Origin: Chloropicon primus | Taxonomy: Eukaryota | Direction of reading: 5' to 3' | DNA length: 64,000 bases | Assembly: GCA_023205875.1 (NCBI GenBank) | Contig: CP060770.1 | Span: 310,001-374,000 of the forward strand | Shown here: piece after piece, positions 1-64,000 of the stretch | How positions within the stretch are numbered: the stretch's first letter is position 1 | Layout: each line of letters begins with the position of its first letter | The notes under the pieces: generated by a model | The model's database searches: none | Told to the model about the DNA's origin: nothing | The model's input: the letters and a program-made list of their open reading frames with translations, nothing else | Program-made: the position numbers and the translations under genes

Positions 1-65
1 AAAGGGAACCCCTTTCCCGTTCCCAGACCTCACCTCCCCACACGCACGTTTTTTGCCAGATGGCA

Positions 66-360
66 GCTCAGCAAGAGAGAGAGAAGAGAGAGAAGAGAGA
101 AGAGAGTTTTCGTTGATGGACTGGATGGATCCATTCATTCATTCATTCATTCATTCATTCATTCGATCTCTGAATCTTTCTTCCTTCATCCTTCTTCTCT
201 CTTACTCTCGTCCTGCTTGAGTTGCTCTCGTCCTCCTTCACCGACAGACCACCTCTCCTCTCTCGTCCTCTCTCGTCCTCTCTCGTCCTCCTTCACCGAC
301 AGACCACCTCTCCTCTCCTCGATATTATATTACATGGCATGGCATGGCATGGTATGATAT
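66..360. repeat. Simple-sequence cluster: (GA)n, (CATT)n, (TGGCA)n and a ~38-bp direct duplication (225-262 / 281-318)
   Basis: Visible microsatellites; ctctcgtcctccttcaccgacagaccacctctcctctc occurs twice. Confidence 0.8.
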
Positions 361-526
361 GGCGTATGGTGTGTGCCTTTCCTAAACCCTAAACCTCATC
401 ATCACGTCATCCCCACCACCACAATAATCCATCCCCCAACCTGATGCTCTCCCCTCGAATTCACTCAGGTGCTCTCCATCTCTCCCCAGTTGGTTCAGGC
501 CTCCATCACATCACTCACTCACTCCT

Positions 527-1696
527 TCATGCCTCCATCACATCACTCGCCTCGTTCTTGTTCTTCTTGTTGTTGTTGAAGAGCCTGTCCTTGAGGATCT
601 GGGAGAGCATGGAGTGGACCTGCTCGGTCGCGACTTTGCAGCCGTCTTGCGCGATTTTCGAGAGCCGCCCCAAGTTCTGCTTCTTCTTGTCACCGGACAC
701 CAGGAAGAGCCCCCCGATCCTGCCGGCGTGTGCGATGTTGCTCTCCACCTGCTCCAGCTTCTCCACAAGGTCCTTGACCTGACCGGAGAGGTAATCCGAC
801 CCGGAGACCACCTTACTGCTGGAAAGCGTCGAGACCCAGTACTTGTTCCAAAGCAGCTCGAACAGGTGAGAATCCAGGCTGCTCTTGAAGTACTGGATGT
901 CGAGAGAGTAGTACTTCTTGCAGTGGACACCAAAGTCCTCCACCTTGTTCAGCGGGATCGTCTGGTACTCGTTCGGACCCTCCTCCGCGGCCTTGTAGTC
1001 CTTTGGGTACGTTCGAAACGCGCCGATCTCCACCTTGCCGGCGGCCTGCGTACGGATCGGATCGATCACAATTGCGAGGAACGGCTCGGTGTACTCCTGG
1101 TTCAGCATCTGGGTGTTCACGTCTATCCCAGACAGCCAGCAGCCGTACCCGGGGTGGCTGTGGTACCAACCCACCACGTTCTCCTGCCTGCCGCTCTCCT
1201 TGCTCCTCTGATTGTACTCCACCATATACTCGTACGCTTCGGCTTGGGCGTTCACCCTCGTCTCCGTGCCCTCCACGGGGAGAACAAAAGCATCGACGAC
1301 GACGATGGCGTCGCCCACGGGCTTCCCCTGGAGCATCCCCATCACCTCGATGTTCCCGCCCTGCTTGGTGTGGATTGCCATCTTCAACAGAGCCAAGGCC
1401 GACACGTACGCCGTCTTGAAGTAGTGAGGGTCCTTGGTCCAAGGAGCTTGCTGCGCCACCGCCTGCTGGGCCTCGTTGTCGTACTTCCAGAACTCATCCC
1501 TCCCCACATTCGCTTGAACCTGGGACGTCCCCGGATCCCGAGAGCTGCTCCCTCCCACGGCCTCCGCTCCCATCTTCCTCTCCTGCTTGTTCAAGTGAGA
1601 CGTAAGACCCTCCTCGTTGTCGTCCACGCACATCGTCACCTCGTTCTCCAGCTCCCACCTCTTCTGTGCTTGCCTCGCTCCACTCTCAGACGCCAT
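527..1696 (-). CDS. CSN5: COP9 signalosome subunit 5 (JAMM metalloprotease)
   Basis: 389-aa ORF with [20 protein letters not shown] motif [46 protein letters not shown]. Confidence 0.97.
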
Positions 1697-1746
1697 CCTT
1701 CACTCCCCTTCACTCCCCTGATCTTTCGATTCTTCACCAAACCTCC

Positions 1747-2044
1747 TCGTGTGACCAGTCTACGGAAAGATCGTGAGACGACGCTTCGAATGACACCGAT
1801 ATTCTCCCCTTTACCCGCCGTTGCCCTCGTCCTCTCCGCCGTCCAAAGTCTCCTCGTCTCCTCCAAAACCCTCCAGATGAACCTTCTTCACGGCCTCCTC
1901 GACCGATCCGGCAGCCGAATGCGTCGATCAAGAGACCGATGGAAAGGTCTCGCGACGATCTTTCGCCTCGTATCCCCCTCTTCCCCTCTCACGCTCTCGT
2001 TCGACCGCTGGACCTCGACCAAGCGCTCGCGCTCTCTCCACCTC
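1747..2044 (-). repeat. 298-bp dispersed repeat, copy 1 (inverted relative to 37774-38071), upstream of CSN5
   Basis: Near-identical reverse complement of 37774-38071; the ORF track yields the same peptide (IDAFGCRIGRGGREEGSSGGFWRRRGDF) from both. Confidence 0.9.
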
Positions 2045-2055
2045 TTCCTCTCGCA

Positions 2056-2070
2056 ATAGGGAAACCCTAT
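2056..2070. promoter_or_regulatory. Telo-box (AAACCCTA) within the palindrome ATAGGG-AAA-CCCTAT in the divergent CSN5/thioredoxin promoter
   Basis: Sequence seen directly; the telo-box is an established green-lineage promoter motif; function here is inferred. Confidence 0.4.
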
Positions 2071-2302
2071 TTTAGTTTTTAGTGGAGGCGAAGAAGAAGA
2101 GAACGAACGGAACGAGGTGAGTTCGAGGACATTTGCACGACACGGAGGCGGCGAGAGAAAGAAGGCGAGGGAGGATCCTCATAAAGAATCTCACGATCTT
2201 TCGAACGAGCCCTTCCACGACGTGAATGGCTCACGAGAAAGGATCGTAATGGACTGAACCATTCTTTTTTTTCTTCTCATGTGGCAGAGGATCACCATCA
2301 CC

Positions 2303-2976
2303 ATGGGAGGAAGTGTTGTTTACATCAAGAGCGAGGAGCAGTTCAACGAGATCATCGGAGCTGGAAAGCCGGTGCGTTACGAACCGTAACCGTCGCGAGG
2401 CGAATGCCTTGACTTTCGCCTAAACGATCTTTCCTCCTTCCCCCTCACGAACGAAAAAGATCTGGTGGTCTGGGGGATGGAAATTGATCTGTGGATGGTC
2501 AACGAGGGATGGCGGCGGCGGCTTTGGTTTTTACTGACTGGAGGTTTTGAATTCTTTTACTTTTATTTTTTATTTTTTGATTCTTCTTCTTCTTGGCATG
2601 GGCAAAGGTTGTGATTGACTTTACTGCAACTTGGTGTGGACCTTGCCAGCGTATTGCTCCCTTCTTCGAGGAGTTGAGCACCAAGTATCCTTCCGTCACC
2701 TTTGTCAAGGTTGACGTGGATGAGATGGACACCATCTCTGGAAACTGTGGTGTCAGGTAAGCCCAAGCGGGTCGTGGTGCTACCGTGTCCCTTCACTGAA
2801 GGGGTGCTCAAAGTTCGTCGTCGTTGTGTTCCTGACGCCGTCTCTGTCTCTCTCTCTCTGTCCGCAGGTGCATGCCTACCTTCTTGGTGTACAAGGATGG
2901 AAAGGCTCAGGCCGACGGCAGGCTCGAGGGTGCGTCCCCAGACGCCCTTGAGGAGCTCGTGAAGAAGTTTGCTTAA
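2303..2976 (+). CDS. Thioredoxin (h-type, cytosolic); exons 2303-2371, 2608-2756, 2868-2976
   Basis: Manual splicing at GT-AG gives [43 protein letters not shown]...VKVDVDE...CMPTF...FA*, with the WCGPC active site. A probable 5'UTR intron lies at ~2117-2287. Confidence 0.95.
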
Positions 2977-3112
2977 GCGTTCCAACAGTTTCGGGCACCG
3001 GCCCCGATGGATTGTTTTAATACAATATAATATCGTCAAAACAAAGGAAAGACGCGGAGGAGAAAAAGAAGATTCTTGCTTTTTTTTTTCTTGCTCATGA
3101 AAAACAAAATTA

Positions 3113-4108
3113 TCAGATCCCCTGGTACGTCACCCCTGGATTCTCCTCCTCGAACTTCCTTTCCAGTTCGAGCAAGTCGTCCTTGACGTCGCTGAACACG
3201 CTGGGATGCATTCTGTCGTGAAACAGGACGCCTTCGAGGTGGTCGTACTCGTGCTGGAAGATCCTCGCCTCAAGGCCTTCGAAAGACATTCTGCACGTCT
3301 CGCCACTGAGATCTTGGTACTCCACCAGCACGCTCTTGGGCCTCTTGACATCCCCCAGTATCTCAGGAAAGGACAGGCACCCCTCCTCGAACAGAGTCTG
3401 ACCCTTGCTTTTGCTCACGTACCTCGGATTCACGAGCACGGTCTCTTGGTCCTTCTCTGATGCCTCCCCCGTCGGGTTCCACACGAAGAGTCTTACGTTC
3501 ACGCCCACCTGAGGAGCCGCCAGGCCAATGCCTTCGGTGTCGTACATGACTTTGAACATCTCCCGGGACAGAGCCGCGAGCCGGTCGTCGAACTCGGTCA
3601 CTGTCAAGTTGGTAGCCCTGAGCTTGGGGTGAGGATACAGAAGGACTGACAGGGGGGCCGTGTAATTCAGCCCATCCCCTTGGTCCGTATCGCTCCCCCC
3701 GTTCTGCTTCTTCTTCTTCGCGCCCGTCGTCGCCTTTGCCTTGCCCTTCTTGCCCTGCTTCTTCTTCTTCTTCTTGTCCTCGGAAGAAGAAGACCTTCCC
3801 GATGCCTTGCTTTCCCTCTCACTGTCCTCCTTGAGCTCCTGAAGCTCTTTCAGGAACCCCTTGGCCGCGAACATCTTCACCGAGGGGCCAAAGCAACCTC
3901 CCTCTGTTCGACCAAGGCCCCACCAACCCAAGCTCTTGACCACCACACGACTCCTCGCTCCTCCGTTACGCGCAACGCCCGGACGTAACGGACGCGATGC
4001 CGTTGCCGCCGTCCCGCATGCTCGGCACGATGAACATGTGGAGGCCAACGCCCTCGGCACCGCTGCTCCTCGATGAGAAGGATTCCATCTGGAAGCAAGC
4101 TTTGCCAT
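3113..4108 (-). CDS. PDF1B: Peptide deformylase, plastid-targeted (PDF1B-like)
   Basis: Motifs GIGLAAPQVG, EGCLS, QHEYDH; Arg/Ser/Ala-rich transit peptide from ATG 4108. Confidence 0.93.
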   Translation of the reverse strand: MAKLASRWNPSHRGAAVPRALASTCSSCRACGTAATASRPLRPGVARNGGARSRVVVKSLGWWGLGRTEGGCFGPSVKMFAAKGFLKELQELKEDSERESKASGRSSSSEDKKKKKKQGKKGKAKATTGAKKKKQNGGSDTDQGDGLNYTAPLSVLLYPHPKLRATNLTVTEFDDRLAALSREMFKVMYDTEGIGLAAPQVGVNVRLFVWNPTGEASEKDQETVLVNPRYVSKSKGQTLFEEGCLSFPEILGDVKRPKSVLVEYQDLSGETCRMSFEGLEARIFQHEYDHLEGVLFHDRMHPSVFSDVKDDLLELERKFEEENPGVTYQGI

Positions 4109-4733
4109 CAGGAACAATTTCGAAGAAGGATTTATCTTGCTTCTCGTGATGCTTAACGAGTCGACCGACCTATCAATCGAAAGATAATGAGACGCTCTTT
4201 CGTTACGTCCCGGTCTCGACACCCTTTCCTCGCCTCTCTCGCCCGCTATCCTCCTTGAGAACCAAATCAAGGCTACGTCTTCCTTCCAGACTCAAAAAAC
4301 CTTCTACGCCAACGTTGCCGACGAAGCCGGCCAGCAAACACGTCGAGTGAACAACCGACAGAAAGCTCGCGAGACGTAGCGTGCCTTGGTGCGATCGCCC
4401 GCCACTCGAAACGCCCTCAATTCCCTTCACGACCACTCAAACCTCCTGCTCTTCCTTGTTGGTGTGGACGAACGACGACTGGAGGTCGAATTTTGTGGAT
4501 GTCAATTGATCCCGGATGAAACACAGGGAGGAAAGAGAGGCGTTTGGGTGACAAGACGAACAACAAGAAGAAGAAGGCGGTGAAGGTCCCATCCATCCTC
4601 CTCCGTCATCCATGATCCATCCATCCATCATCCTCTCTCCCCCTTTCCTCTCTCTCTCAGCATTCCCATGAGCAACACACAGAGAGAGAAAGACAGACAG
4701 GCAGACAGACAGAGAGAGAGAGCACAGCACGTC

Positions 4734-6026
4734 ATGGACAAGGCACCCCTACCACTGCCTAGGCTGGTCCTCACGGTGGAGTTCAACCTCACCGAGTAAG
4801 TCATCTCTCTCTCTCTCTCTCTCTCTACCTCCTCGTCCGTTACTGGTTTCCCTCCCCACTAACGGCTGCTCTGGTGACTCTCAAGGGTGGAGGAGGAGTG
4901 GCAGGGCAAGGACCATCAGAAGGCTTGCGAGGAAGCGGCGAGGGTCACGTCACTGCGTCCGGTGGACAGGGTGAGGGCAAGGTCGGTGAGGGTGAAGGGG
5001 ACGGCCACGACGGAGGTTGCACAAGCGCATACTTTCCAGACGGACGACGATGGCGTGGACGTGAGGCTCGAGTACTTGTACGGCAGCGATGGGGAGTCCA
5101 TGTGCATGCGGGTGATTGCCAACCTGGAAAGGGTGGATGGGGTGACCTCGCTCAGGCTGGGGCTCCATACCCTGGAAGTCCTGGAGGGAGGGCCCTCCGC
5201 GGTCTCGGGCTCGGCCGGTGGCTTCAAGAAGAATCCACCGTTCGCTTACGGCCTTCGACACACGCTGAACTTTGCGAGGATGATCGCCACCACGCTGGCC
5301 GACTTTGCCCTCGCCCGCTTGGGAGTCGTGTCCACCCTGGGAGCGAATGGGAGCGACGAGATCCCCAACTCCCCGGCGAGCCTCATCGCGTACCACTCCA
5401 AGGCGTCCGAGCCTCCACCAGAGACCGCGTTTCGCCTCTTCGGGGCCAAGGAAGGCGTGGCCAAGCCCTACCGCCAGTTTTTGTCCCTCCTGGAGTTGTG
5501 GGGGCAGAGGCTCGGGTCCTGGGGGTACTTTGTCCTGAACAATTGTTCCCCTTACGAGGTTGGGAAGGTTGTTCCCAGCGAGATCAGAAACGTTCACGAC
5601 ATGCATAGCATGGACAAGCGCTACGCCGGAGCCTTTGACCGTCCTTGCCTCCCTCCAGGGGAGGACGTTTGGCCCCTGAACAACTTTTACCACGTCAGAC
5701 GAATTTTCGTGAACAACTACGGCAGACACGTAAGTGAATTTTTTGTCCTCGCCCTGAGCGGCGCGCGTTGACACAACTGACGCTTTCCTCCCTTTCCTTC
5801 CCTGCAGGATGTGGCCACCAAGGCCAGGGCCACGGCGTTCAAGTGGGATTGGGTTGGGTTGAGCCCTGGCGTGTGGGGTGCCGGGTGCGCACAATTCAAT
5901 GGCAGGTTCTTCATGTGGATGAGGGGGACAGATGCTGGCCTGGACCTCGTTAAGGAAGAAGCGGAGAGGAGCTTTGCGCCTTTGCCTAGCGTGCGGCAAA
6001 TCCCCAAGTCAGCCCTTTTGGTGTGA
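4734..6026 (+). CDS. Hypothetical protein, spliced (main exon ~4887-5729, last exon ~5809-6026); start uncertain
   Basis: Long coding-like ORF 4887-5771 with a GTAAGT donor at 5730 and a CAG acceptor at ~5808; no recognised family. Confidence 0.5.
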
Positions 6027-6535
6027 TTTCAAAGGAGGAAGCATCGCCACCCAAGGGGACCCACTCGCGGTCGGGTACATTAAGCTCTTCCACATATAAT
6101 GGATGCTTGCAAACAATTTTTTTTTTCTTCCTTGTTGTCCTTCCTCAAACCAACCCCCCCCCCTCTCTCTCTCTCTTCATGATGAATTACGATGATGATG
6201 GTGGTGAGACCACTCGTGGAGTGGCACAGAAGAAGGAGAAGGAGGGCAATGGCCTTGAGGCAACCTTGATCCTTGCCTCCTCCCTGCTGATCCCCTCCCT
6301 TCATTCGGAGATCTCCATCTCCATTTTTTTTTCATGCCTAGAGAAATTTTTATTTTTTCTCAGTTCCCTTGAAGGGACTTGAAGGATTGTTGAAACGCTC
6401 GCTCGATCCTTGTGACTGTAACGCACGCTGCGAAACCGATTGTCAGTGTGGCGGGTGGTGGATGCGGAAGAGGGGACTAGGCATCAGCTGTGCTCTCACT
6501 TGTCCAGTCTCATTGGGCTTAGGGGTACCGTGGCA

Positions 6536-7818
6536 ATGGATGGCATCGGCTTGGATTGGATCCTCCTTGACCCTCCCTATCCGGTTGCATTCTACCCGAT
6601 CGAGCCTTCCGTTATGGAGGTGCCCAGCGATCCAGTGGGCGTGCCTCGCGGTGGCACAAACGCTGGCACGATCGCCACGGAACCCGAGGGACCCTTGCAG
6701 CGCCTGAATCGGCTCAAGAAGTCCACAAACTCGCCCGAGAAAGTGGAGGAAGACGCTCGAGCAGACCATGGAGCTCGGAGGCCATTGCAGGGTCAGCGAC
6801 GTGGGAGGGGGGCGAGGAATGAGGGAACCCGAAGGTCCACGAGGAGGAGGAAGATCGCAAAGTCCTCCGACAGGGGGGGGCAGGCCAACGAGAAGGGGGG
6901 GACCACGAGGGAACTGAGAGGGATCTCGGCGCACCGTAACACTGGAAAGTGGGAGTCTCACCTTTGGAACCCCAAAGTGAAGAGAAAGGGTGGACGGAGG
7001 AAAACTGGGGTGCAAGTCTACGTAAGTGCGCGGCTCAACGTTGCCGTCTCGACTCTCAGTCGCCCGCATTGCAAACAGACTGACCATTGCATTGCTTCCT
7101 CAAACCCGTTCTCTCGTGGAACAGCTGGGCCAGGTAAAAACAGCCGTCCGCGAGCTCACGGGCTTGGAGCCGATTGCACTGACTTGCTGTCCCTGTCCAA
7201 CTTTCTCTGCATTGCCCTTCCTTGCATCGGTTGCAGTTCTCGACACGGGAGGAGGCCGCGCGCACTTACGACAGGGCAAAGCTAAGTCAGTTCAGGAACG
7301 AAGTGAATGCGCTAATCCAACAGGCTGCGGAGGTGAACAGCAGCGCACAGCTGGATGAGTGGTTCTCCGAGAACATGAACTACAGTTACGAAACGTACAA
7401 AGACGAGTTTCACAACGACATCTTGACCTGGTAAGCAAACCCGTCTTTCCCCCCTTTCTTGTCCCTTGTTGACAGGCTGAAACCCGGAACGAACTCTTGA
7501 ACCCTCTTGTGCAGGGAGCATGACGTTTACATCGCGAGGCTGAAACACGTTATGGGAAACGGCAAAGGGTTCAAAGGCGTCAAGGAGGTGGTCGTGGAGG
7601 GCGAGACGAAGTTCGCTGCTTCGATCACGTACCACAAGTGGGACGCAGGGACCTTAAAAAAAAACAAGATGACCAAGGAGCTCGGTGTCTTTCCTACTGA
7701 TGTTGAGGCGGCCAAGGCCTACGATAACGCTGTGCTTGAGTTCAAGAACGGCAAGGGCGTGAGAAACTTTGAGAAGTACACGTACGAGAGTGCGTGCGGC
7801 GACTCGGGTGGATCCTAA
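6536..7818 (+). CDS. Double AP2-domain transcription factor; exons 6536-7021, 7125-7133 (micro-exon), 7237-7430, 7515-7818
   Basis: AP2 repeat 1 RGISAHRNTGKWESHLW...QVY-LGQ-FSTREEAARTYDRA; repeat 2 FKGVK...ELGVFPTDVEAAKAYDNAVLEFKNGKGVRNF. Start codon is tentative. Confidence 0.88.
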
Positions 7819-7986
7819 CATGTACACACTCACTCTGGAGAAGAAAATGTTTGAATGCAACAGTAAAGTTTTTGACTCAGAACTTCATTGGAGATCATGT
7901 GGCTGCTTGGGTGCAGGTTTATGATGCAGAATAATCTCAGGTTCGGTCTGCTCAGACCCACGCCGCCCTCTGCATTATTCATGAGG

Positions 7987-8511
7987 ACCTCTTGCTTCTC
8001 CTTCCGTCCTCCAGCCACCATCATCCTCTACCGGGATGGAGTCTATCCTCCACCATCACTCACCATCAACTCTCTCCTCTCTCTCCATCTCTGCTCTGAT
8101 TCATCGATCGATCGATCGATCGGGATTCAGAAAAAGGAGCACCGATGACGGACGAGGTCACCTCTTGCTTCTCCTTCCGTCCTCCAGCCACCATCATCCT
8201 CTACCGGGATGGAGTCTATCCTCCACCATCACTCACCATCAACTCTCTCCTCTCTCTCCATCTCTGCTCTGATTCATCGATCGATCGATCGATCGGGATT
8301 CAGAAAAAGGAGCACCGATGACGGACGAGGTCACCTCTTGCTTCTCCTTCCGTCCTCCAGCCACCATCATCCTCTACCGGGATGGAGTCTATCCTCCACC
8401 ATCACTCACCATCAACTCTCTCCTCTCTCTCCATCTCTGCTCTGATTCATCGATCGATCGATCGATCGGGATTTCAGAAAAAGGAGCACCGATGACGGAC
8501 GAGGTCACCTC
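7987..8511 (+). repeat. Tandem triplication of a 173/174-bp unit that includes the ArfGAP start codon
   Basis: Units start at 7987, 8160 and 8333 and are identical except for one extra T in copy 3. Confidence 0.97.
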
Positions 8512-8626
8512 CGGCATGGCTTCCGCTCCACAGGACGACGACGATCACCATCACGATCGCGATCGAAGCTCCTCACCAAAAAAAGACGCGACGTTTGACG
8601 TGCATTCTCACCCTCCATCCTCCAAC

Positions 8627-8657
<31 letters not shown>

Positions 8658-11372
8658 TGGACAAAAAGTGTTTGGAATTCTTTGACGAGCTCGAGGACAG
8701 TCCAATGTTCAAGCAGCAAGCGGTGGACCTCGAACAAGGTGAGTGACGAGAAACGTAACGCCTCCCTTTCCGTTACGCTCCCTTCCTTCCTTCGCACGCC
8801 TGACGGCCGTTGTTTTTCTCGTCCTCTTGGCATGCAACGCGTCATGCGATGCTGATGCTGATGCTGATGAATAGGAGCGGATAGGTTGAAGGAGAGGGTG
8901 ACCAAGTTACTGAAGGGAGCGAAGAAGTATCGGGACGCGTTGGACGCGAGCTCAGCATCTCAGCAATCGTTTTGCAAAGTTTTGAGAGAGTTTTGTGGTG
9001 ACGTGACGGATGAGGACTCGATGGAGATTGGTGCTGGAGTGATCATACGATACATATCTGCATTCAATGAGTTCTCCTCGTTTTATGATCTGCTTCGATC
9101 ACAAGTGAACTTGCTGATGATAGATAGGCTGGATGAGGTGCTTCTTGGGCCCATGGGTGCGGTGAGGGATGGGAAGAAGCGCGTGGAGAGGAGCGCGGGG
9201 GACTACGACACCGCCAGGAGGAAGTTCCTGTCTCTGCAGAGGACGGTGCAGGACGAGGTGGTGGCCCAGGCGGAGAAGGATCTCAAGAATGCAAGGAATG
9301 CTTACGATGCGGATAGGTTTGGGCTGGCCAGAACGCTGCTTTCGATCCAGCACACGAAGAGGAGCTTTTTCGTGGAGACGACCAGCGGCTTGGTGGACGC
9401 GCACATGAGGTTCTTCAAGCAGGGTTTTGACTTGATCAGACAGATGGAGCCGTACATCCACGAGTCCCTTGGGCAGGTTCAGGACTGGAGGGACAGCGCC
9501 GACAAGGAGATGGACACGTTTGACGACAGCATTGCTGTTTATCTTGAGAACGCGAGCGGCAAGGGTTTGGCCCACGGTAGCAATGGGAACGAGGGGAACG
9601 ATGACCACGAGTCGGCGTCATCGTCTCAGGAAGTCACAGGGGCTCGCCACAGACACCAGCGGTCCATCTCTCAGGGCAGTCTGGGTAGCTTGGTCTCATC
9701 TCCCATGGGAAACACGGGGGGCCCAGTGCAGATGAGCGCGGCCCAGAGCCAGATGGCTCAGTCCATCGAGGCCAGCATGAGGCTTCACCATCAAAAGGGG
9801 GAAGTCGTGATTCTCAAGCAAGGCTACCTTCTCAAGAGGTCTTCCAACATCAGGGGAGATTGGAAGAGCAGGTTCTTTGTGCTGGACTCCAAGGGATCGC
9901 TGTATTACTACACGAAAAACTTGACCTTCATAAAGTCGAACGCGGCGACGACTCAGCAAAGGTTTGACCAGGGCCACGCCGGGGTCCCTCACGAGACTGT
10001 GGAGCTCCTGACATCGACGGTAAAGCTGGACGCCGATGACGACGATATGCTGAGGTTCTGCTTCAGGATTGTTTCTCCCATGAGAACGTACACGCTTCAA
10101 GCGGAGAGCGAGGCGGATAGGGCCTCCTGGGTGGGCGTGATCCAGTGCGTCATCGCTTCCCTCCTGAATGGGGTGTCAGAGGGCAAGGACGAGCCAAAGA
10201 GAAAGCTGGGAGGCATGGAACGGGGGTATGATTCACCCGGGCTGGCCTCCACCTTGTCGACTCACAGCATCTACACGGACGTGGATGTGGACGGAGAAGG
10301 TTCAGACTTGGGGAGGGAGGCATCCGAGACTGCCTACATGAGCGCGAATTCTTTTCACACCGTGCTCAGCGATGCGATGAGCAATGAGGATAACCCTGTT
10401 CTCGACGAGCTGCGGTCCATTCCAGGCAATGGGTGCTGCGCGGACTGCGGCGCCCCCATGCCAGATTGGGCGTCGTTGAACCTCACAGTCACCCTCTGCA
10501 TCGAGTGCTCCGGGACGCACCGTAAACTTGGTGTGCACATCAGTAAGGTGAGGAGCATAACTTTGGACGACAGTGCCTGGGACGAGACTACTCTCCAAGT
10601 GTTCAAAGCAGCAGGAAATGAATTTGTGAACACCATCCTCGAGAAGAGGCTGAAGGAGAAGACGGTGAAGGACGACTCGTGGCTCTGGAACGCGGACGAC
10701 AACGAGCCTATCGTGAGCCCGGACCTCTCCTCGGGAAGGGGTAGGGCCATGTCCGTTCAGATGCTGAGGAAGCCAAATCCAAACGACCCTCTTGGGATGA
10801 AGGAAGAATTCATTAGGGCAAAGTACGTCGCCAAGGTCTTCAGGGACTCCTCCCTGGAAGCTCCTCAGGAATCATTCTGGAATTCAATCTTCAGTGCGGA
10901 CTACCGAGGAATCATTGGCTCCATCTTGCAGGGAGCCAATCCAAACGAGACTCACGCGCAGAGGCTGGCGAGAAGCGTGTTTGATAAACGCGAGAAGCAA
11001 GCGCAAAGCGCGGCCACGGCAATTTATGGCAGGCCTGTAACGTCCGCTGGCAGTTCTGGGGCAGTTCCGGAGATGATGGACCATGCGAGTCTGGGCCTGA
11101 CGGCTCTGCACATCATGTCAGAACTGAAGGACAAGACCCTCCTTCTCCTTTTGACCCTGTGGACGGACGACATCAATGCAAGGGACGCGTTCGACCGAAC
11201 TCCAGTTCACTACTGCATTCTCAACCAGTGGGACGAGGGTGCCAAGCTTTTGCTCAAGAGGGGTGCGGCCAAAGAGTCCAAGGACGTGTATGGCATAACG
11301 GCTCTTGAGATGGCCATGGGCAGGGGCCAATTGACGGACGAGGGGCTGTTCAACATGCTTGCTCAAGGGTAA
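8492..11372 (+). CDS. ACAP-type ArfGAP (BAR-PH-ArfGAP-ankyrin; AGD1-4/VAN3-like); exons 8492-8738, 8875-11372
   Basis: LEDSPMFKQQ BAR start; PH LKQGYLLKRSSNIRGDWKSRFFVLD; ArfGAP zinc finger CADC...CIECSGTHR; C-terminal ankyrin repeats. Confidence 0.93.
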
Positions 11373-11451
11373 AGAGGTTTGAAACTCTGCTACAAAAAAG
11401 AACTAAATACTTATACAAAAATATATATATCATTCCCTAATTCGCTCAAGA

Positions 11452-14400
11452 TTATTCGTACTCAAGCTCCTGCAGCTCGAGGTCCATCAAGGCCATTTCC
11501 TTGATCAACTCCTTTCTTTCCTTCTCGTACTCCTCCTTCTCGGTCATGACCTTCTTTCCCTCGTCTCTGCTGCTTGGCCTCTCCTTCTCCAGCTTCATCT
11601 TCAGTGCAATCTCCCCCCGCTTCGTGGAGTCGGCGCCAAAGATGGATAGGACGTTATCAATCTTGCTCTTCTCTGCCTCTGCAAGCTCCTCTCGGATTCG
11701 GACTTGGCTAGAGATGTACTTCTCTTCCAGCTCACGCTTCATTTCCGAGCGTTTCTGATCGATAAGCGCAAGTCTCGCAGCCCTCTCCTCCTGGAGGCGG
11801 GCCCACATCTCCTCTTCGGCATCCTTGATCAACTGCTGAGTCTCCTCGTGCATCTTTCTTCGGTTCGCCTCGAGCTCTATCTGGACTCTCCTCTGGTTGT
11901 CTTCGAGCTGGGCCTCCATCTTCTTCTTCAGCTTGGACTCTGCCCTCTGCCTCTCGAGCTGCCTCTGCTTGTACACGTTACGTCCATGAGAATGCAGCCT
12001 CTCGCCCAAAAGATCGAAGTAGGCCTCGATGTCCGCGAGTTGGTTGTCCACAAAGGCGTCATACTTGAGCTCAATCTCGTTGAACTTGCGCTGCTTGCTC
12101 TCCCTCTCCAACTTCCTCTTCTTGAGGTCAAACTCTGCTTCCATGATCCGGTCCCTGCCACGTTGGCGGCTGACCTTATCCACTCCAAGCAAATCCCTCT
12201 CCAGCGTCTCGCGAGCAATCCTCACCTCGTCTTGAAGCTCGAGCTTGTTCTCCTCGAGCTGGGCCTTCTGCTTCTCTACAAAGTCGTCGAATTCCTTCTG
12301 CTCACGCTCGGCTAACTTTTCGTTCTCAACTTGCATCCTCTGGAGCTTCTCATCAGCGGCCAGCTTGGAAGACTCCAGCGCAAGGTTGAGCTGAGACTCG
12401 TAGTCAGCCCGCTCCTTGACCAACACCTCAGTGTGCTCCTGCACCTCCTTGGCGATTCTCTGGGTGAGGCGCTCAAGGAGGTTCACACATCGTTTCTGAT
12501 TGAGGTCACAGTCCGCGTTCTTTGCCTCTGCAGTCTCTCTCTGCTTCTTGGCATTCTCCAAAACCTTTTCCTTCTCGGTGATTACGCGCTCCTGCTGGTG
12601 CTTTGAGTTCTTCGACTCTCTCGCACTCTCATTGAGCTTCTCAACCAACACTTCCAGATCCCTCTCCTGGCGGTACCTCACCTGGTTCTCGTCCTTGGCC
12701 TTCTGCTCATTGGCCTCAAGCTCTGCGTGGGCCGCTACCTCCTCCTCCTCCAAGTCTGCGAAGTAGCCGTCGTACTCGAGCTTCAGCTGCTTCTCCTCTG
12801 AGTCTAACTCGGCGTGGAGATCCACCTTCTCCTGCTCACAGGCCTCGAGGAATCGCCTCCACCTCTCGTGCTGCAGCACTCTGCGGTGCTCTCGTGTCTG
12901 CTGAGCCTTGGCCGCATCGGCTCTGTGCTGCTCAGACATTTTGAAGGCCTCCTCCGCATCGCGTTTGAGGCCCTTCACCTCCTCACTTGTGCAGTCCGCC
13001 TCGTGGTCCATCTGGGCACTTGCTATCGCACTCTTCGCCTGCTCCCTGGCCAGCGAGCACTGCTTCTCGAAATCAACAGAATACTCTTGCCACTTCTGTT
13101 CCACGTCCTCCTTTTTGACTTCCATCTCCTTCAAGTCACCCTCCCGGTGGACCTCTGCAGCTTTCATCTTCCTTTCGTACTCGGCCTGCTCGCTCAGAAT
13201 CCTCTCTTCGTTCGCCGCAAGGTTGTTGTGGAAGAAAGGCAGCTTCTGCTCGGTCTTTTCCTTCAACTCCGCGTTCTCCCTCATCGCGTCCTTGCGGATG
13301 TTGTACACATTATTGATCTTGGAGTGCAAGGATTCCAGGAGATCAACGCTTGCCTGCTCGTCCACCTTACGCTGATCTTCCATCTGGGACATGACGTGGT
13401 CTTGCTCCCCAATGCTTTCGGCGAGGGACTCGATGTGCTGCTCCCTCCTTTCCCTCTCTTCAACCATTTTTTGGTTGAACGCAACCAGGTCTACGCGTTT
13501 CCTCGCCAAGTGCTCTCTCGCGTCGACCATGTCCCTCTCGCACTGCTCGTGATCCTCCCTCTCGCTCACTTGGAGCTGGTCCTTCTTCTGCGCAAAGTGC
13601 TCCTCAGTCTCCTTCTCCAGTATCTGGACTCTTCTCAAGTCAGCCAAGGCCTCCTTTTCGGCGGAACTCCACCCGGAGCTCTGCTCGTTCGAGTACTCCC
13701 TCAAGTGGGTAAGGGAAGGAAGGCAAGCCTCGCTCAAGTCATGCAGCATGTCATGGCACTTGGCATGCTTGGTGATGTAAGCCTTCCTCGAGGCGTGGAG
13801 CCTCTCCCGCCTCTGGGCCACCATCTTCAGCTTCGTTTCCTTCTCATCTTCCAGCTCCTCCATTTGGATGCCCAGCATCTCATTCAGGGCCGAGATCCTC
13901 AACCGCTTCTGCCTGTCAATCCTTCGCTCGACGCGGTTCACATGCTCCTCGTCCAAGAGGCACTCCTCCTCCTTGGCTTTGATCTCGACGAGCAGACGCA
14001 GCTTGCGTCGGGAAAGCTCAGAGTACCTTCCTCCCTGGTTCAAGCAGTCGTTCAGCGAAGGCGGTGCTTCGGCAATGATGTCAATCTCTCGGAGCACAGG
14101 GTCTTCCTCTGACAGCCTTTCGATCTCCCGGGTGAAGGACAGGGGGTCCTCCTCATCGGCCACGGGTCCCTCCTCCTTGCCGGGGGTGCTCTCTGGCATC
14201 GTGCCCTCCTGGGAACCCTCCGCAACAACCGCTTCCTCGTCAACCTCTCCCCTCGGTCCCTCTTCTGCGATTGTGGTCAAAGGCAAAGACTTGGCACCAG
14301 ACTTATAAAACTCTTTCAGCTGTTCGCACAAGTCTGCCGCGGCGTGGTGCTCTGCGTTGACTGGTCCGTGGTTTCCTGTCACCTCGGAGGCTGGGACAGT

Positions 14401-16821
14401 GCCCGCGCTTTCGTCCTCTGGCTGGGCGCCCGGAGGAGCCTTGCGGGGGCTCATGATCTGGTCCGTTGTCCTTGGACGCAAGAACTTGATCTGCTGGTCT
14501 GACAGAGAGGTCGCTTTCCTCTCCCCTGCGAGGCGCTCCTTTTCCATAATCTCTTTCATCTCGTGATCAATCTCCTGAACTTCCTTCTTCCTCATCGCAA
14601 TCTCCCTCTGCACAAGTTGGTACTTGCTCTGCTGCTCAGCCTTGGCGTGGCTCACCGTCTGGTTCAGCCGCCCAAGTTCCTGATCCAAGGCTTTCCTCGC
14701 CGCATCTTCGGCCTTCTTCAGGCCCTCCTCCTTCATCCTCATCTTTTCCTCCAGGCTCTGCTGCTCCCTCTTGTTCGTGAGCAAGGCAAGCTCCCACTCC
14801 TTCTCAATCGAGTCCCTCTCGTTCTCACTCGACTTCTGGCACTGTGAGACCAAACCTTCGAAGTCTTCCACAACAGTCATGAGGTCATCAATCCTGTTCG
14901 CCTCGTGCGCGTGGAACTGCTCCAGGTCTTTCAGCGTCAGCTCACACGCATGCTTCTCGATGGAGATGTTGTTCATCTCCTCTTTCTCAAGCGATGCCAT
15001 CTCGCCGCGCATCACGCCATACTTGCTGTCCACAGCAGCATGCTTCTCCTTGATGAGCTTCTCAATCTTTTCTTGAGAATCGTCAATGTCCTTGGACCTC
15101 GCGAGGTTCTCTTCCTCCGAAGCCTTCTCGAAGCTCGCAAGGTCATCCACCTTGCCCTGCCTCTCGTCCTGCGTCTTCTGCTTCCCCTCTTTCGCCTCCT
15201 CCATGGCCTTGTCATGAGCTTCCTTGGCCATCTTCTCGCTCTCGACCGCTTCCTCGATGGCGTTGCGCAGCGGGACCAAGTCCTCCTCCTGCTCACGCAG
15301 GTACCGCTCCCCCTCCCGCTCGCAGTGGCTGATGGTCTCGTTGGCCTCCTTGATCGCGCCCCGCAGGTCTTCATTCTCCTTGTCCACTTCATCCTGTGCT
15401 TCCTTCCAGTGACTCTCCGCCTCCTTGCGCATCGTCTGTCTCTGCTCCATGACCAAGGCCAAAAGCTTGGTGGTCTCCTCCGCAATGTTGGACAAGTCGT
15501 TGTCCCTCCTCGCTTTCTTCCTTTCCAGCTCGTCCTTGAGCTCCGAAAGCTTGGATTCTTCCTTCAAGTGAGCAGTCTTCACGGCAAGGTATCTCTTCTG
15601 CTCCGCGTCTTCCAACAACTTTTCTCGCTGCTTCTCGAGCGCGTCGTACTGTTGCATTTCGACCTCAGCCTGACTCCTTAGCCGATCAAGCCTCTCGCCG
15701 TCGGCTTGGTCCTCCTCCTCGAACTTCACCTTGTCATCCGTAACGCTCTGGACTTTGGCGTCAAGCGGGCGGATCGCTTCCACCCGCTTCTCCAATAGCT
15801 GCTCGAGCGATGTCTTCAGCTGGCTGTCGACCTCGAGCCGCCTCGTGCCTATCGCTTGGATCCAAGTCTCGTACTGCTCCCGGGACCACCGGACAGACTC
15901 CTCGAACGTTTTTTGCCTTTCTGTCCGGAAGTTGTTCACGTCATCCTCTGCTTTGCTTGCTTGCTGTTCCGCCTCCACGAGCCGCTCCGACTTTGCCGCG
16001 AGCATATCTCTGTTGGTGGCGAGGTCCTCCGTCGCCGCCTCGTGGCGCATCACCAGCTCAGCCAGAACTTCTTTGGCACCATTGGACGCCTTGTTGGCAT
16101 CCTGCAACTGCTCTTGGTGATACTCCCTCTCCTTCCTGTGGTTGTCGTCCCTCTCAAAGGTCTCCCTCTCCTGCTCCTCCACCTTGTTGGCGAGCTTCCG
16201 CGCGTTCTCTTCCGCCAAAAGACCCAAAGCTTGAGTATCCTCAGCAACCATGGCTTCCACCTCGGCATCCCTCCTGTTCTTCTCCTTCTTGATCTTCATC
16301 CCATACGTCTCCACCTCAAACGTGAACTCCCTTTCCAAAGCTTGGACCTCCTTCTCCACCCTGGCCTGCTCTATCTCAAAGATGTTACGCGTACGCTTCT
16401 TCTCCAAGTCAACCCGATGGCTCTCATTGTTCTCATGCTCCATCTCATCGATCTTCTCCTGCTTCCGAGCAAGAAGCTCGCTCTCAAGCTCGAACTCTTC
16501 CTCTATCTCTCGATCCAGTTGCCTCTTCTTATGCTGTCTTGACTTGTGCAACACGTTGGCCAACCTTTGCAAAAGGGATTCTTTCAAAGGATGCAACGTC
16601 TTGGCTTCCTCTTGAAGCATCACCAAGTCACGCAAGAACTCATCACTCAACTCAATCTCTTGCTGCCATGTCTTGGCTTGACCTTTGAGCTCATTCACAT
16701 GCTTGTGCAAGTCCAAGGTCCTCACTTGTGTCACCAAGTCAATCGCACGTAGGACTCCTGGATGTTCCGGCAAGTCGGAAGTATCGAGGAGCTCCTCGAG
16801 GTCCACGACCTCTGCCGTCAT
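11452..16821 (-). CDS. Large E/K/R/Q-rich coiled-coil protein (1789 aa), function unknown
   Basis: Uninterrupted ORF with heptad-like composition and a central Pro/Gly/acidic linker. Confidence 0.85.
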   Translation of the reverse strand: MTAEVVDLEELLDTSDLPEHPGVLRAIDLVTQVRTLDLHKHVNELKGQAKTWQQEIELSDEFLRDLVMLQEEAKTLHPLKESLLQRLANVLHKSRQHKKRQLDREIEEEFELESELLARKQEKIDEMEHENNESHRVDLEKKRTRNIFEIEQARVEKEVQALEREFTFEVETYGMKIKKEKNRRDAEVEAMVAEDTQALGLLAEENARKLANKVEEQERETFERDDNHRKEREYHQEQLQDANKASNGAKEVLAELVMRHEAATEDLATNRDMLAAKSERLVEAEQQASKAEDDVNNFRTERQKTFEESVRWSREQYETWIQAIGTRRLEVDSQLKTSLEQLLEKRVEAIRPLDAKVQSVTDDKVKFEEEDQADGERLDRLRSQAEVEMQQYDALEKQREKLLEDAEQKRYLAVKTAHLKEESKLSELKDELERKKARRDNDLSNIAEETTKLLALVMEQRQTMRKEAESHWKEAQDEVDKENEDLRGAIKEANETISHCEREGERYLREQEEDLVPLRNAIEEAVESEKMAKEAHDKAMEEAKEGKQKTQDERQGKVDDLASFEKASEEENLARSKDIDDSQEKIEKLIKEKHAAVDSKYGVMRGEMASLEKEEMNNISIEKHACELTLKDLEQFHAHEANRIDDLMTVVEDFEGLVSQCQKSSENERDSIEKEWELALLTNKREQQSLEEKMRMKEEGLKKAEDAARKALDQELGRLNQTVSHAKAEQQSKYQLVQREIAMRKKEVQEIDHEMKEIMEKERLAGERKATSLSDQQIKFLRPRTTDQIMSPRKAPPGAQPEDESAGTVPASEVTGNHGPVNAEHHAAADLCEQLKEFYKSGAKSLPLTTIAEEGPRGEVDEEAVVAEGSQEGTMPESTPGKEEGPVADEEDPLSFTREIERLSEEDPVLREIDIIAEAPPSLNDCLNQGGRYSELSRRKLRLLVEIKAKEEECLLDEEHVNRVERRIDRQKRLRISALNEMLGIQMEELEDEKETKLKMVAQRRERLHASRKAYITKHAKCHDMLHDLSEACLPSLTHLREYSNEQSSGWSSAEKEALADLRRVQILEKETEEHFAQKKDQLQVSEREDHEQCERDMVDAREHLARKRVDLVAFNQKMVEERERREQHIESLAESIGEQDHVMSQMEDQRKVDEQASVDLLESLHSKINNVYNIRKDAMRENAELKEKTEQKLPFFHNNLAANEERILSEQAEYERKMKAAEVHREGDLKEMEVKKEDVEQKWQEYSVDFEKQCSLAREQAKSAIASAQMDHEADCTSEEVKGLKRDAEEAFKMSEQHRADAAKAQQTREHRRVLQHERWRRFLEACEQEKVDLHAELDSEEKQLKLEYDGYFADLEEEEVAAHAELEANEQKAKDENQVRYRQERDLEVLVEKLNESARESKNSKHQQERVITEKEKVLENAKKQRETAEAKNADCDLNQKRCVNLLERLTQRIAKEVQEHTEVLVKERADYESQLNLALESSKLAADEKLQRMQVENEKLAEREQKEFDDFVEKQKAQLEENKLELQDEVRIARETLERDLLGVDKVSRQRGRDRIMEAEFDLKKRKLERESKQRKFNEIELKYDAFVDNQLADIEAYFDLLGERLHSHGRNVYKQRQLERQRAESKLKKKMEAQLEDNQRRVQIELEANRRKMHEETQQLIKDAEEEMWARLQEERAARLALIDQKRSEMKRELEEKYISSQVRIREELAEAEKSKIDNVLSIFGADSTKRGEIALKMKLEKERPSSRDEGKKVMTEKEEYEKERKELIKEMALMDLELQELEYE

Positions 16822-16905
16822 GGTGATCCACCTTTAACCTCCTCCCTCCTTGGCTTGGTGTCTCCTCCCTTGGGTGCGGAGTCAAGCTTTGGTTTCGCTC
16901 TGTCC

Positions 16906-17203
16906 GCTTCCCCCTCCAACGGACCAGTCAGTCAATCCAAAAAATAGAAATCAAAAATCGAGGGGAAGGAGGGAGGAGAGAGGAGAGAGGAGAGAGGAGG
17001 GAAGGGGCATGATGGATGGATGGATGGATGCATTAGTATTATCTCTTGGTCTTGCTCTTGGTTTGTCTCCTCCTGTCGCTCTGGGAAGCTTCCCCCTCCA
17101 ACGAACCAGTCAGTCAATCCAAAAAATAGAAATCAAGAATCGAAGGGAAGGAGGGAGGAGAGAGGAGGGAAGGGGCATGATGGATGGATGGATGGATCGC
17201 ATC
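16906..17203. repeat. Imperfect tandem duplication, period ~182 bp, upstream of the coiled-coil gene
   Basis: gcttccccctccaacg.accagtcagtcaatccaaaaaatagaaatcaa...ggggcatgatggatgg starts at 16906 and again at 17088. Confidence 0.9.
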
Positions 17204-17461
17204 GTCGCTCTCTCTCCTCGTTCTCAAGAGCAATCGCTCGCTTGAGGAAGAATGGCGATTGATGGAGGGTGGTGGAAGGGGGAGGAATCATGTGTGCGAA
17301 AAAGAGAAAGGAGGAGGAGCAATCAAATCGCTTATGCAGTACACATCACTATTGTATCTTGTTACTATCCATTCATCCATGGAAATAGAAATTGAAGCTC
17401 ATCGCGCGCTTCCCCGTTCCCCCCACCACCTTGTCCTCCCTCTCCCCCCCTCCGCGCAAAC

Positions 17462-19321
17462 CTATGACTCTGCTGCAGGCTTGTTTGGTGCTATGCTCAG
17501 ACCCTTGATGGCCCTCTCCCGGAAGACTGGCGCTTTTGCGGAAAGGTGCAGGGGGTAGAGGACAGCCTTGCTGGTGCGCTCTGGAATCATCCCGTGCCTC
17601 GTGGTCCTCTGCCCATAGTTGCCCGTGATGGAGTTTGGACTCGACATCGGTTTTCGAAAGTTTGGCGAGCCCCCCGAGTCACTCCCACCCCCCGAGTACC
17701 TCTTCTTGAGACTTTCCTGCTGCTTCTTCCTCGACGTGGCAATCGCGCTCTTTGAGTGCAGCCAGCTCACCGAATCAATCAGCTCGAGCTGACTCACCTC
17801 CAAGTTGTTATTGCTACTGGGGCTCGTCGTCGTGTCCTCTTCCTGGCCGCTTTCAGTGCTTCGGTGAGGCATGAAGATCCCGATCGACGGAGGTCCCGCG
17901 CTCGGGCTAGGCTTCGCATGATTGTTGTTGCTGTTCTTGTCCACTGGCGGCAAGCTCGGTGAAGAGTAGTTCGGCGATTTCGTGTGGGGCAGGCCATTCA
18001 TCCCTTTCTTGGGGCTCGGGCTCTTCGCGGGGCTCTTGATGGGACTCGATCCGCGAATGCCCAAGCTCCCTTGCGGCTTTTGAGGGCTTATGCCAGGCGA
18101 AGTCAAGATGGTGGTCGTGCCGTCTTTCGACACGTGTTTCACGATGAATGGCGCCTCGATCAAGGATTGGCCCCCCTTGCCCGACCTCACGTGGTTTTGA
18201 TTGATGTTCCCCTGAATGTGAGAGTTATCTCTGTAGCTGCTGAACTCCCCGTGGTGGTACGCCCTCTGGTGGTGGCTGAAAGCGTTGGCAATCCCGTTGC
18301 CCAGGTCGCCGTCTCCTCCCATGCCAATCCTCGTGGGGCTCCCGCTGTCGCTTTGGCTTTGGCTGTGCAAGCCACCGCTCCCTGTCTTCAAGCTAAGCAC
18401 GTCCACGTTCTTGTACGCGATGGGGTCCAAGAACGTGTCCTGTCCCTTGTCATTCGACTGTTGCTGCTGCTGCTGCTGCTGCAAAAGCTGCTCCAAAATC
18501 TGCTGCGAGTGTGGTGGACTCGTGCTGACCTGAGGCAAGCTGGGCTTCACCATGCTGACCGTATACTTTTCCGTGCTGGAGCTGGTCGTGAGCCCGTTGT
18601 CGTACAGTCTGCTCCTGGCGTTGCTCGCCGCTTTGGATTCCAGGGAGGTCTTGATCAGCTGCACTTGGTCCAGGTCCCCGGCGCCCGAGCTCAGCCAGTG
18701 GCAAGCGTTCTCCGTCGGATTATTTTGGTTCCAAGACTTGAGCGACAGCATGTTCGTTTTGGTCGTACTGAACCGACTTTTCTTGCTCACCAGAGTCTGC
18801 GTGGGCTTGAAGACCATCTCGATCTTGCTCGTGGCGACGCCTTGATCCTTGTCCTTCGAAGTCCGCACCGTGAAGGGCCCCAAGCCATCGTCGATTCGGA
18901 GGGTCTTCATCCCATTCGTCGTCAACAGCGGCCTCTTGCTGGAGATTTTCCTGCCCATGACGACCTTGCCGTTCCCAGCACCCTTGTCCGTCGTAGCGTT
19001 GCCCTTCTTGAAGTTTCCCCTCTTGCCCTCATCACCCTGCTTGTGCTCCTTGCCCTCTCTCCCAGCGCCCGTCTTGCCCTTCCCTTCGTTCACCTTGCGC
19101 TCATCCAGGTGCGTGCTCCCGTTCCAAGTCGGCTTCCCCTTCTCGCTGCTGAATCCGGGAAGGTACAGCTCGATCTGCGTGTTCTCCACCACCTTGACTG
19201 ACTTGGAGTTGTACAAGTCCCTGCGCTGAAACTTTTGCAGAGCCGCGTCTCTCTTCTCCAACGATTTTATGATCACGCTCAGCTTGTTCTTCCTGATGTC
19301 AGGAAGCTTCACTTTCACCAT
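17462..19321 (-). CDS. Hypothetical low-complexity, probably disordered protein (S/P/K/Q-rich)
   Basis: Long ORF; likely ATG at 19321 (MVKVKLPDIRK); no recognisable domain. Confidence 0.7.
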   Translation of the reverse strand: MVKVKLPDIRKNKLSVIIKSLEKRDAALQKFQRRDLYNSKSVKVVENTQIELYLPGFSSEKGKPTWNGSTHLDERKVNEGKGKTGAGREGKEHKQGDEGKRGNFKKGNATTDKGAGNGKVVMGRKISSKRPLLTTNGMKTLRIDDGLGPFTVRTSKDKDQGVATSKIEMVFKPTQTLVSKKSRFSTTKTNMLSLKSWNQNNPTENACHWLSSGAGDLDQVQLIKTSLESKAASNARSRLYDNGLTTSSSTEKYTVSMVKPSLPQVSTSPPHSQQILEQLLQQQQQQQQSNDKGQDTFLDPIAYKNVDVLSLKTGSGGLHSQSQSDSGSPTRIGMGGDGDLGNGIANAFSHHQRAYHHGEFSSYRDNSHIQGNINQNHVRSGKGGQSLIEAPFIVKHVSKDGTTTILTSPGISPQKPQGSLGIRGSSPIKSPAKSPSPKKGMNGLPHTKSPNYSSPSLPPVDKNSNNNHAKPSPSAGPPSIGIFMPHRSTESGQEEDTTTSPSSNNNLEVSQLELIDSVSWLHSKSAIATSRKKQQESLKKRYSGGGSDSGGSPNFRKPMSSPNSITGNYGQRTTRHGMIPERTSKAVLYPLHLSAKAPVFRERAIKGLSIAPNKPAAES

Positions 19322-19462
19322 CCTGTCAAGCCAAGGCAAGCCAAGACCAACCAAGAGCAACCAAGCCAAGCGTTACAAGAAGTCCCAGCAATCACTGAGG
19401 ACCATCGAGTTGTCAAAAAACACGACAAGACTCTTGCTCTGTGACAAAGGTGAAGCACATCC

Positions 19463-19499
<37 letters not shown>

Positions 19500-20622
19500 A
19501 AACTAATCACAGAAGGAGTCACACGGTGTCTCTCGAATGAAAATGGTCAACGGTGTCTCGTCTTGGCCCTTTCCACTGTCTCGGGGATCTCCCTCTGCAT
19601 GAAATCCGACGGACAAAACGTTCCACTCGAGCGTTGCTCTCGATGATGTTGCTCCTCTCTCTGTTCCAGAGCGAGTGCTCCCAAGCCTTTCTCGAGTTCC
19701 TCCCCAGAAGGTTGTTGTGGCCTATCGAGGAAGGCACGCGGGCCACCGCTCACCACGGGAAGCGTTACGGATCAACCAAAGAGCGTAACGCGCGCCCCAA
19801 AGATCCAATCTTTGGTCCCCTTCTCGCCAACACCGACTCTTCAGAGACCTTTGGGGTCGTCTAGCAACCTTTTGGGAAGCCAAACCAGGACCTCACGCGG
19901 GTGTCCCGGGGTCAAACTCCACAAGTGAGGGCACTCTGGAAAGCTCAAGAGACACAGATTCTTTCTAACCACTTGCCTCTTCCCTCTCCTCCCCTCTCAC
20001 AGGACTAATCCCTCACCAAAGTGTCTTAGGTCTCTTGCCTTGACCTATGGTTCTCATGGATTGTATCAATCAACGCCGACTCCTTTAGTTTCCCCCCCAA
20101 AGACCACTCATCAGTGTACACAACAGTACACTCACAACACGTGTGAACGTCTCCCAAAGAAACTCCAGAAACGAGCGGTTCACGACAGAGGCCAAGGGGA
20201 CTGGAGGAGAGCGTTTGCATCGGCAGATGTTTGTACACGAGTGAGGCCAAGGACGGTGGAGTGAGTGAGTTGTATCGAAAGATCGTCTCGAGATCTTTCT
20301 ATTGAACCCTTGATCTCCAAGTTTGGTGCGCTGTGGCGTCCTCGAGGACAAGATCTGTCGGCAGGACAAGGAATACGGTGCAGAGGCCTCTCCATCAAGG
20401 GCAAGGACAAGGTCTCTAAACGGCGTCGGAAAGCGTTACAAGTTGGATTGAACGAAGCGTTACGCCACAATCTTTCGATTCGTGACCCGCGTTCCGTGAT
20501 TTGACGTGCTGTGCGATTGAGGAGCGCTTTTTTGTGGGATTCGAACAAGGAGCAGGGGGATGTGGAAGGGCCGAGGATGTGGCGCGTGACGTGGTGACGT
20601 CGTTTAAGTGACTCTGAACCGG

Positions 20623-22422
20623 ATGGCGTTGATTTCATCGATGGGGATCGCCAAGGAGGTGCGAGGGATCTCATCTCCTGGCGTTTTGGGTTTGAGCTCG
20701 GGTCCGTGCTCCGTGAGCGGTCGGTGCCCGGCGAGGGGGGCCGTCGTCGTCGTCGCCGGCGGGCTCAGAAGGAGGAGCGGTGGAAGGGGGTTGCGCCCGG
20801 CGTTCTTGGCGCGAACTTCGAGAGTCTCTCTCGCCCTCGTCGTAGCCACCCTGGCGAGCGACGGAGACGAGAGCTCTCCCTCTTCCTCCGAGGCGTACGT
20901 TCGGGATCCGGAGGAGGTGTGCCTCGGGGGCACGGGCGCCGGTGCAGCGGGGGAGGAGCTGCTGTTGGCTCCTCGAGGGGTGAGCCGTGACCAGGGGGTC
21001 CCGGGAAGCGTGGCGAGCGATGTCATTGGCGTTGAACGGAGGGGCTTGGGCGCCGGGGGGGAGGAAGAAGACGACGAAGAAGACGAGTCTGGCAGCAACA
21101 ACCTCACGCTGTTCAGCGCAACGTGGATGAGCTTTCTCTGGAGCATGGGCAGCTTCATGGTGCTAAGCCTGCTGCCGGTCTACCTGAGGGAGCACCTCGG
21201 TTTCTCCCTGAAGCAGATAGGGGCCCTGGAGGGCATGGCGGTCGTGGCCTCCGCGCTGGCGAAGGGGTTGTCCGGGGTGCTGAGTGATCTCATAGGGTCG
21301 AGAAAACTCGTCTTGCTCTTTGGGTCGGCGATGACGATGGCGATCAAGCCGTTGTTCGCGCTGTCGCCTTTGATCCTCACGAGATGCGGGTCGAGCGTCG
21401 CTCTGGCGTCCGTCTCGAGCGGGAAAATCTTAGACAGGCTGGGGAAAGGCATCAGGGCCGCTCCGTTCGATGCGCTCATTTCGGACGTGTCGCCCGTTCA
21501 CAAGAGGGGAAGGGCGTACGGGCTGAACTACTCTGCTTCCACTTTTGGGGCCGTGTGCGGCTGTCTCGCGGCGAGCCTGCTCATGAAATGGACGGGGAAT
21601 TCTTACAGCATCTCCCTCGCCTTTGCGGTCTTCCCCCCACTGGTGGCGACCTTGATCTTGTGGAGGTTCGTCACCGAGGAGAGGAGCAAAGGCAGCAAAG
21701 GGCCCGCGGCGGAGCCGGGGTCTGGCGAGGGGGGTGCCGGGGCGCAAGGGGGCGGGGAAGAAACGATGCCTCGGAAGTTCATTTCCTTGCTGCAGGGGGT
21801 GAGGACCCTCCCCATGAGGTTCTGGCAGGCTCTGCTCATCGTCTGCGTCCTTTATCTGGCCCGCTTCTCCGAGAGCTTCATGACGATCAGGGCCAGAAGC
21901 ATCGGAATGAGCGTGAGCAAGCTGCCCTTGCTGCTGATCATTGACCAGCTGATGCAGTCGACCTTGACCTATCCGATGGGTGCTCTGGCGGACATTTTCG
22001 GACGAAAGTACTTGCTGCTTTTCGGATTTGGTTTCCTGATCTGCGCGAACGTCATCTTCATGACGAGCGCCTCGGCCATTGGAATGATATCAGGCTACTT
22101 CTTGGTTGGCTTGCATATGTCCATGACTCAGTGTAACCTCAAAGCGCTGCTGTCCACGACCATACCGAACAACATGAGGGGCTCCGCGTTTTCCATCGTT
22201 GGCCTGGCCACTGGGTCCTGCCTCTTCTTGGGGAACATAATGGCAGGCCAGCTCATGGACATCACCATATCGCATGGCAGGGGCCACATCGGCGCTTTCA
22301 TTTGGGGTCTGGTGGCCACCTGCCTCGCCACCTTCGCACTGATTTATCTCACATTCATTGACGACTGCGAGGAGTACGTGAAGCGGAGGGCCGGCAAAGG
22401 TGTCGCGGGGACGGGGAGTTGA
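20623..22422 (+). CDS. Major facilitator superfamily transporter with an N-terminal (transit-like) extension
   Basis: About 12 hydrophobic segments; motif A-like GVLSDLIGSRK and GALADIFGRK; DRLGKGIRAAPFDALI. Confidence 0.9.
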   Translation: MALISSMGIAKEVRGISSPGVLGLSSGPCSVSGRCPARGAVVVVAGGLRRRSGGRGLRPAFLARTSRVSLALVVATLASDGDESSPSSSEAYVRDPEEVCLGGTGAGAAGEELLLAPRGVSRDQGVPGSVASDVIGVERRGLGAGGEEEDDEEDESGSNNLTLFSATWMSFLWSMGSFMVLSLLPVYLREHLGFSLKQIGALEGMAVVASALAKGLSGVLSDLIGSRKLVLLFGSAMTMAIKPLFALSPLILTRCGSSVALASVSSGKILDRLGKGIRAAPFDALISDVSPVHKRGRAYGLNYSASTFGAVCGCLAASLLMKWTGNSYSISLAFAVFPPLVATLILWRFVTEERSKGSKGPAAEPGSGEGGAGAQGGGEETMPRKFISLLQGVRTLPMRFWQALLIVCVLYLARFSESFMTIRARSIGMSVSKLPLLLIIDQLMQSTLTYPMGALADIFGRKYLLLFGFGFLICANVIFMTSASAIGMISGYFLVGLHMSMTQCNLKALLSTTIPNNMRGSAFSIVGLATGSCLFLGNIMAGQLMDITISHGRGHIGAFIWGLVATCLATFALIYLTFIDDCEEYVKRRAGKGVAGTGS

Positions 22423-22562
22423 GCAAGGGGTGAAACGGTCGGGTCTCTCTCTCTCTCGCGCGCGTGCGCTGTTGGGAAGCTAATAAAATTCTTTCTTTTC
22501 TTCTTGTTCTGTTTTGTTGTTGTGATGTCAAAATCAACCTTAAAGAATGTCTTTCCCTGCTT

Positions 22563-24278
22563 TCACACAGGAATGAGTCCCTTGTACACCAACTGGGCCG
22601 GACCCGTCATGATCACGTGGTTATCCTTCGCCCTTCTCCATTCGATTTGGAGCGGTCCTCCTGGAACGTACACCAAGCACTTCTCCTTCAGCCTTCCCTC
22701 CAGCACACCGGCCACGACAACGGAGCAAGCCCCGGTGCCGCAAGCCAGGGTCTTACCCGCGCCTCTCTCCCAGTGCAGCACCTTCACTGCATCTGTTAGG
22801 TCGTCCAGGGATTCCGGGTTGTCGTAAATTGCCTTGCAGAAGTGGGTGTTGATCTTTTCGGGGAACACCTCGTGCTTCTCAAAAAGAGGGCCATAGTAAT
22901 CAAGGTCCATGTTGTCCACGTCCAGGGTTCCGCCAAGGGTCTCCTCACCGGGCCTGCCGAAGGTCACAGCATGGGGGTTTCCCATGCTCACGCATGTCAC
23001 CAGCCACCTCTCCTTCAGCTCGCCTTGGGTCTTCCTCTTGATCTGGTTCTCCATCCTCTCCTCGTAGGGCGCGAACATTTCTTCCGCAGATGGGACGGCC
23101 TCCATCTCTCCTCCCACGACAAGCTCCTGCAGAACAACCGCATTAGGGTACTCCTCGTTCTCTCCCGTTGCCTTCAAAGTCGTTGGAACTTCCTGCGGCT
23201 CGATTCTTGGCTCGCCCATGTCCACGCTCACGAGGCCGTTCGGGTTCACTTCAGGAATGATGAGTCCCGCGAGGGTGTGGAACTTATACGACCTGCTCCG
23301 TCAAGCGATGCGTCCAGGGAAGGGTCAGCACGGTGAATAAAGCAGCGTCTGCGTCGGGGGGCTCCACTTACCTTGGAACGCTGTGCTCCTCGAGCTCGGC
23401 CACAAACCTTGCGAGGCACCGGATTCCGTTGCCGCACATCTCAGGTTCCGTCCCATCCGAGTTGTACATTCTCATCCCGTAATCGAAGTCCGTCTTCTTG
23501 TCGTCGCCCGAGAGGTCTTCTGCGCTTGGAGGGCTCATGAGAAAGATGATGCCGTCGCCACCAATGCCAAACCTGGGGACACACACACACACACACACAT
23601 ACCGTCGATCGGTCGAGCGAGCAAGGCAAGGCGAACACGGCGAAAGAAGGTTAGAGAAGGAAGAAATCAAGCAAAAAGAAGCAAGCTTTCCGACGAAACC
23701 GATCTGCAATTCGCCTCACCTTCTGTCACACAGTGCCACGGCCTCCTCGCTGCTGAATATCGGGTCAGGGCAGTGCCTGTTATCCACCATGATGAAGTCG
23801 TTCCCGAGACCTTGATACTTGTAAAAGTAAACTTGGCTCGACCCTCTGGAATCTGGGTATCCCTCCTCCGTCGTGACATCCTGGAGAGCATCATTCACCC
23901 TCACTTGAACCGAGCGAGGATTCCTCCTCATCGCATCCCTCGTCATCGTGTTGGACACAGAACTGTTCCCAGGATGATGAAACCATGATCATGACGACGA
24001 ATGATGGCAAAACGAAACGACAACTCGTTAGCGGACGACGAAGAGAACGAGGGAGGAGGATCTGACGATGAGGACGAAGGCAATCTCGTCGCCGCCTTGT
24101 TGCATCCACCCTCTCTCTCTCGGGAAGGGGAAGGAGAAGATCACGCTTACCTCGAAGCCGTGACACGGAATGGTGTCAAGGCACCTCGTTTGTTCGCCTT
24201 GCCGTTTCGCCTCGTCGTCATCGGAGAGGAGAAGAGGATGGAGAGGGAGGATTTGCTTTGCATCGAGCGCGCCGCCAT
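22563..24278 (-). CDS. dapF: Diaminopimelate epimerase, plastid-targeted, 4 exons
   Basis: [65 protein letters not shown] joined across GT-AG introns. Confidence 0.95.
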
Positions 24279-24781
24279 CGTAACCCCCAGTTGCCACCTT
24301 CCGCTGCGAACCAAAACCGCTCAAGCTCAAGCTTAAGAGAGAGAGAGAGAGCCGACGACGCCAGGCACTTATCCGAAAAATTGAGATGGATGGTGATGAT
24401 GATGGTGGTGGTGGTGGTGGTGGTGGGAAGGCAAGAGGGGGCAAGAGGGGGAAGGAGGAGGAGGGGTGTGATGGCATCACGCATGCTCTCTTGATCTCTT
24501 GGTCTTCCTCTTCTGTTCCAAAGGGGGGACCACACTTGATAAGAATGACGTGGAGGAAAGTGATTGTGATTGGATGATGATGGAAGGATGATGGAGGGGT
24601 TGGGCGGAGTTGGATTGATGTCATTTCCAATAAAAAAAAGCTTCTCACTCTCACTCGCTCACTCTTTCTCCAGGTTTCATGGGTTGTGGCATCATCTACT
24701 GTTGTATATAAAACCCGCCAATTGTTTTGTGTTTGTGTTTGGTGGTTTCCTCCTCTGCCGTTACACTGCCTGCGTGCTTGC

Positions 24782-26714
24782 TTAAGATTGGACGCGGCAA
24801 GGCACGATCTCCTTGTCCGATGGGGTGTACACCGCGAAGTGAGAGCCAGAGGAAAAGCTGCCAGAATTCAGGCAGTTGCACGCGCCGACGCTCGCAACTT
24901 TCTGAGGGGAGTCATCGCTCAGGACCATGATGTCAGGCTGTCTTGTCATCCAGAGCGCCTGGTCGTAGTCCCACACCACTGGGTGGGAGAAGCTCGGCAG
25001 GGGGGCTAAGTGGGACTGGTGCAGCACCGTGGAGCACGCTTTCTCAAAGTCTGATGAACCGTTCTCTTGGTCTGGCGCTCCATCATCCTGCATGGCCTGT
25101 GGACCGCCATTGTCTTCCTCGTCTTTCTTGTTGGACAAGATGAGGCTCGAGAGATCGTGCCTCTTGAGCTTCTTCTGCAGATTGTCCCTGAAAACGACGA
25201 GCTCCTGACCCGTCTTGTGCCTGATCCTGCACGGGTTCGACGCGAAAATGCACTTGAAGTCCTTGTCCTCCTCAAGGTTCTCCGTGAGGCAGTTCAGCAA
25301 GGCTGGCTGGGGCAGCAGAGTCTGCGGCAATGGCGTGGGGTCCCCTGGTCCGGGGACAAACAGAAAAGTCGACGACTGAGCAACCGCCTCGTGCTTGGTC
25401 TTCACCAAACTCATCAAGTCCTTCAAGTGAGTCCGCAGCTTCTGCCCCGCGTCGTTAGAAAACGCAGAGGACGCCTTCGCACTCGCGTCCTTCGACAGGA
25501 ATGGCCCCATGAGAACAATGAGAGAGGGGACCGGCTCAGAGCTCTCCATGCTGCTCAGAAGCTTCGAAAACTGGCTCAGACACTCCGGCTTGTCGAGGTG
25601 CACATCGGAGACGAATACGAACTTCTCTTCGCCGGCCTCCACCATCGCGGCCTCGCCTCTGTTCTCAACTTCTTCCAGGGGCGGGAAGCAGACCGCGTTC
25701 GCCTTGAACACCAAATTCGATTGCATGTGCCCTTCGATCAGCACGACCATGTTCTCAGTGTAGAATCCCTTGCTGGCGAACTCGCACTGGCTCAGGTCCA
25801 CCTCCACCGTGCCGCTGAGGTCCTCCACGGAAACGTTACCGTCTTCGTGGTCCACGGTCGAGATGAGGCCGAGGATGAACTTCTGCTCACCGATGCAGCC
25901 GAGCAGGGCGGAGATTTCCGCAAGCTCGAACCAGGAGTTGCCTTGGCCCAGGCTGCCCCCGTGGGTGGTCCTCGTGTCGCCGGCCCCGCCCATGGAGGTG
26001 ACGTGCTCCAGCGCCGGCTTGAGAAAGTTTTTGTTGCGCTGGATTCGCCTTCGGAGGAGAAAGTAACGCTCTCTGAACATCCCCACCTTTGAATTCGCTG
26101 GTGGCAGCATGCACCTCGATCGGGACTTGCGCACGAACTTGCCATGAACCTCGTCCCAGCTCACGGGCTGAACTGCGGAACAAGCGTCTTCTTCGGAGGC
26201 CTCCCTCGGCGCACCGTCCTTCCCCCCTCCAAGCCCCCTGGGGAAGCTGCCGGAGGCGTCACTCGAGGACATGCCGACCTTGGCACGCTCCGAGGAGCGA
26301 AGCTTGTTGAAAGCATCCAGAACAACGAAAGTGCCCTTCTTCGCCGCCGCACCTTGCTGCGGGTACGCCTCCGCCGACGTCTCTTCCTCCCTGGGCTCCA
26401 AGTGCACTGCTTGATCCGTGTCCATGCGGCCCCTCGCATCCCGATCAGCCGCCCCCTCGCCTTGCGTGGATCCTATTCCGAACCGCTTCACTGCCGCCAG
26501 CACCGTGGCCTCCTCCACCACGCAAGACATCACGCCCTCGTCCTCTATCACCTCCACGAGCTTATCCGCGAGGTCGCTCACCACCGCCTCCCCCCCTTGA
26601 GCTTCCGCCGCTCGCTCAAGACAGCACATTGCGACCTCCAGCTGCTTCTTCCTCATCGACAGTCCGTGACGCTTCAAAGCATCGCGGAAAGAAACTTTGA
26701 TCGTCTTCTGCATC

Positions 26715-26716
<2 letters not shown>
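24782..26716 (-). CDS. POLE2: DNA polymerase epsilon subunit 2 (DPB2)
   Basis: FRERYFLLRRRIQRN, EDLSGTVEVDLS, GFYTENMVVLIEG, VSDVHLD, FVPGPGD, SNPCRI, QSHLAPL, PVVWDYDQAL. Confidence 0.92.
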
Positions 26717-26756
<40 letters not shown>

Positions 26757-27561
26757 TCCTTATGTGAACCAAATTCTTCTCCGTCTGTCACTCGGACGCG
26801 AATGCGAGCACGAAACGAGTCTCGCGACGTATCAATGGAAAGGTCTCGAAGTCGTCTTTCCCTTGACGCCTTTCTCGATCCCTCTGGACGCCTTTGTCGT
26901 CGTCCACTCCCTCGGGAGACAAAACCTTCTCCCTCTCTCCTGCCTCGATCCTTCTCCGGCCAAGCCTCGTGATACGTGTCGGACGCCAAACCAGTCGATC
27001 GACCTATCGTTCGAAAGATCTCGACAAGACGCTTCGAATGGCGCAAGTCTCGACCTCTGCACCCTTCGCTTTCGTCGACCGCCGTCCGTTCTCCTTGACG
27101 ATCGCTTCGATCGCTTCGATCGCTTCGATCAATGAAAAAGGGCGCGAAAGCCTCGCGAGGACCCAGGACGAGAGAGAGGGGAAGAGAAAAGGGCAGAGGG
27201 AGGTACGAGGGCAGCCTAAGAGGGCAGGAAGAGGTCGACGACGGGAAGATTCATCTCGAGAGCATTCGAATGATACCCTCATTCGTAAGGATCGACGTTC
27301 TTTTGAGGATTTGCTTTTGATTGGTTTGGATCGAGCAACGAGAGGGAGGCATTGGTTGGATAGTGGAGGCCAAAGGTAGGTCAGCGTTCGTCGACGGAGG
27401 CGAGAGAAATCGTTACGAGTGGAAGCGTTACCTCGCGATCTTTCGTACGAGTCGTCTTTGGAAAGGAATGGCGAAGGTTTGAGGCGACTGAAACGGGTTT
27501 GCTTGGTTCTGTTTTGTTGTTTTTCTCGCGGGAATGGATGATGGGTTTGGTGGCAGGAGCC

Positions 27562-29137
27562 ATGAAGTTGTTGAAGGAGTATCCCGTCGGTTTGCACATG
27601 AGAGAGTCCTCGTCGCTTTGCGACAACAACCTGGTGACGGTTTCGAAGGACAAGGATCTCGTCGCTTTCGCCTTGGAGTCGAAGGTTCTCGTCCAGCACC
27701 TTGAGGAAGGGATGCCAACGACAGGTAGGACGTTACTTTCATCTTCATCTCTTCATCTTCATCTCTTCACCTTCAACATCATCTGCAGTGCAGTGTGATG
27801 GGTTTGACTCGTTCCATTCCGCTTCTCTCTTTTGCTGGATCCCTGAAACGACTCTCGTTTTGTTGTTGTTCTGCTTGTCTTCGTCGGAAGGCGGTGGCGA
27901 GGGCCACGGGAGCGAAGCGAGGAAGAACACGAATGCTTCATCCGGTGCATCGGCTCCCGAGCCTGCTTTGCGGCAGTGGATGACAAGCTTAGAGGGGTTG
28001 AAGATCGAAAACGGGTTTTACGACGGGTACTTGAGGTCTCTTCCGCAATCAAGCAAGGTGGAGAGGTGCATTTTCTCGGCTGAGGCGGAGAAGAAGAGCA
28101 CGCAAGCCGTGCAGCTCGACTGGTCGGCCCGTTCGTCAGTGCCGTGGAAGGATTCGATCCCGCGGCCTCTCTTGGGCGTGGTGACCTGCAACAGGGATCT
28201 GGTCGTTTACGCCCCACCGAAGCGCGGGGACTACGAACCTCAGTTGGTTTACACTCTGAGTGGGGACGCTCGTCTGATCAAACAGGTTGCCGGGGTCACG
28301 GGGAGCACAGGCAAGACCAAGGGGCCGAAGAGGGCGAAGAAAGACACAGGCATGAATCGGCTGGAAGTGCTAGGAATCTCGTTTGTGGAGCGCTTTCACG
28401 GAGGGGGAACTGATGAGCCCGTCCTGATCGTCATCAGCGCTCTGGTCGGACCTGGGTCGTCCCACCAATTCCTTCTCTGCGAAGTGGAGGGAGGGCCCAC
28501 CTCGAGCGCTGAAGTGCAGTCTCTGAACTGCAGCTTGAAAGCGAGACTCGAGGTCCCTGGCAACGCGGGTCGCTCCCGGGGAACCATGTACCATCACCGG
28601 CCGTGGCTCAAGTTCCTCGACTTGGAGGACGGCTTGGTCGTGCTCGCGGCCTGCTTCACGGAAAACGTGTGCCTCTACAGAGTTCGGGGCGAGGGGATCG
28701 ATCCGGAACCGGCATTGAGGGTTCTCCTGCCTCCCCTGTTGATTCCAACGTGCTTTGACGCCACCCTCGTGGGGAGCGAGGTCGCGCTCTCCGTTGGGTT
28801 TGCCGAGGGATCGGTCGGGAGGTGCAGCCTTCCCGTCCGCTTTCGGGGCGAAGATAAAATCGAGTTTGAGGTGAAGCAAGTTCACTCTAGCTCCGTGTCC
28901 GGTTTGTGTCACAGGGCCTCCTCCTCCTGCGATGGCTCCCTTGCCCTTGGGGACGGAAAAATCTTTGTGGCGGGAGAGGGGGGAACACGGATGGGAGCTT
29001 GCGATGGGAGGCAAGACACCGTCCTGAGCTTGATTTCTCGGTGCGAGGGCAAGAACCCCTACCTGAAGAACTTGAGGCAAAGGCTTCGCACGAATGTAGA
29101 ATGTATATCGTTGTCATCATCAGCCTCCTTCTTGTAA
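27562..29137 (+). CDS. Beta-propeller-like protein, possibly a TFIIIC 90-kDa subunit-like N-terminal domain; intron ~27725-27890
   Basis: Coding exon 27562-27724 plus a long ORF to 29137; DWSARS...RPLLGVVTCNRDLVVYAP loosely resembles TFIIIC-delta. Family call is weak. Confidence 0.4.
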
Positions 29138-29276
29138 TCCATCCATTTTCATCCCTCCATCCCTCCACCTCCTGATTCGGCAGGAGTCCCCTTTGATTGG
29201 AACATATGTTACAATTTAATTCTGTCTGTTTGTTGTATTTAAAGAGAGGAAGGGATTCATTTATTCATTCACTCAT

Positions 29277-31568
29277 TCACACTTTTCTGCAGCAAGGTGG
29301 CCCAGGGTGCATCTGCTTGTCCATGATCCAATCTCTTATCTTGTGCTGCATGTCCTCGTCCAGAGTGACTGGGCTCCGCCCCCTGCTCGGGTGGAAAACC
29401 TCAAAACAGTTCTCATTGCAGCCCTTGTCAAAAGGGTTGAAGACTCTTCCGTAGCTGTCCATCGCGATATAATTGTACCTGTGGATGTTCGCCATTTCGT
29501 TTGTCGTCATGTTCTTCGCAATGGAGTTGATCTGCGCGGACAACAACGTCAGCACAGAAATAGTCAAGCTGACATCCATCACTAGGAAGCCGACAACGTA
29601 CCCAGTGTTGGGAGAGGCGTGCTCCAATTGAGAGAGCTTGTAGATCGCCATGGACACGCTGATCACGAGGGCCCACATCTGTAGAATGAGAAACACCAGA
29701 AAGTGCCACCTGTTTTCCTTTCCTATGGCGTTGCCCACCCAAGGGCAGTGGTGGTCGAAATGCTCGACGCACCTGTTTGTCATGCTGTCATGTTTCGCTC
29801 TCAAGGGCTTCACAATCCTGCACGTTGGGCAAATCTGGTTCCAGTTCCCTGTCCACAAGGCCGCAGAATCCAAATCGTAGTCCATGTCAACCGCAATCTC
29901 ATGGTCTGACTGTGCCGCCGACGCTGGGAAGAGCAGGTCGTCCTCAGCATCCCTTATTTCACCATTGCCGTCTCCCCCTGCCATGCCCTTGCTTCCATTC
30001 AAGCTCACCATCTCGGAATAAGTTCCTTTCCTCTTGACCGACTTGGTTTGCCCCGTGAGCAGGAAGCCAGGGTCCATCTTCCTGCACTGATACAGGAAAC
30101 CCAATCCCACCACCGAAGGAACAAGGACGATGAACCACCAGAAGACCGAATTGGCGGTCGCTGGAGCATTCTCTCCCTTCTTGTCAATAAATACAATCGT
30201 CTTGGTGTACCCGATCAGCAGGAGCACAATGATAGACACCAGAATGGGCAGGAACTCCAAGTCCATTATTGTCTTCACTATCTTGTTTTTCCTCGTCCAA
30301 GCCTGAGTTCTTCTCAACTCTTTCTCCATCTGGGTCGCCACGAAGGCGTGACCCTTTTGTTTCGCCAGCTCGATCGCATTCGAGCCCGTTCCATCTTTCT
30401 CCAGCAGGTACTCTTCCCTCGCATCCTGAAAGGTAGTTCCAGAGGGCTCCCCTTTGGAATCATCCCTGTCCTCGCAAAGCAAGAGGCTCGCCGACTGCAA
30501 CAGCATGTGAGTGATGTGCCCATTGCCCTTGATGGCCGCCCAGTGGAGGGGACTGCACTTCTCCTTGTCCACGTGCCTCAGATCGCTTCCAAGGTAAAGC
30601 AAGAGCTTCGCAGTATCCCCGTGGCCCTGGTAGCACGCCCAGTGCAGAGTCGACCTCAACTCATCGTCCAGAACGTCAACTATATCCGCCTTGCACTTCA
30701 TTTTCATGTAGTACAAAAACGCAGTCTGCCCATACTGCGCAGCGACGTGGGCACACGTGTACCCCTTGTTGTCCTTCACAGTAAACGAGGCATCAAAGTC
30801 GTGAAGAACCTCCAATATATTCACGCAACCTCTCACCGCCGCCCAGTGCAGCGCCGTCTGGCCCGTCGTGTTGTCCTTCGCATCGATGTTCACATGCTAC
30901 CCATCGCAAAACAAAGCAAAACGGAGAGAGAGAGAGAGAGAGAGAGAGACCATCACAAGCCAAAGAGAATCCATCATCAGTTCCATCCAGCAATCCTTTG
31001 ATGAAGACAAGACTTACCTTTCTGCATTGAGAGTCCTCGAGCAGGTACTTGGCACAGTGCACCTGGTTGTTCAAAGCCGCCCATTGCAAAGGGTCTTCGT
31101 TCCAGAACAAAGAAAAGCAGAGGGAGGCACATAGTCCGAACGAAGGAGAGAACGAGAAAGAGGTCAGCATCACGTCAAGCCTCCTGGGGTTGTCATGCAC
31201 TTTGGTCGTGACGTACAATACCCTTCAGCGTCCGGAGTGGACAACAAAGAGTAGTCCTTCTCCTTCAAGAGTTCACCGAGTCTGTCGAGGTCCCCGTAAG
31301 CGCATGCCTTGGACAATGTGTCGATGAGAGTCTTCTGCTTCGTCTCCATCGCGTCACTTCCTCCCTCGATCTCGCACGGTGTTCCATTCGAGCAACAAGT
31401 CCCTCCTGCGTTGTTGTTCTTGTCGTCGGCGCCATTCGCCGTGGGTTTCTTCACTTGTGCGAGGGAAGCGGAAGAGGAGGTGGAGGAGGTCGAAGACATC
31501 GAAGAGTCCGTCACCAACCCGAGGCTTCCCTTCCGCTTCTGGTTCCGTCGAACGGGCAAAGACGGCAT
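29277..31568 (-). CDS. Ankyrin-repeat DHHC protein S-acyltransferase (AKR1/TIP1-like), 3 exons
   Basis: Ankyrin repeats (LQWAALNN, TALHWAAVRG, SPLHWAAIKG), DHHC-CRD CPTCRIVKPLRAKH...CVEHFDHHCPWVGNAIG, TTNE and NPFDKG motifs. Start could be ATG 31568 or 31499. Confidence 0.93.
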
Positions 31569-31587
31569 GGTCGCGTCGCTTCGCTGC

Positions 31588-34106
31588 CACTACGGCCTTC
31601 TGTCTCCATGTTGGAGGTTTTCCCCTGTTGGTGGGATTCCAGTGTATACCAGTTTGGTCACACCCAAAGGACAACCCACAAGGCGTTTTCTCGTGTTCTC
31701 ACTTGCTGGACAAGGCCAATCTATAGTTACGAGGAGTTACGAGGAGGGCAGCGAGTGAAACCCTAGCAGTCATGGCGCGATCAGGGAAGCGCCGTAAGAA
31801 AAAGGAGAAGCAGGGGAGTGGCTCGACGAGTTCCACAAGGAGGTCGCACTCTGGCGAGAGTCATGCTCAGGGCGCTTCGAAGTCGGGGCAGGAGTCTCCG
31901 ACGACGAAGCGGCCGTTACGTCGGTTCTGGAATCAGGGCTTGCAGTTGCTCTACTCGTTGTGCCTGCTTCCTATCGCGGACGACCCCGCCTCTGCGGGTG
32001 AGGGTTCGAGCACGCCTCGCAAGAAGCGGGGGGGGAAGCGGAAGGAGAAGCCGCTGGACGACCCCGCCTCTGCTTTCGAGGAGGGTTCGAGCACGCCTCG
32101 CAAGAAGCGGGGGGGGAAGCGGAAGGGGAAGCCGCCGGAGGCGGCTTCCTCTGCGGGTGAGAGTTCGAGCTCGTCAGGCAAGCCTCGCAAGAAGCCTCGC
32201 AAGAAGGGCAAGAAGAAGAACAAGAAGAAGGGTAAGAAGAAGAAGAACAAGAGGGGGAAGAAAGCAGGGAAGCAGCCGGGTGGCTTGGCGGACGACAGCG
32301 TGAAGAAGACCTGGTTCTCATCGATCAAGAGAGAACTTGAAGAGGTAAAGTGTCCGAAGACGGGATGGAGGTCGTGCTTGAACCTTCCAGAAGATTCTGT
32401 GGTATCCGTCGAGACATTGCAGTCGCCCGCCAAAAGGAAGAGGGGGCAGAAACTGAAGACCTCCAAGCTATTGTCGGAGCGAACGGTGATACGGACGAGG
32501 AAGCTGAGGATGCGCTTGAACCCTGAGCAGGCGAAGTGCCTTTGCAACTGGATGGGAGCTGCGCGTTTCACATACAACAAGTGTTTGGAGGCGGTCAAGA
32601 AGGAGGGTTTTCCGCTGGTTTGGACCGTCCTGCTGGACAGATTTGTGACGGCCAAACCGCGACGCCCTGAGGTCTTTGAGGGGCTGGAGAAAGAGCTGAA
32701 AGAAATCCAATGCTCTCCACGGCCATGGACAAAACAGGAGGCAGAGCTTTTCGCGGCCAGAGAGAAGAGACTCGAGAGCCAAATTGGAGGCAGACGATTT
32801 CGCGCCGAAGTGGCCAAGGACCGGGACTACGTTAGCGGGGCCTTTGTAAATCAGAAGCATCCTTGGCTGAAGGAAACCCCCTGTGCCATCAGACAAGCTG
32901 CCGTGCGAAGTCTCATCAAGGCATGGGATTCGAACACCGCGAAGCAGGAAGCGATGAAGGAGCGCGGCGAGAAGAAGGGGCACCGCTTCGTTCTCAAGTA
33001 TCGTCAACGTCAGCAACCGAGTTCTTGGACTATTGAAATTGATGCAAGAGAGTTAAAGAACGTGGAGACGATCGAAAGACCGAGAACGAGACACAAGGAT
33101 GACAACAAGCACAAGAAACGACGCAAGTGGACCAAGCTGGAGGTGTTCAAGGAGAAGATGGCCGGCGGGCCCCTGTACTTGACGGAGGAGATCCCCGGGG
33201 GCAAGATCGAGGGTGCCGTGAAGATCACAAGAAATCGCCTTGGGCAGTTCCACATGCACATTCCCATCGCGACGCCATGGGATCGCCTGCCACCCCTGAA
33301 GCCTGAGAACAAGCGGAAGGTTGTCGCCCTGGATCCGGGAGTCAGGACCTTTCAGACGTCGTACTCGCCGCAAGAAGGCGTCGGGGAGTATGCCACGGGC
33401 GAGCGAGGCTTCGCGAGGCTGTTCAACCTCTGCTGGAGGATTGATGAGATCATTTCCGAGCGCAAAGACCCAAAGGTGAAGCTCCCTTACCTCGACCGCC
33501 GCGACTTGAAGAGACAGCAATACGCCTGCATGGAGAAACTTCGAGGTCTGACGAACGAGCTTCACAAAAAGGTAGCCAACGATCTATGCAGGAGGTTCGA
33601 CACAATCCTCCTCCCGGAGTTCAAGTCCCAAGACATGGTGAAGAAGAACAACAACGGGAGACGCCGAGTGATCAGGAAGAAGACGGCTCGCACGCTCTTG
33701 ACGTTGAGGCACTATGCGTTCAGAACGTTCTTGGCTTCCAAGGTGCTCTTGCACGGCAGTGAGCTGGCGATCGTGACGGAGGAGTACACCTCCAAGACCT
33801 GTGGCAGGTGCGGACACATCAAGAAGAACCTGGGTGGAGCAGAGGTGTACAAGTGCCAGAAGTGTGGCTTCAAGTGCGGTCGGGATGTGAACGGGGCACG
33901 CAACGTCCTCCTGAAGCACTTGCGTCAACCAAAAAGTGTGTAACTCCTCAGGGTTGCACATACGTTTGTTAGTACGGGCTGCCGTGCGTGGGCGGAAGTA
34001 TTCGTTCATGTACGGTGGAATGGTCGTGGTAGGGCCGAATTACCCTGCCGAGAAACTTACAAACTCGGTGAAACGACCTTTGCAGAAAACTAACAGGTAA
34101 GTAGTG
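31588..34106 (+). mobile_element. Putative non-autonomous Fanzor-carrying element (boundaries tentative: CACTAC...GTAGTG, GC flanks)
   Basis: Contains only the Fanzor ORF and a structured 3' RNA. Termini are 6-bp inverted CACTAC (31588-93) / GTAGTG (34101-06), each flanked by GC; a 10-bp direct repeat AGTTACGAGG x2 lies at 31725-31744. No transposase present. Confidence 0.35.
31772..33943 (+). CDS. Fanzor (eukaryotic TnpB-family RNA-guided DNA endonuclease), Fanzor2-like, 723 aa
   Basis: OrfB-type HTH RTRKLRMRLNPEQAKCLCNWMGAARFTYNKCL; RuvC-I VALDPGVRTF; Pro at the canonical RuvC-II Glu position (TILLPEF) with an alternative Glu in VTEEYTSKTC; zinc ribbon CGRC...CQKC; RuvC-III GRDVNGARN; K/R-rich NLS-like N-terminus. 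Confidence 0.95.
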   Translation: MARSGKRRKKKEKQGSGSTSSTRRSHSGESHAQGASKSGQESPTTKRPLRRFWNQGLQLLYSLCLLPIADDPASAGEGSSTPRKKRGGKRKEKPLDDPASAFEEGSSTPRKKRGGKRKGKPPEAASSAGESSSSSGKPRKKPRKKGKKKNKKKGKKKKNKRGKKAGKQPGGLADDSVKKTWFSSIKRELEEVKCPKTGWRSCLNLPEDSVVSVETLQSPAKRKRGQKLKTSKLLSERTVIRTRKLRMRLNPEQAKCLCNWMGAARFTYNKCLEAVKKEGFPLVWTVLLDRFVTAKPRRPEVFEGLEKELKEIQCSPRPWTKQEAELFAAREKRLESQIGGRRFRAEVAKDRDYVSGAFVNQKHPWLKETPCAIRQAAVRSLIKAWDSNTAKQEAMKERGEKKGHRFVLKYRQRQQPSSWTIEIDARELKNVETIERPRTRHKDDNKHKKRRKWTKLEVFKEKMAGGPLYLTEEIPGGKIEGAVKITRNRLGQFHMHIPIATPWDRLPPLKPENKRKVVALDPGVRTFQTSYSPQEGVGEYATGERGFARLFNLCWRIDEIISERKDPKVKLPYLDRRDLKRQQYACMEKLRGLTNELHKKVANDLCRRFDTILLPEFKSQDMVKKNNNGRRRVIRKKTARTLLTLRHYAFRTFLASKVLLHGSELAIVTEEYTSKTCGRCGHIKKNLGGAEVYKCQKCGFKCGRDVNGARNVLLKHLRQPKSV

Positions 34107-34125
34107 GCCGGCCTTCCTCTCCGTG
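33944..34125 (+). ncRNA. Candidate Fanzor omegaRNA (scaffold ~33960-34105 plus ~15-20 nt guide)
   Basis: Five nested hairpins with many G-U pairs, closed by the long-range stem 33964-33973/34089-34098, directly downstream of the Fanzor stop. Ends are approximate. Confidence 0.7.
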
Positions 34126-34293
34126 TTTCTCTCTTTCAGTGGAAAGGAGAACTTGCCTTTGTGCTTCCAGTATTGACTGTGATTTCCCTACCGTCCTTTC
34201 GTGACTTTTCTGTGTGCTGTTTTTGATCTGATGTCTGAACACCATAACACTCCACCAGATCTTTCGTTTTCATCCTGGCCTGTTCCTCTTCTT

Positions 34294-34339
<46 letters not shown>

Positions 34340-34519
34340 CGCTCTCTCTCTGTCTCTCTGTGTGTGTTGAAATCCATCAGGAAGAGGGGCGGATGACGAT
34401 GCCATTGATGGATGGATGGCTTGGCTTGGTGGCGGTGCCTGGAGAGGTGGAGGGCACGGGCATCTCCCCCCCCTCCTCACTGCTCTCTCGGCTCGTTTCC
34501 GTGGCGACTCTTTTTTCTT

Positions 34520-37333
34520 TTAGTACAACATATTCTTAGTTTTCTCGAGCTGCTTGGACACGAGCTTGGTGTACGTCCCCTCGAGCTTCATGAGCGAGTC
34601 GTGGGTGCCCCTCTCTGTCACCACGCCCTTGTCCACGACGCAGATTTGGTTGGCGTTTACGACCGTGCTCAGCCTGTGGGCCACCAGAACGACCGTATAC
34701 TTGTGCTCCTTGCTCTCCAAGAGCTGATCGATGGACTCCTGCACGAGGGACTCGCTCTCCGCGTCGAGGGCGCTCGTTGCCTCGTCCAGCAGAAGGAGCT
34801 TGGGCTGGCGAAGCATCATCCGGGCGATGGCAATCCTCTGCTTCTGGCCACCGCTCAGCCTGACGCCCCTCTCCCCAATTCTCGTTTGGTATCCGCTAGG
34901 GAAGCTCGTGATGAAATCGTGGGCATTGGCAGCCTTGCACGCTGTGACGAGGTCCTCCTGGGTGTACTCTCCCTCCTCGCAGCCGTACAAAATGTTCTCC
35001 TCAATCGTTTTGGCGAACATCTGGGTCTCCTGGGAGACGTACCCCACGTGCTTGTGGAGAGCCTTCAGGTTGAAGCTCTGCAGCTCCCTCCCCCCGATCA
35101 GTATCTTGCCGTTCGTGGGGTCGTAATACCTTAAAATCAGGGATATCATCGTGGTCTTTCCGCAACCGGAGGGGCCGACAAGCGCACACACTTCGCTGGA
35201 CTCCATCTTGAGGTTGATGTTCTTCAAGACGACGACGTCAGGGCGCATCTGGTACACGAAAAAGACGTTCTGGAACTCCACGCTCCAGGACATCTGACTC
35301 GTAGCGACCACGCCCGAGCTCGGGTCAATGTCAGGCAAGGAATCCATCAAGCTCAGCACCCTTTGGGCCGCCCCAGCCGCCTTGGTGAACGAATTCATCA
35401 CGCCCTGCAAGGATTGGTAGCTCGACTGAATCATGTTCCAGAACCTCAGGTACGCATAGAGCATTCCGATGCTGATGGCCTTGCTCTCGTTCTTGCTCAT
35501 GACCAGGAGTCCCCCGTAAAGAAGAATCAGCGTGCTGGCACCGTAATCAATTAAGTTTGACAACAGTATCGTTCCCGCGTTGGCAAAGGCATCTCTGATT
35601 CCCCTCTTCAGAGCCTCCTTTGTTTCCTGCCTGTAACGCTTCAACTCCACGTCCTCGGTGCTGAAAGCACGGACCGTTCTGATGTTCGCCATGGCCTCCT
35701 GGGCGATCGAGTTGGCCATGCCAATGAAAGTGAAAATCTCTCTGTTCAACCTCTGCGAGAAGACCGCATACTTGGAAGTCAAGTGAATGATCGGGAGCAT
35801 CGTCGTGAAGGCAAGCATGGAGAGCCTCCAGGATATCACGAAACACATGATGAGCCCCCCAAAGAAGAAGAAAATGCTCTGCAGGGTGGAGCCAAGGAGG
35901 TTGCTGATCGGCTGAAGCATCGCGTTGCAGTCCCAACTCATGCGGGAAATGAGGTCCCCCGTCTGGGCAGCGTCATAAAACGCGATGTCCTGCCTTATTA
36001 TCCCCTCAAACAACCTGTTCCTCGTCAAAAATGACAGCCTCCGCTGCACCACTCTGAAGCACAAGCTCCGGCACGAGCCGAAAACCCCGGAAGCCAAGGA
36101 GAGAACGACAAAGATGCGAATGTTGTGAAGGAAGGAAGGGTGGTTCTCGTCCTTGATGGCATTGAACACGTGCCCACTGAAGATCGGGGACATCAAGTTC
36201 GTGCCAGAGGCAAGCAGCAGGGACATGAACGCGCACGCAAGGAGGCGCCACTCGCTTGACGCCAGCCACAGAGCCCTATTGAAGTACTCCATCGGCTTCA
36301 GAGTGACCTCACTCTCACTTCGGACACCCTTGTCACCCCTGACACCCCCCTCACCCTCCACCCTCGCTGTCTTGCTCCCCATGCACTTCATGCAAATATC
36401 AAAATCACAAGCCCAGCACCTGTACCCCTTCAGGATCCTCTTCCTGCACAAGTCGCACGTGTGTCCCGTATTCGCTTTGCTGAAGTACAGCGGGTGGCCG
36501 TGGACATCGGGCTTGTCGATTCCTTGCTCTTTGGCGAAGGACTCAATCATCATGCAGCAAAATATGGACTCTGCGTTTATGCAGATCACCGAAAGCACCA
36601 TGAGGGACGGAAAACTCAGCGAGTGCTTGAACGTGCTCACGTCGAAGCAGACCGCCTTGATGCCCGAGTACACCTGAAACAGAGTGCTGAGCCCAAAAAT
36701 CAGCGACTCCGCAATGATCTTGTTCCTGTTCGCACGCTTCACGTCCTTGTAGAAGTGCAAGGCCTCCGCAGCCTCGATCTCTTCCTTTATCCTCTGGTGA
36801 CCCTCACCGCTTCCCCTCTTCTTCCGGTTCCACAAGCCACAGCAGGCCCGGCGGCCGTTGCCCTCGTCGTCATCTGCCACCCGGCAGTGGTGGCCATTGC
36901 CAGCGTGGTGTGCCGCAATGGGGAGCAACGGCTGCCTCAGCGTGTGGTTTGGAGTCCCCCCGTCCCTCTTCGCCCCAAAGAACCCGCCCACGCCCCCTCC
37001 GTTCACAACCTCCTCCTCCGCTTCCGGCGCGGCGGCCTTCGTGCTTCCCGTCACGACTCCCACAAACGTTAGCAGAGGCAGCACGAACATCCTCACGAGG
37101 GCCAGCACCAGCAGGTCAAGGGCCAACTTTTCAAACAGCAAGCTCAGATCCCTCTTCTTCACAAAGTCTTTCCAGGTCTGTGGATGAGCTTTGAACGAGT
37201 TCTGTGTCAGCAAAGCACTCACAGTCACATCCAAGACAAGCGCCGCGAACAAAAACAAGGGAAGCAGCCTCTTCACTCCCTTGGACACCACCAGGGAGCT
37301 CTGGTCAACCGTCCTCTTCCTCCCTCGACCCAT
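34520..37333 (-). CDS. ABCB half-transporter (TAP/MDL-like) with an extra N-terminal TM region and a Cys/His zinc-finger-like segment
   Basis: Walker A GPSGCGKT, Q-loop GYVSQE, signature LSGGQKQRIAIAR, Walker B LLLLDEATSALD, H-loop VAHRLST; ABC membrane domain. Confidence 0.93.
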   Translation of the reverse strand: MGRGRKRTVDQSSLVVSKGVKRLLPLFLFAALVLDVTVSALLTQNSFKAHPQTWKDFVKKRDLSLLFEKLALDLLVLALVRMFVLPLLTFVGVVTGSTKAAAPEAEEEVVNGGGVGGFFGAKRDGGTPNHTLRQPLLPIAAHHAGNGHHCRVADDDEGNGRRACCGLWNRKKRGSGEGHQRIKEEIEAAEALHFYKDVKRANRNKIIAESLIFGLSTLFQVYSGIKAVCFDVSTFKHSLSFPSLMVLSVICINAESIFCCMMIESFAKEQGIDKPDVHGHPLYFSKANTGHTCDLCRKRILKGYRCWACDFDICMKCMGSKTARVEGEGGVRGDKGVRSESEVTLKPMEYFNRALWLASSEWRLLACAFMSLLLASGTNLMSPIFSGHVFNAIKDENHPSFLHNIRIFVVLSLASGVFGSCRSLCFRVVQRRLSFLTRNRLFEGIIRQDIAFYDAAQTGDLISRMSWDCNAMLQPISNLLGSTLQSIFFFFGGLIMCFVISWRLSMLAFTTMLPIIHLTSKYAVFSQRLNREIFTFIGMANSIAQEAMANIRTVRAFSTEDVELKRYRQETKEALKRGIRDAFANAGTILLSNLIDYGASTLILLYGGLLVMSKNESKAISIGMLYAYLRFWNMIQSSYQSLQGVMNSFTKAAGAAQRVLSLMDSLPDIDPSSGVVATSQMSWSVEFQNVFFVYQMRPDVVVLKNINLKMESSEVCALVGPSGCGKTTMISLILRYYDPTNGKILIGGRELQSFNLKALHKHVGYVSQETQMFAKTIEENILYGCEEGEYTQEDLVTACKAANAHDFITSFPSGYQTRIGERGVRLSGGQKQRIAIARMMLRQPKLLLLDEATSALDAESESLVQESIDQLLESKEHKYTVVLVAHRLSTVVNANQICVVDKGVVTERGTHDSLMKLEGTYTKLVSKQLEKTKNMLY

Positions 37334-37773
37334 CCCTCCCCCCTCTCTCTTCCTTTGCCAATCAATCAATCAATCAAAGCAACACAAAAACGAATCAATC
37401 CCTCCTCCGTCGCATCGAGTGACACGAAAACGATGGCAAGCGACAGATCGATCGAAAGAGAATAAATAGGAGATCACTTCGGTGGCGATCTCCCTCGCTC
37501 TCCCCCTCCGCCTCGCGCGCCCTCCCTCCCTCTCTCTCTCTCTGTGCCTCCTCTCTCTCACTCGAATCCTTTTCTCCCTCCTTGTCAAAACTTCCTCAGA
37601 GCGTTACTCGTGGCAAGCGACCGATCAATCGAAAGAGAATGAAGAGAGGCTTCCGATAATCCCGCCCTCCTCGACCCTCTCTCCCTCCCTCGTCCTCTCG
37701 CTCCTCCTGTTTCTCTCTCTCTCTCTCTCTCTCGCGCGCGAGCTATCCAGAGCCACAGGCCTCTCCGCACTGG

Positions 37774-38071
37774 GAGGTGGAGGGAGCGCGAGCGCTTGGT
37801 CGCGGTCCAGCGGTCGAGTTAGAGAGCTAGAGGAGAAGGGGGAAATACGAGGCGAAAGATCGTCGCGAGACCTTTCCATCGGTCCCTTGATCGACGCATT
37901 CGGCTGCCGGATCGGTCGAGGAGGCCGTGAAGAAGGTTCATCTGGAGGGTTTTGGAGGAGACGAGGTGACTTTGGACGGCGGAGAGGACAAGGGCAACGG
38001 CGGGGAAAGGGGAGGATATCGGTGTCATTCGAAGCGTCTTATCACGATCGTTCTGTAGACTGGTCACACGA
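37774..38071 (+). repeat. 298-bp dispersed repeat, copy 2 (inverted relative to 1747-2044)
   Basis: Reverse-complement near-identity to 1747-2044. Confidence 0.9.
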
Positions 38072-38326
38072 CTCGATTTCGTTCCGAAGGGAAAGATCGA
38101 GGGGGAGGAGAAGCACTTTGGTTCAGGCCAAAGGGGAGAGTTGCCTTGGGTATTGTGTTTGATCTCATGGCGTTCTTCGTTGGAGTGACTGGCACAATAA
38201 GCGGTGCATGGTCCAGCTGGCAGCGAGTTCCATTACGCGTGTCGTGACGCCGAATCGTTACTTTTCATTGGTGTCGCTGCGTAGCTCGAGGAGTGGACGG
38301 GACTGAACCAAACGAACGCGAACGAG

Positions 38327-40624
38327 ATGAGGAGGGAATGGAGTTTGAAGAATGAGAGGGGCAGAAGGGGCGGGTCTCGATCTTCTGGTTCCGGATCCTC
38401 CTCGTCGAGTCGTTCTCACGGCGGAAATTCGATCTTGCCTGACAACTGGGGGGACGGGGTTCCTGTCGTGGACGTGGGCAGCACTGCGGCCCAGTGGCCC
38501 AAGGTGTGCGCGGAGGAACACCACAAGGTCGAGTACACTTGTCTTCGAGGGTCCCTGGGGTGTTTCAGGTACGAAGTGGGCAAGCCGGAGGCCAAGTTCT
38601 TGGTCAGGGAGTACCTGGATGAGGACGTGCGCTCTCGATTCCGGAACACGACTTTGACGGAAAGGCAGGGTCTGAAGGTTGCAGCGAACAAGTCGCGGTT
38701 GAAGCAAGTCAAGTACATTTCAAGGCGCTTGATGTTGTCTCAGGACTTCATACCCAAGTCCATCGTAGAGGACGTGTCTGGGGACTCCGTCGCTCCTTAT
38801 GGAAACAGACTCGAAGTGGCTCCGGTCGACGCGGGCGGGCTATCTTGTGAGCCAGGGGGCTCCAGCGGGCTTCTCGCCTTCTACCCCAGAGGGCAACACA
38901 GCAGGGTGCTGGGAGCTTCCTTGGTCAATATGGGTGGGGGTCGTCATCGCGAAGAAAGCGAAGGCCTTTCGGGCAACGACAGTCGCGGAACGAGAGACGC
39001 AACACTTGATATGGGGATGACGATACATCAAGTGCAAGTGTACGACTACAGGCGGAGGTTCGGCGAAACGAGAAGCTTGATGTATGCCGCGAGAACAGCA
39101 AGCCACTTGTATTGCGGGAGGGTGAAATTCTCAAGCACGGCGGGCGAGTCATCATCCTCGTCAAACCTCTCATTGGAGCTCAGAAACTGTTTTTCGTTCG
39201 CCATGAAGTCATCCCTGCTGTCCCATGTGTGCTTGAGCCCACATTGGCCGGAAATAAGCTTTGGCACGTGCTGCGGCAAGGTGTGCAGCGTTGATCTAGA
39301 GGCCGTCCGCAGTGACGCCCGGACGAACGGGGTCAGAAATGCCGTAGCAGGAACAGTGCAGTTGAGAAGTAACGGCCCAGTATACCAGGCGTACGGGCTG
39401 CATCCGAGGACGCTGGTCTGCTGCTCTGAATCTTCGGTGCTTTGCACGGACTTGAGGTCCCCAGGCAGTGACAGGATGTACAGGCACAAAAAATGCAAGT
39501 ACAGCGGGGTAGAAAGGATGAGTTCCGAATCTGGCCTGTCCCTCTACTTCGCAGCTCTGAGCGACCAGGGGATCCACCTCTTTGACGAGAGGTACATGCA
39601 GCCACTGAGGATTTGGGCTGCGCCGAAGGGAAGCTATTTGCTCTCAAGTGCCTTGAAGCCCTTGTCCGTTGTGGATCCATCGTTGAGGGGGGAAGCGGGA
39701 CTCTTGGTTGCCTCTGGCGATGACTTGGCGGACAGTGTGTGCTATCCATTCTCCGCAAGGGAGGAAGAATCCTCATCGAGTGAGGAGTGTGTGGTGTCAC
39801 CGTTGCTGGACGTGCCTACCGTCTCCGCGCATGGCCCGGGTCTGCGTTTGGGGCACTCCTCGAGCAACACATGCACGGCGATGGACTCCGTGCGCTTGCT
39901 GGACTTCTTTGACTCGGTCAGGCATGGCGATTCCAGCCCTCTTCGTGCCACATCCCTGGGCAGGGACTCGCCAGATCCCAAAGTTTGCATCGGCTTGAAG
40001 GTGCTGAGCACGCGTGAAGAGGACAGGTTCCTGCTGTGCAGCCTTTCGAGCGACTTTGGAATCACGATTTCTTCCGCCACACTGAGGAAGGAAACGGATT
40101 TGTACCCCGAGGAAGAAAAGGATGCACTGCATTGCAGGCCCAACGTTGCTGCGCTCGAAGTTGCGGGCGGCGAAGGATCTGAATGTCCCGACGAGGAAAC
40201 AGAGCTTTTGACGTTGGAAAAGGCGTATGACCACGTCTCAGACGTGTCTGCTTACGAGGACCTCGGCGAGCTCACGAGACGCGTCGCTGGATTTAGGTAC
40301 CAGGTGTCCCAGAGGTATCCTCCAACGGCGTACGAGATTCTCCACGATAATCCTACCGGGCCCAGGGACGATGCGGAGCTCCTGCAGAGTCAGCAGCAAG
40401 CGGGGGTCTTGGGTGACCACCACCACTCCCAGCTCAAGGGCAGGTACGGGGGCTCCGAGTCGAGAATCTCGCCGGTTCACCCGGCGGTGGACGTCTTGTC
40501 CACCGTCTTGAAGCTGGATGAGGACGCCTTTTTTGGGACCGCCGCTTCCGCTCCGGCCCAAACCAAAGCGGAGAGGGAGAGCGTCCAGCAGATCTTGAGC
40601 AAAAGTTGGGACCAAGGGTGGTGA
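38327..40624 (+). CDS. Beta-propeller protein, probably TAF1C/RRN6-like (Pol I initiation factor)
   Basis: 765-aa ORF; HVCLSPHWPE, YGLHPRTL, TDLRS and FDERY resemble TAF1C-family blades. The ORF is solid; the family call is moderate. Confidence 0.55.
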   Translation: MRREWSLKNERGRRGGSRSSGSGSSSSSRSHGGNSILPDNWGDGVPVVDVGSTAAQWPKVCAEEHHKVEYTCLRGSLGCFRYEVGKPEAKFLVREYLDEDVRSRFRNTTLTERQGLKVAANKSRLKQVKYISRRLMLSQDFIPKSIVEDVSGDSVAPYGNRLEVAPVDAGGLSCEPGGSSGLLAFYPRGQHSRVLGASLVNMGGGRHREESEGLSGNDSRGTRDATLDMGMTIHQVQVYDYRRRFGETRSLMYAARTASHLYCGRVKFSSTAGESSSSSNLSLELRNCFSFAMKSSLLSHVCLSPHWPEISFGTCCGKVCSVDLEAVRSDARTNGVRNAVAGTVQLRSNGPVYQAYGLHPRTLVCCSESSVLCTDLRSPGSDRMYRHKKCKYSGVERMSSESGLSLYFAALSDQGIHLFDERYMQPLRIWAAPKGSYLLSSALKPLSVVDPSLRGEAGLLVASGDDLADSVCYPFSAREEESSSSEECVVSPLLDVPTVSAHGPGLRLGHSSSNTCTAMDSVRLLDFFDSVRHGDSSPLRATSLGRDSPDPKVCIGLKVLSTREEDRFLLCSLSSDFGITISSATLRKETDLYPEEEKDALHCRPNVAALEVAGGEGSECPDEETELLTLEKAYDHVSDVSAYEDLGELTRRVAGFRYQVSQRYPPTAYEILHDNPTGPRDDAELLQSQQQAGVLGDHHHSQLKGRYGGSESRISPVHPAVDVLSTVLKLDEDAFFGTAASAPAQTKAERESVQQILSKSWDQGW

Positions 40625-40799
40625 GTGGGGGCGTCCACTTCCTCTCCGTTTGTGTATACTATTCAGTCAGGTAAATGTGAACTACAGAAATGTGTAAGAG
40701 AAGATTGTACTTGCGTGTGTGCGCTCGCGCGCTCTTTGGCGCCGTTCAACTCGCAGCAAGTTCCCTTGGAATAGTTCCCCCCCTTCCCCCTCGACGTGA

Positions 40800-41612
40800 T
40801 CACTTCTTCTTTCTGCTCCTCGGCTTCGCGGCGTAGGTACCCTGGAGCCACTCTTCCCCGTTAGAGTCCACGGTACCCCTTTCCACCTTCTTCGCCTTCT
40901 TCGGGGCGGCCTTCTGCGCGGCGTGTCCCGCCGACTTGAACACGTCGGTGAAGATGTACAGCATGCCAAAGATCATCGCGCCGAAGACAGCGATGAGCAC
41001 GAAAAAGTCCATGTCAAACGCGGTTGCGTTGTCCACGAACTCGCAAGTCTCGTTGAACGCGACGTTCAGGTAACTGATTCCCTTGTCGAACTCGGTTGGA
41101 CTCTCCGGTGGGTCGAACAGGTAGCTGCACTGCACCTGGACAATCACCTGGAACTTCCTCGCTTGAAGCTCGCGGGCGGGCATGATCTTCAAGTGAAGGG
41201 ACTTGTCCTTCCCCTGCATCACCGTGTGGAACGGCTCGTAGTACGTGAAGTTCTGGATCACGGCAGAGGTGTCAAAGGGCGAAGTTATCTTCGCATCCAC
41301 ACCATAGCAAGAGAACCGTCCGTAGAGCTCCTCCTTGATCCTCGCTCCGGCGACCACCGTCGACAGCTCGCCGACGGGGAACGTCAAATCCTGATTCTTG
41401 GGAAAGTAAGCGTAGAGCTCCACGTTTCCAGGAGCGAACGCCTCATTCAACTTTTGCATCTGTTCCTCCCTCCTCCTCATGAACTCCTCGTTGTCACTCT
41501 CTTCCTGGCACGAAGCCAAGCTCGCAAGCGCGCTCAACGCGACGAGCGTTACGACAAAGGCGTGCCTTGTAACGCTCGTCCTCCTCGACGACAGCGACGA
41601 CGACGACGACAT
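40800..41612 (-). CDS. SSR1: Translocon-associated protein alpha (TRAP-alpha)
   Basis: Signal peptide, IQNFT, FNETCEFV, a single TM, and C-terminal KVERGT...EEWLQGT typical of plant TRAP-alpha. Confidence 0.8.
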   Translation of the reverse strand: MSSSSSLSSRRTSVTRHAFVVTLVALSALASLASCQEESDNEEFMRRREEQMQKLNEAFAPGNVELYAYFPKNQDLTFPVGELSTVVAGARIKEELYGRFSCYGVDAKITSPFDTSAVIQNFTYYEPFHTVMQGKDKSLHLKIMPARELQARKFQVIVQVQCSYLFDPPESPTEFDKGISYLNVAFNETCEFVDNATAFDMDFFVLIAVFGAMIFGMLYIFTDVFKSAGHAAQKAAPKKAKKVERGTVDSNGEEWLQGTYAAKPRSRKKK

Positions 41613-42367
41613 GGTGGAAAAAGGATTCCTTATTCCGTTCGATCGAAGAACCTTCTCGAGCACGAAGCATGCGTGAACAGGAGAGAAAATCTTTCGTTTC
41701 AGTGGACGAGACCCTTCAAGAGAGGGTTCGCTGGAAAGAGCATGAGACGAGGATTCCAGTGATCCGTCGCTTCGTGTGTTTCTCTCGCGAACAAAGGGAA
41801 GAAATCATCGCTGAACTCACCTTCCTTTCCTTCCCGACGAACGGAGTGTGCACCGCGTTCTCTGAGGCGCCGTCGTTGATTTTTTTTCTTTCTATTTAAA
41901 ATCGGGCGATATTTCCATACACGCAAATGTGAAACTAAATCAACCGCAAACACGCCAGATCTACTTTCAAAGTAATGTTAAATGTAAGACTACATTTCAT
42001 ATTTGGAAATGTTACCAAGTCGGGGAATCTACTCTACGTGTATTTCATATTTGAAGTTGAGATTTCTTTAGATCGGGGAAGAAGAGATCTCGACCGGTGG
42101 TCGACAGTCAAAGGGGCTCTCGTGGCGACTTTGACGGGAGGTAGAGGACGAACCGCGACGACTCTGCGAACGATACCTGCATATTTGGAAAGATAATCGT
42201 GCGAGCGTTCGATTGATACCTTGATTGACCCATTTGGTGCTCTGTTGCGTTCCCTGCGTCCGATTGATTCGCCGCCAACGCACGCTAGGAGAGCCGAGAG
42301 GGGAGGGAGTATTGTGGCGTTAGCCCACCGTAACGGCACGTCGTAACGGCCGCGTCCTCGTTGTGCG

Positions 42368-43585
42368 ATGAGGCAAGTCGCAAGGAGGTCAAATGTGGTT
42401 GGGTTTGGAGCGGGACGCCGCGAAGGGAACGGGATGGGTCTCGTCGGAGGCAGAAGCCAACGGAGGCTGAGACTGGAGTCTCTGGCACGGAGAAGGCATT
42501 CGACGTCTTCGACGCTCCGCACGTGTCGCTCCTCCTCGAGCGACGCGGTGGAGAGCGTCAATGAATTGGGCGGAGCCGAAACCGCTTCGGCTTCTCCGCC
42601 TCCAATCGATTCGTCGTCGAAGGAGAAGAAGAAGAAGTCGAGCGCGCTCGTTTCGAGGATCGTCACAGCTCTCGTGCTCGGGAGCATCGCTGGCTACGTC
42701 ATTCTGGGTGGAGGGACGTTGTACGCCATCTTCATCGGGTTCATCGTCCTGCAGTGCTCCTTGGAGTACATCGGGCTGATGACGTCGAAGAACCTTCCCA
42801 AGGGCGTGAGGGCACCGCCGACGCTTGTGCGGCGGACCATGTCGCTCATCTCCGTGGGAATGGTGGCGGCGGCTCAGCAGGGGATCCGGACGGGCGTCTT
42901 TGAGGCGGCCTCCTTCGTCCTTCTCTCGATGCTCCTCGTCCGCAGGTCGATGAAGAAGAAGCCGAAGAAGAAGAAGGTGAAGTTCTCCGAGCTCACCATG
43001 CTCGTGTTCGGGCTCTTTTACTGCGGGTACCTCCCGACCTTCTGGGTGAGGCTGAGGGGGGTGAGCGCGATGCACGCCGTGCCGCCGCCGGAGCTCGTGG
43101 CCAAGTTCCTGAGCTGGGTGAAAGTGGAGTGGACCGTGGGGCTCCTCGCCACCTTCATGAGCGCAGCCACGGTCGTCGCCGCGGACACCGGGGCCTTCAT
43201 CGGAGGAAAGCTCATGGGAAGCAGGCCGCTCATCTCGATTTCTCCGAACAAGACCGTGGAAGGCGCTGGCTGGGGCTTCTTCGCGTCGCTGTCCGTGGCC
43301 CTCGCCTTCAACTACTGGTTCAGGTTTCCTGGAAACGTCTCCATGGCCTTTGGGTTCGCCGTCGCCGTCTACGCCGCCAGCGTGTTTGGCGACCTCATCG
43401 AGTCCTCCATGAAGAGGGCGGCGGGGAAGAAGGATTCGGGCAAGCTCCTTCCGGGTCACGGGGGGCTCCTCGACAGGTTCGACTCGTACATCTTCACCGG
43501 CGTCTTGGCCTACGGGCTGGTGTACTGGTACTACTACTTTATGGGCACCCCGCTGACCCAGCTTATCATCGCACCCCCGAGGTGA
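42368..43585 (+). CDS. cdsA: Phosphatidate cytidylyltransferase (CDP-DAG synthase), plastid type
   Basis: ADTGAFIGG, ISPNKTVEG, GDLIESSMKRAAGKKDSGKLLPGHGGLLDRFDS. Confidence 0.95.
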   Translation: MRQVARRSNVVGFGAGRREGNGMGLVGGRSQRRLRLESLARRRHSTSSTLRTCRSSSSDAVESVNELGGAETASASPPPIDSSSKEKKKKSSALVSRIVTALVLGSIAGYVILGGGTLYAIFIGFIVLQCSLEYIGLMTSKNLPKGVRAPPTLVRRTMSLISVGMVAAAQQGIRTGVFEAASFVLLSMLLVRRSMKKKPKKKKVKFSELTMLVFGLFYCGYLPTFWVRLRGVSAMHAVPPPELVAKFLSWVKVEWTVGLLATFMSAATVVAADTGAFIGGKLMGSRPLISISPNKTVEGAGWGFFASLSVALAFNYWFRFPGNVSMAFGFAVAVYAASVFGDLIESSMKRAAGKKDSGKLLPGHGGLLDRFDSYIFTGVLAYGLVYWYYYFMGTPLTQLIIAPPR

Positions 43586-43824
43586 GGTGTGGTTCCTTGG
43601 GGAGGAGAAGACTTTGGGAAGGAAGGGCCAGCTCGGCCAGGGGGGCACAAAGTATTTGTAATCTACTCCCTCGACGCACGCATGGCGCGCCAAGGAAACG
43701 ACGGCGTTTTTCGTTGCGAAAAAACAACAACAACCAAGTTATGAAAGAATAAACTCTAAGTGATACACACACACACACACAAAACTTGAAAACTTGAAAA
43801 CTTGCCAAGGCGGGCAATCGTCCG

Positions 43825-44466
43825 TCAGTCGTTCACGACGATTTCCCTTTCCTCGTTGCGCCACTGGTTGTAACCGCCGTCCAGGAACCTGATCTTCTCG
43901 TAACCCAAACCTATCATATCGTAAGCCGCCATCAGGGACCTGCTCTGCGCCCTGCTCTGGGACTTCTGGTCCGGGTTGAGCGTCCCGCCCGTGCTGCAAA
44001 TCAAAACGATCTCGTCCTTGGCATCCGTCAGAGCTTGGAGGTCGCTCTCAAACTTGTCATTGTACTCTGTTCCATTGAAAATCCCGAAGAAAGCAAACGT
44101 TGCTTTTCTTGCGCACTGCTGCGGAGACCACCCGTCGATGAGCTTGTACAGGGGCACGTTCAAGCTTCCCTCGATGTGCCCTGCGTCGTACTCCTCCGAA
44201 GGCCTCACATCAATGAGCAGGGCACCTCTCCTCCTCAGTCCATCAATATCAGATCCCAGAACCTCCCTCACCCTCTTCTCCTTCAGAGCCTTGTACTGGA
44301 TCTTCCAAGCCTTGGGTGAAGTCGGTCGGTTCCCATCAATGAGCCTACCTCCTCCCGGAGACATCGCGGCACTCACTCGAGAAACGTAACGCCTCCCACC
44401 CCCTCTCCTCCCCTTGAGACATCCACGAACATCCCACTGCCTCGCAGTCAACCTCACCATCTCCAT
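43825..44466 (-). CDS. Rhodanese-like domain protein, plastid (STR14-like)
   Basis: LIDVRPSEEYDAGHIEGSLNVP, FAFFGIFNGTEYN, CSTGGTL...QSRSLMAAY, LDGGY. Confidence 0.88.
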   Translation of the reverse strand: MEMVRLTARQWDVRGCLKGRRGGGRRYVSRVSAAMSPGGGRLIDGNRPTSPKAWKIQYKALKEKRVREVLGSDIDGLRRRGALLIDVRPSEEYDAGHIEGSLNVPLYKLIDGWSPQQCARKATFAFFGIFNGTEYNDKFESDLQALTDAKDEIVLICSTGGTLNPDQKSQSRAQSRSLMAAYDMIGLGYEKIRFLDGGYNQWRNEEREIVVND

Positions 44467-45023
44467 CGTCCTTGATGGAGTATACGGAACCCAAACTTGT
44501 CAATCAAGATACCGATGGAAAGAGGAAGAGACGATATTTCGATTGATGCCCTCCTTTGCTGCCGTTTCCGTCGCCTTCGTTCCCAAAATCTCCGCCAAAG
44601 TGTAAGACCTTCTTCGAAGTTCCTCCTCCTCGAGAGAGATCTCCCCCCTAGAAAGGGACCTGGCTTACGGAGAAGAAACGCTTATTGGCAACTCGAGTGG
44701 CTTTTGGGGCGAGTTGGTGCGCGATTGGAGCGACCAGGTCGCGAGAGAGGATCGTCATGTGGTAGATCGTCTCGAGATCTTTCGTTTGGTACCTCAGTTG
44801 AAGCATTTGGCGCAAGATTTTGTCCGAGAGTTTGGTCATCACGTAGTGTTTCTGCTCCAGGATTCCATTGGGTGGGTTGACTTGGAGGAGAGTGGAGGGG
44901 GAAGGAGAACTTATCGTGCTCATCCAACCCGTCGAAAAGAAGGTACGTCTCGCGATCTTTCGAAAGAGCACTCGTTCGTCGGGTTTGGTGCTCGAGGTAG
45001 TGGATTAAGTCGTTGCGAGGCTC

Positions 45024-45784
45024 ATGGAAGTTGAGGTGGCACAGGCCTCGGACTTGCGTTTGGATGGGAGCAAGGTGCAGGCACGAGTGAACGGACGTTA
45101 CGTGAGCATCTTCAATGTGAAGGGAGAGCTTTACTGCATCGATGCAATATGCTACCACGCGGGTGGACCCCTCACTGTGGGAGACATCGAGGATGTGGAC
45201 GGAAAGGTAAGTGGGTCCTGCTCTCCCCCCGGTCACGGAGCTTGGCCTCATGCCTTGCTTGTATTGGCCCGGTGCTTCTTTCGACTCAATCGTGCTCGCT
45301 TCCTTTGCCCTTGGTGGAGCATCTGACCGAGTCCTTGATGCACCTGCACGCACTCTTTGAACCCCAGGCCTGCGTGCGTTGCCCGTGGCACAACTACATC
45401 GTCACCGTCCAAACGGGAGAGAAGCTGTATCAGAAGCTCGTGAAGACGGAGGAGGGGAAGCTGGTGCCCGGGGGGTGGGATAGCGTGGGCCAGAGGCAAC
45501 GAACGCACCGAGTTTTCGAGCGGAGCGGTGCAGTCTTCGTGGTCGTGGACGAGGAGGGGTCCTTTGAGAGCGACAAGTACTCGTCGGATGAAGCGTGCGG
45601 CAGGAGGCTCGTGTCGTCCGGTGGGAGTTTCGGGAACCCCAAGCCGAACCCTTTCGGCGCCAGAGGTGCGGGGGGCCAAGGGCGGGGGGCATTCTTGGGC
45701 ATGAAAAACCTCGTGAGCCGGGTGACTTCGGGGCACTTGTTCGGCGCGGACGGGAAGATGCCCTTCAAGAAGCCCCAGCAGTAA
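45024..45784 (+). CDS. Soluble Rieske [2Fe-2S] domain protein; intron ~45208-45368
   Basis: CYHAGGPL in exon 1 and CPWHNY in exon 2. Confidence 0.88.
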
Positions 45785-45908
45785 CAGCAGGCGTCGACGA
45801 CGGCGACGAATCAAAGAAAAAAACAATGCAACAACAGTTTGTGTGTGTACAAAGATAATCATATTATGTTCTGTAACGTACTTCACCTTAATCCTGTTCT
45901 CGTTTCCC

Positions 45909-48900
45909 CTAGTTCAAAGCAGAGAAGAGGTTCTTGAACCTCGGGTCTTCTTCTTCCCCTTGCACCTCCTCATCCCCGAGGGGGGCATAGCTAGAATTGA
46001 GCCCAATATTCTGACTCTTTTGAGGCGTCGTGTTGCTCACGAGCGAGGCATGGCACAGTGGGCAGTGTGCCCTCTGGTGCAATTCAGCCAAGAGCAATGG
46101 GTGCTTGCAGGTGCCGCACCGCTTCCACTTGGAATCCCGGATGACTCTGCCCGAGGCCACACAAATTTCCTTGTTCTTCGCGGCGTCATCCTTCATGGAG
46201 GGCGCGACGTGGCGCCTCTCGCCTTGATTCCGAAGCTTCTTGGGGTCGGTAGGCCTGTGGGTCGTGAATATTGACATGGCGATGTCGGAGTACGCCTGCT
46301 TGTCGATCTCAGAAATCTCATCCAGGGACTCCAGCTTCATGAACGCCTTTGAGGTCTGATGGTAGTACCTGTTGTAAAACGCCGTGAGAGCAAGAAGAGA
46401 GTAAATCTCCCGGGCCTTCAGTATCCCTTCGTAATCTGTGAGAAGCATCGCGACCCTCATTGCCCCATCCAAGTCACCGTCATAAAGGTACTTGTGAGCG
46501 AGGTTCCAATAGTGCAGAGCCTCGGCCCCCTTCCACGGGTTTCCATTCGCGTAGTCCATCCCGATGTCCATGGACAGCAGGCCATTCAGGACTTGCCCGG
46601 CCCCCCTCATCGGACTCGAAGCCGCCGAGTCACTCAGAGTCGAGCTCTTCATGGCATCCAACTCCAAGGCACACAGAACATAAAGCTTCTTCGCCTTTCG
46701 GGTGTCAGACATCTTCTCGGTCTCTGCCTTTGCGACCTTCAGCAACAATCTCGCCGACTCGTTGTGCTTGCGGGCCTTCCTGAACAACTCGATCGCTTGG
46801 GAGTACTTGTGGCTCTCGATTTGCTTGTTCGCGTACTCGATCAGCAGCTCCTCGATGTGCTGAATGTTGTGGTTTTCAGCCAACCGGATAGCGTTCTGCC
46901 ACTGGTTGAGAGTAACGCAACAATCGATGGCAAGATTGATGTTCGACGACTTCACAAACGCCTTGACGGCATCGTTGCAGATTCCAACGCTCATCAGCTT
47001 GGCCCCAATCGTCTGCAGGAGGTCGTGGCCTTCAGGCAGCGTGTGAATCAGCTTCGTGAGCGCAGAGTAATCCTCCAGGGAGTACAAGCACTCGATCAGC
47101 TGCTCGGTGTTCTTGGCTTGAGCGTAGTACTGCACAGCCTTCGTGAGCATCTGCCTATCGCTGTAGTAGTCCCCCATCTTATTCCACGACTGGATCAGCA
47201 TCTCATCATTTCCTCCGCCGTTTTGCAGCAGTTTCTCAACCTTGAACCAGTTCCCAAACTTCATTCTCAGGTCGATGGCAAGGTCAGGCCTCTCGCACTC
47301 CAGGTAGATGCGCTCTGCCTCGTTGAACTTCTTGAAAAAGACGCAAACCTCCGCCTGCTGCAGCTTCTTGTTGTCCAAGGACTGCAACTGCTTCACGAAC
47401 TGGATGCCGTGAAAATCGGCGCACTGGACGAAGGCTTTGTCTGCCATGACAAAGTTCAAGTTCTGCAGCGAGTGCTCGGCCAGCAACTTCCATAACCTTG
47501 GATGAGAATTGTCCATGATGAAGGAGTAAGCGTCCGTTATGGATGCTCTGTTGAGGACCTCCTGGACATCTCTCAGGGCCTTGGTGTGGTGGTCCACGAC
47601 AAGCTCAAAGTGCGGCGTGTCGGGACTTTTCAGGAGCTCGTCAATCTTCACGGATTTGATCTCCAAGTTGTCAAAGTGGCAGAGGTCCGCAGTAGATGTG
47701 ATGGGCTCCTCTGGCTGGAAGTTCCTGAACACATACATGCGATTCTTCTCCATGACAGCAAGGAGGTTGGGGTCATCGCTCGACCACTTCATGTCCCAAA
47801 CATCTTTCCTTTCCAGCAGCAAGGTACTCTTGTTGCCCGTCTTGTCCAGCACGTTCCGCTCCGACTGTATTGAGAAGACCTTGAATAGGCCATGGACGTC
47901 GATCGAGGCCGCGGTGTTCGATTTGCAGTTCATTGTGATCTTCACGGGCTTGCCATTGATGGACTTGGATCCCTCCTTCTTCAGGTGAGGAAGGGAGTAC
48001 TTGTGAATCGTCCCGTTTTCCCTTCCGATCAGAAGGATCGAGTCCGAGACGCAGATGCATGATATTGGATTCGTCGTCTTCTTGTCCGAGATTTGGGTCT
48101 TGTTGTAGCTGCGCGATGGCTTGTCGTCGATGTGGAAAGTGCTCTCATCCTCCAAAAGGCTCCTGATGTTCTCCGAACCTGAGTTGGTGCCACTGCCGTT
48201 CTTGGTCGCCCTCTCCTTGAAGTTCCAGATGTACACCATCGTCTTCGAGGTCACCACGATGAAGGTGTTGGAGATGGACAGGAACTCTCCCTCGAAGGGG
48301 ATGACCTTGGTCTCAATGGGGGACCCGATGGAGTTGCAGAGCAGGACAGAAGAATGCTCCGCTTCGTGGTTCCTCGTCAGAATGACGCAGTACTGGTTGC
48401 AGGCCATCACTCCAAGGAACCTCTTCATGAACTTTATGATCCTTTCTCCCCTCTCGATGTGCCAGAAGGTCAGGCAGTGGTCAGATCGCTCCGGCCTGTG
48501 GTACGCGTACACCATCGTCCCGTTCATATAGCCCCAGGGAACAGGGGGTTTGATGTTGGCAAAGTACATGAAGGAGTCGACTGCCATCGAGACCCGGAGC
48601 CCAGAGCCCTCCCACGACAGAGAGCTGATGCCAGCCCCAGGAACTCTCAGCGTCTTCCAATGGTATCCCATGTTCGAATAGAACGACACCACGGAAGATG
48701 GCCCGGGCTCCGTTGCCACGTGCTGCTGGCCAAACACGGCCAGAACCGTCCCCGCGGGATTCCACTTGATCCCGTTGACCTTCATCTTCGTGTCCACGAT
48801 TATCGGTTGATCGTCGTTCTCGTGCTTCATGAGCTGCACCCTCCCGGTGTCCGTGCACAGCGCGAGAACGGGAATCTCGTAATCTTGGGGTATCCCTTCC

Positions 48901-49556
48901 CTTCCCGTGTACCAATCGATCCCAACGATGTAGTTGGACAGGCCCCCGCCTTGCAGCTGCTTGGTGGACAACTTGGAGACGGCGTTGCCATTCGAATCGT
49001 AGATGTGGCACTCCCCGTGCGTGGTGCAGAACAGGATCACCCTGGCATCAGGTGACCACTGCACTTTAGCGAGTTGCAAGTTGAGCTCCTTGCCCCACAA
49101 GCGGTTCCCGTCGACGCTTCCCACGATGACTGCGCCGTCTTCATAAACGATGCAGATCTTCTGCCCATCCGCTGTCCACTTCATGTCCTTGACGAAGCTC
49201 TTGTTCCTGTTGTTGATCATCTCCTCGAACCACATCCCTTTGTGGAGCATCCAGACGATGATGAGCCCGTTCTGGTCGCTCGTCGTCAACTTCTTGTACC
49301 CCTCGTTCCACGTCACCACCATCACTTGGTTCTTGTGACCCTCGAGCGTCTGATTCATGGAGAGCAGGCTCGATCCGCTAGTCTTGGAAAGGTCCTTGCC
49401 TGACTTGCTCGGTGCCTCTAGCTTGAGCACCTTGAGAAGCCCGTTCTCTCCTCCGCAGGCGATCCAGCCTTGCTCCCCGTTCCACGAGAGACACTTGAGG
49501 AGAACATTGTTGGGCATGGCAATCTTCTTGCTCAGGTACGCGAAAAGATTGTTCAT
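45909..49556 (-). CDS. WDR35: Intraflagellar transport complex A protein IFT121
   Basis: LFAYLSKKIAMPN, GWIACGGENGLLKVLKLE, SMNQTLEGH, WFEEMINNRNKS, HPRLWKLLAE, SKAFMKLES, C-terminal zinc ribbon. Confidence 0.97.
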   Translation of the reverse strand: MNNLFAYLSKKIAMPNNVLLKCLSWNGEQGWIACGGENGLLKVLKLEAPSKSGKDLSKTSGSSLLSMNQTLEGHKNQVMVVTWNEGYKKLTTSDQNGLIIVWMLHKGMWFEEMINNRNKSFVKDMKWTADGQKICIVYEDGAVIVGSVDGNRLWGKELNLQLAKVQWSPDARVILFCTTHGECHIYDSNGNAVSKLSTKQLQGGGLSNYIVGIDWYTGREGIPQDYEIPVLALCTDTGRVQLMKHENDDQPIIVDTKMKVNGIKWNPAGTVLAVFGQQHVATEPGPSSVVSFYSNMGYHWKTLRVPGAGISSLSWEGSGLRVSMAVDSFMYFANIKPPVPWGYMNGTMVYAYHRPERSDHCLTFWHIERGERIIKFMKRFLGVMACNQYCVILTRNHEAEHSSVLLCNSIGSPIETKVIPFEGEFLSISNTFIVVTSKTMVYIWNFKERATKNGSGTNSGSENIRSLLEDESTFHIDDKPSRSYNKTQISDKKTTNPISCICVSDSILLIGRENGTIHKYSLPHLKKEGSKSINGKPVKITMNCKSNTAASIDVHGLFKVFSIQSERNVLDKTGNKSTLLLERKDVWDMKWSSDDPNLLAVMEKNRMYVFRNFQPEEPITSTADLCHFDNLEIKSVKIDELLKSPDTPHFELVVDHHTKALRDVQEVLNRASITDAYSFIMDNSHPRLWKLLAEHSLQNLNFVMADKAFVQCADFHGIQFVKQLQSLDNKKLQQAEVCVFFKKFNEAERIYLECERPDLAIDLRMKFGNWFKVEKLLQNGGGNDEMLIQSWNKMGDYYSDRQMLTKAVQYYAQAKNTEQLIECLYSLEDYSALTKLIHTLPEGHDLLQTIGAKLMSVGICNDAVKAFVKSSNINLAIDCCVTLNQWQNAIRLAENHNIQHIEELLIEYANKQIESHKYSQAIELFRKARKHNESARLLLKVAKAETEKMSDTRKAKKLYVLCALELDAMKSSTLSDSAASSPMRGAGQVLNGLLSMDIGMDYANGNPWKGAEALHYWNLAHKYLYDGDLDGAMRVAMLLTDYEGILKAREIYSLLALTAFYNRYYHQTSKAFMKLESLDEISEIDKQAYSDIAMSIFTTHRPTDPKKLRNQGERRHVAPSMKDDAAKNKEICVASGRVIRDSKWKRCGTCKHPLLLAELHQRAHCPLCHASLVSNTTPQKSQNIGLNSSYAPLGDEEVQGEEEDPRFKNLFSALN

Positions 49557-50760
49557 GGTGAATGGCTCTCTCGTCGTCCTCCCCCTCTTTAACACACAAC
49601 TTCCTTTCTCCTCCCCTCCCTTGCCTGTGTCAACTCTCTTGTCCTCTCCCTTCGCTTACACACACACGCACTCTCTGTCGTCTCTCCCTGGGTGCTGGAC
49701 CGATTGGTTACGATGGACGAGCGATCAGCACACCAACGTGACCATTGAGAAGCAACCAACCTGCTCGGTTCCTGGCCGCTCTCCTCCTTACTCCATCCAA
49801 AAGTTTGTTGGCTTGAAACAAACTCAAAAACCGACAAGGGATGAAGACGTCAAGAGCAAGCAAGCGACACAAGAGGATCGAAATGATCACCAACCAGCGA
49901 GTGATGTGACGTGTGATCACTGAATCGTCTCCTGATCAGCTCCTCCCCTCCTCCCTGCCTGCTGTGCGAGAGACCTCCTGTTGGTTTGAAACAAACACAC
50001 CCCAAGAGGATGAACTCAAAGAGGAACAAAGGACACGCAGCAGAGGGGGGCAACAAGGTGCGATGGGGATGATGTGATGTGATGTGACCTGATCGGGTGA
50101 AATGTCCCCTGCTGGTGGTGGTGGTGCCCTCCTCCCGGCCTGCGGTCGCCGTGGTCGCGATGGATGTTCTGATCAATCCTTTGGTCTCGCTCTTGGAAAG
50201 GTGGGAGCTGACGATGAGTTTGAATTCCATCGAAAAAACTTCGCGCCTTGGCAATACTTAAAGAAATAGGACGAGGAGGAAAAACAACGTGAGGGTCTTG
50301 GAAAAAAAAGGGGTAGAGGCAGGCAAGCGACCAAGGGGATCACGAACATGGGAGAGAAGCGTCGCAAGAGAGACGGAGGGACTGCCTTTGACCTCAGAAT
50401 GAATGGATGGACGGAATCACAGCTTTCTTTCCCTCCCTTGAGACCAAGTGTGTCCTGCCCTCCCTCACTCGGAAAAGAATCCTTGGCGGTGGACCGTCCA
50501 GTCGGTCTCCTTCGGAGGAGAACACAGTGTCATCGTCGCTTGTCGATCCACCGGTCCGAGCCACAACGCAGGACTGCGATGCTTTGCCTGCTCTCTGCTC
50601 TCTTCCACTTGACTATTGCATCGCCTACTGCATCCTCCTCTTCCTCAAAAGTCTTTGGCTTCGGCTTCATTGATGAAGCCTCGCGCTCCGTCGGTGCAAA
50701 CCATTCTGTGGCTGGCAGCGGCCGTTACCCAGCAGCAGCAGCAGAGCAGGAGGTTTGACG

Positions 50761-52561
50761 ATGGCAGTGCCCTCCTCGATGGATGTGGAGGCGAGCGTCG
50801 GGTCGAGTAGCGATGGAGAGCGAAGGGACTCGACGGGATCCACGACAACGACGACGACGGGAACGCGAAAAAACCTCGTCGGCAAGTTTTTCGCTTCCCT
50901 TGGCAAAGGAATCAGGGAGGACGTGATGGCGAGGAAGCCGCACTATGTGGAAGACTGGGAGGAGGTGACCAAGGACAGGGGAAGGGGGTTGACGCGGATC
51001 CTCGCTGCCGCGGTGTACATATTCTTCGCCTCTGCACTTCCAGCGATCGCTTTCGGCGAGCAGCTCAACGTCGAGACCAAGGGTAAGATGACGATCTACC
51101 ACACCCTCCTGTCGACTGGGATGTGTGGACTCATGCAGAGCGTCTTTGGGGGGCAGCCCTTGCTGATTGTGGGCGTCGCGGAGCCTATTGTGATTATCTA
51201 CCACTTTATGGACGACTACTGCACGAGGACTGGCATCGACTTCACGGCGTGGGCGGCGTGGACTTGCGTTTGGGCCACTGGTTTCCTCACCATCATGGCT
51301 GTCACAAACCTGTGCAACGGGATCAAGTGGTTCACCAGGTTCTGCGGTGAGACATTTGGGGTGAGTCGCTCTCCTCTCTTCGGGCGCCTCGGGGCCTCTT
51401 CGTCTGACTTTTTTGTCCTTGCAGATGCTTATCGCCATTCTCTTCCTGCAGCAGGCCATCAAAGGGCTCGTCGACGAGTTTCGTTACGAGCAAGCGGAGA
51501 GTTACTGGAGGGTCATGAACGGAATGTTCGGCCTCGTTCTGGCCTTCCTCTACGTTTGGTCAAGCTCCGCCCTCTCCCAAGCGAGGCGGTGGAGAATTGG
51601 AAACTCGTTCCTTCGCGCGGTGCTGGCAGATTACGGGTTCGCACTGTCGCTCGTCGCGATGACTGGAGTCTCGTTCGCGATGTCCTCTTGGGGCGACAAG
51701 CCCGTCGACGTGCCCCAGAGGATCGTTATGCCACCCATAAGCGAGAGCGTGTGGGTCACATCCGGCGTGTACGTCGTGTACGACATGGCGAGCGTTACGG
51801 TCGCCCAAATCTTCGCCGCGATAATCCCCGGCTTTGTGATCAGCGTCCTGTTCTACTTTGACCACAGCGTAAGTAGCCAGCTCGCCCAGCAGAAGGACTT
51901 CAATGTCACGCGACCGTCGGCGTACCACTATGATTTGCTGCTCCTGGCGCTCATGACGATACTTTGCGGGCTTCTTGGCCTCCCCCCGGTCAACGGCGTA
52001 CTTCCCCAGGCCCCGCTGCACACGAGGTCCTTGACCTCAAAAGTGCTGCTGGCAGAAGACGAGGGCGGGGACCAGCACGAAGGGATGGTGGAAGGGACGG
52101 TGAAAGGGAAGAAGGTCCTGAAAGTGTACGAAAGCCGCCTGAGCAACTTCATCCAAGCTGCACTCTGCATCGTGCTTTTCGGCGTCGCACAGTACATCTT
52201 GAAATTGATTCCGACGGCCCTTGTGTGGGCATTCTTTGCCTTCATGGCCCTGGAGTCTCTGCCGGGCAACCAGCTGTGGGACAGGTTGCAGATCATCGTC
52301 TGCGACGCCAAGAAACGAGCAGAGTGGGCGAGAGACACGAGCTGCCAGTGCGCGTACTTGGAGACCGTGCCATACTCATCGATCGCGATCTTCACGCTGA
52401 TTCAGGTGACCTGCCTGCTAGGAATTTGGGCCATCACCGTGTGGGCAGGACTCTTCGGGATCTCGTTCCCGATCTTCATCATGGCTTTGGTCCCCTTGAG
52501 AGCCTTGGTCCTGCCCAAGGTCATCAAACCAAACTTTCTGAGCGACCTTGACGCCGACTAG
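50761..52561 (+). CDS. Borate/anion exchanger (SLC4, BOR family); intron 51361-51423
   Basis: YIFFASALPAIAFGEQL, GGQPLLIVGVAEP, FTRFCGETFG-MLIAILFLQQAIKG, YFDHSVSSQLAQQKDF, NGVLPQAPLHT. Confidence 0.93.
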
Positions 52562-52772
52562 TTCGAGGGTGTCGCTCGCTCGCCTTGGGGCAACACCGCG
52601 GACAAACAAGTGGGGAAAGTGAGGTCAAAGGAGATGCGTGCAGCTCTGGATGAAGTCCTCTCGCGGCAAAGTCGTGCGACTTTCCGAGCAAAAGCAGGGC
52701 TAAGATTACAATGAAATGCACAAACAATCAAAAAAGTTTCCTTTCTTCTTCCTATAATGCTGCTAGGTGCTT

Positions 52773-53744
52773 TTACTTGAGCGAGTATGGATCGAAAGCC
52801 TGCTCCGGTGGATCCACAAGATTGGCAAAGGCCACGTAGTTGACCATGCCGTCGTTGTTGTCGTCAAACTTCTTCAAAAGCACCTGAACCTCGGAATCAT
52901 TGAGGCTCAATCCTAGCTTGACGTTGAGGGCCTGCTTGAACTGGTTCGCCGTGACCCTGTTCACGCTCAGTGTGCTATTCTTGTTGGCAGCCGCATCATC
53001 GAACACGGGCTTGACTAAGATTCTCTTGATCTTACAGACTTGTGCAATACGGGTGAGAACATAGTTCAGCACATCCTCCTCCTGCTCAGTCATGCTCTTG
53101 TTGCAAGTTTGATACCTTGTCGTGTTCATGATATCCAGGGGCACGTCGCTCACTTGCTGGAGTGGGTACTTCTCCAAGTTCTTCACGGTGAAGGACTCAT
53201 CAATGATGTCACAAAAGGCTTGGTAGTTCACCAAAGACATGGAAGGAACGTTGCGGCACGCTTCGGTGAACTTCTCCACAATGCTTTCGATCTCTGCTGG
53301 ACTGAGGTTGATTCCAGCCATGCTGAGTCCAGAGCAGAACTTGGATGGAGTGATGAACCCGCATCTCAGCTGCAAAAAGAAAAGAGAGACGGGCGGGATC
53401 AGGTCAAACTTGGGTTAGGCAAAACTCGTTTTCTCTCATGTTCTCATGCATAATGGGAACGAAAGCTTTTTTGGGAATTCTCTTGCGTTGACGAGGTCAC
53501 TCACCTTATCGAAGCCTCTGAAGAAGTCCCTGATGCGAATGCGGTTCTTGAAGACCACAGTCTTGCACTGCGCGCCAGGAGGTGGGAACGCGAACCACGT
53601 CAATGGTCAGCAACAAAGCTTGAACACAAACCACGAAACAAAACCGCCGCGGACCGCTCGTTCGAGGCCAAGGTCAACGTGCTTGCTTGAATGGGAAAAG
53701 ACACTTACCTTGAGGATGGCCTGGTCAGCCTTTCCAGTCGTCAT
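52773..53744 (-). CDS. EF-hand protein; exons 53744-53709, 53567-53505, 53369-52773
   Basis: Spliced MTTGKADQAILK-CKTVVFKNRIRIRDFFRGFDK-LRCGFITPSKF...; C-terminal EF loop FDDNNDGMVNYVAF. Confidence 0.82.
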
Positions 53745-54329
53745 TGTAATGGTACCGCTGAGAGAGCTTGTGTTCGTGGTATCGGTCGACAAAAGGTCTC
53801 GAAACTTTTCTGTTCCCCTCGTCCCCCGTCGTTGTTCTTCGCGAAAAGTTGCCGTTCAACGCACAAAGAGTCTTGGTCAAGTCAAGTGTACCAATTTCAT
53901 CTTACTTCCAGGAAGGGGAAAGGGAGGGAGAGGAGAGAAATGAGTGTACGAAGTTGGAAGTTCAAAACAACGTCTTGCAAAACGAGTGTCAAAAGGACGG
54001 AGAGATACGCGCAGAAGACGACGAAGAGATGAGTGAGGACTATACTGGCAGAAGTGAGACTAACTGAGGGGAGCGGGAAGTCGCACTCTCTCTCCTTGTC
54101 CTTCTCTTCTCTCTGCCAAAGGATGCATTTTTGTGGTGACGATGGTGGTGTGGGGGGCACATGGACAGGCAAGCCATGGCTGGAAGCACTGCTTCGTGCA
54201 CTTGAAACAAGTTCCAAGCTCGAAAGAGTTGGTCAAAAAATGCGGCCAAGGGCGATAGAGACCCGTGAAGGTTTAGGTTTAGGCCCAGCTCAAGGGAGTG
54301 AGACTCTTCCTCACAGTGAAGGGTCGATT

Positions 54330-56350
54330 GATTGAGGTCAATTGGATAATAACTGATTGGTATTAGTAATGGGTGCGGTGGACTCGGTCAATCATAAACG
54401 GGTGAATCACTGTCTATTGCCCACCCTCTCATTCGGGGCTCGTCCATCGAAAAACTTCGTACCAGTTGGCACCAGTCAGGATACATAGAAGATCTCCCGA
54501 AAAACAAAATGACAAAATGTAGAATTAAGCTTGTGGCTCAACGCCAATCTTGATGAGACTGGAGTAAGCGCAGGTGCACGGGATGCAATACCACACCAAA
54601 CGCAGGAATTCACGGATCAAAACTATTACACAACAAGATAAAAGAAAAAAGAATCGATGTTTTGGCTGACTCTATCTTCAGCTGACGATTCTATCTCGAT
54701 CAAACACGCAAAAATGACAAATTAAATTAAGTTCCACGGCACCTCTTTTAAGAATCAATTTGCAATATACGTAAAGGCTTATCATTCAGACGTTTGCGTT
54801 TCGTTCATGATCACGGAGTCACATTCATAATTCCTCTCTGAAATCAATCGAGTCCAACTTTGTTCTCGAATAAGCGAGTCGAAATGAAATCGTGGAAATC
54901 GAGATATTCTCTTCTTGTTCTATTTCCTGGAAGCAAAATAGAAAATCGATTTATCTCTTGTGAGATAGCATATGATGCTCACCAAGCTATGACAATATTG
55001 GACAAGAATGCAGAAGAGAAGCATAAACACTCGAACAAATATTTTAGAATATTATATGCATCGATTTTGGGAAAAAGCAACGGGTGTGCAAGAAGCAGAG
55101 TGACAATTAAATATTTTCCGAAGCGTGGATTACGCACTTTCTCTTGGTAATTCTCTCTACTTTCTATCTCTACTGCAATGAATCGGAAAAACATTATCAG
55201 TATATGTTTCATAAGATAGAATAATTGCCAATATACTTTTGTCCTTCTTTACAGCTTAGACATCAATGCATACTTTAATTTTAGATGAGTCAACGATTAT
55301 GCACAATAGAGTAAAAATGAATATTTATAATAAAGAAAATATTACGTTTTGACGATAAATAAAATGATGGCGGAAGTTAGCATTGAATGATTTTAAATAT
55401 TTGCTCTTGTGTGAATATGATAAACTTTGAATGCAAGAAATTGAAACAATATGAAGTAAATGTTGCGGTTTTACGCAAAAGACAAAGATATTGGGTTTGA
55501 AGAAATAAGTCAAATAACGAGAACCGCGACAAAAAGCATCAAATTCATCGGCTTTGCACTTGGACATGCTGCTGCGTAATTTGAAAGACAAGCATTGATG
55601 CCATAAAATATTGTTGAAGCCAAATTGAATTGATGCATTGCTGTTCTTTCGGTGATGCCCTGTACCAGCCATTTGGAATGGTTTGAGAAATAGTTCGGAA
55701 GACGTTTCAGTTCTTGCAATGTACATAGTAAGAGGAATATCATTTTGTGTGCAAGATATTATTAATGTATATTCCAGTTCAAGTGCTAGAAAAGGCACTA
55801 TTTCATAACTGCTGCTGCAAGAAGGAAGAGGCATCCTTGAAAAATGCCAGCGATCTGTGTCTTTGCCCGCAGCTTGTCGTTTCTTTTCCATGCATGCGAT
55901 ATAATGAGTCCGCACGAGTTATTTGTGTACTGGTTCAGGGCACGTAAAGGTGAATTCGGCGGTGCCTCTTGAGTTTATAAAGTCGCCCTAGGATGCTGGA
56001 TATTGGCATCTTCTTCTTGACTCTGCTTGTAGAGCAATTGGCAACAATGAAAAACCGAACAACCTTGCTGTTTCTCTTTGATCGCCAAAGGACGATGTCC
56101 TTAACCGTGCAACATCTCTCGCTTTTGAGGAATACGCAGTGGGGCAAGATCGTCCTTTAGTTGGGATTGGGGCCCTGCAAGAGGGAGGCTCTCACTATCC
56201 CATAACAGTGTCACCACAATAATAAAATTCCGCAGAACAAGAACAAAGGTTAAAAGAGAAAGTAAAGTCGTCGTGTACTTGACGTTTCGCCCTGCACGAA
56301 CACACGACCACCGACCCCGTTCGCCAAGCTTTGCTTCTCTGGTACTTTCG
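54330..56350. other. AT-rich, apparently gene-free island
   Basis: Lines 55321-55440 are ~23-25% GC by manual count, against a GC-rich gene background; only short unrecognisable ORFs. Confidence 0.85.
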
Positions 56351-56628
56351 CGCACGTGATTTCGGTTTGGCGTATGGCAATATTTGATGGTTCGGTGTGG
56401 ATCAGCTTAGTCTTGAGACGCGGCCCTGTCGGCCCTTATAATATAAGCCGCTCTCTTGGGAGTGCGCAGACAGGTCCGCAGCAGACAGGTTTGCTTTGCT
56501 TTGGCCACCCGAACGCAAGCGCACGTCCTCGTTCTTCCTTCGTGAGAGACACGAAACCGTGCTTTGTTGGATTGCCGCATCATCCCTTTTTCTGGTACAA
56601 CTTTTTGTGGAAAGCAACTTTTGGACGA

Positions 56629-58371
56629 ATGAAGTCCTTGGCCCTCTTCTTGTCGTATGCCGTGCTCCTATCATCTGTGGCGCGAGCTGCCGAGGTCGTT
56701 TCCTTCAATCTTGGTGCGAAGAATCGTCCAAACGTGCAGGCTGTCCATGGGATAAGCCAAGGACCAAAGTTTGAGAAGGGATGGGACAGTCACATGCCGG
56801 ATGGTCGGAACCGTGCGGCGAAAGATTGGACGAGTGGGTTCAAGCGGGCTGCAGTGCCATCAGTGCGTGTCCACGGCATGGGCTGCGTCGACATGGACCA
56901 CCTTTGGCGCCCCTCGACCTATGCAGGGTTCGATCCGAAGGACACCTCCAACTACGACTGGACGATTTCAGACGAGTGCCTTCGTAACGTGTACGACAAT
57001 CCTTCTCTGTCTGACTTGAAGAGTGCCAGCATTCGATTCGGACACTCGCGTGCCAAGGTCGCAGACTACCCATCGTTTTGCCAGGGTCCTGATGATGTGG
57101 ACATCTTCGCGGAGGTCTGCGTCGCAATCATCGATCGGTATCTCAACGTCAAGGGGTATCCCGTGCGAGACTTTTCGGTGTGGAACGAGCCAAGCGGAGG
57201 CATCGAGCACAGTGACTACGCTTTCTATTGCAAGGGTCCCGATGACTACGCTGCGATGTACATCGCGGTGTGGAACAAGGCCAAAGCCAAGTTCGGTAAC
57301 CGCATCCGTATCGGTGCAGCGTTGGGTCTCGATGACTTCTCGAGGACCGTGGTGGCGCAACTGAAGGCAAGCAACGTTGGCATGGACTTTGTGGACCATC
57401 ACTCGTACCCAAACACTCCGAGCGCAATCCCTTACCAGGTTCACGTCAAGCCTGGGGGGTATAACATGGAGGACATCATGGCGGAGGGCGGCTTCAGTAA
57501 GACGACGCCGATCATTCTGGGAGAGTGGAGCCGCTCCATCGGATTGAATTACGCCCTTGACGGGCCAGGAGCTTCCTTCATTGCGGCTAGCCTCATTTAC
57601 ATTGACGACATGGGTCTCCAACGCAGCGGAGGCGTTCACAACGTGGAGCAAGCGTACCTGTTCTCGAGCCAAAAAGTTTGGGACGGCTTGAAGCCGGATG
57701 CGCCTGACTTGAACGCGGCGACCGTCCTCAACTGGTGGCGTGACATGGTGGGACGACCCGCGATGCCATCCACCGGAGGGCGCATGCCCACGGCAACCAC
57801 AAATGATGAGCTTGCCGTGCTCATGGCCGGCCCAAAGGCAGAGGGAAAGGACTCGAACGACGCTCTTGCTCTGATCGCACATTACGAGGCGGACAAGCAG
57901 AAGCCGAGCCGTGTCCTCCCGACCACCGGCCTGCCTTTCGACCTTCAAGTGAACCTCGAGGGAATTCCTTGGCAGGACTTCAAGTGGACCCAGTACGCCA
58001 AGGCCCCGAAGGCTGCTAGCCTCGTCGAGGTTGCCTCGGGCAAGGGAAAGGGCCCGAAGGTGACGCTCGGTCTCAAGATGAATCGAAACTCTTTTTCAAC
58101 CCTGCGCGTGGAAAATGCAAAGCCGAGCAGCGGTGGTCTGCTAGGCTTGGGGCTGACCGGCATCAAGCTCAAGATTGCCATTGGTGCGGCCGCTGGCGTT
58201 GTCGCCATTCTCATCGGTGTTGCTCTGAAGTGCACCGTCTTCCGGAGGCCTCGTTCCGCCAAGGCCGGACCTGTTCCAACAACCTTGGGATTCTTCATGA
58301 GCGAGCTCAAGCATGAAGGAGGAGAGGACGACGAGTCCCTCCAGACGTTTAACCCGATCGTTCAGACGTGA
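56629..58371 (+). CDS. Secreted/membrane-anchored clan-A glycoside hydrolase (GH39-like)
   Basis: Signal peptide MKSLALFLSYAVLL; PSVRVH, NYDWTISD, acid/base VWNEP, DFVDHHSY, nucleophile ILGEW; C-terminal TM helix. Confidence 0.8.
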   Translation: MKSLALFLSYAVLLSSVARAAEVVSFNLGAKNRPNVQAVHGISQGPKFEKGWDSHMPDGRNRAAKDWTSGFKRAAVPSVRVHGMGCVDMDHLWRPSTYAGFDPKDTSNYDWTISDECLRNVYDNPSLSDLKSASIRFGHSRAKVADYPSFCQGPDDVDIFAEVCVAIIDRYLNVKGYPVRDFSVWNEPSGGIEHSDYAFYCKGPDDYAAMYIAVWNKAKAKFGNRIRIGAALGLDDFSRTVVAQLKASNVGMDFVDHHSYPNTPSAIPYQVHVKPGGYNMEDIMAEGGFSKTTPIILGEWSRSIGLNYALDGPGASFIAASLIYIDDMGLQRSGGVHNVEQAYLFSSQKVWDGLKPDAPDLNAATVLNWWRDMVGRPAMPSTGGRMPTATTNDELAVLMAGPKAEGKDSNDALALIAHYEADKQKPSRVLPTTGLPFDLQVNLEGIPWQDFKWTQYAKAPKAASLVEVASGKGKGPKVTLGLKMNRNSFSTLRVENAKPSSGGLLGLGLTGIKLKIAIGAAAGVVAILIGVALKCTVFRRPRSAKAGPVPTTLGFFMSELKHEGGEDDESLQTFNPIVQT

Positions 58372-58834
58372 AGAGATAAAGATGTAAGCGCGCAAACAAA
58401 CCATGTTATTAGCATCAACTCGATCAAGCATCCCTGACCACCGAAGAAGACGCAACTCGAGGAGGTACCCCACCCCACCCCATCCATCCTTTCCATCGAT
58501 CGAGGGATCATGAAACGTGCCCAGAGAGAGATGGGGGGGAGGGGGGGAGGGCGATAAAGAAAATGCCAATGAGGCTCCCTCTCCCCTCTCCCCTCCCTCC
58601 ACCACCACCACCGCCACCACCACCATCATCAATTCTCTCCTCACCATGATCCCTGTCCCCATTCCTCCCAAGTGAGAGCTCTCCGGAAAGAGCAAGAGAC
58701 AACGCATCCATCCATTCATGATCTCTCCCCCCCTCTCCCCCTCCTTCCACCATCACCCCCTCCCTCCCTCCCTCCACCAACACCCCCTCCCTCCCTCCCT
58801 CCACCATCATCATCTTTCTCTAACGCCAGAGAAG

Positions 58835-59437
58835 ATGAAGGCGTTGGTGGTGCCGAGGCGGAGCTTCGTGGCCTCCGTTGCATCCCTGACCTTCGCGGGA
58901 AGCACCCGTAACGCCCGAGCGTTACAAGAGGACGGATCCAAAACAACGGACGCCAAGAAAACCTTCTTGGCGGGAAGGATATTCTTGCCTCCAGGTTATG
59001 ATGATGATGCCATCACCACCACAACAACAACATCACCAGCAGTTTACGTGACGGCGAGGCCATCGAAAGCATCGAGTGTTCCTCGAGCGATACTCGATGG
59101 TTCGAATGGGAAGGCTCCGCCATGCCTCGCTTCGAGGATTCCAATCGAGGTTCCTAGGCTCGGCGATGCCTTTCCCCTCGAGTTTTCTCTCTCGAGCCAG
59201 GACCTGACCATGGAAGGAGCTCAGGGGAATGCGGAGCAGGGATCGTACTGGTTCCAAGACGAAGACTTGGTGGTGAGTGTGAGGTATGACACGGACGGGA
59301 TTGCGGCCACGAGGGATGCAAATGACCTCGTGGGGAGGGCGGAGTACCGGAGAGACAAGGAGGCGTCTGGACCGGTGGTGGTGCAGCTCCAGGGGAGAGG
59401 CTTTGGAGGGAAACTGGTGACAAGGAGAGCCAAGTGA
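58835..59437 (+). CDS. Hypothetical protein with a twin-arginine-like presequence (possibly thylakoid lumenal)
   Basis: PRRSFVASVASL..ARA; conserved-looking VYVTARP, VSVRYDTDGIAATRDANDLVG, LQGRGFGGK. Confidence 0.6.
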   Translation: MKALVVPRRSFVASVASLTFAGSTRNARALQEDGSKTTDAKKTFLAGRIFLPPGYDDDAITTTTTTSPAVYVTARPSKASSVPRAILDGSNGKAPPCLASRIPIEVPRLGDAFPLEFSLSSQDLTMEGAQGNAEQGSYWFQDEDLVVSVRYDTDGIAATRDANDLVGRAEYRRDKEASGPVVVQLQGRGFGGKLVTRRAK

Positions 59438-59559
59438 GTGAGTGAGGTTGTGTGTATGTGTGTGTGTGTGTGTCTACTGCCACGTAATACTATGCTGCAC
59501 AAAAAAAAAATGTATAAGAATAGGATGTGAAGAGAAGCAGGGGCATCATTCCCAATCCC

Positions 59560-62500
59560 CTATTCCCTGGCGTAGTTGTGCCTCCTCTTCTTCTTGAACA
59601 CGCCCTTGTCCTTTTGCCTCTTTCTGGAGACCTTTCTCTTCAAGTTCCTCACAACCTTGTCCTTCGCCGCCTGCTCAGGATCCACCAGCTTCAGCACAGC
59701 CTTGTTCTGCTTGCGATCTTTCCTCTTTCTCACCACGAAAGCCCTGGCCTTGTTGTAGGTCGAGGCCACCGCGTCGTTGCCGACTCGGGCATCCAGCTTC
59801 TCCACCATGCCGTCAGAAACTTCTTTGATCTCGACGTCAACACTTTTGCTCGACTCGTTGATCGTGTAAATGGGAATCATGAAAGTAACCAAGTACGCAC
59901 CGAGCCTCTCTAGATCCAAGCCTTCGACGAAGCTCGATAGGACGAGCAGCGCGGTCCGCTGCTGGACCGAGGTGGCGGGCCTGCCGTGCGTGGTGTTTCC
60001 CGCGGCGAGCGACGTGATTCTCTTCAGAGCAAAAAAGTAATCCGAGAGAGGGGCGCCACTTGCCAGGCTCACGCACTGCCTCAGGGGCAGGTCTGTACTT
60101 TTGCCCACATCGCCCTCCTCCTCCGAAGCCACGATGGAGTTGACGTCAAACTCTCGGAGCAGAATTGCCACCAAAGAATTCACCTGTTCCCCGAATTCCG
60201 CGGTAATCTCGTCCTGGAGCTGGTCCACAACGACTCTGAAGAGTCTCTGGAACCGATCCAATTCCGAGAACATCCTTTTTGACGCGTTTTCGAGAACGCT
60301 CTGCAAGACTTTGGCTCCAAGAATCTTGATTGCGGCGTACGGCACCAAGAGAAGAGACTCTGAGATGTCCAGAATTTTCACATGGCAGCCAATAGTATCC
60401 TTTTCCTTGGTCTTGTGCTTCAGGAGCGCGTCCAGGGCCGTCAGGGCCGACTCCAAGTACTTTGTAGTGGCATTGTTGGCCTCCGTCAGGGACGCATTGA
60501 GCTCCTCGGTCAGCGTCACCAGAAGCTTGTTCCTCAGCTGGCTAGAGGAGAGACAGCCGCTCTTGTTGAGGAAAAATGCGAGCTGGCACCCTGCAGCTTT
60601 CATGGGCACCCTCTGATTTTGGACCCAACCCAAGGATAGCTTATACGCGTTTTTCTTGAAGTCCTCCCTGGATCTCGACAGCAGCGTCTCGAGGGCGTCT
60701 CCGGCAAATGCCTTGCACTTGGCACTCTCCTCGTTACAGACTCTGAGGACTAGAGGAAACAAAAACATCTCTCCCAGGTCTTGGATGATGTCCGCTGGGA
60801 ACTTCCTGATCACGGACAGGATCAGCTCAAGCATCGACAGTCTTCCGGCTTCGTGCTTAAAGTCGCAATTTTTGATGACGAACTCCAAATGGTGCTTCCT
60901 TCGATTGTCGTTCATGGGGTAATCCAAGAGGAACATGAGGAAGACTTGCCCGGCCGTCCTCCTCGTCGAATCACTCCCCGAGGAGAGCACCACCGTGGAC
61001 ACTTTCTCCATCAAATCGTACACTGAAGGGAGAACGAGGCCTCTCGAAATGATGGCCTTGAGGAAAGCAAACATGCCGTTTTGGTTCTCGGTCTTCTCGA
61101 TGTCAGGGCTGATCAGCTTGATCAGAAAGCTCAATTGCGTCTGCGTCGGAGAGTACTTCGTGTAGTGCTTCAGGAAAATCGTCAGCAACTTGAGGCACTC
61201 TTGGGCAGAGCCATCAGTGAGCTTGGAGCTCCTCTTGAGAATGGAAAAGACTTCCTTGGAGATGACAGAAGCGTGCTTTCCGTTGCTTTGAAGGGGCATC
61301 GTGTAGATCCTGTTCAGACATTTCAGCGCGAGGACGACCAAGCTGCTCTTCCTGCTTTTCAGGACTGGCGCCAACAGTGAGGTCCAGGGATCGAGAAGTT
61401 GCATGTACTCCTCCTTCTGCATTCCCTCGTTCAGTTTCCCGTTCTTGATAAATTTCCAGAGCACAGTCAAAGCGAACCCCGCCTTGACCTCCAAGAGCAG
61501 AAAGTCAGAGGCATCCTGCATGTCTTCCTCCTCCTCGAGCAACTTGGAGGTGGAGATCGAAGAAATCTTCTGGAAGGACTCCATCTTCTTTTCTTGACTT
61601 GCCAAGCTCTCGTTGTGGTCCTCGATGATACCGTAGAAGAACACAAGCAAGTATTTCTGCGACAGGTGCTCGTTTGACATGATGCCCTGAGCCATGCAAT
61701 CAAACAGCCTGGCAGTGAGCCTGACCCTCTTCTTCTCGGCATTGAAATTTGAATCGACAAACTCCACCATGCTGAGCAACGAGTCCTCTATGTTCATCAA
61801 GCTCACAATCAGCTCGAACGCGTCAAGAGAAAAGCAGCGCTGGCCTTCCTTGAAGGTCTTGCTGAAGAGCTTCTCGCTCTCCTTCCTCTCCTGTCGATCC
61901 CTCGCGACGTCGCCAAAGATATCCACTTGGAAGATGTCGAAAAGGGCATCGAGGTGCTCATCAATCTCCCCGTGGGCCAACTTGTTTTCGATGTTCTTCA
62001 AAATAAAGTACACGGAATACCCCTTGATGTAGCCCTGAACCCCACGATTCAGAAGCGTGCTGTCGACGCTGTTGATCACGTAGGACAAGTACTGATAGCC
62101 TGTGACATCCAGCATGGCACAGATGGCCTCCCTCGTGTTCACCCGTGATGACTGCAAGTCGTTTTTCAGTCTGGAAGAAAGCCTCTGAATCAATTGAGGT
62201 ATCTCGATCCTCGTCAAATTCTCTGGCATCACCTTCAAAACTTGCGCAAGGACGGCCACCAGGTACGAGGGAGGATCTCTGTCTTGGTAGAAAAGCAAGC
62301 TGAGATAAGGCAGGACCACCTTGTAGATGTACTGCAGGGGCTCCGGGAATTGCTGTTCTCCGCTCACTTGATCGGAAACTACCATGTCGTCCCTGTTCTC
62401 GAAGAACGTCATACTGGACGAAACTGCTCTCATGATTGATTTTGACAGGGCACTTTTGCTCTTCAAAATCCTCAGGAAACGGCTGAGGACACCTTTCAGT

Positions 62501-64000
62501 GTGTTCCACTCGATGTGCCTGCAAGCCTCCCCAAGACTGTCGATGCATTTGTCGACGAGATTGCTCATGGTCCCGCCCACGGAAGCCCCCTTGTCATCAC
62601 AAATGAACCCCATGAGAACAGGAACGACAATGTCGACGATCCCGTCCGTAGAGAGCGAGCCCTTTTCCATCAGAGTGACTAACTTGTTCACTGCTCTGAC
62701 ACGCCTATGCAGCTGCAGGTGCGTGACGTTCTTGAAAAAGTCCTGCTCTGGATCCTCGTCGCAGAGAATCGTCATGCCTTGGTAGCAATCAGGGAACTCC
62801 AGGAACAGGTGAGAGATCAGATGCAAGTATTCCTTTCGGACCGATTCTTTCTTGTTGTGTATGCCACCCTTGAGCAGCCTGTACACAGTATCCCTGTACT
62901 CCAGGTCAAACACGTCAGGGTTGCCCTTGCAGTCACTGATGAATTTCTTGAGAGTCTCCGACGAAGCCTGCTGCATGGAGAAATCCTCGACCTCCGTTAG
63001 ATCAAAAACGCACTGATACAGCAAAATCTTCTGCACGAATGATCGTGCTGAAGCCAAGCCGGACCAATCCATCGTCTGAATCTGCGAATAAGCACCGAGC
63101 CTCTTGTCATAATCAATCTCGCCGATCATGCTTCCCGAAAGTGAATTCAGATCCTTGCAGAGGCCAACAAAGGCGTCCAGGGAGGTCCGGAAGCTCTTGT
63201 TCGACATGATGGAGATGCCCGTCAAGACCGTATCGAGGATGGAGCACAGATCCAACCGGATGTCATTCTGCCTGACGTACAAGAAAAGATCCACGAGCGG
63301 AGGCAAGTCTCCCTCGAAGTCGAACGGCAAAACGGATCCTGCGTGCACTTTCTCCACAAAAGATGATCCCAGCGTGGAAATCACGCGAAGAATGGACCTC
63401 AGCAGCACCTCATTCTTTGACACTGTTCGCTTGTTGTGGAACCACTTGAGAGAACCCACGAGCACGTGGAGTGTCTCAAATGTATCCGCATTCTCTGAAA
63501 ATAAGTCAGACATTTTTTGGACAATGTTGAGGGTGAACACCATGTCCCTCCTATTGCCTGCCTTGAAATCCATGCTTTTCACCTCGACCAACAGGCATGG
63601 GTAGTACTTCTCCAACGCCATGGCTGAGGACTTCGGAGCTTCTTCCAAGATGGACTCCACGAAGCTCAGGACAGATTTTTTCTTCTGGGGCGACATGTCC
63701 TGCAGCGGTCCAAACAAGCAATCCAAAAACACCTCGACGCGCCGGTGCCCCAACGCCTGCTGGCCCCAAGTCTCAGACGACAGAATGCTCCGCAAGTACA
63801 GCACCGAGGAGTGGAAGACCTGATAGCTCTGGAAGTGCTTCGTCTTTGACATCGTTAGCAAGGCCTCCTCGACGAACGTGAGGACGAAGCTGAACTCTTC
63901 CACCTCATAATTCTTCAATATGTCGGTAAGAATATCCAAGCACATGGATATGATGGTGGTTGGATCATGCTGCGTTGCTTCGATTTCTCCGTTGGCACAA
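59560..64000 (-). CDS. UTP20: U3 snoRNA-associated protein 20 (SSU processome HEAT-repeat protein), 5'-truncated by the window edge
   Basis: DYDKRLGAY, EQDFFKNVTHLQLHRRVRA, DIFGDVA, FLLDYPM, HEAGRLSMLE, C-terminal KRKDRK..LVDPEQAAKDK..RNLKRK. Confidence 0.92.
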   Translation of the reverse strand, partial: CANGEIEATQHDPTTIISMCLDILTDILKNYEVEEFSFVLTFVEEALLTMSKTKHFQSYQVFHSSVLYLRSILSSETWGQQALGHRRVEVFLDCLFGPLQDMSPQKKKSVLSFVESILEEAPKSSAMALEKYYPCLLVEVKSMDFKAGNRRDMVFTLNIVQKMSDLFSENADTFETLHVLVGSLKWFHNKRTVSKNEVLLRSILRVISTLGSSFVEKVHAGSVLPFDFEGDLPPLVDLFLYVRQNDIRLDLCSILDTVLTGISIMSNKSFRTSLDAFVGLCKDLNSLSGSMIGEIDYDKRLGAYSQIQTMDWSGLASARSFVQKILLYQCVFDLTEVEDFSMQQASSETLKKFISDCKGNPDVFDLEYRDTVYRLLKGGIHNKKESVRKEYLHLISHLFLEFPDCYQGMTILCDEDPEQDFFKNVTHLQLHRRVRAVNKLVTLMEKGSLSTDGIVDIVVPVLMGFICDDKGASVGGTMSNLVDKCIDSLGEACRHIEWNTLKGVLSRFLRILKSKSALSKSIMRAVSSSMTFFENRDDMVVSDQVSGEQQFPEPLQYIYKVVLPYLSLLFYQDRDPPSYLVAVLAQVLKVMPENLTRIEIPQLIQRLSSRLKNDLQSSRVNTREAICAMLDVTGYQYLSYVINSVDSTLLNRGVQGYIKGYSVYFILKNIENKLAHGEIDEHLDALFDIFQVDIFGDVARDRQERKESEKLFSKTFKEGQRCFSLDAFELIVSLMNIEDSLLSMVEFVDSNFNAEKKRVRLTARLFDCMAQGIMSNEHLSQKYLLVFFYGIIEDHNESLASQEKKMESFQKISSISTSKLLEEEEDMQDASDFLLLEVKAGFALTVLWKFIKNGKLNEGMQKEEYMQLLDPWTSLLAPVLKSRKSSLVVLALKCLNRIYTMPLQSNGKHASVISKEVFSILKRSSKLTDGSAQECLKLLTIFLKHYTKYSPTQTQLSFLIKLISPDIEKTENQNGMFAFLKAIISRGLVLPSVYDLMEKVSTVVLSSGSDSTRRTAGQVFLMFLLDYPMNDNRRKHHLEFVIKNCDFKHEAGRLSMLELILSVIRKFPADIIQDLGEMFLFPLVLRVCNEESAKCKAFAGDALETLLSRSREDFKKNAYKLSLGWVQNQRVPMKAAGCQLAFFLNKSGCLSSSQLRNKLLVTLTEELNASLTEANNATTKYLESALTALDALLKHKTKEKDTIGCHVKILDISESLLLVPYAAIKILGAKVLQSVLENASKRMFSELDRFQRLFRVVVDQLQDEITAEFGEQVNSLVAILLREFDVNSIVASEEEGDVGKSTDLPLRQCVSLASGAPLSDYFFALKRITSLAAGNTTHGRPATSVQQRTALLVLSSFVEGLDLERLGAYLVTFMIPIYTINESSKSVDVEIKEVSDGMVEKLDARVGNDAVASTYNKARAFVVRKRKDRKQNKAVLKLVDPEQAAKDKVVRNLKRKVSRKRQKDKGVFKKKRRHNYARE

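Follow-up and report, generated by a model that had tools for sequence, protein, structure and literature searches.

The 64-kb window of the Chloropicon primus genome (the whole stretch of DNA that was analysed) carries a Fanzor2 gene on the plus strand (31772-33943), which encodes 723 aa without interruption. The catalytic features that the earlier note had read from the letters were borne out together with this open reading frame: the RuvC-I aspartate lies in ALDPG (D521; 33332-33334), a proline takes the canonical position of the RuvC-II glutamate (P615 in LLPEF; 33614-33616), an alternative glutamate is found in VTEEYTSKTC (E670; 33779-33781), and a four-cysteine zinc ribbon (C677/C680/C695/C698; 33800-33865) is followed by the RuvC-III aspartate (RD705; 33884-33886), all on the plus strand. 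P615 is aligned opposite the canonical glutamate of a Cas12m chain, this glutamate being lost, and six residues separate E670 from C677, where the zinc finger starts. D521, E670 and D705 are kept in 17/17 rows of alignment A1, down to 42% identity, and the glutamate kept in these rows is E670, not E671. In the profile search that the note had proposed, Pfam HTH_OrfB_IS605 (aa 240-276; 32489-32599, plus strand; E 2e-6) and TNB (aa 647-712; E 9e-18) both scored above their cut-offs, while NCBIfam guided_TnpB reached 92.8 bits, below its cut-off of 100. The top PDB match is the mimivirus Fanzor2 9b0l, by sequence (E 2.4e-19) and by Foldseek (E 1.5e-14), and VIA-align placed ISDra2 TnpB (Z 18.5, rmsd 4.0, 322 aligned) above 9b0l (Z 15.3, rmsd 4.1, 361 aligned). 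Each sequence feature that defines a Fanzor in a eukaryotic genome, namely DPG, the shifted glutamate and a C4 ribbon with RD behind it, was found here in a TnpB-like fold. The assignment to Fanzor2 is thus supported, and near-identical copies are treated as Fanzor2* in the available part of PMC10711439. Judged from its residues, the protein may be catalytically competent.

The basic N-terminal region contains a duplication with an 81-bp period (32000-32154, plus strand), whose unit number differs between copies, and this region likely acts as a nuclear localisation signal. According to excerpts of PMC11832414 and PMC10530073, mimivirus ApmFz2 (9b0l) likewise combines a RuvC with DPG and shifted glutamate, a zinc ribbon, a basic disordered N-terminus and a pseudoknot beside the guide, the last of which is predicted here. 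The host-like base composition that had been noted holds as well: the Fanzor frame (GC 0.57, GC3 0.74) falls inside the ranges of five neighbouring ORFs (GC 0.53-0.60, GC3 0.70-0.79). Contamination, a concern of the earlier note, was not borne out, the neighbours being intron-bearing host genes and the copies being named from C. primus; a junction contig (30959-31635) is identical in DNA runs X1 and X2.

The Fanzor2 gene sits inside a non-autonomous element of 2,641 bp with TGTTG...TAACA termini (31609-34249, plus strand). Its left end is marked in sequencing-run contigs by a depth step and a junction at 31609, its right end by junctions at 34249-34250, and three published insertions carry the same ends. 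The perfect inverted repeat is only 4 bp long and degenerates further in. A 5-bp target-site duplication, CTCCA, flanks the element (31604-31608 and 34250-34254, plus strand); taken alone it is at chance level (1 found, about 0.9 expected), and it coincides with the independently seen junctions. On the left lies a host gene for an ankyrin-repeat DHHC palmitoyltransferase (29277-31568, minus strand), two introns of which are spliced in run X3, and on the right a host ABC transporter gene (34520-37333, minus strand) converges with Fanzor. The head-to-head arrangement with a housekeeping gene had been described correctly, but it arises because the element was inserted 40 nt upstream of the host start codon. 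Another insertion of this element, listed as heterozygous in the published indel table, has its empty site at 57-64 (plus strand), and no second copy or fragment was found within the 64-kb window. A CACTA-like reading (CACTAC at 31588, GTAGTG near 34102) was rejected, as the junctions map to 31609 and 34249. The Rfam search over 31500-34400 gave nothing relevant, with one chance-level match (E 0.76) and no ribozyme.

The protein falls in a 46-member cluster at 90% identity named C. primus 'putative IS605 transposase', DNA contigs of the element are 13-20 times as deep as its flanks, and the genome paper lists 25 family members and attributes to this element three of the six heterozygous insertions of at least 1 kb (Lemieux 2019). 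The element is therefore a multi-copy, recently mobile, non-autonomous DNA transposon, in line with the earlier suggestion that the gene is mobilised in trans. It belongs to a family already in print, the C. primus Fanzor2* of Yoon et al. (2023; bioRxiv 10.1101/2023.08.09.552727, PMC10711439), whose curated set, in the part available, includes UPR03652.1 (P0003, 98% across the searched part) and other copies. Fanzor2* elements are described there as likewise non-autonomous, with a degenerate TIR, a variable 5-nt TSD and a partner not found, and the present element has TIR-like ends, a TSD and several copies without a working transposase. That part of the paper gives no splice donor, tnpA relic or superfamily.

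Regarding the mobiliser, we lean towards an integrase-type (Ginger2-like) transposase acting in trans, judging from the ends. TGTTG and TGTTA together with CTCCA fit the TGTNR termini and 4-5 bp TSD of Ginger2/TDD elements (5 bp in TDD-4/5; PMC2836005, PMC10045372). However, Ginger2/TDD elements have TIRs of about 50-180 bp, and the element is not filed as Ginger2 because such TIRs are absent; no integrase-like gene was found either. Ends of this kind are also found in LTR elements and in IS3/IS481 types. Among the C. primus annotation entries listed, no partner transposase was found: there is one unexpressed 'integrase' hypothetical, no 'DDE', and the only reverse transcriptase is that of telomerase. 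A solo-LTR reading is unsupported; PlantLTRdb has no intact LTR element in C. primus, and the right flanks of the copies all differ.

The statement that no transposase neighbours the gene needs correction, as a decayed IS607 transposase lies inside the first third of Fanzor in another frame. This relic of the TnpA serine recombinase (31825-32514, plus strand, -1 frame) survives in two pieces (31825-32010 and 32269-32514), is broken by stops and is split by a K/R-rich expansion. The pieces are matched by tblastn with the frame of a related locus, L022 (E 0.009 and 5e-9), and the corresponding frame in L022 and L023 matches the Resolvase and transpos_IS607 profiles. When scanned against recombinase profiles, the two window pieces gave no match, so that it is tblastn with relatives that supports the relic. 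The N-terminal 237 aa of Fanzor are overprinted on this dead frame, and the overlap is kept in 19/24 related loci, which offers an overprinting origin for the N-terminal extension peculiar to Fanzor2. Together with the TnpB-like HTH, the relic supports the IS607 ancestry proposed earlier; the stops in tnpA and the presence of a TSD set the element apart from an autonomous IS607 element. In canonical IS607 Fanzor2 elements, TIR and TSD are lacking and the adjoining flank serves directly as guide, unlike in the present one, where tnpA is dead and a donor-bearing tail lies between scaffold and flank. Viral searches gave no relatives in 49 stretches with the close alignment A2 and relatives in 21/48 stretches with alignment A1, all at no more than 42% identity, and a metagenome search gave three loci from 229 stretches.

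Downstream of the stop codon, a predicted omegaRNA scaffold, with a provisional 5' end, is placed at 33944-34096 (plus strand) and ends in CAG, whereas relatives end in CGG, the old IS607 right end. Excerpts of PMC13565253 show that IS607-type ends terminate in CGG, as do the right ends of viral loci. Positions 33950-34096 fold at z -4.35 (0/200 shuffles as good), while three neighbouring controls (tail, left end and ORF end) gave z +0.5 to +0.9, the tail being unstructured at +0.50. A hairpin loop, TTGTTAGT (33966-33973), is predicted to form the 5' strand of a pseudoknot and ACTAAC (34089-34094, both plus strand) its 3' strand; from the stop codon to 34260, the loop 6-mer has no other complement than ACTAAC. 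The loop TTGTT(A/G)GT occurs with a single complement, AC(T/C)AAC, in 3/3 motif-bearing loci (window, L022, L023), followed by AG in the window and by GG in the other two. The pairing covaries (A-U vs G-C), and so does the hairpin stem (CGT/ACG vs GGT/ACC), on a base of these three sequences; the covariation is thin because the metagenome search gave just three loci. The anchors were read by script, the 3' strand being left unaligned by MAFFT. The loop motif is absent from L024, and the folds of the scaffold regions of L022 and L023 do not surpass those of shuffles (z -0.24 and -1.49).

In the mimivirus Fanzor2 structure, the pseudoknot lies at positions -4 to 0 and includes a paired C(-2) (PMC11832414, in excerpt), and this register therefore places guide position +1 at 34097 here. 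The scaffold boundary very probably lies at 34096, 153 nt inside the element. Yoon et al. place TIR and TSD within the Fanzor2* scaffold in the text available, whereas the scaffold predicted here appears to stop 153 nt short of the element end; at this locus, TIR and TSD in the scaffold are disfavoured by the folding, by the register of the pseudoknot and by the RNA depth. In practice, the scaffold to use in testing the enzyme likely stops at 34096, not at the element end.

The predicted scaffold end at 34096 falls on a perfect AG|GTAAGT splice donor (GTAAGT at 34097-34102, plus strand). AGGTAAGT occurs five times in the window against 0.71 expected, and one of these occurrences is the donor of a host intron, with splicing observed in X3. 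GTAAGT is kept while 34103-34120 vary among copies, and both published insertions with a visible right end (2/2) carry donor and tail. The 153-nt tail (34097-34249, plus strand) is likely the 5' part of an intron, its length being close to the mean host intron of 152 bp in the genome paper (Lemieux 2019). Its last 79 nt are AG-free, 65% pyrimidine, and contain branch-like CTGAT/ATAAC; lack of AG counts for little, as it was matched by 874 of 20,000 shuffles.

Contig depth drops at least 7-fold at 34096 in 4/4 RNA-type assemblies and shows no such drop in DNA. Across 34096-34105 it falls from 282 to 34 in X3, from 1888 to 50-105 in X6, from 1280 to 141-170 in X7 and from 28 to 0 in X5, whereas the DNA runs stay deep past 34096 (bins of 5708, 6695 and 7111 in X1; 6429, 11120 and 6966 in X2). 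All runs are unstranded contigs, whose depth is a poor measure of expression, and the RNA nature of X3 is known from spliced host introns, that of X5-X7 by automatic guess only; runs X15-X17 were left out for their small shares. Five loose ends at 34096-34098, among those listed, lead to four different non-element continuations from three studies (contigs of at most 1,555 nt), one of them common to X6 and X7, which come from different studies; three of the four begin with G and one with T. X3 shows a contig ending and the depth drop at 34096, with no loose end among those listed, and X1 and X2 have no loose end there among the 24 listed.

None of the four continuations matches the window exactly; the one match with a single mismatch, at 9246, was equalled by 4/100 shuffles. 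Nor does any equal the sequence after the first AG in the five readable right flanks (window, X3, X7 and two published). As no joint was seen at this locus, the RNA-type depth need not come from this copy. An internal intron of 43 or 74 nt, to the AG at 34139 or 34170, was rejected, no such joint being seen in 4/4 RNA-type runs among the pieces covered, beyond which 17 more exist. Database models P0005, P0169 and P0180, which join Fanzor to host exons before the stop codon, were not counted as support. On the evidence of donor, tail and RNA exits, spliceosomal splicing at the 34096 donor is likely. The tnpA relic, its overlap with Fanzor, a splice donor at the scaffold end and RNA exit there were not found in print.

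Our tentative reading is that Fanzor2 is the cargo of a trans-mobilised transposon and that splicing joins the predicted scaffold to a guide in downstream host DNA. A whole IS607 unit (tnpA, overlapping Fanzor2 and a right-end RNA ending in CGG) would have been enclosed in a carrier with TG...CA ends, inside which tnpA may then have decayed. The new 153-nt tail would have separated the scaffold from the variable flank, the usual source of the guide. A donor at the old end could, together with a branch point and a pyrimidine tract close to the new one and with an AG contributed by host DNA, restore a locus-specific guide by splicing the scaffold to host sequence downstream of each copy. The spliced RNAs might, with some plausibility, be working guides; once loaded, the enzyme would cleave DNA close to the insertion site, and the homologous repair thus provoked would keep or copy the element in this diploid. 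In a bolder and rather doubtful version, the nuclease would be programmed by the spliceosome, AG replacing the IS607 GG core as TAM and acceptor choice retargeting it without a change in DNA. Introner transposons, described by Huff in 2016, reportedly also bring one splice site with them and may recruit the second from the host, and are said to be removed whole from host mRNA; unlike these, only the 3' tail of the present element would be removed.

The spliced-guide model faces one unsolved objection, self-cutting, as a spliced guide matches the occupied and the empty allele alike unless TAM or chromatin discriminates. This problem disappears if splicing is real but disarms or bypasses the nuclease, which we consider unlikely. 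Guides would then always lie behind AG; with GG as the likely end of the ancestral TAM (GGG in mimivirus Fanzor2; PMC10530073, in excerpt), no cuttable site would be left, and Fanzor would be carried along, largely without harm, by a young element that provides flanking DNA with a promoter and a first-exon donor. The copies are so alike that intact ORFs require no selection, and 8/11 changed C-terminal codons are non-synonymous in a diverged subfamily, with no purifying signal (12 listed differences of 15-16, from one diverged contig). IStrons, which combine a group I intron with IS605/IS607 TnpB, provide a precedent: as far as excerpts of PMC10690162 go, their splice site is likewise the omegaRNA end, splicing competes with omegaRNA function, and the 3' splice site of a self-splicing intron at the boundary means that splicing destroys the omegaRNA. 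The present element differs from IStrons in that it has no group I intron (Rfam, 31500-34400) and that its boundary is a 5' donor of the spliceosomal kind, at which splicing would leave the scaffold intact and give it a different guide. The strongly structured scaffold, the donor exactly on its predicted boundary, GTAAGT kept beside variable positions and the catalytic triad kept throughout alignment A1 speak against disarmament.

It is improbable that the working omegaRNA is an unspliced read-through with TIR and TSD in the scaffold and the adjoining flank as guide, the spliced species being by-products. The available part of PMC10711439 proposes this scaffold for Fanzor2*s generally, contigs run past 34249 in X3, X6 and X7, and by eye TGTTA in the same loop looks able to pair with the terminal TAACA; however, the tail is unstructured, the full 6-mer complement lies solely at 34089, and read-through contigs reach a depth of 16-164 against 282-1888 before the donor. 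We also give little credence to the exits being DNA junctions, with tail-less, IS607-like minority copies supplying most RNA and taking ordinary flank guides. The old IS607 end is the donor position, so the breakpoint is expected at one position under this explanation and under splicing alike; the contigs of 817 and 1,555 nt that carry continuations show no merging path, DNA depth at 34105 is just 1464 (X1) and 1920 (X2), and 74 further loose ends exist beyond the 24 covered. Against it, tnpA is dead, DNA depth recovers to 6948 and 6614 at 34183, the published right ends retain the tail, the continuations have no fixed GG core, and four or more short copies must each out-express the rest. Domestication as a host gene that shares its regulation with the adjacent housekeeping gene, the earlier note's other option, agrees with the host-like composition, the presence of this copy at the corresponding position in the published genome table and an unbranched left junction in X1 and X2, but is largely refuted by some 25 dispersed near-identical copies with target duplication, some heterozygous for presence and some broken (e.g., P0123).

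C. primus is a marine green alga that can be grown in culture and has a finished 17-Mb genome and existing RNA-seq, which makes the spliced-guide model cheaply checkable. Overall, this is a known element with what would be an unusual variant of guide formation, and it bears on the question of how Fanzors keep a programmable guide after passing from IS607 to eukaryotic transposons with other ends. The published answer is that the new ends were absorbed into the scaffold. The element suggests a second, eukaryote-specific answer, in which the new end is spliced out; if true, it is the spliceosome that would make or disable the guide of a nuclease, a mirror image of what bacterial IStrons do.

The open reading frame at 31772-33943 is a genuine Fanzor2 gene of 723 aa, carrying every motif named in the earlier note, the host-like base composition remarked there, and Pfam HTH and TNB domains, both above cut-off. 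Its best PDB match, by sequence and Foldseek alike, is mimivirus Fanzor2, while VIA-align of the structure model (mean pLDDT 63.9; residues 1-234 mostly <50) placed ISDra2 TnpB at the top (Z 18.5), with Fanzor2 in sixth place (Z 15.3). Residues D521, E670 and D705 are invariant in 17/17 rows of an alignment of relatives. The nearest database proteins are from Chloropicon primus and are labelled "putative IS605 transposase", and the 90% cluster has 46 members. In their available text, Lemieux et al. reported 25 dispersed family members (PMC6731263), PMC12633428 merely cited the C. primus Fanzor, and Yoon et al. described the family as Fanzor2*, a non-autonomous element with degenerate TIRs, a variable 5-nt TSD and an unknown partner; the gene itself is therefore already known. 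As well, the database gene models P0005, P0169 and P0180 fuse the Fanzor frame of other copies with same-strand host coding sequence downstream, in one case a SET-domain gene.

The element spans 31609-34249 (+), begins with TGTTG, ends with TAACA and is flanked on each side by CTCCA, a duplication which by itself is at chance level (1 found vs ~0.9 expected). Identical ends recur in runs X2 and X8, in X3, X6 and X7, and in three published insertions. In the published indel table, the element accounts for three of the six heterozygous insertions of at least 1 kb, one of which maps to window position 57, unoccupied in the window, and other rows put a copy at a distance matching the window copy. 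Taken together, these rows, the shared ends and the heterozygous insertions rule out the misassembly considered in the earlier note and indicate a recently mobile family. DNA contig depth is 190-265 in the flanks and, for single contigs inside the element, 4078-4904 (X1) and 2696-3573 (X2), values which according to the tool are no true copy number. Integrase-type elements typically have TGTNR termini and a 5-bp TSD (available text of PMC2836005 and PMC10045372); the element shares both but lacks long TIRs. No partner transposase was found among the C. primus annotation entries searched or in the available text of PMC10025401.

The element lies 40 nt upstream of the start codon of a DHHC gene (31568-31609), whose promoter it may have displaced or replaced, and an X3 contig has its 5' end at 31599, within 10 nt of the element. 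Two other large heterozygous insertions in the published table (chromosome 1 974796, 2,531 bp; chromosome 3 74671, 1,534 bp) lack the element's ends in their first 400 bases and are possible second mobile families. A low-GC island at 54000-56250 (0.36-0.44 vs ~0.55), preceded by TTTAGG repeats, holds a 197-codon minus-strand open stretch, and the element's right-end 8-mer occurs again at 56200, probably by chance.

In the metagenomic loci L022 and L023, the -1 frame beneath the Fanzor N-terminus encodes an IS607 TnpA, with profile matches to Resolvase (E 2.5e-10 and 1.8e-8) and to transpos_IS607 (E 1.4e-28 and 4.6e-25, the latter two under cut-off). Two window segments, 32269-32514 (E 5e-9) and 31825-32010 (E 0.009), match this frame, which stops interrupt there. 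A TnpA-like match is present in 20 of 24 loci and absent from four; in 19 (viral L001, L004-L018 and L020, with L022 and L023; two are self-hits), tnpA lies in the -1 frame almost entirely within the open Fanzor2 frame, overlapping it by 216-450 nt. Because of this overlap across loci, overprinting is the likely origin of the N-terminal extension of Fanzor2, the region that holds the NLS, RuvC-R and thumb in mimivirus (available text of PMC11832414); no statement of this origin was found in the Fanzor literature searched, including PMC3627910, PMC10530073 and PMC11832414. In L024, likely an algal-virus contig with no tnpA match, block duplications and a short tandem repeat flank the Fanzor (700-1460 and 3350-3660).

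A stretch of 147 nt with its last base at 34096 folds with z -4.35, and three neighbouring control stretches gave no comparable signal. A hairpin is common to the window, L022 and L023, with one complement of its loop near the unit end, followed by two bases, and both pairings show compensatory changes; this motif pair was not seen in L024 or the 21 viral loci. By a weak criterion, CGG lies within 125 nt of the stop in 19/21 viral loci, the other two being cut short. Since IS607-type ends terminate in CGG (available text of PMC13565253), the scaffold of IS607 TnpB includes the base that follows in the flank, and the mimivirus Fanzor2 pseudoknot occupies positions -4 to 0 (available text of PMC11832414), the scaffold is predicted to end at 34096 and the guide to start at 34097, leaving 153 nt within the element (the tail, 34097-34249). 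By eye, coding sequence resembling an alpha/beta-hydrolase adjoins the predicted right end of L022 (2433-2630), which is what a plain insertion of IS607 type into a gene would give. A diverged subfamily, about 90% alike, departs at 33983 (X3 loose ends at 32375 and 33983; a diverged contig also in X7), and in one contig the scaffold ends in GG instead of AG, with GTAAGT kept.

Directly after AG, GTAAGT begins at 34097. The window holds this 8-mer more often than expected (5 vs 0.71), and a host intron spliced in X3 uses it as its donor. In all four RNA-type runs, depth collapses at 34096/34097 (X3 282 to 34; X5 28 to 0; X6 1888 to 50-105; X7 1280 to 141-170), in unstranded, family-level contigs not tied to the window copy, only X3 being demonstrated as RNA. 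Among the pieces listed, X5, X6 and X7, from three studies, show four different non-element continuations after the donor, one common to two studies, and X3 lists none; no acceptor for these was found in the window. AGs internal to the tail are unused as acceptors in these runs, and the last 79 nt of the element are AG-free, with branch-like words (874/20,000 shuffles).

What appears to be new is this exit at the predicted scaffold boundary. In the open literature searched, including the available text of Saito 2023 (PMC10432273), Jiang 2023 (PMC10530073), Bao and Jurka 2013 (PMC3627910) and a 2026 review, splicing was found linked to Fanzor or TnpB only for IStrons, and "splice donor" was not found among the matches listed; the supplementary figures and text of Yoon et al. 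may have a bearing on where the scaffold ends. In IStrons, the omegaRNA end coincides with the 3' site of a self-splicing intron, whereas in the element the predicted scaffold end coincides with the candidate GTAAGT donor.

We tentatively favour, at somewhat short of an even chance, a model in which, after capture of an IS607 unit, splicing would join the scaffold to host flank and so restore a locus-specific guide; cutting near the insertion would then promote retention or homing in a diploid, for which TnpB homing is the model (available text of PMC10690162 and PMC13565253). The chief objection is that such a guide matches the occupied allele too; that splicing disarms the enzyme is rather unlikely. 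Unspliced read-through as the working RNA is improbable; some depth does continue past the donor in X3, X6 and X7. About as improbable is that the exits are DNA junctions of tail-less copies, which predict an identical breakpoint at 34096; in the DNA runs, depth persists beyond it. Domestication as a host gene, the earlier note's alternative, is not favoured and very improbable.

Outside the window, P0028 (885 aa), a single member, joins a Metallo-beta-lactamase-fold stretch to Fanzor2 in a single ORF and may be a read-through. Four proteins, P0029 (947 aa), P0052, P0137 and P0138 (921 aa), from two separate 90% clusters in ENA assemblies (contigs of 3.4-8.4 kb), carry XPG/EXO1-like domains (XPG_N, XPG_I) in frame ahead of the Fanzor2-type region. 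These may be in-frame insertions; alternatively, if a resection-type nuclease is tethered to an RNA-guided cutter, the arrangement would suit homing.

Follow-up and report, generated by a model that had tools for sequence, protein, structure and literature searches.

Fanzors captured in cut-and-paste elements with variable target site duplications (TSDs) raise the question of how their guide RNAs are made. Here, we address this question at a Fanzor2 gene of the alga Chloropicon primus, found in a 64-kb window (the whole stretch of DNA analysed, 64,000 nt of contig CP060770.1; all positions are those of the window). The gene and the element that carries it are as follows:

31604..31608, no strand: left copy of the 5-bp TSD, CTCCA, seen in the sequence and as a depth step at ~31606-31609 in DNA runs
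31609..34249, plus strand: whole multicopy non-autonomous element, 2641 bp, with TGTT..AACA ends, delimited by depth, loose ends and insertion calls
31772..33943, plus strand: Fanzor2 open reading frame, 723 aa, with a basic N-terminal tail, HTH_OrfB_IS605, RuvC and a zinc finger
34250..34254, no strand: right copy of the TSD, CTCCA, seen in the sequence

In the DNA contigs X1 and X2, the summed depth was ~4000-13700 inside the element vs ~70-290 in the nearest flank bins, and no second copy was found in the 64-kb window. The element ends are the same in three heterozygous insertion calls of PMC6731263 Supp. Data 8 (entries of up to 400 letters), and loose ends at 34249/34250 in three of the four probable RNA runs described below agree with the right end. 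The genome paper lists 25 such genes, with an RNA-seq depth of 0.7-88 (PMC6731263 Supp. Data 6). The terminal inversion TGTT..AACA is perfect over 4 bp only. According to the available text of 10.1101/2023.08.09.552727 and PMC10711439, the C. primus family is Fanzor2*, carried by a non-autonomous element that has degenerate TIRs, a variable TSD of 5 nt and no known mobiliser; the passages available of PMC12633428 only mention the Fanzor2* family. The element studied here is multicopy and non-autonomous, with degenerate TIRs and a 5-nt TSD, and is a member of this C. primus Fanzor2* TIR/TSD family; both the family and its TG..CA element with a 5-bp TSD have already been described. It does not belong with the eukaryotic IS607 elements (TnpA, no TSD), as it lacks TnpA and has a 5-bp TSD. 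A solo-LTR reading fits the termini alone (TG..CA, 5-bp TSD), with nothing further for it, and was rejected. The homozygosity of most copies was dropped as evidence of homing because the haplotypes differ by only 0.05%, and the insertion lengths in Supp. Data 8 were dropped because the consensus errors are large.

The 723-aa open reading frame, the only Fanzor one, lies between DHHC and ABC genes, and a serine recombinase TnpA is absent from the element. It matches HTH_OrfB_IS605 and a Cas12f1-like TNB domain; its guided-TnpB match (92.8 bits) is slightly under the curated cut-off of 100. The RuvC triad is intact (D521, a C-terminally shifted E670 and D705, with DPG at RuvC-I), and the CxxC pairs of the zinc finger are located at 677 and 695. 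With Chloropicon primus "IS605 transposases" (a cluster of 46 members), the protein shares 98% identity. ApmFz2 is the best solved relative by sequence (E 1.2e-19), and it is also at rank 1 (9b0l, E 5.9e-14) in a Foldseek search with a predicted model (pTM 0.70), in which Fanzor1 structures appear from rank 39; the fold as modeled is TnpB-like and nearer to Fanzor2 than to Fanzor1. RNA-guided cleavage beside a 3-nt TAM is a property of this class of proteins, and the protein here is a predicted nuclease.

Directly 3' of the Fanzor, a sequence-only reading had proposed an omegaRNA scaffold at 33944..34106. On the plus strand, these 163 nt indeed fold better than shuffled sequence (z -3.02, 2 of 200 shuffles equally good), and on the minus strand they do not (z 0.03, 101 of 200). 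The proposed location was right, whereas its limits were not: the scaffold domain runs from 33936 to 34096, and within the corrected limits the claimed RNA-level structure in the Fanzor sense orientation is borne out with z -4.57 on the plus strand vs -0.74 on the minus strand (40 shuffles). None of 49 background windows reached z -3.5 (lowest -3.48; 12 shuffles each), and the neighbouring segments are unremarkable in their folding z. The parts of the domain are:

33936..33961, plus strand: 5' scaffold hairpin across the stop codon, 11 bp (33936-46/33951-61), pair probability 0.97
33967..33973, plus strand: 5' strand of the long-range helix (candidate pseudoknot equivalent), 7 Watson-Crick pairs with 34089-34095
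33979..34018, plus strand: 18-bp hairpin (33979-96/34001-18) with 7 G-U pairs, pair probability 0.97
34022..34078, plus strand: stable hairpin 34027-34050, weak enclosing helix and weak fourth hairpin (0.97, 0.44 and 0.18)
34089..34096, plus strand: 3' strand of the long-range helix, with the final bases of the scaffold, placed by the register of end-defined relatives and by contigs in four of four runs

The earlier drawing had five helices and a closing stem, all of which can be found at the positions given; it was not complete, however, missing the 5' hairpin across the stop. Its first hairpin (33972-87) has a pair probability of 0.0, the 3' arm being taken by the 18-bp hairpin, which also contains its second one (33988-34009), present as a part of the longer structure only. 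In a subfamily that diverges after 33983, the 3' arm of hairpin 33972-87 is changed, its 5' arm is unchanged and the 18-bp hairpin is replaced. Hairpin 34028-49 is solid (0.97-1.0); the helix 34022-27/34073-78 and the hairpin CCGAG/CUCGG (34048-68) can be drawn but are weak (0.0-0.44 and 0.0-0.18), and the latter competes with 34028-49 for positions 34048-49. In the closing stem 33964-33973/34089-34098, seven of the ten pairs are Watson-Crick, but the outer three, all G-U, cross the splice junction described below; the stem has a probability of 0.88 with the 5' hairpin included and 0.0 without it. The variant G33936A turns a G-U pair of the 5' hairpin into A-U and keeps the pair, and C34036T falls in the loop of the 34027-34050 hairpin. 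Such compatible variants are few among the element copies, and among relatives at ~50-95% identity with DNA none is alignable. Rfam holds no matching family for the scaffold RNA, and no group I family is among its five matches up to E 5. The structured sense RNA is most likely the omegaRNA scaffold of the C. primus Fanzor2, as originally proposed, because of its position at the 3' end of the open reading frame, its strand-specific folding and its conserved long-range helix with G:C at -2. We are highly confident that the scaffold is a genuine RNA of an ordinary kind; a discrete, protein-bound guide RNA is putative here, the transcripts available being contigs of probable mRNA libraries.

The end of the scaffold was placed by register with relatives. 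In the available text, the 5' part of the ApmFz2 RNA pairs with bases -4 to 0, including G:C(-2) (PMC11832414), and ISXfa1 requires similar pairing (10.1101/2023.08.09.552727). Our register table holds chosen loci, nine with ends defined by divergence between copies and two fitting by analogy. C is at -2 in all nine (three families), and several of them pair the -2 strand with an upstream G-led segment of different sequence. In an automatic pairing search, 6 of 12 rows had at least six Watson-Crick pairs with the expected offset, one of these rows being a T-run; in L090, L092 and L026 the search chose other partners. In the window, G33968:C34094 matches G:C(-2) of ApmFz2, the 5' segment pairing with the bases before the putative guide by seven Watson-Crick pairs (33967-73/34089-95). 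For C to stand at -2 in the window, the scaffold has to end at 34096, which we therefore infer to be its last base. As to the wider set of relatives, 64 of 97 loci have a readable C-terminus, a single query retrieved none with DNA in viral contigs, and prokaryotic relatives with DNA amount to three weak matches; an alignment search gave 80 metagenome and 74 viral-contig loci, the best segments of which do not exceed 57% identity and cannot be aligned in the RNA.

In the usual omegaRNA layout the scaffold ends at the right end of the element and the flank is read through. That layout, with the next 15-20 nt as the guide, was implied by the sequence-only reading and does not hold here. The right end of the element, 34249, is 153 nt past the scaffold end, and a flank-derived guide can thus not be made by read-through. 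The bases after 34096 open with a splice donor, and it is there that the transcript contigs branch:

34097..34102, plus strand: spliceosomal 5' splice site GTAAGT, directly after the scaffold end 34096
34097..34249, plus strand: right-end segment, 153 nt, predicted intron body without its own acceptor
34257..34258, plus strand: first AG in the right flank, this copy's predicted acceptor

The scaffold boundary reads CAG/GTAAGTA, which we take to be a near-perfect U1 complement. On both strands of the 64 kb, GTAAGT occurs 11 times and CAG/GTAAGT once. The hexamer is kept in two other genomic copies, and later bases differ soon after. The right-end segment is 153 nt long vs a mean host intron of 152 bp; its candidate branch sites (YTRAY) at 34173, 34223 and 34228 are all located after the last internal AG, and it is AG-free from 34171 to the element end. 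An AG-free stretch of 80 nt is found in 1.6% of the window's 80-mers and in 4% of composition shuffles. Judged by its letters, the segment looks like an intron without only its AG. By eye, several other GTAAGT sites of the window resemble host intron starts, with YTRAC ~25-45 nt before YAG.

Transcript evidence comes from four probable RNA runs of three studies (X3, X5, X6 and X7; their RNA status is guessed), available as contigs without strand, ends or level and compared over 33860-34290 for 25 of the 36 RNA records. The main contig stops matching at 34096 in X3, X6 and X7, and at 34097 in X5, where the partner begins with G. Among the records listed, five loose ends at 34096-98 represent four different long partners, in addition to short branch nodes; one long partner is common to X6 and X7, i.e., to two studies, and an unspliced continuation is present in two of the four runs (X3 and X7). 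Across 34096, the contig depth, a poor measure of level, changes from 282 to 34, from 28 to 0, from 1888 to 0-105 and from 1280 to ~170, whereas the DNA depth does not fall in X1 or X2 (7248 to 10021 and 9749 to 12094) and is flat to 34249. Two further genomic copies carry the donor and the full right end, and all three full genomic copies with a readable right side carry the whole right-end segment. Please note that the DNA loose ends are those of 24 of 171 records and that the contigs of X8 and X9 pass 34096 by only 15 letters. The starts of the four long partners were not found in the 64-kb window, and the four probable RNA runs held no joint to the internal AGs 34138-39 or 34169-70, nor to 34259, behind this copy's own first AG. 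Absent cover at 34250-34290 in these runs was dropped as evidence because the strain may be without this insertion. Taken as a whole, it is very probable that the donor at the last scaffold base is used. The acceptors of the partners are predicted to lie in cis, each at a host AG past the right end.

What has been observed comprises the limits of the element and its TSD, the strand bias of the fold, a donor that is in register with the end of the scaffold, and the branching. The reading we favor, and consider reasonably probable, is that the scaffold ends at the donor and that splicing removes the 153-nt right end and attaches host sequence as the guide. One Pol II transcript would carry the open reading frame, the scaffold, the right-end segment and the flank; the element would provide the donor, the branch site and the pyrimidine tract, whereas the AG would come from the host flank and usually be the nearest one beyond the element. 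Fanzor would then bind the scaffold, and the RNA would be trimmed to a guide of ~15-20 nt. According to the available text, ISXfa1 cuts after GGG and not after its own scaffold end CGG (10.1101/2023.08.09.552727), and the TAM of MmeFz2 is TAG (PMC10432273). If the TAM shares the last two bases of the scaffold and not the third, as in this IS607 rule, the scaffold end CAG leads to a predicted TAM of nAG other than CAG, and every spliced guide would thus have a genomic AG before its match.

The scheme has consequences at the insertion sites. Empty and occupied alleles would be told apart only where AG is at the TSD start, and at such sites, once the element has been excised, a cut would drive its restoration. 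Where AG lies inside or beyond the TSD, the 3-nt TAM is the same on both alleles, and there would be no cut or a self-cut; in the window's copy, AG lies beyond the TSD and both alleles are alike to a 3-nt TAM. AG opens the TSD in two of the three heterozygous insertions. It falls within the 5-nt TSD in four of six readable flanks vs a background of 0.26 (p ~0.04, by hand and post hoc), and the other two TSDs are without AG; this enrichment is suggestive only. The count left out the X6 flank, a mixed consensus of two contigs (agreement 0.68) that begins with AG. Two reversed insertion calls, at chr3:123680 and chr6:369520, have 25 and 26 extra bases next to the right end instead of the 5 expected from a TSD; ~20 nt may be lost from the empty allele at cut distance, or the caller may be imprecise. 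On chr17, the call agrees with an ordinary TSD and an empty allele that is intact. On chr6, there is a hint of a scar at a CAG site, which goes against the rule that CAG is no TAM. We put forward only tentatively the fuller version of the scheme, i.e., an intron lacking only its AG, reprogrammed in each copy by the host acceptor, with the acceptor AG as the TAM and the ~20-nt losses as scars of cutting in vivo.

The same donor could serve other ends. The splice might only give the Fanzor mRNA a 3' end from a downstream host exon, and may disarm the system; spliced guides would then lie behind CAG, lack a TAM and cut nothing. TGTAA, a 3' end signal motif, occurs within 31609-34600 only at 32845 and 33939, with no obvious 3' end signal after the scaffold; two annotated gene models (P0135 and P0004) join the Fanzor end to host exons, and the self/non-self logic fails at most insertion sites. 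For that purpose, however, the donor could sit anywhere after the stop, yet it is on the exact scaffold-end base, and neither the triad nor the scaffold is disrupted, in a family that remains polymorphic (three heterozygous insertion calls); we regard this explanation as rather unlikely. It seems improbable that the unspliced transcript, the minor form, is the omegaRNA at work, its element-encoded guide (34097 onward) being fixed on an outside target such as a virus or an autonomous partner and splicing only limiting its amount. Unspliced contigs do occur in X3 and X7, and fixed-guide TnpB systems are mentioned in the available text of 10.1101/2025.08.27.672191, but no unspliced contig is among the listed records of X5 or X6, and the copies vary from about base +7 (T34105G; two error-prone copies) whereas the hexamer of the donor does not change, a pattern that fits selection on a splice site and not on a target.

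The branching might also reside in DNA, if some copies end at an old IS607-type scaffold end and abut host sequence, which would give read-through guides. The runs may hold DNA, the DNA loose ends were seen for the fraction of records given above, and the left end agrees with the reverse-complemented scaffold end at 5 of 6 bases vs 4 of 6 for the real right end. An inner inverted-repeat end would nevertheless put the break after 34095, but G34096 is retained in all branches; a perfect donor follows, and neither the flat DNA depth up to 34249 nor the three readable full copies with the whole segment fit such truncated copies, so we hold this to be highly improbable. Least credence of all goes to a donor that is trans-spliced onto unrelated host pre-mRNAs and yields a genome-wide guide pool unlinked to the insertion sites. 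The partners are diverse and none lies in the window; ~25 dispersed copies, however, suffice for several partners, the same partner recurs in two studies, and the segment has a complete cis-intron anatomy.

Guide making by splicing at the scaffold end may be compared with known systems. Like the ApmFz2 and IS607 omegaRNAs (9b0l; ISXfa1), the window has the shifted RuvC-II glutamate, an RNA start near the stop codon, long hairpins and a long-range helix ending in G:C(-2), followed by two further scaffold bases; unlike them, its element is without TnpA and with a TSD, and the last scaffold bases are CAG instead of CGG and lie 153 nt inward of the right end. The mollusc Fanzor2* (MmeFz2; TAM TAG, TSD TTAN) was likewise captured by a TIR/TSD element, and its TAM ends in AG, as predicted here; it differs in its fixed TSD consensus, in being reprogrammed at the 3' flank and in its independent capture, and the available passages of PMC10432273 report no splicing. 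IStrons (IS605/IS607 with a group I intron) also use one transcript for splicing and omegaRNA, and a splice site coincides with their scaffold end. According to the available text, however, that end is the acceptor of a self-splicing group I intron, and splicing destroys the guide RNA (PMC13565253; 10.1101/2023.11.20.567912), whereas the scaffold end here is a spliceosomal donor, of the GT type and internal, with no group I family among its five Rfam matches, and splicing would create the guide. The proposed scheme inverts the IStron case. Introners are DNA transposons that bring a donor and can co-opt an AG from their own TSD (PMC11282704, available text). Splicing takes the whole introner out of a host gene; in the present case, the right-end segment alone would leave the element's own transcript, the donor lying 153 nt from the right end, with AG in the TSD in four of six flanks and the RNA compared over 33860-34290. 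Fanzor introns are reported in coding regions in the available passages of PMC10530073. In the literature searched, which lay mostly outside subscription journals, we came across no account of a Fanzor or TnpB guide made by the spliceosome. The available text of 10.1101/2023.08.09.552727 and PMC10711439, figures apart, contains no omegaRNA, internal scaffold end or splice site for the C. primus Fanzor2*, and "splic" and "intron" have 0 matches in it.

The analysis defines the correct scaffold, 33936-34096, for study of the nuclease. To the question of how Fanzors captured in such elements make their guides, a donor on the scaffold end is a testable answer, and the alga, which is diploid, compact and culturable and has ~25 expressed copies and three heterozygous insertions, is a natural place to observe Fanzor action in its own host. 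If the scheme is true, splicing does in RNA what IS607 recombination did in DNA, and guide choice can come under splicing control.

Read as its reverse complement, the scaffold end (34090-34095) agrees at five of six bases with the left end of the Fanzor2 element (31609-31614), compared with four of six for the true right end (34244-34249); an earlier form of the element may have terminated at the scaffold end. Because the element has TG..CA ends with a 5-bp TSD, its termini point to an integrase-type mobiliser. Beside the right end, the heterozygous element insertion calls at chr3:123680 and chr6:369520 carry 25 and 26 extra bases, respectively, as opposed to 5 (PMC6731263 Supp. Data 8), which could mean that the empty allele has lost about 20 nt or that the calling was imprecise. 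The same data contain a 31.7-kb deletion call (chr17:327257-358983) that extends between a new insertion site and another same-orientation copy, which may reflect either inter-copy recombination or a mapping artefact.

The basic N-terminal coding region of the Fanzor ORF contains an 81-nt tandem repeat (32000-32154), whose copy number differs between family members. One subfamily, found in the probable RNA runs X3 and X7, has 12 coding changes with 33937-33983 unaltered, and from 33984 onward its long hairpin is replaced by a different sequence. Elsewhere in the window, the GC content of 54001-56000 is 0.40 versus approximately 0.55 in the rest, and no convincing ORF was found in this low-GC stretch.

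A TGTAA motif (33939-33943) that resembles a green-algal poly(A) signal overlaps the stop codon of the Fanzor ORF and is enclosed in the 5' hairpin of the scaffold; there it could act as a switch between mRNA and omegaRNA precursor. Two annotated gene models of the family, P0135 and P0004, have the Fanzor C-terminus fused to downstream host exons, those of P0135 belonging to a SET-domain protein, and these fusions hint at splicing out of the element into neighbouring genes.
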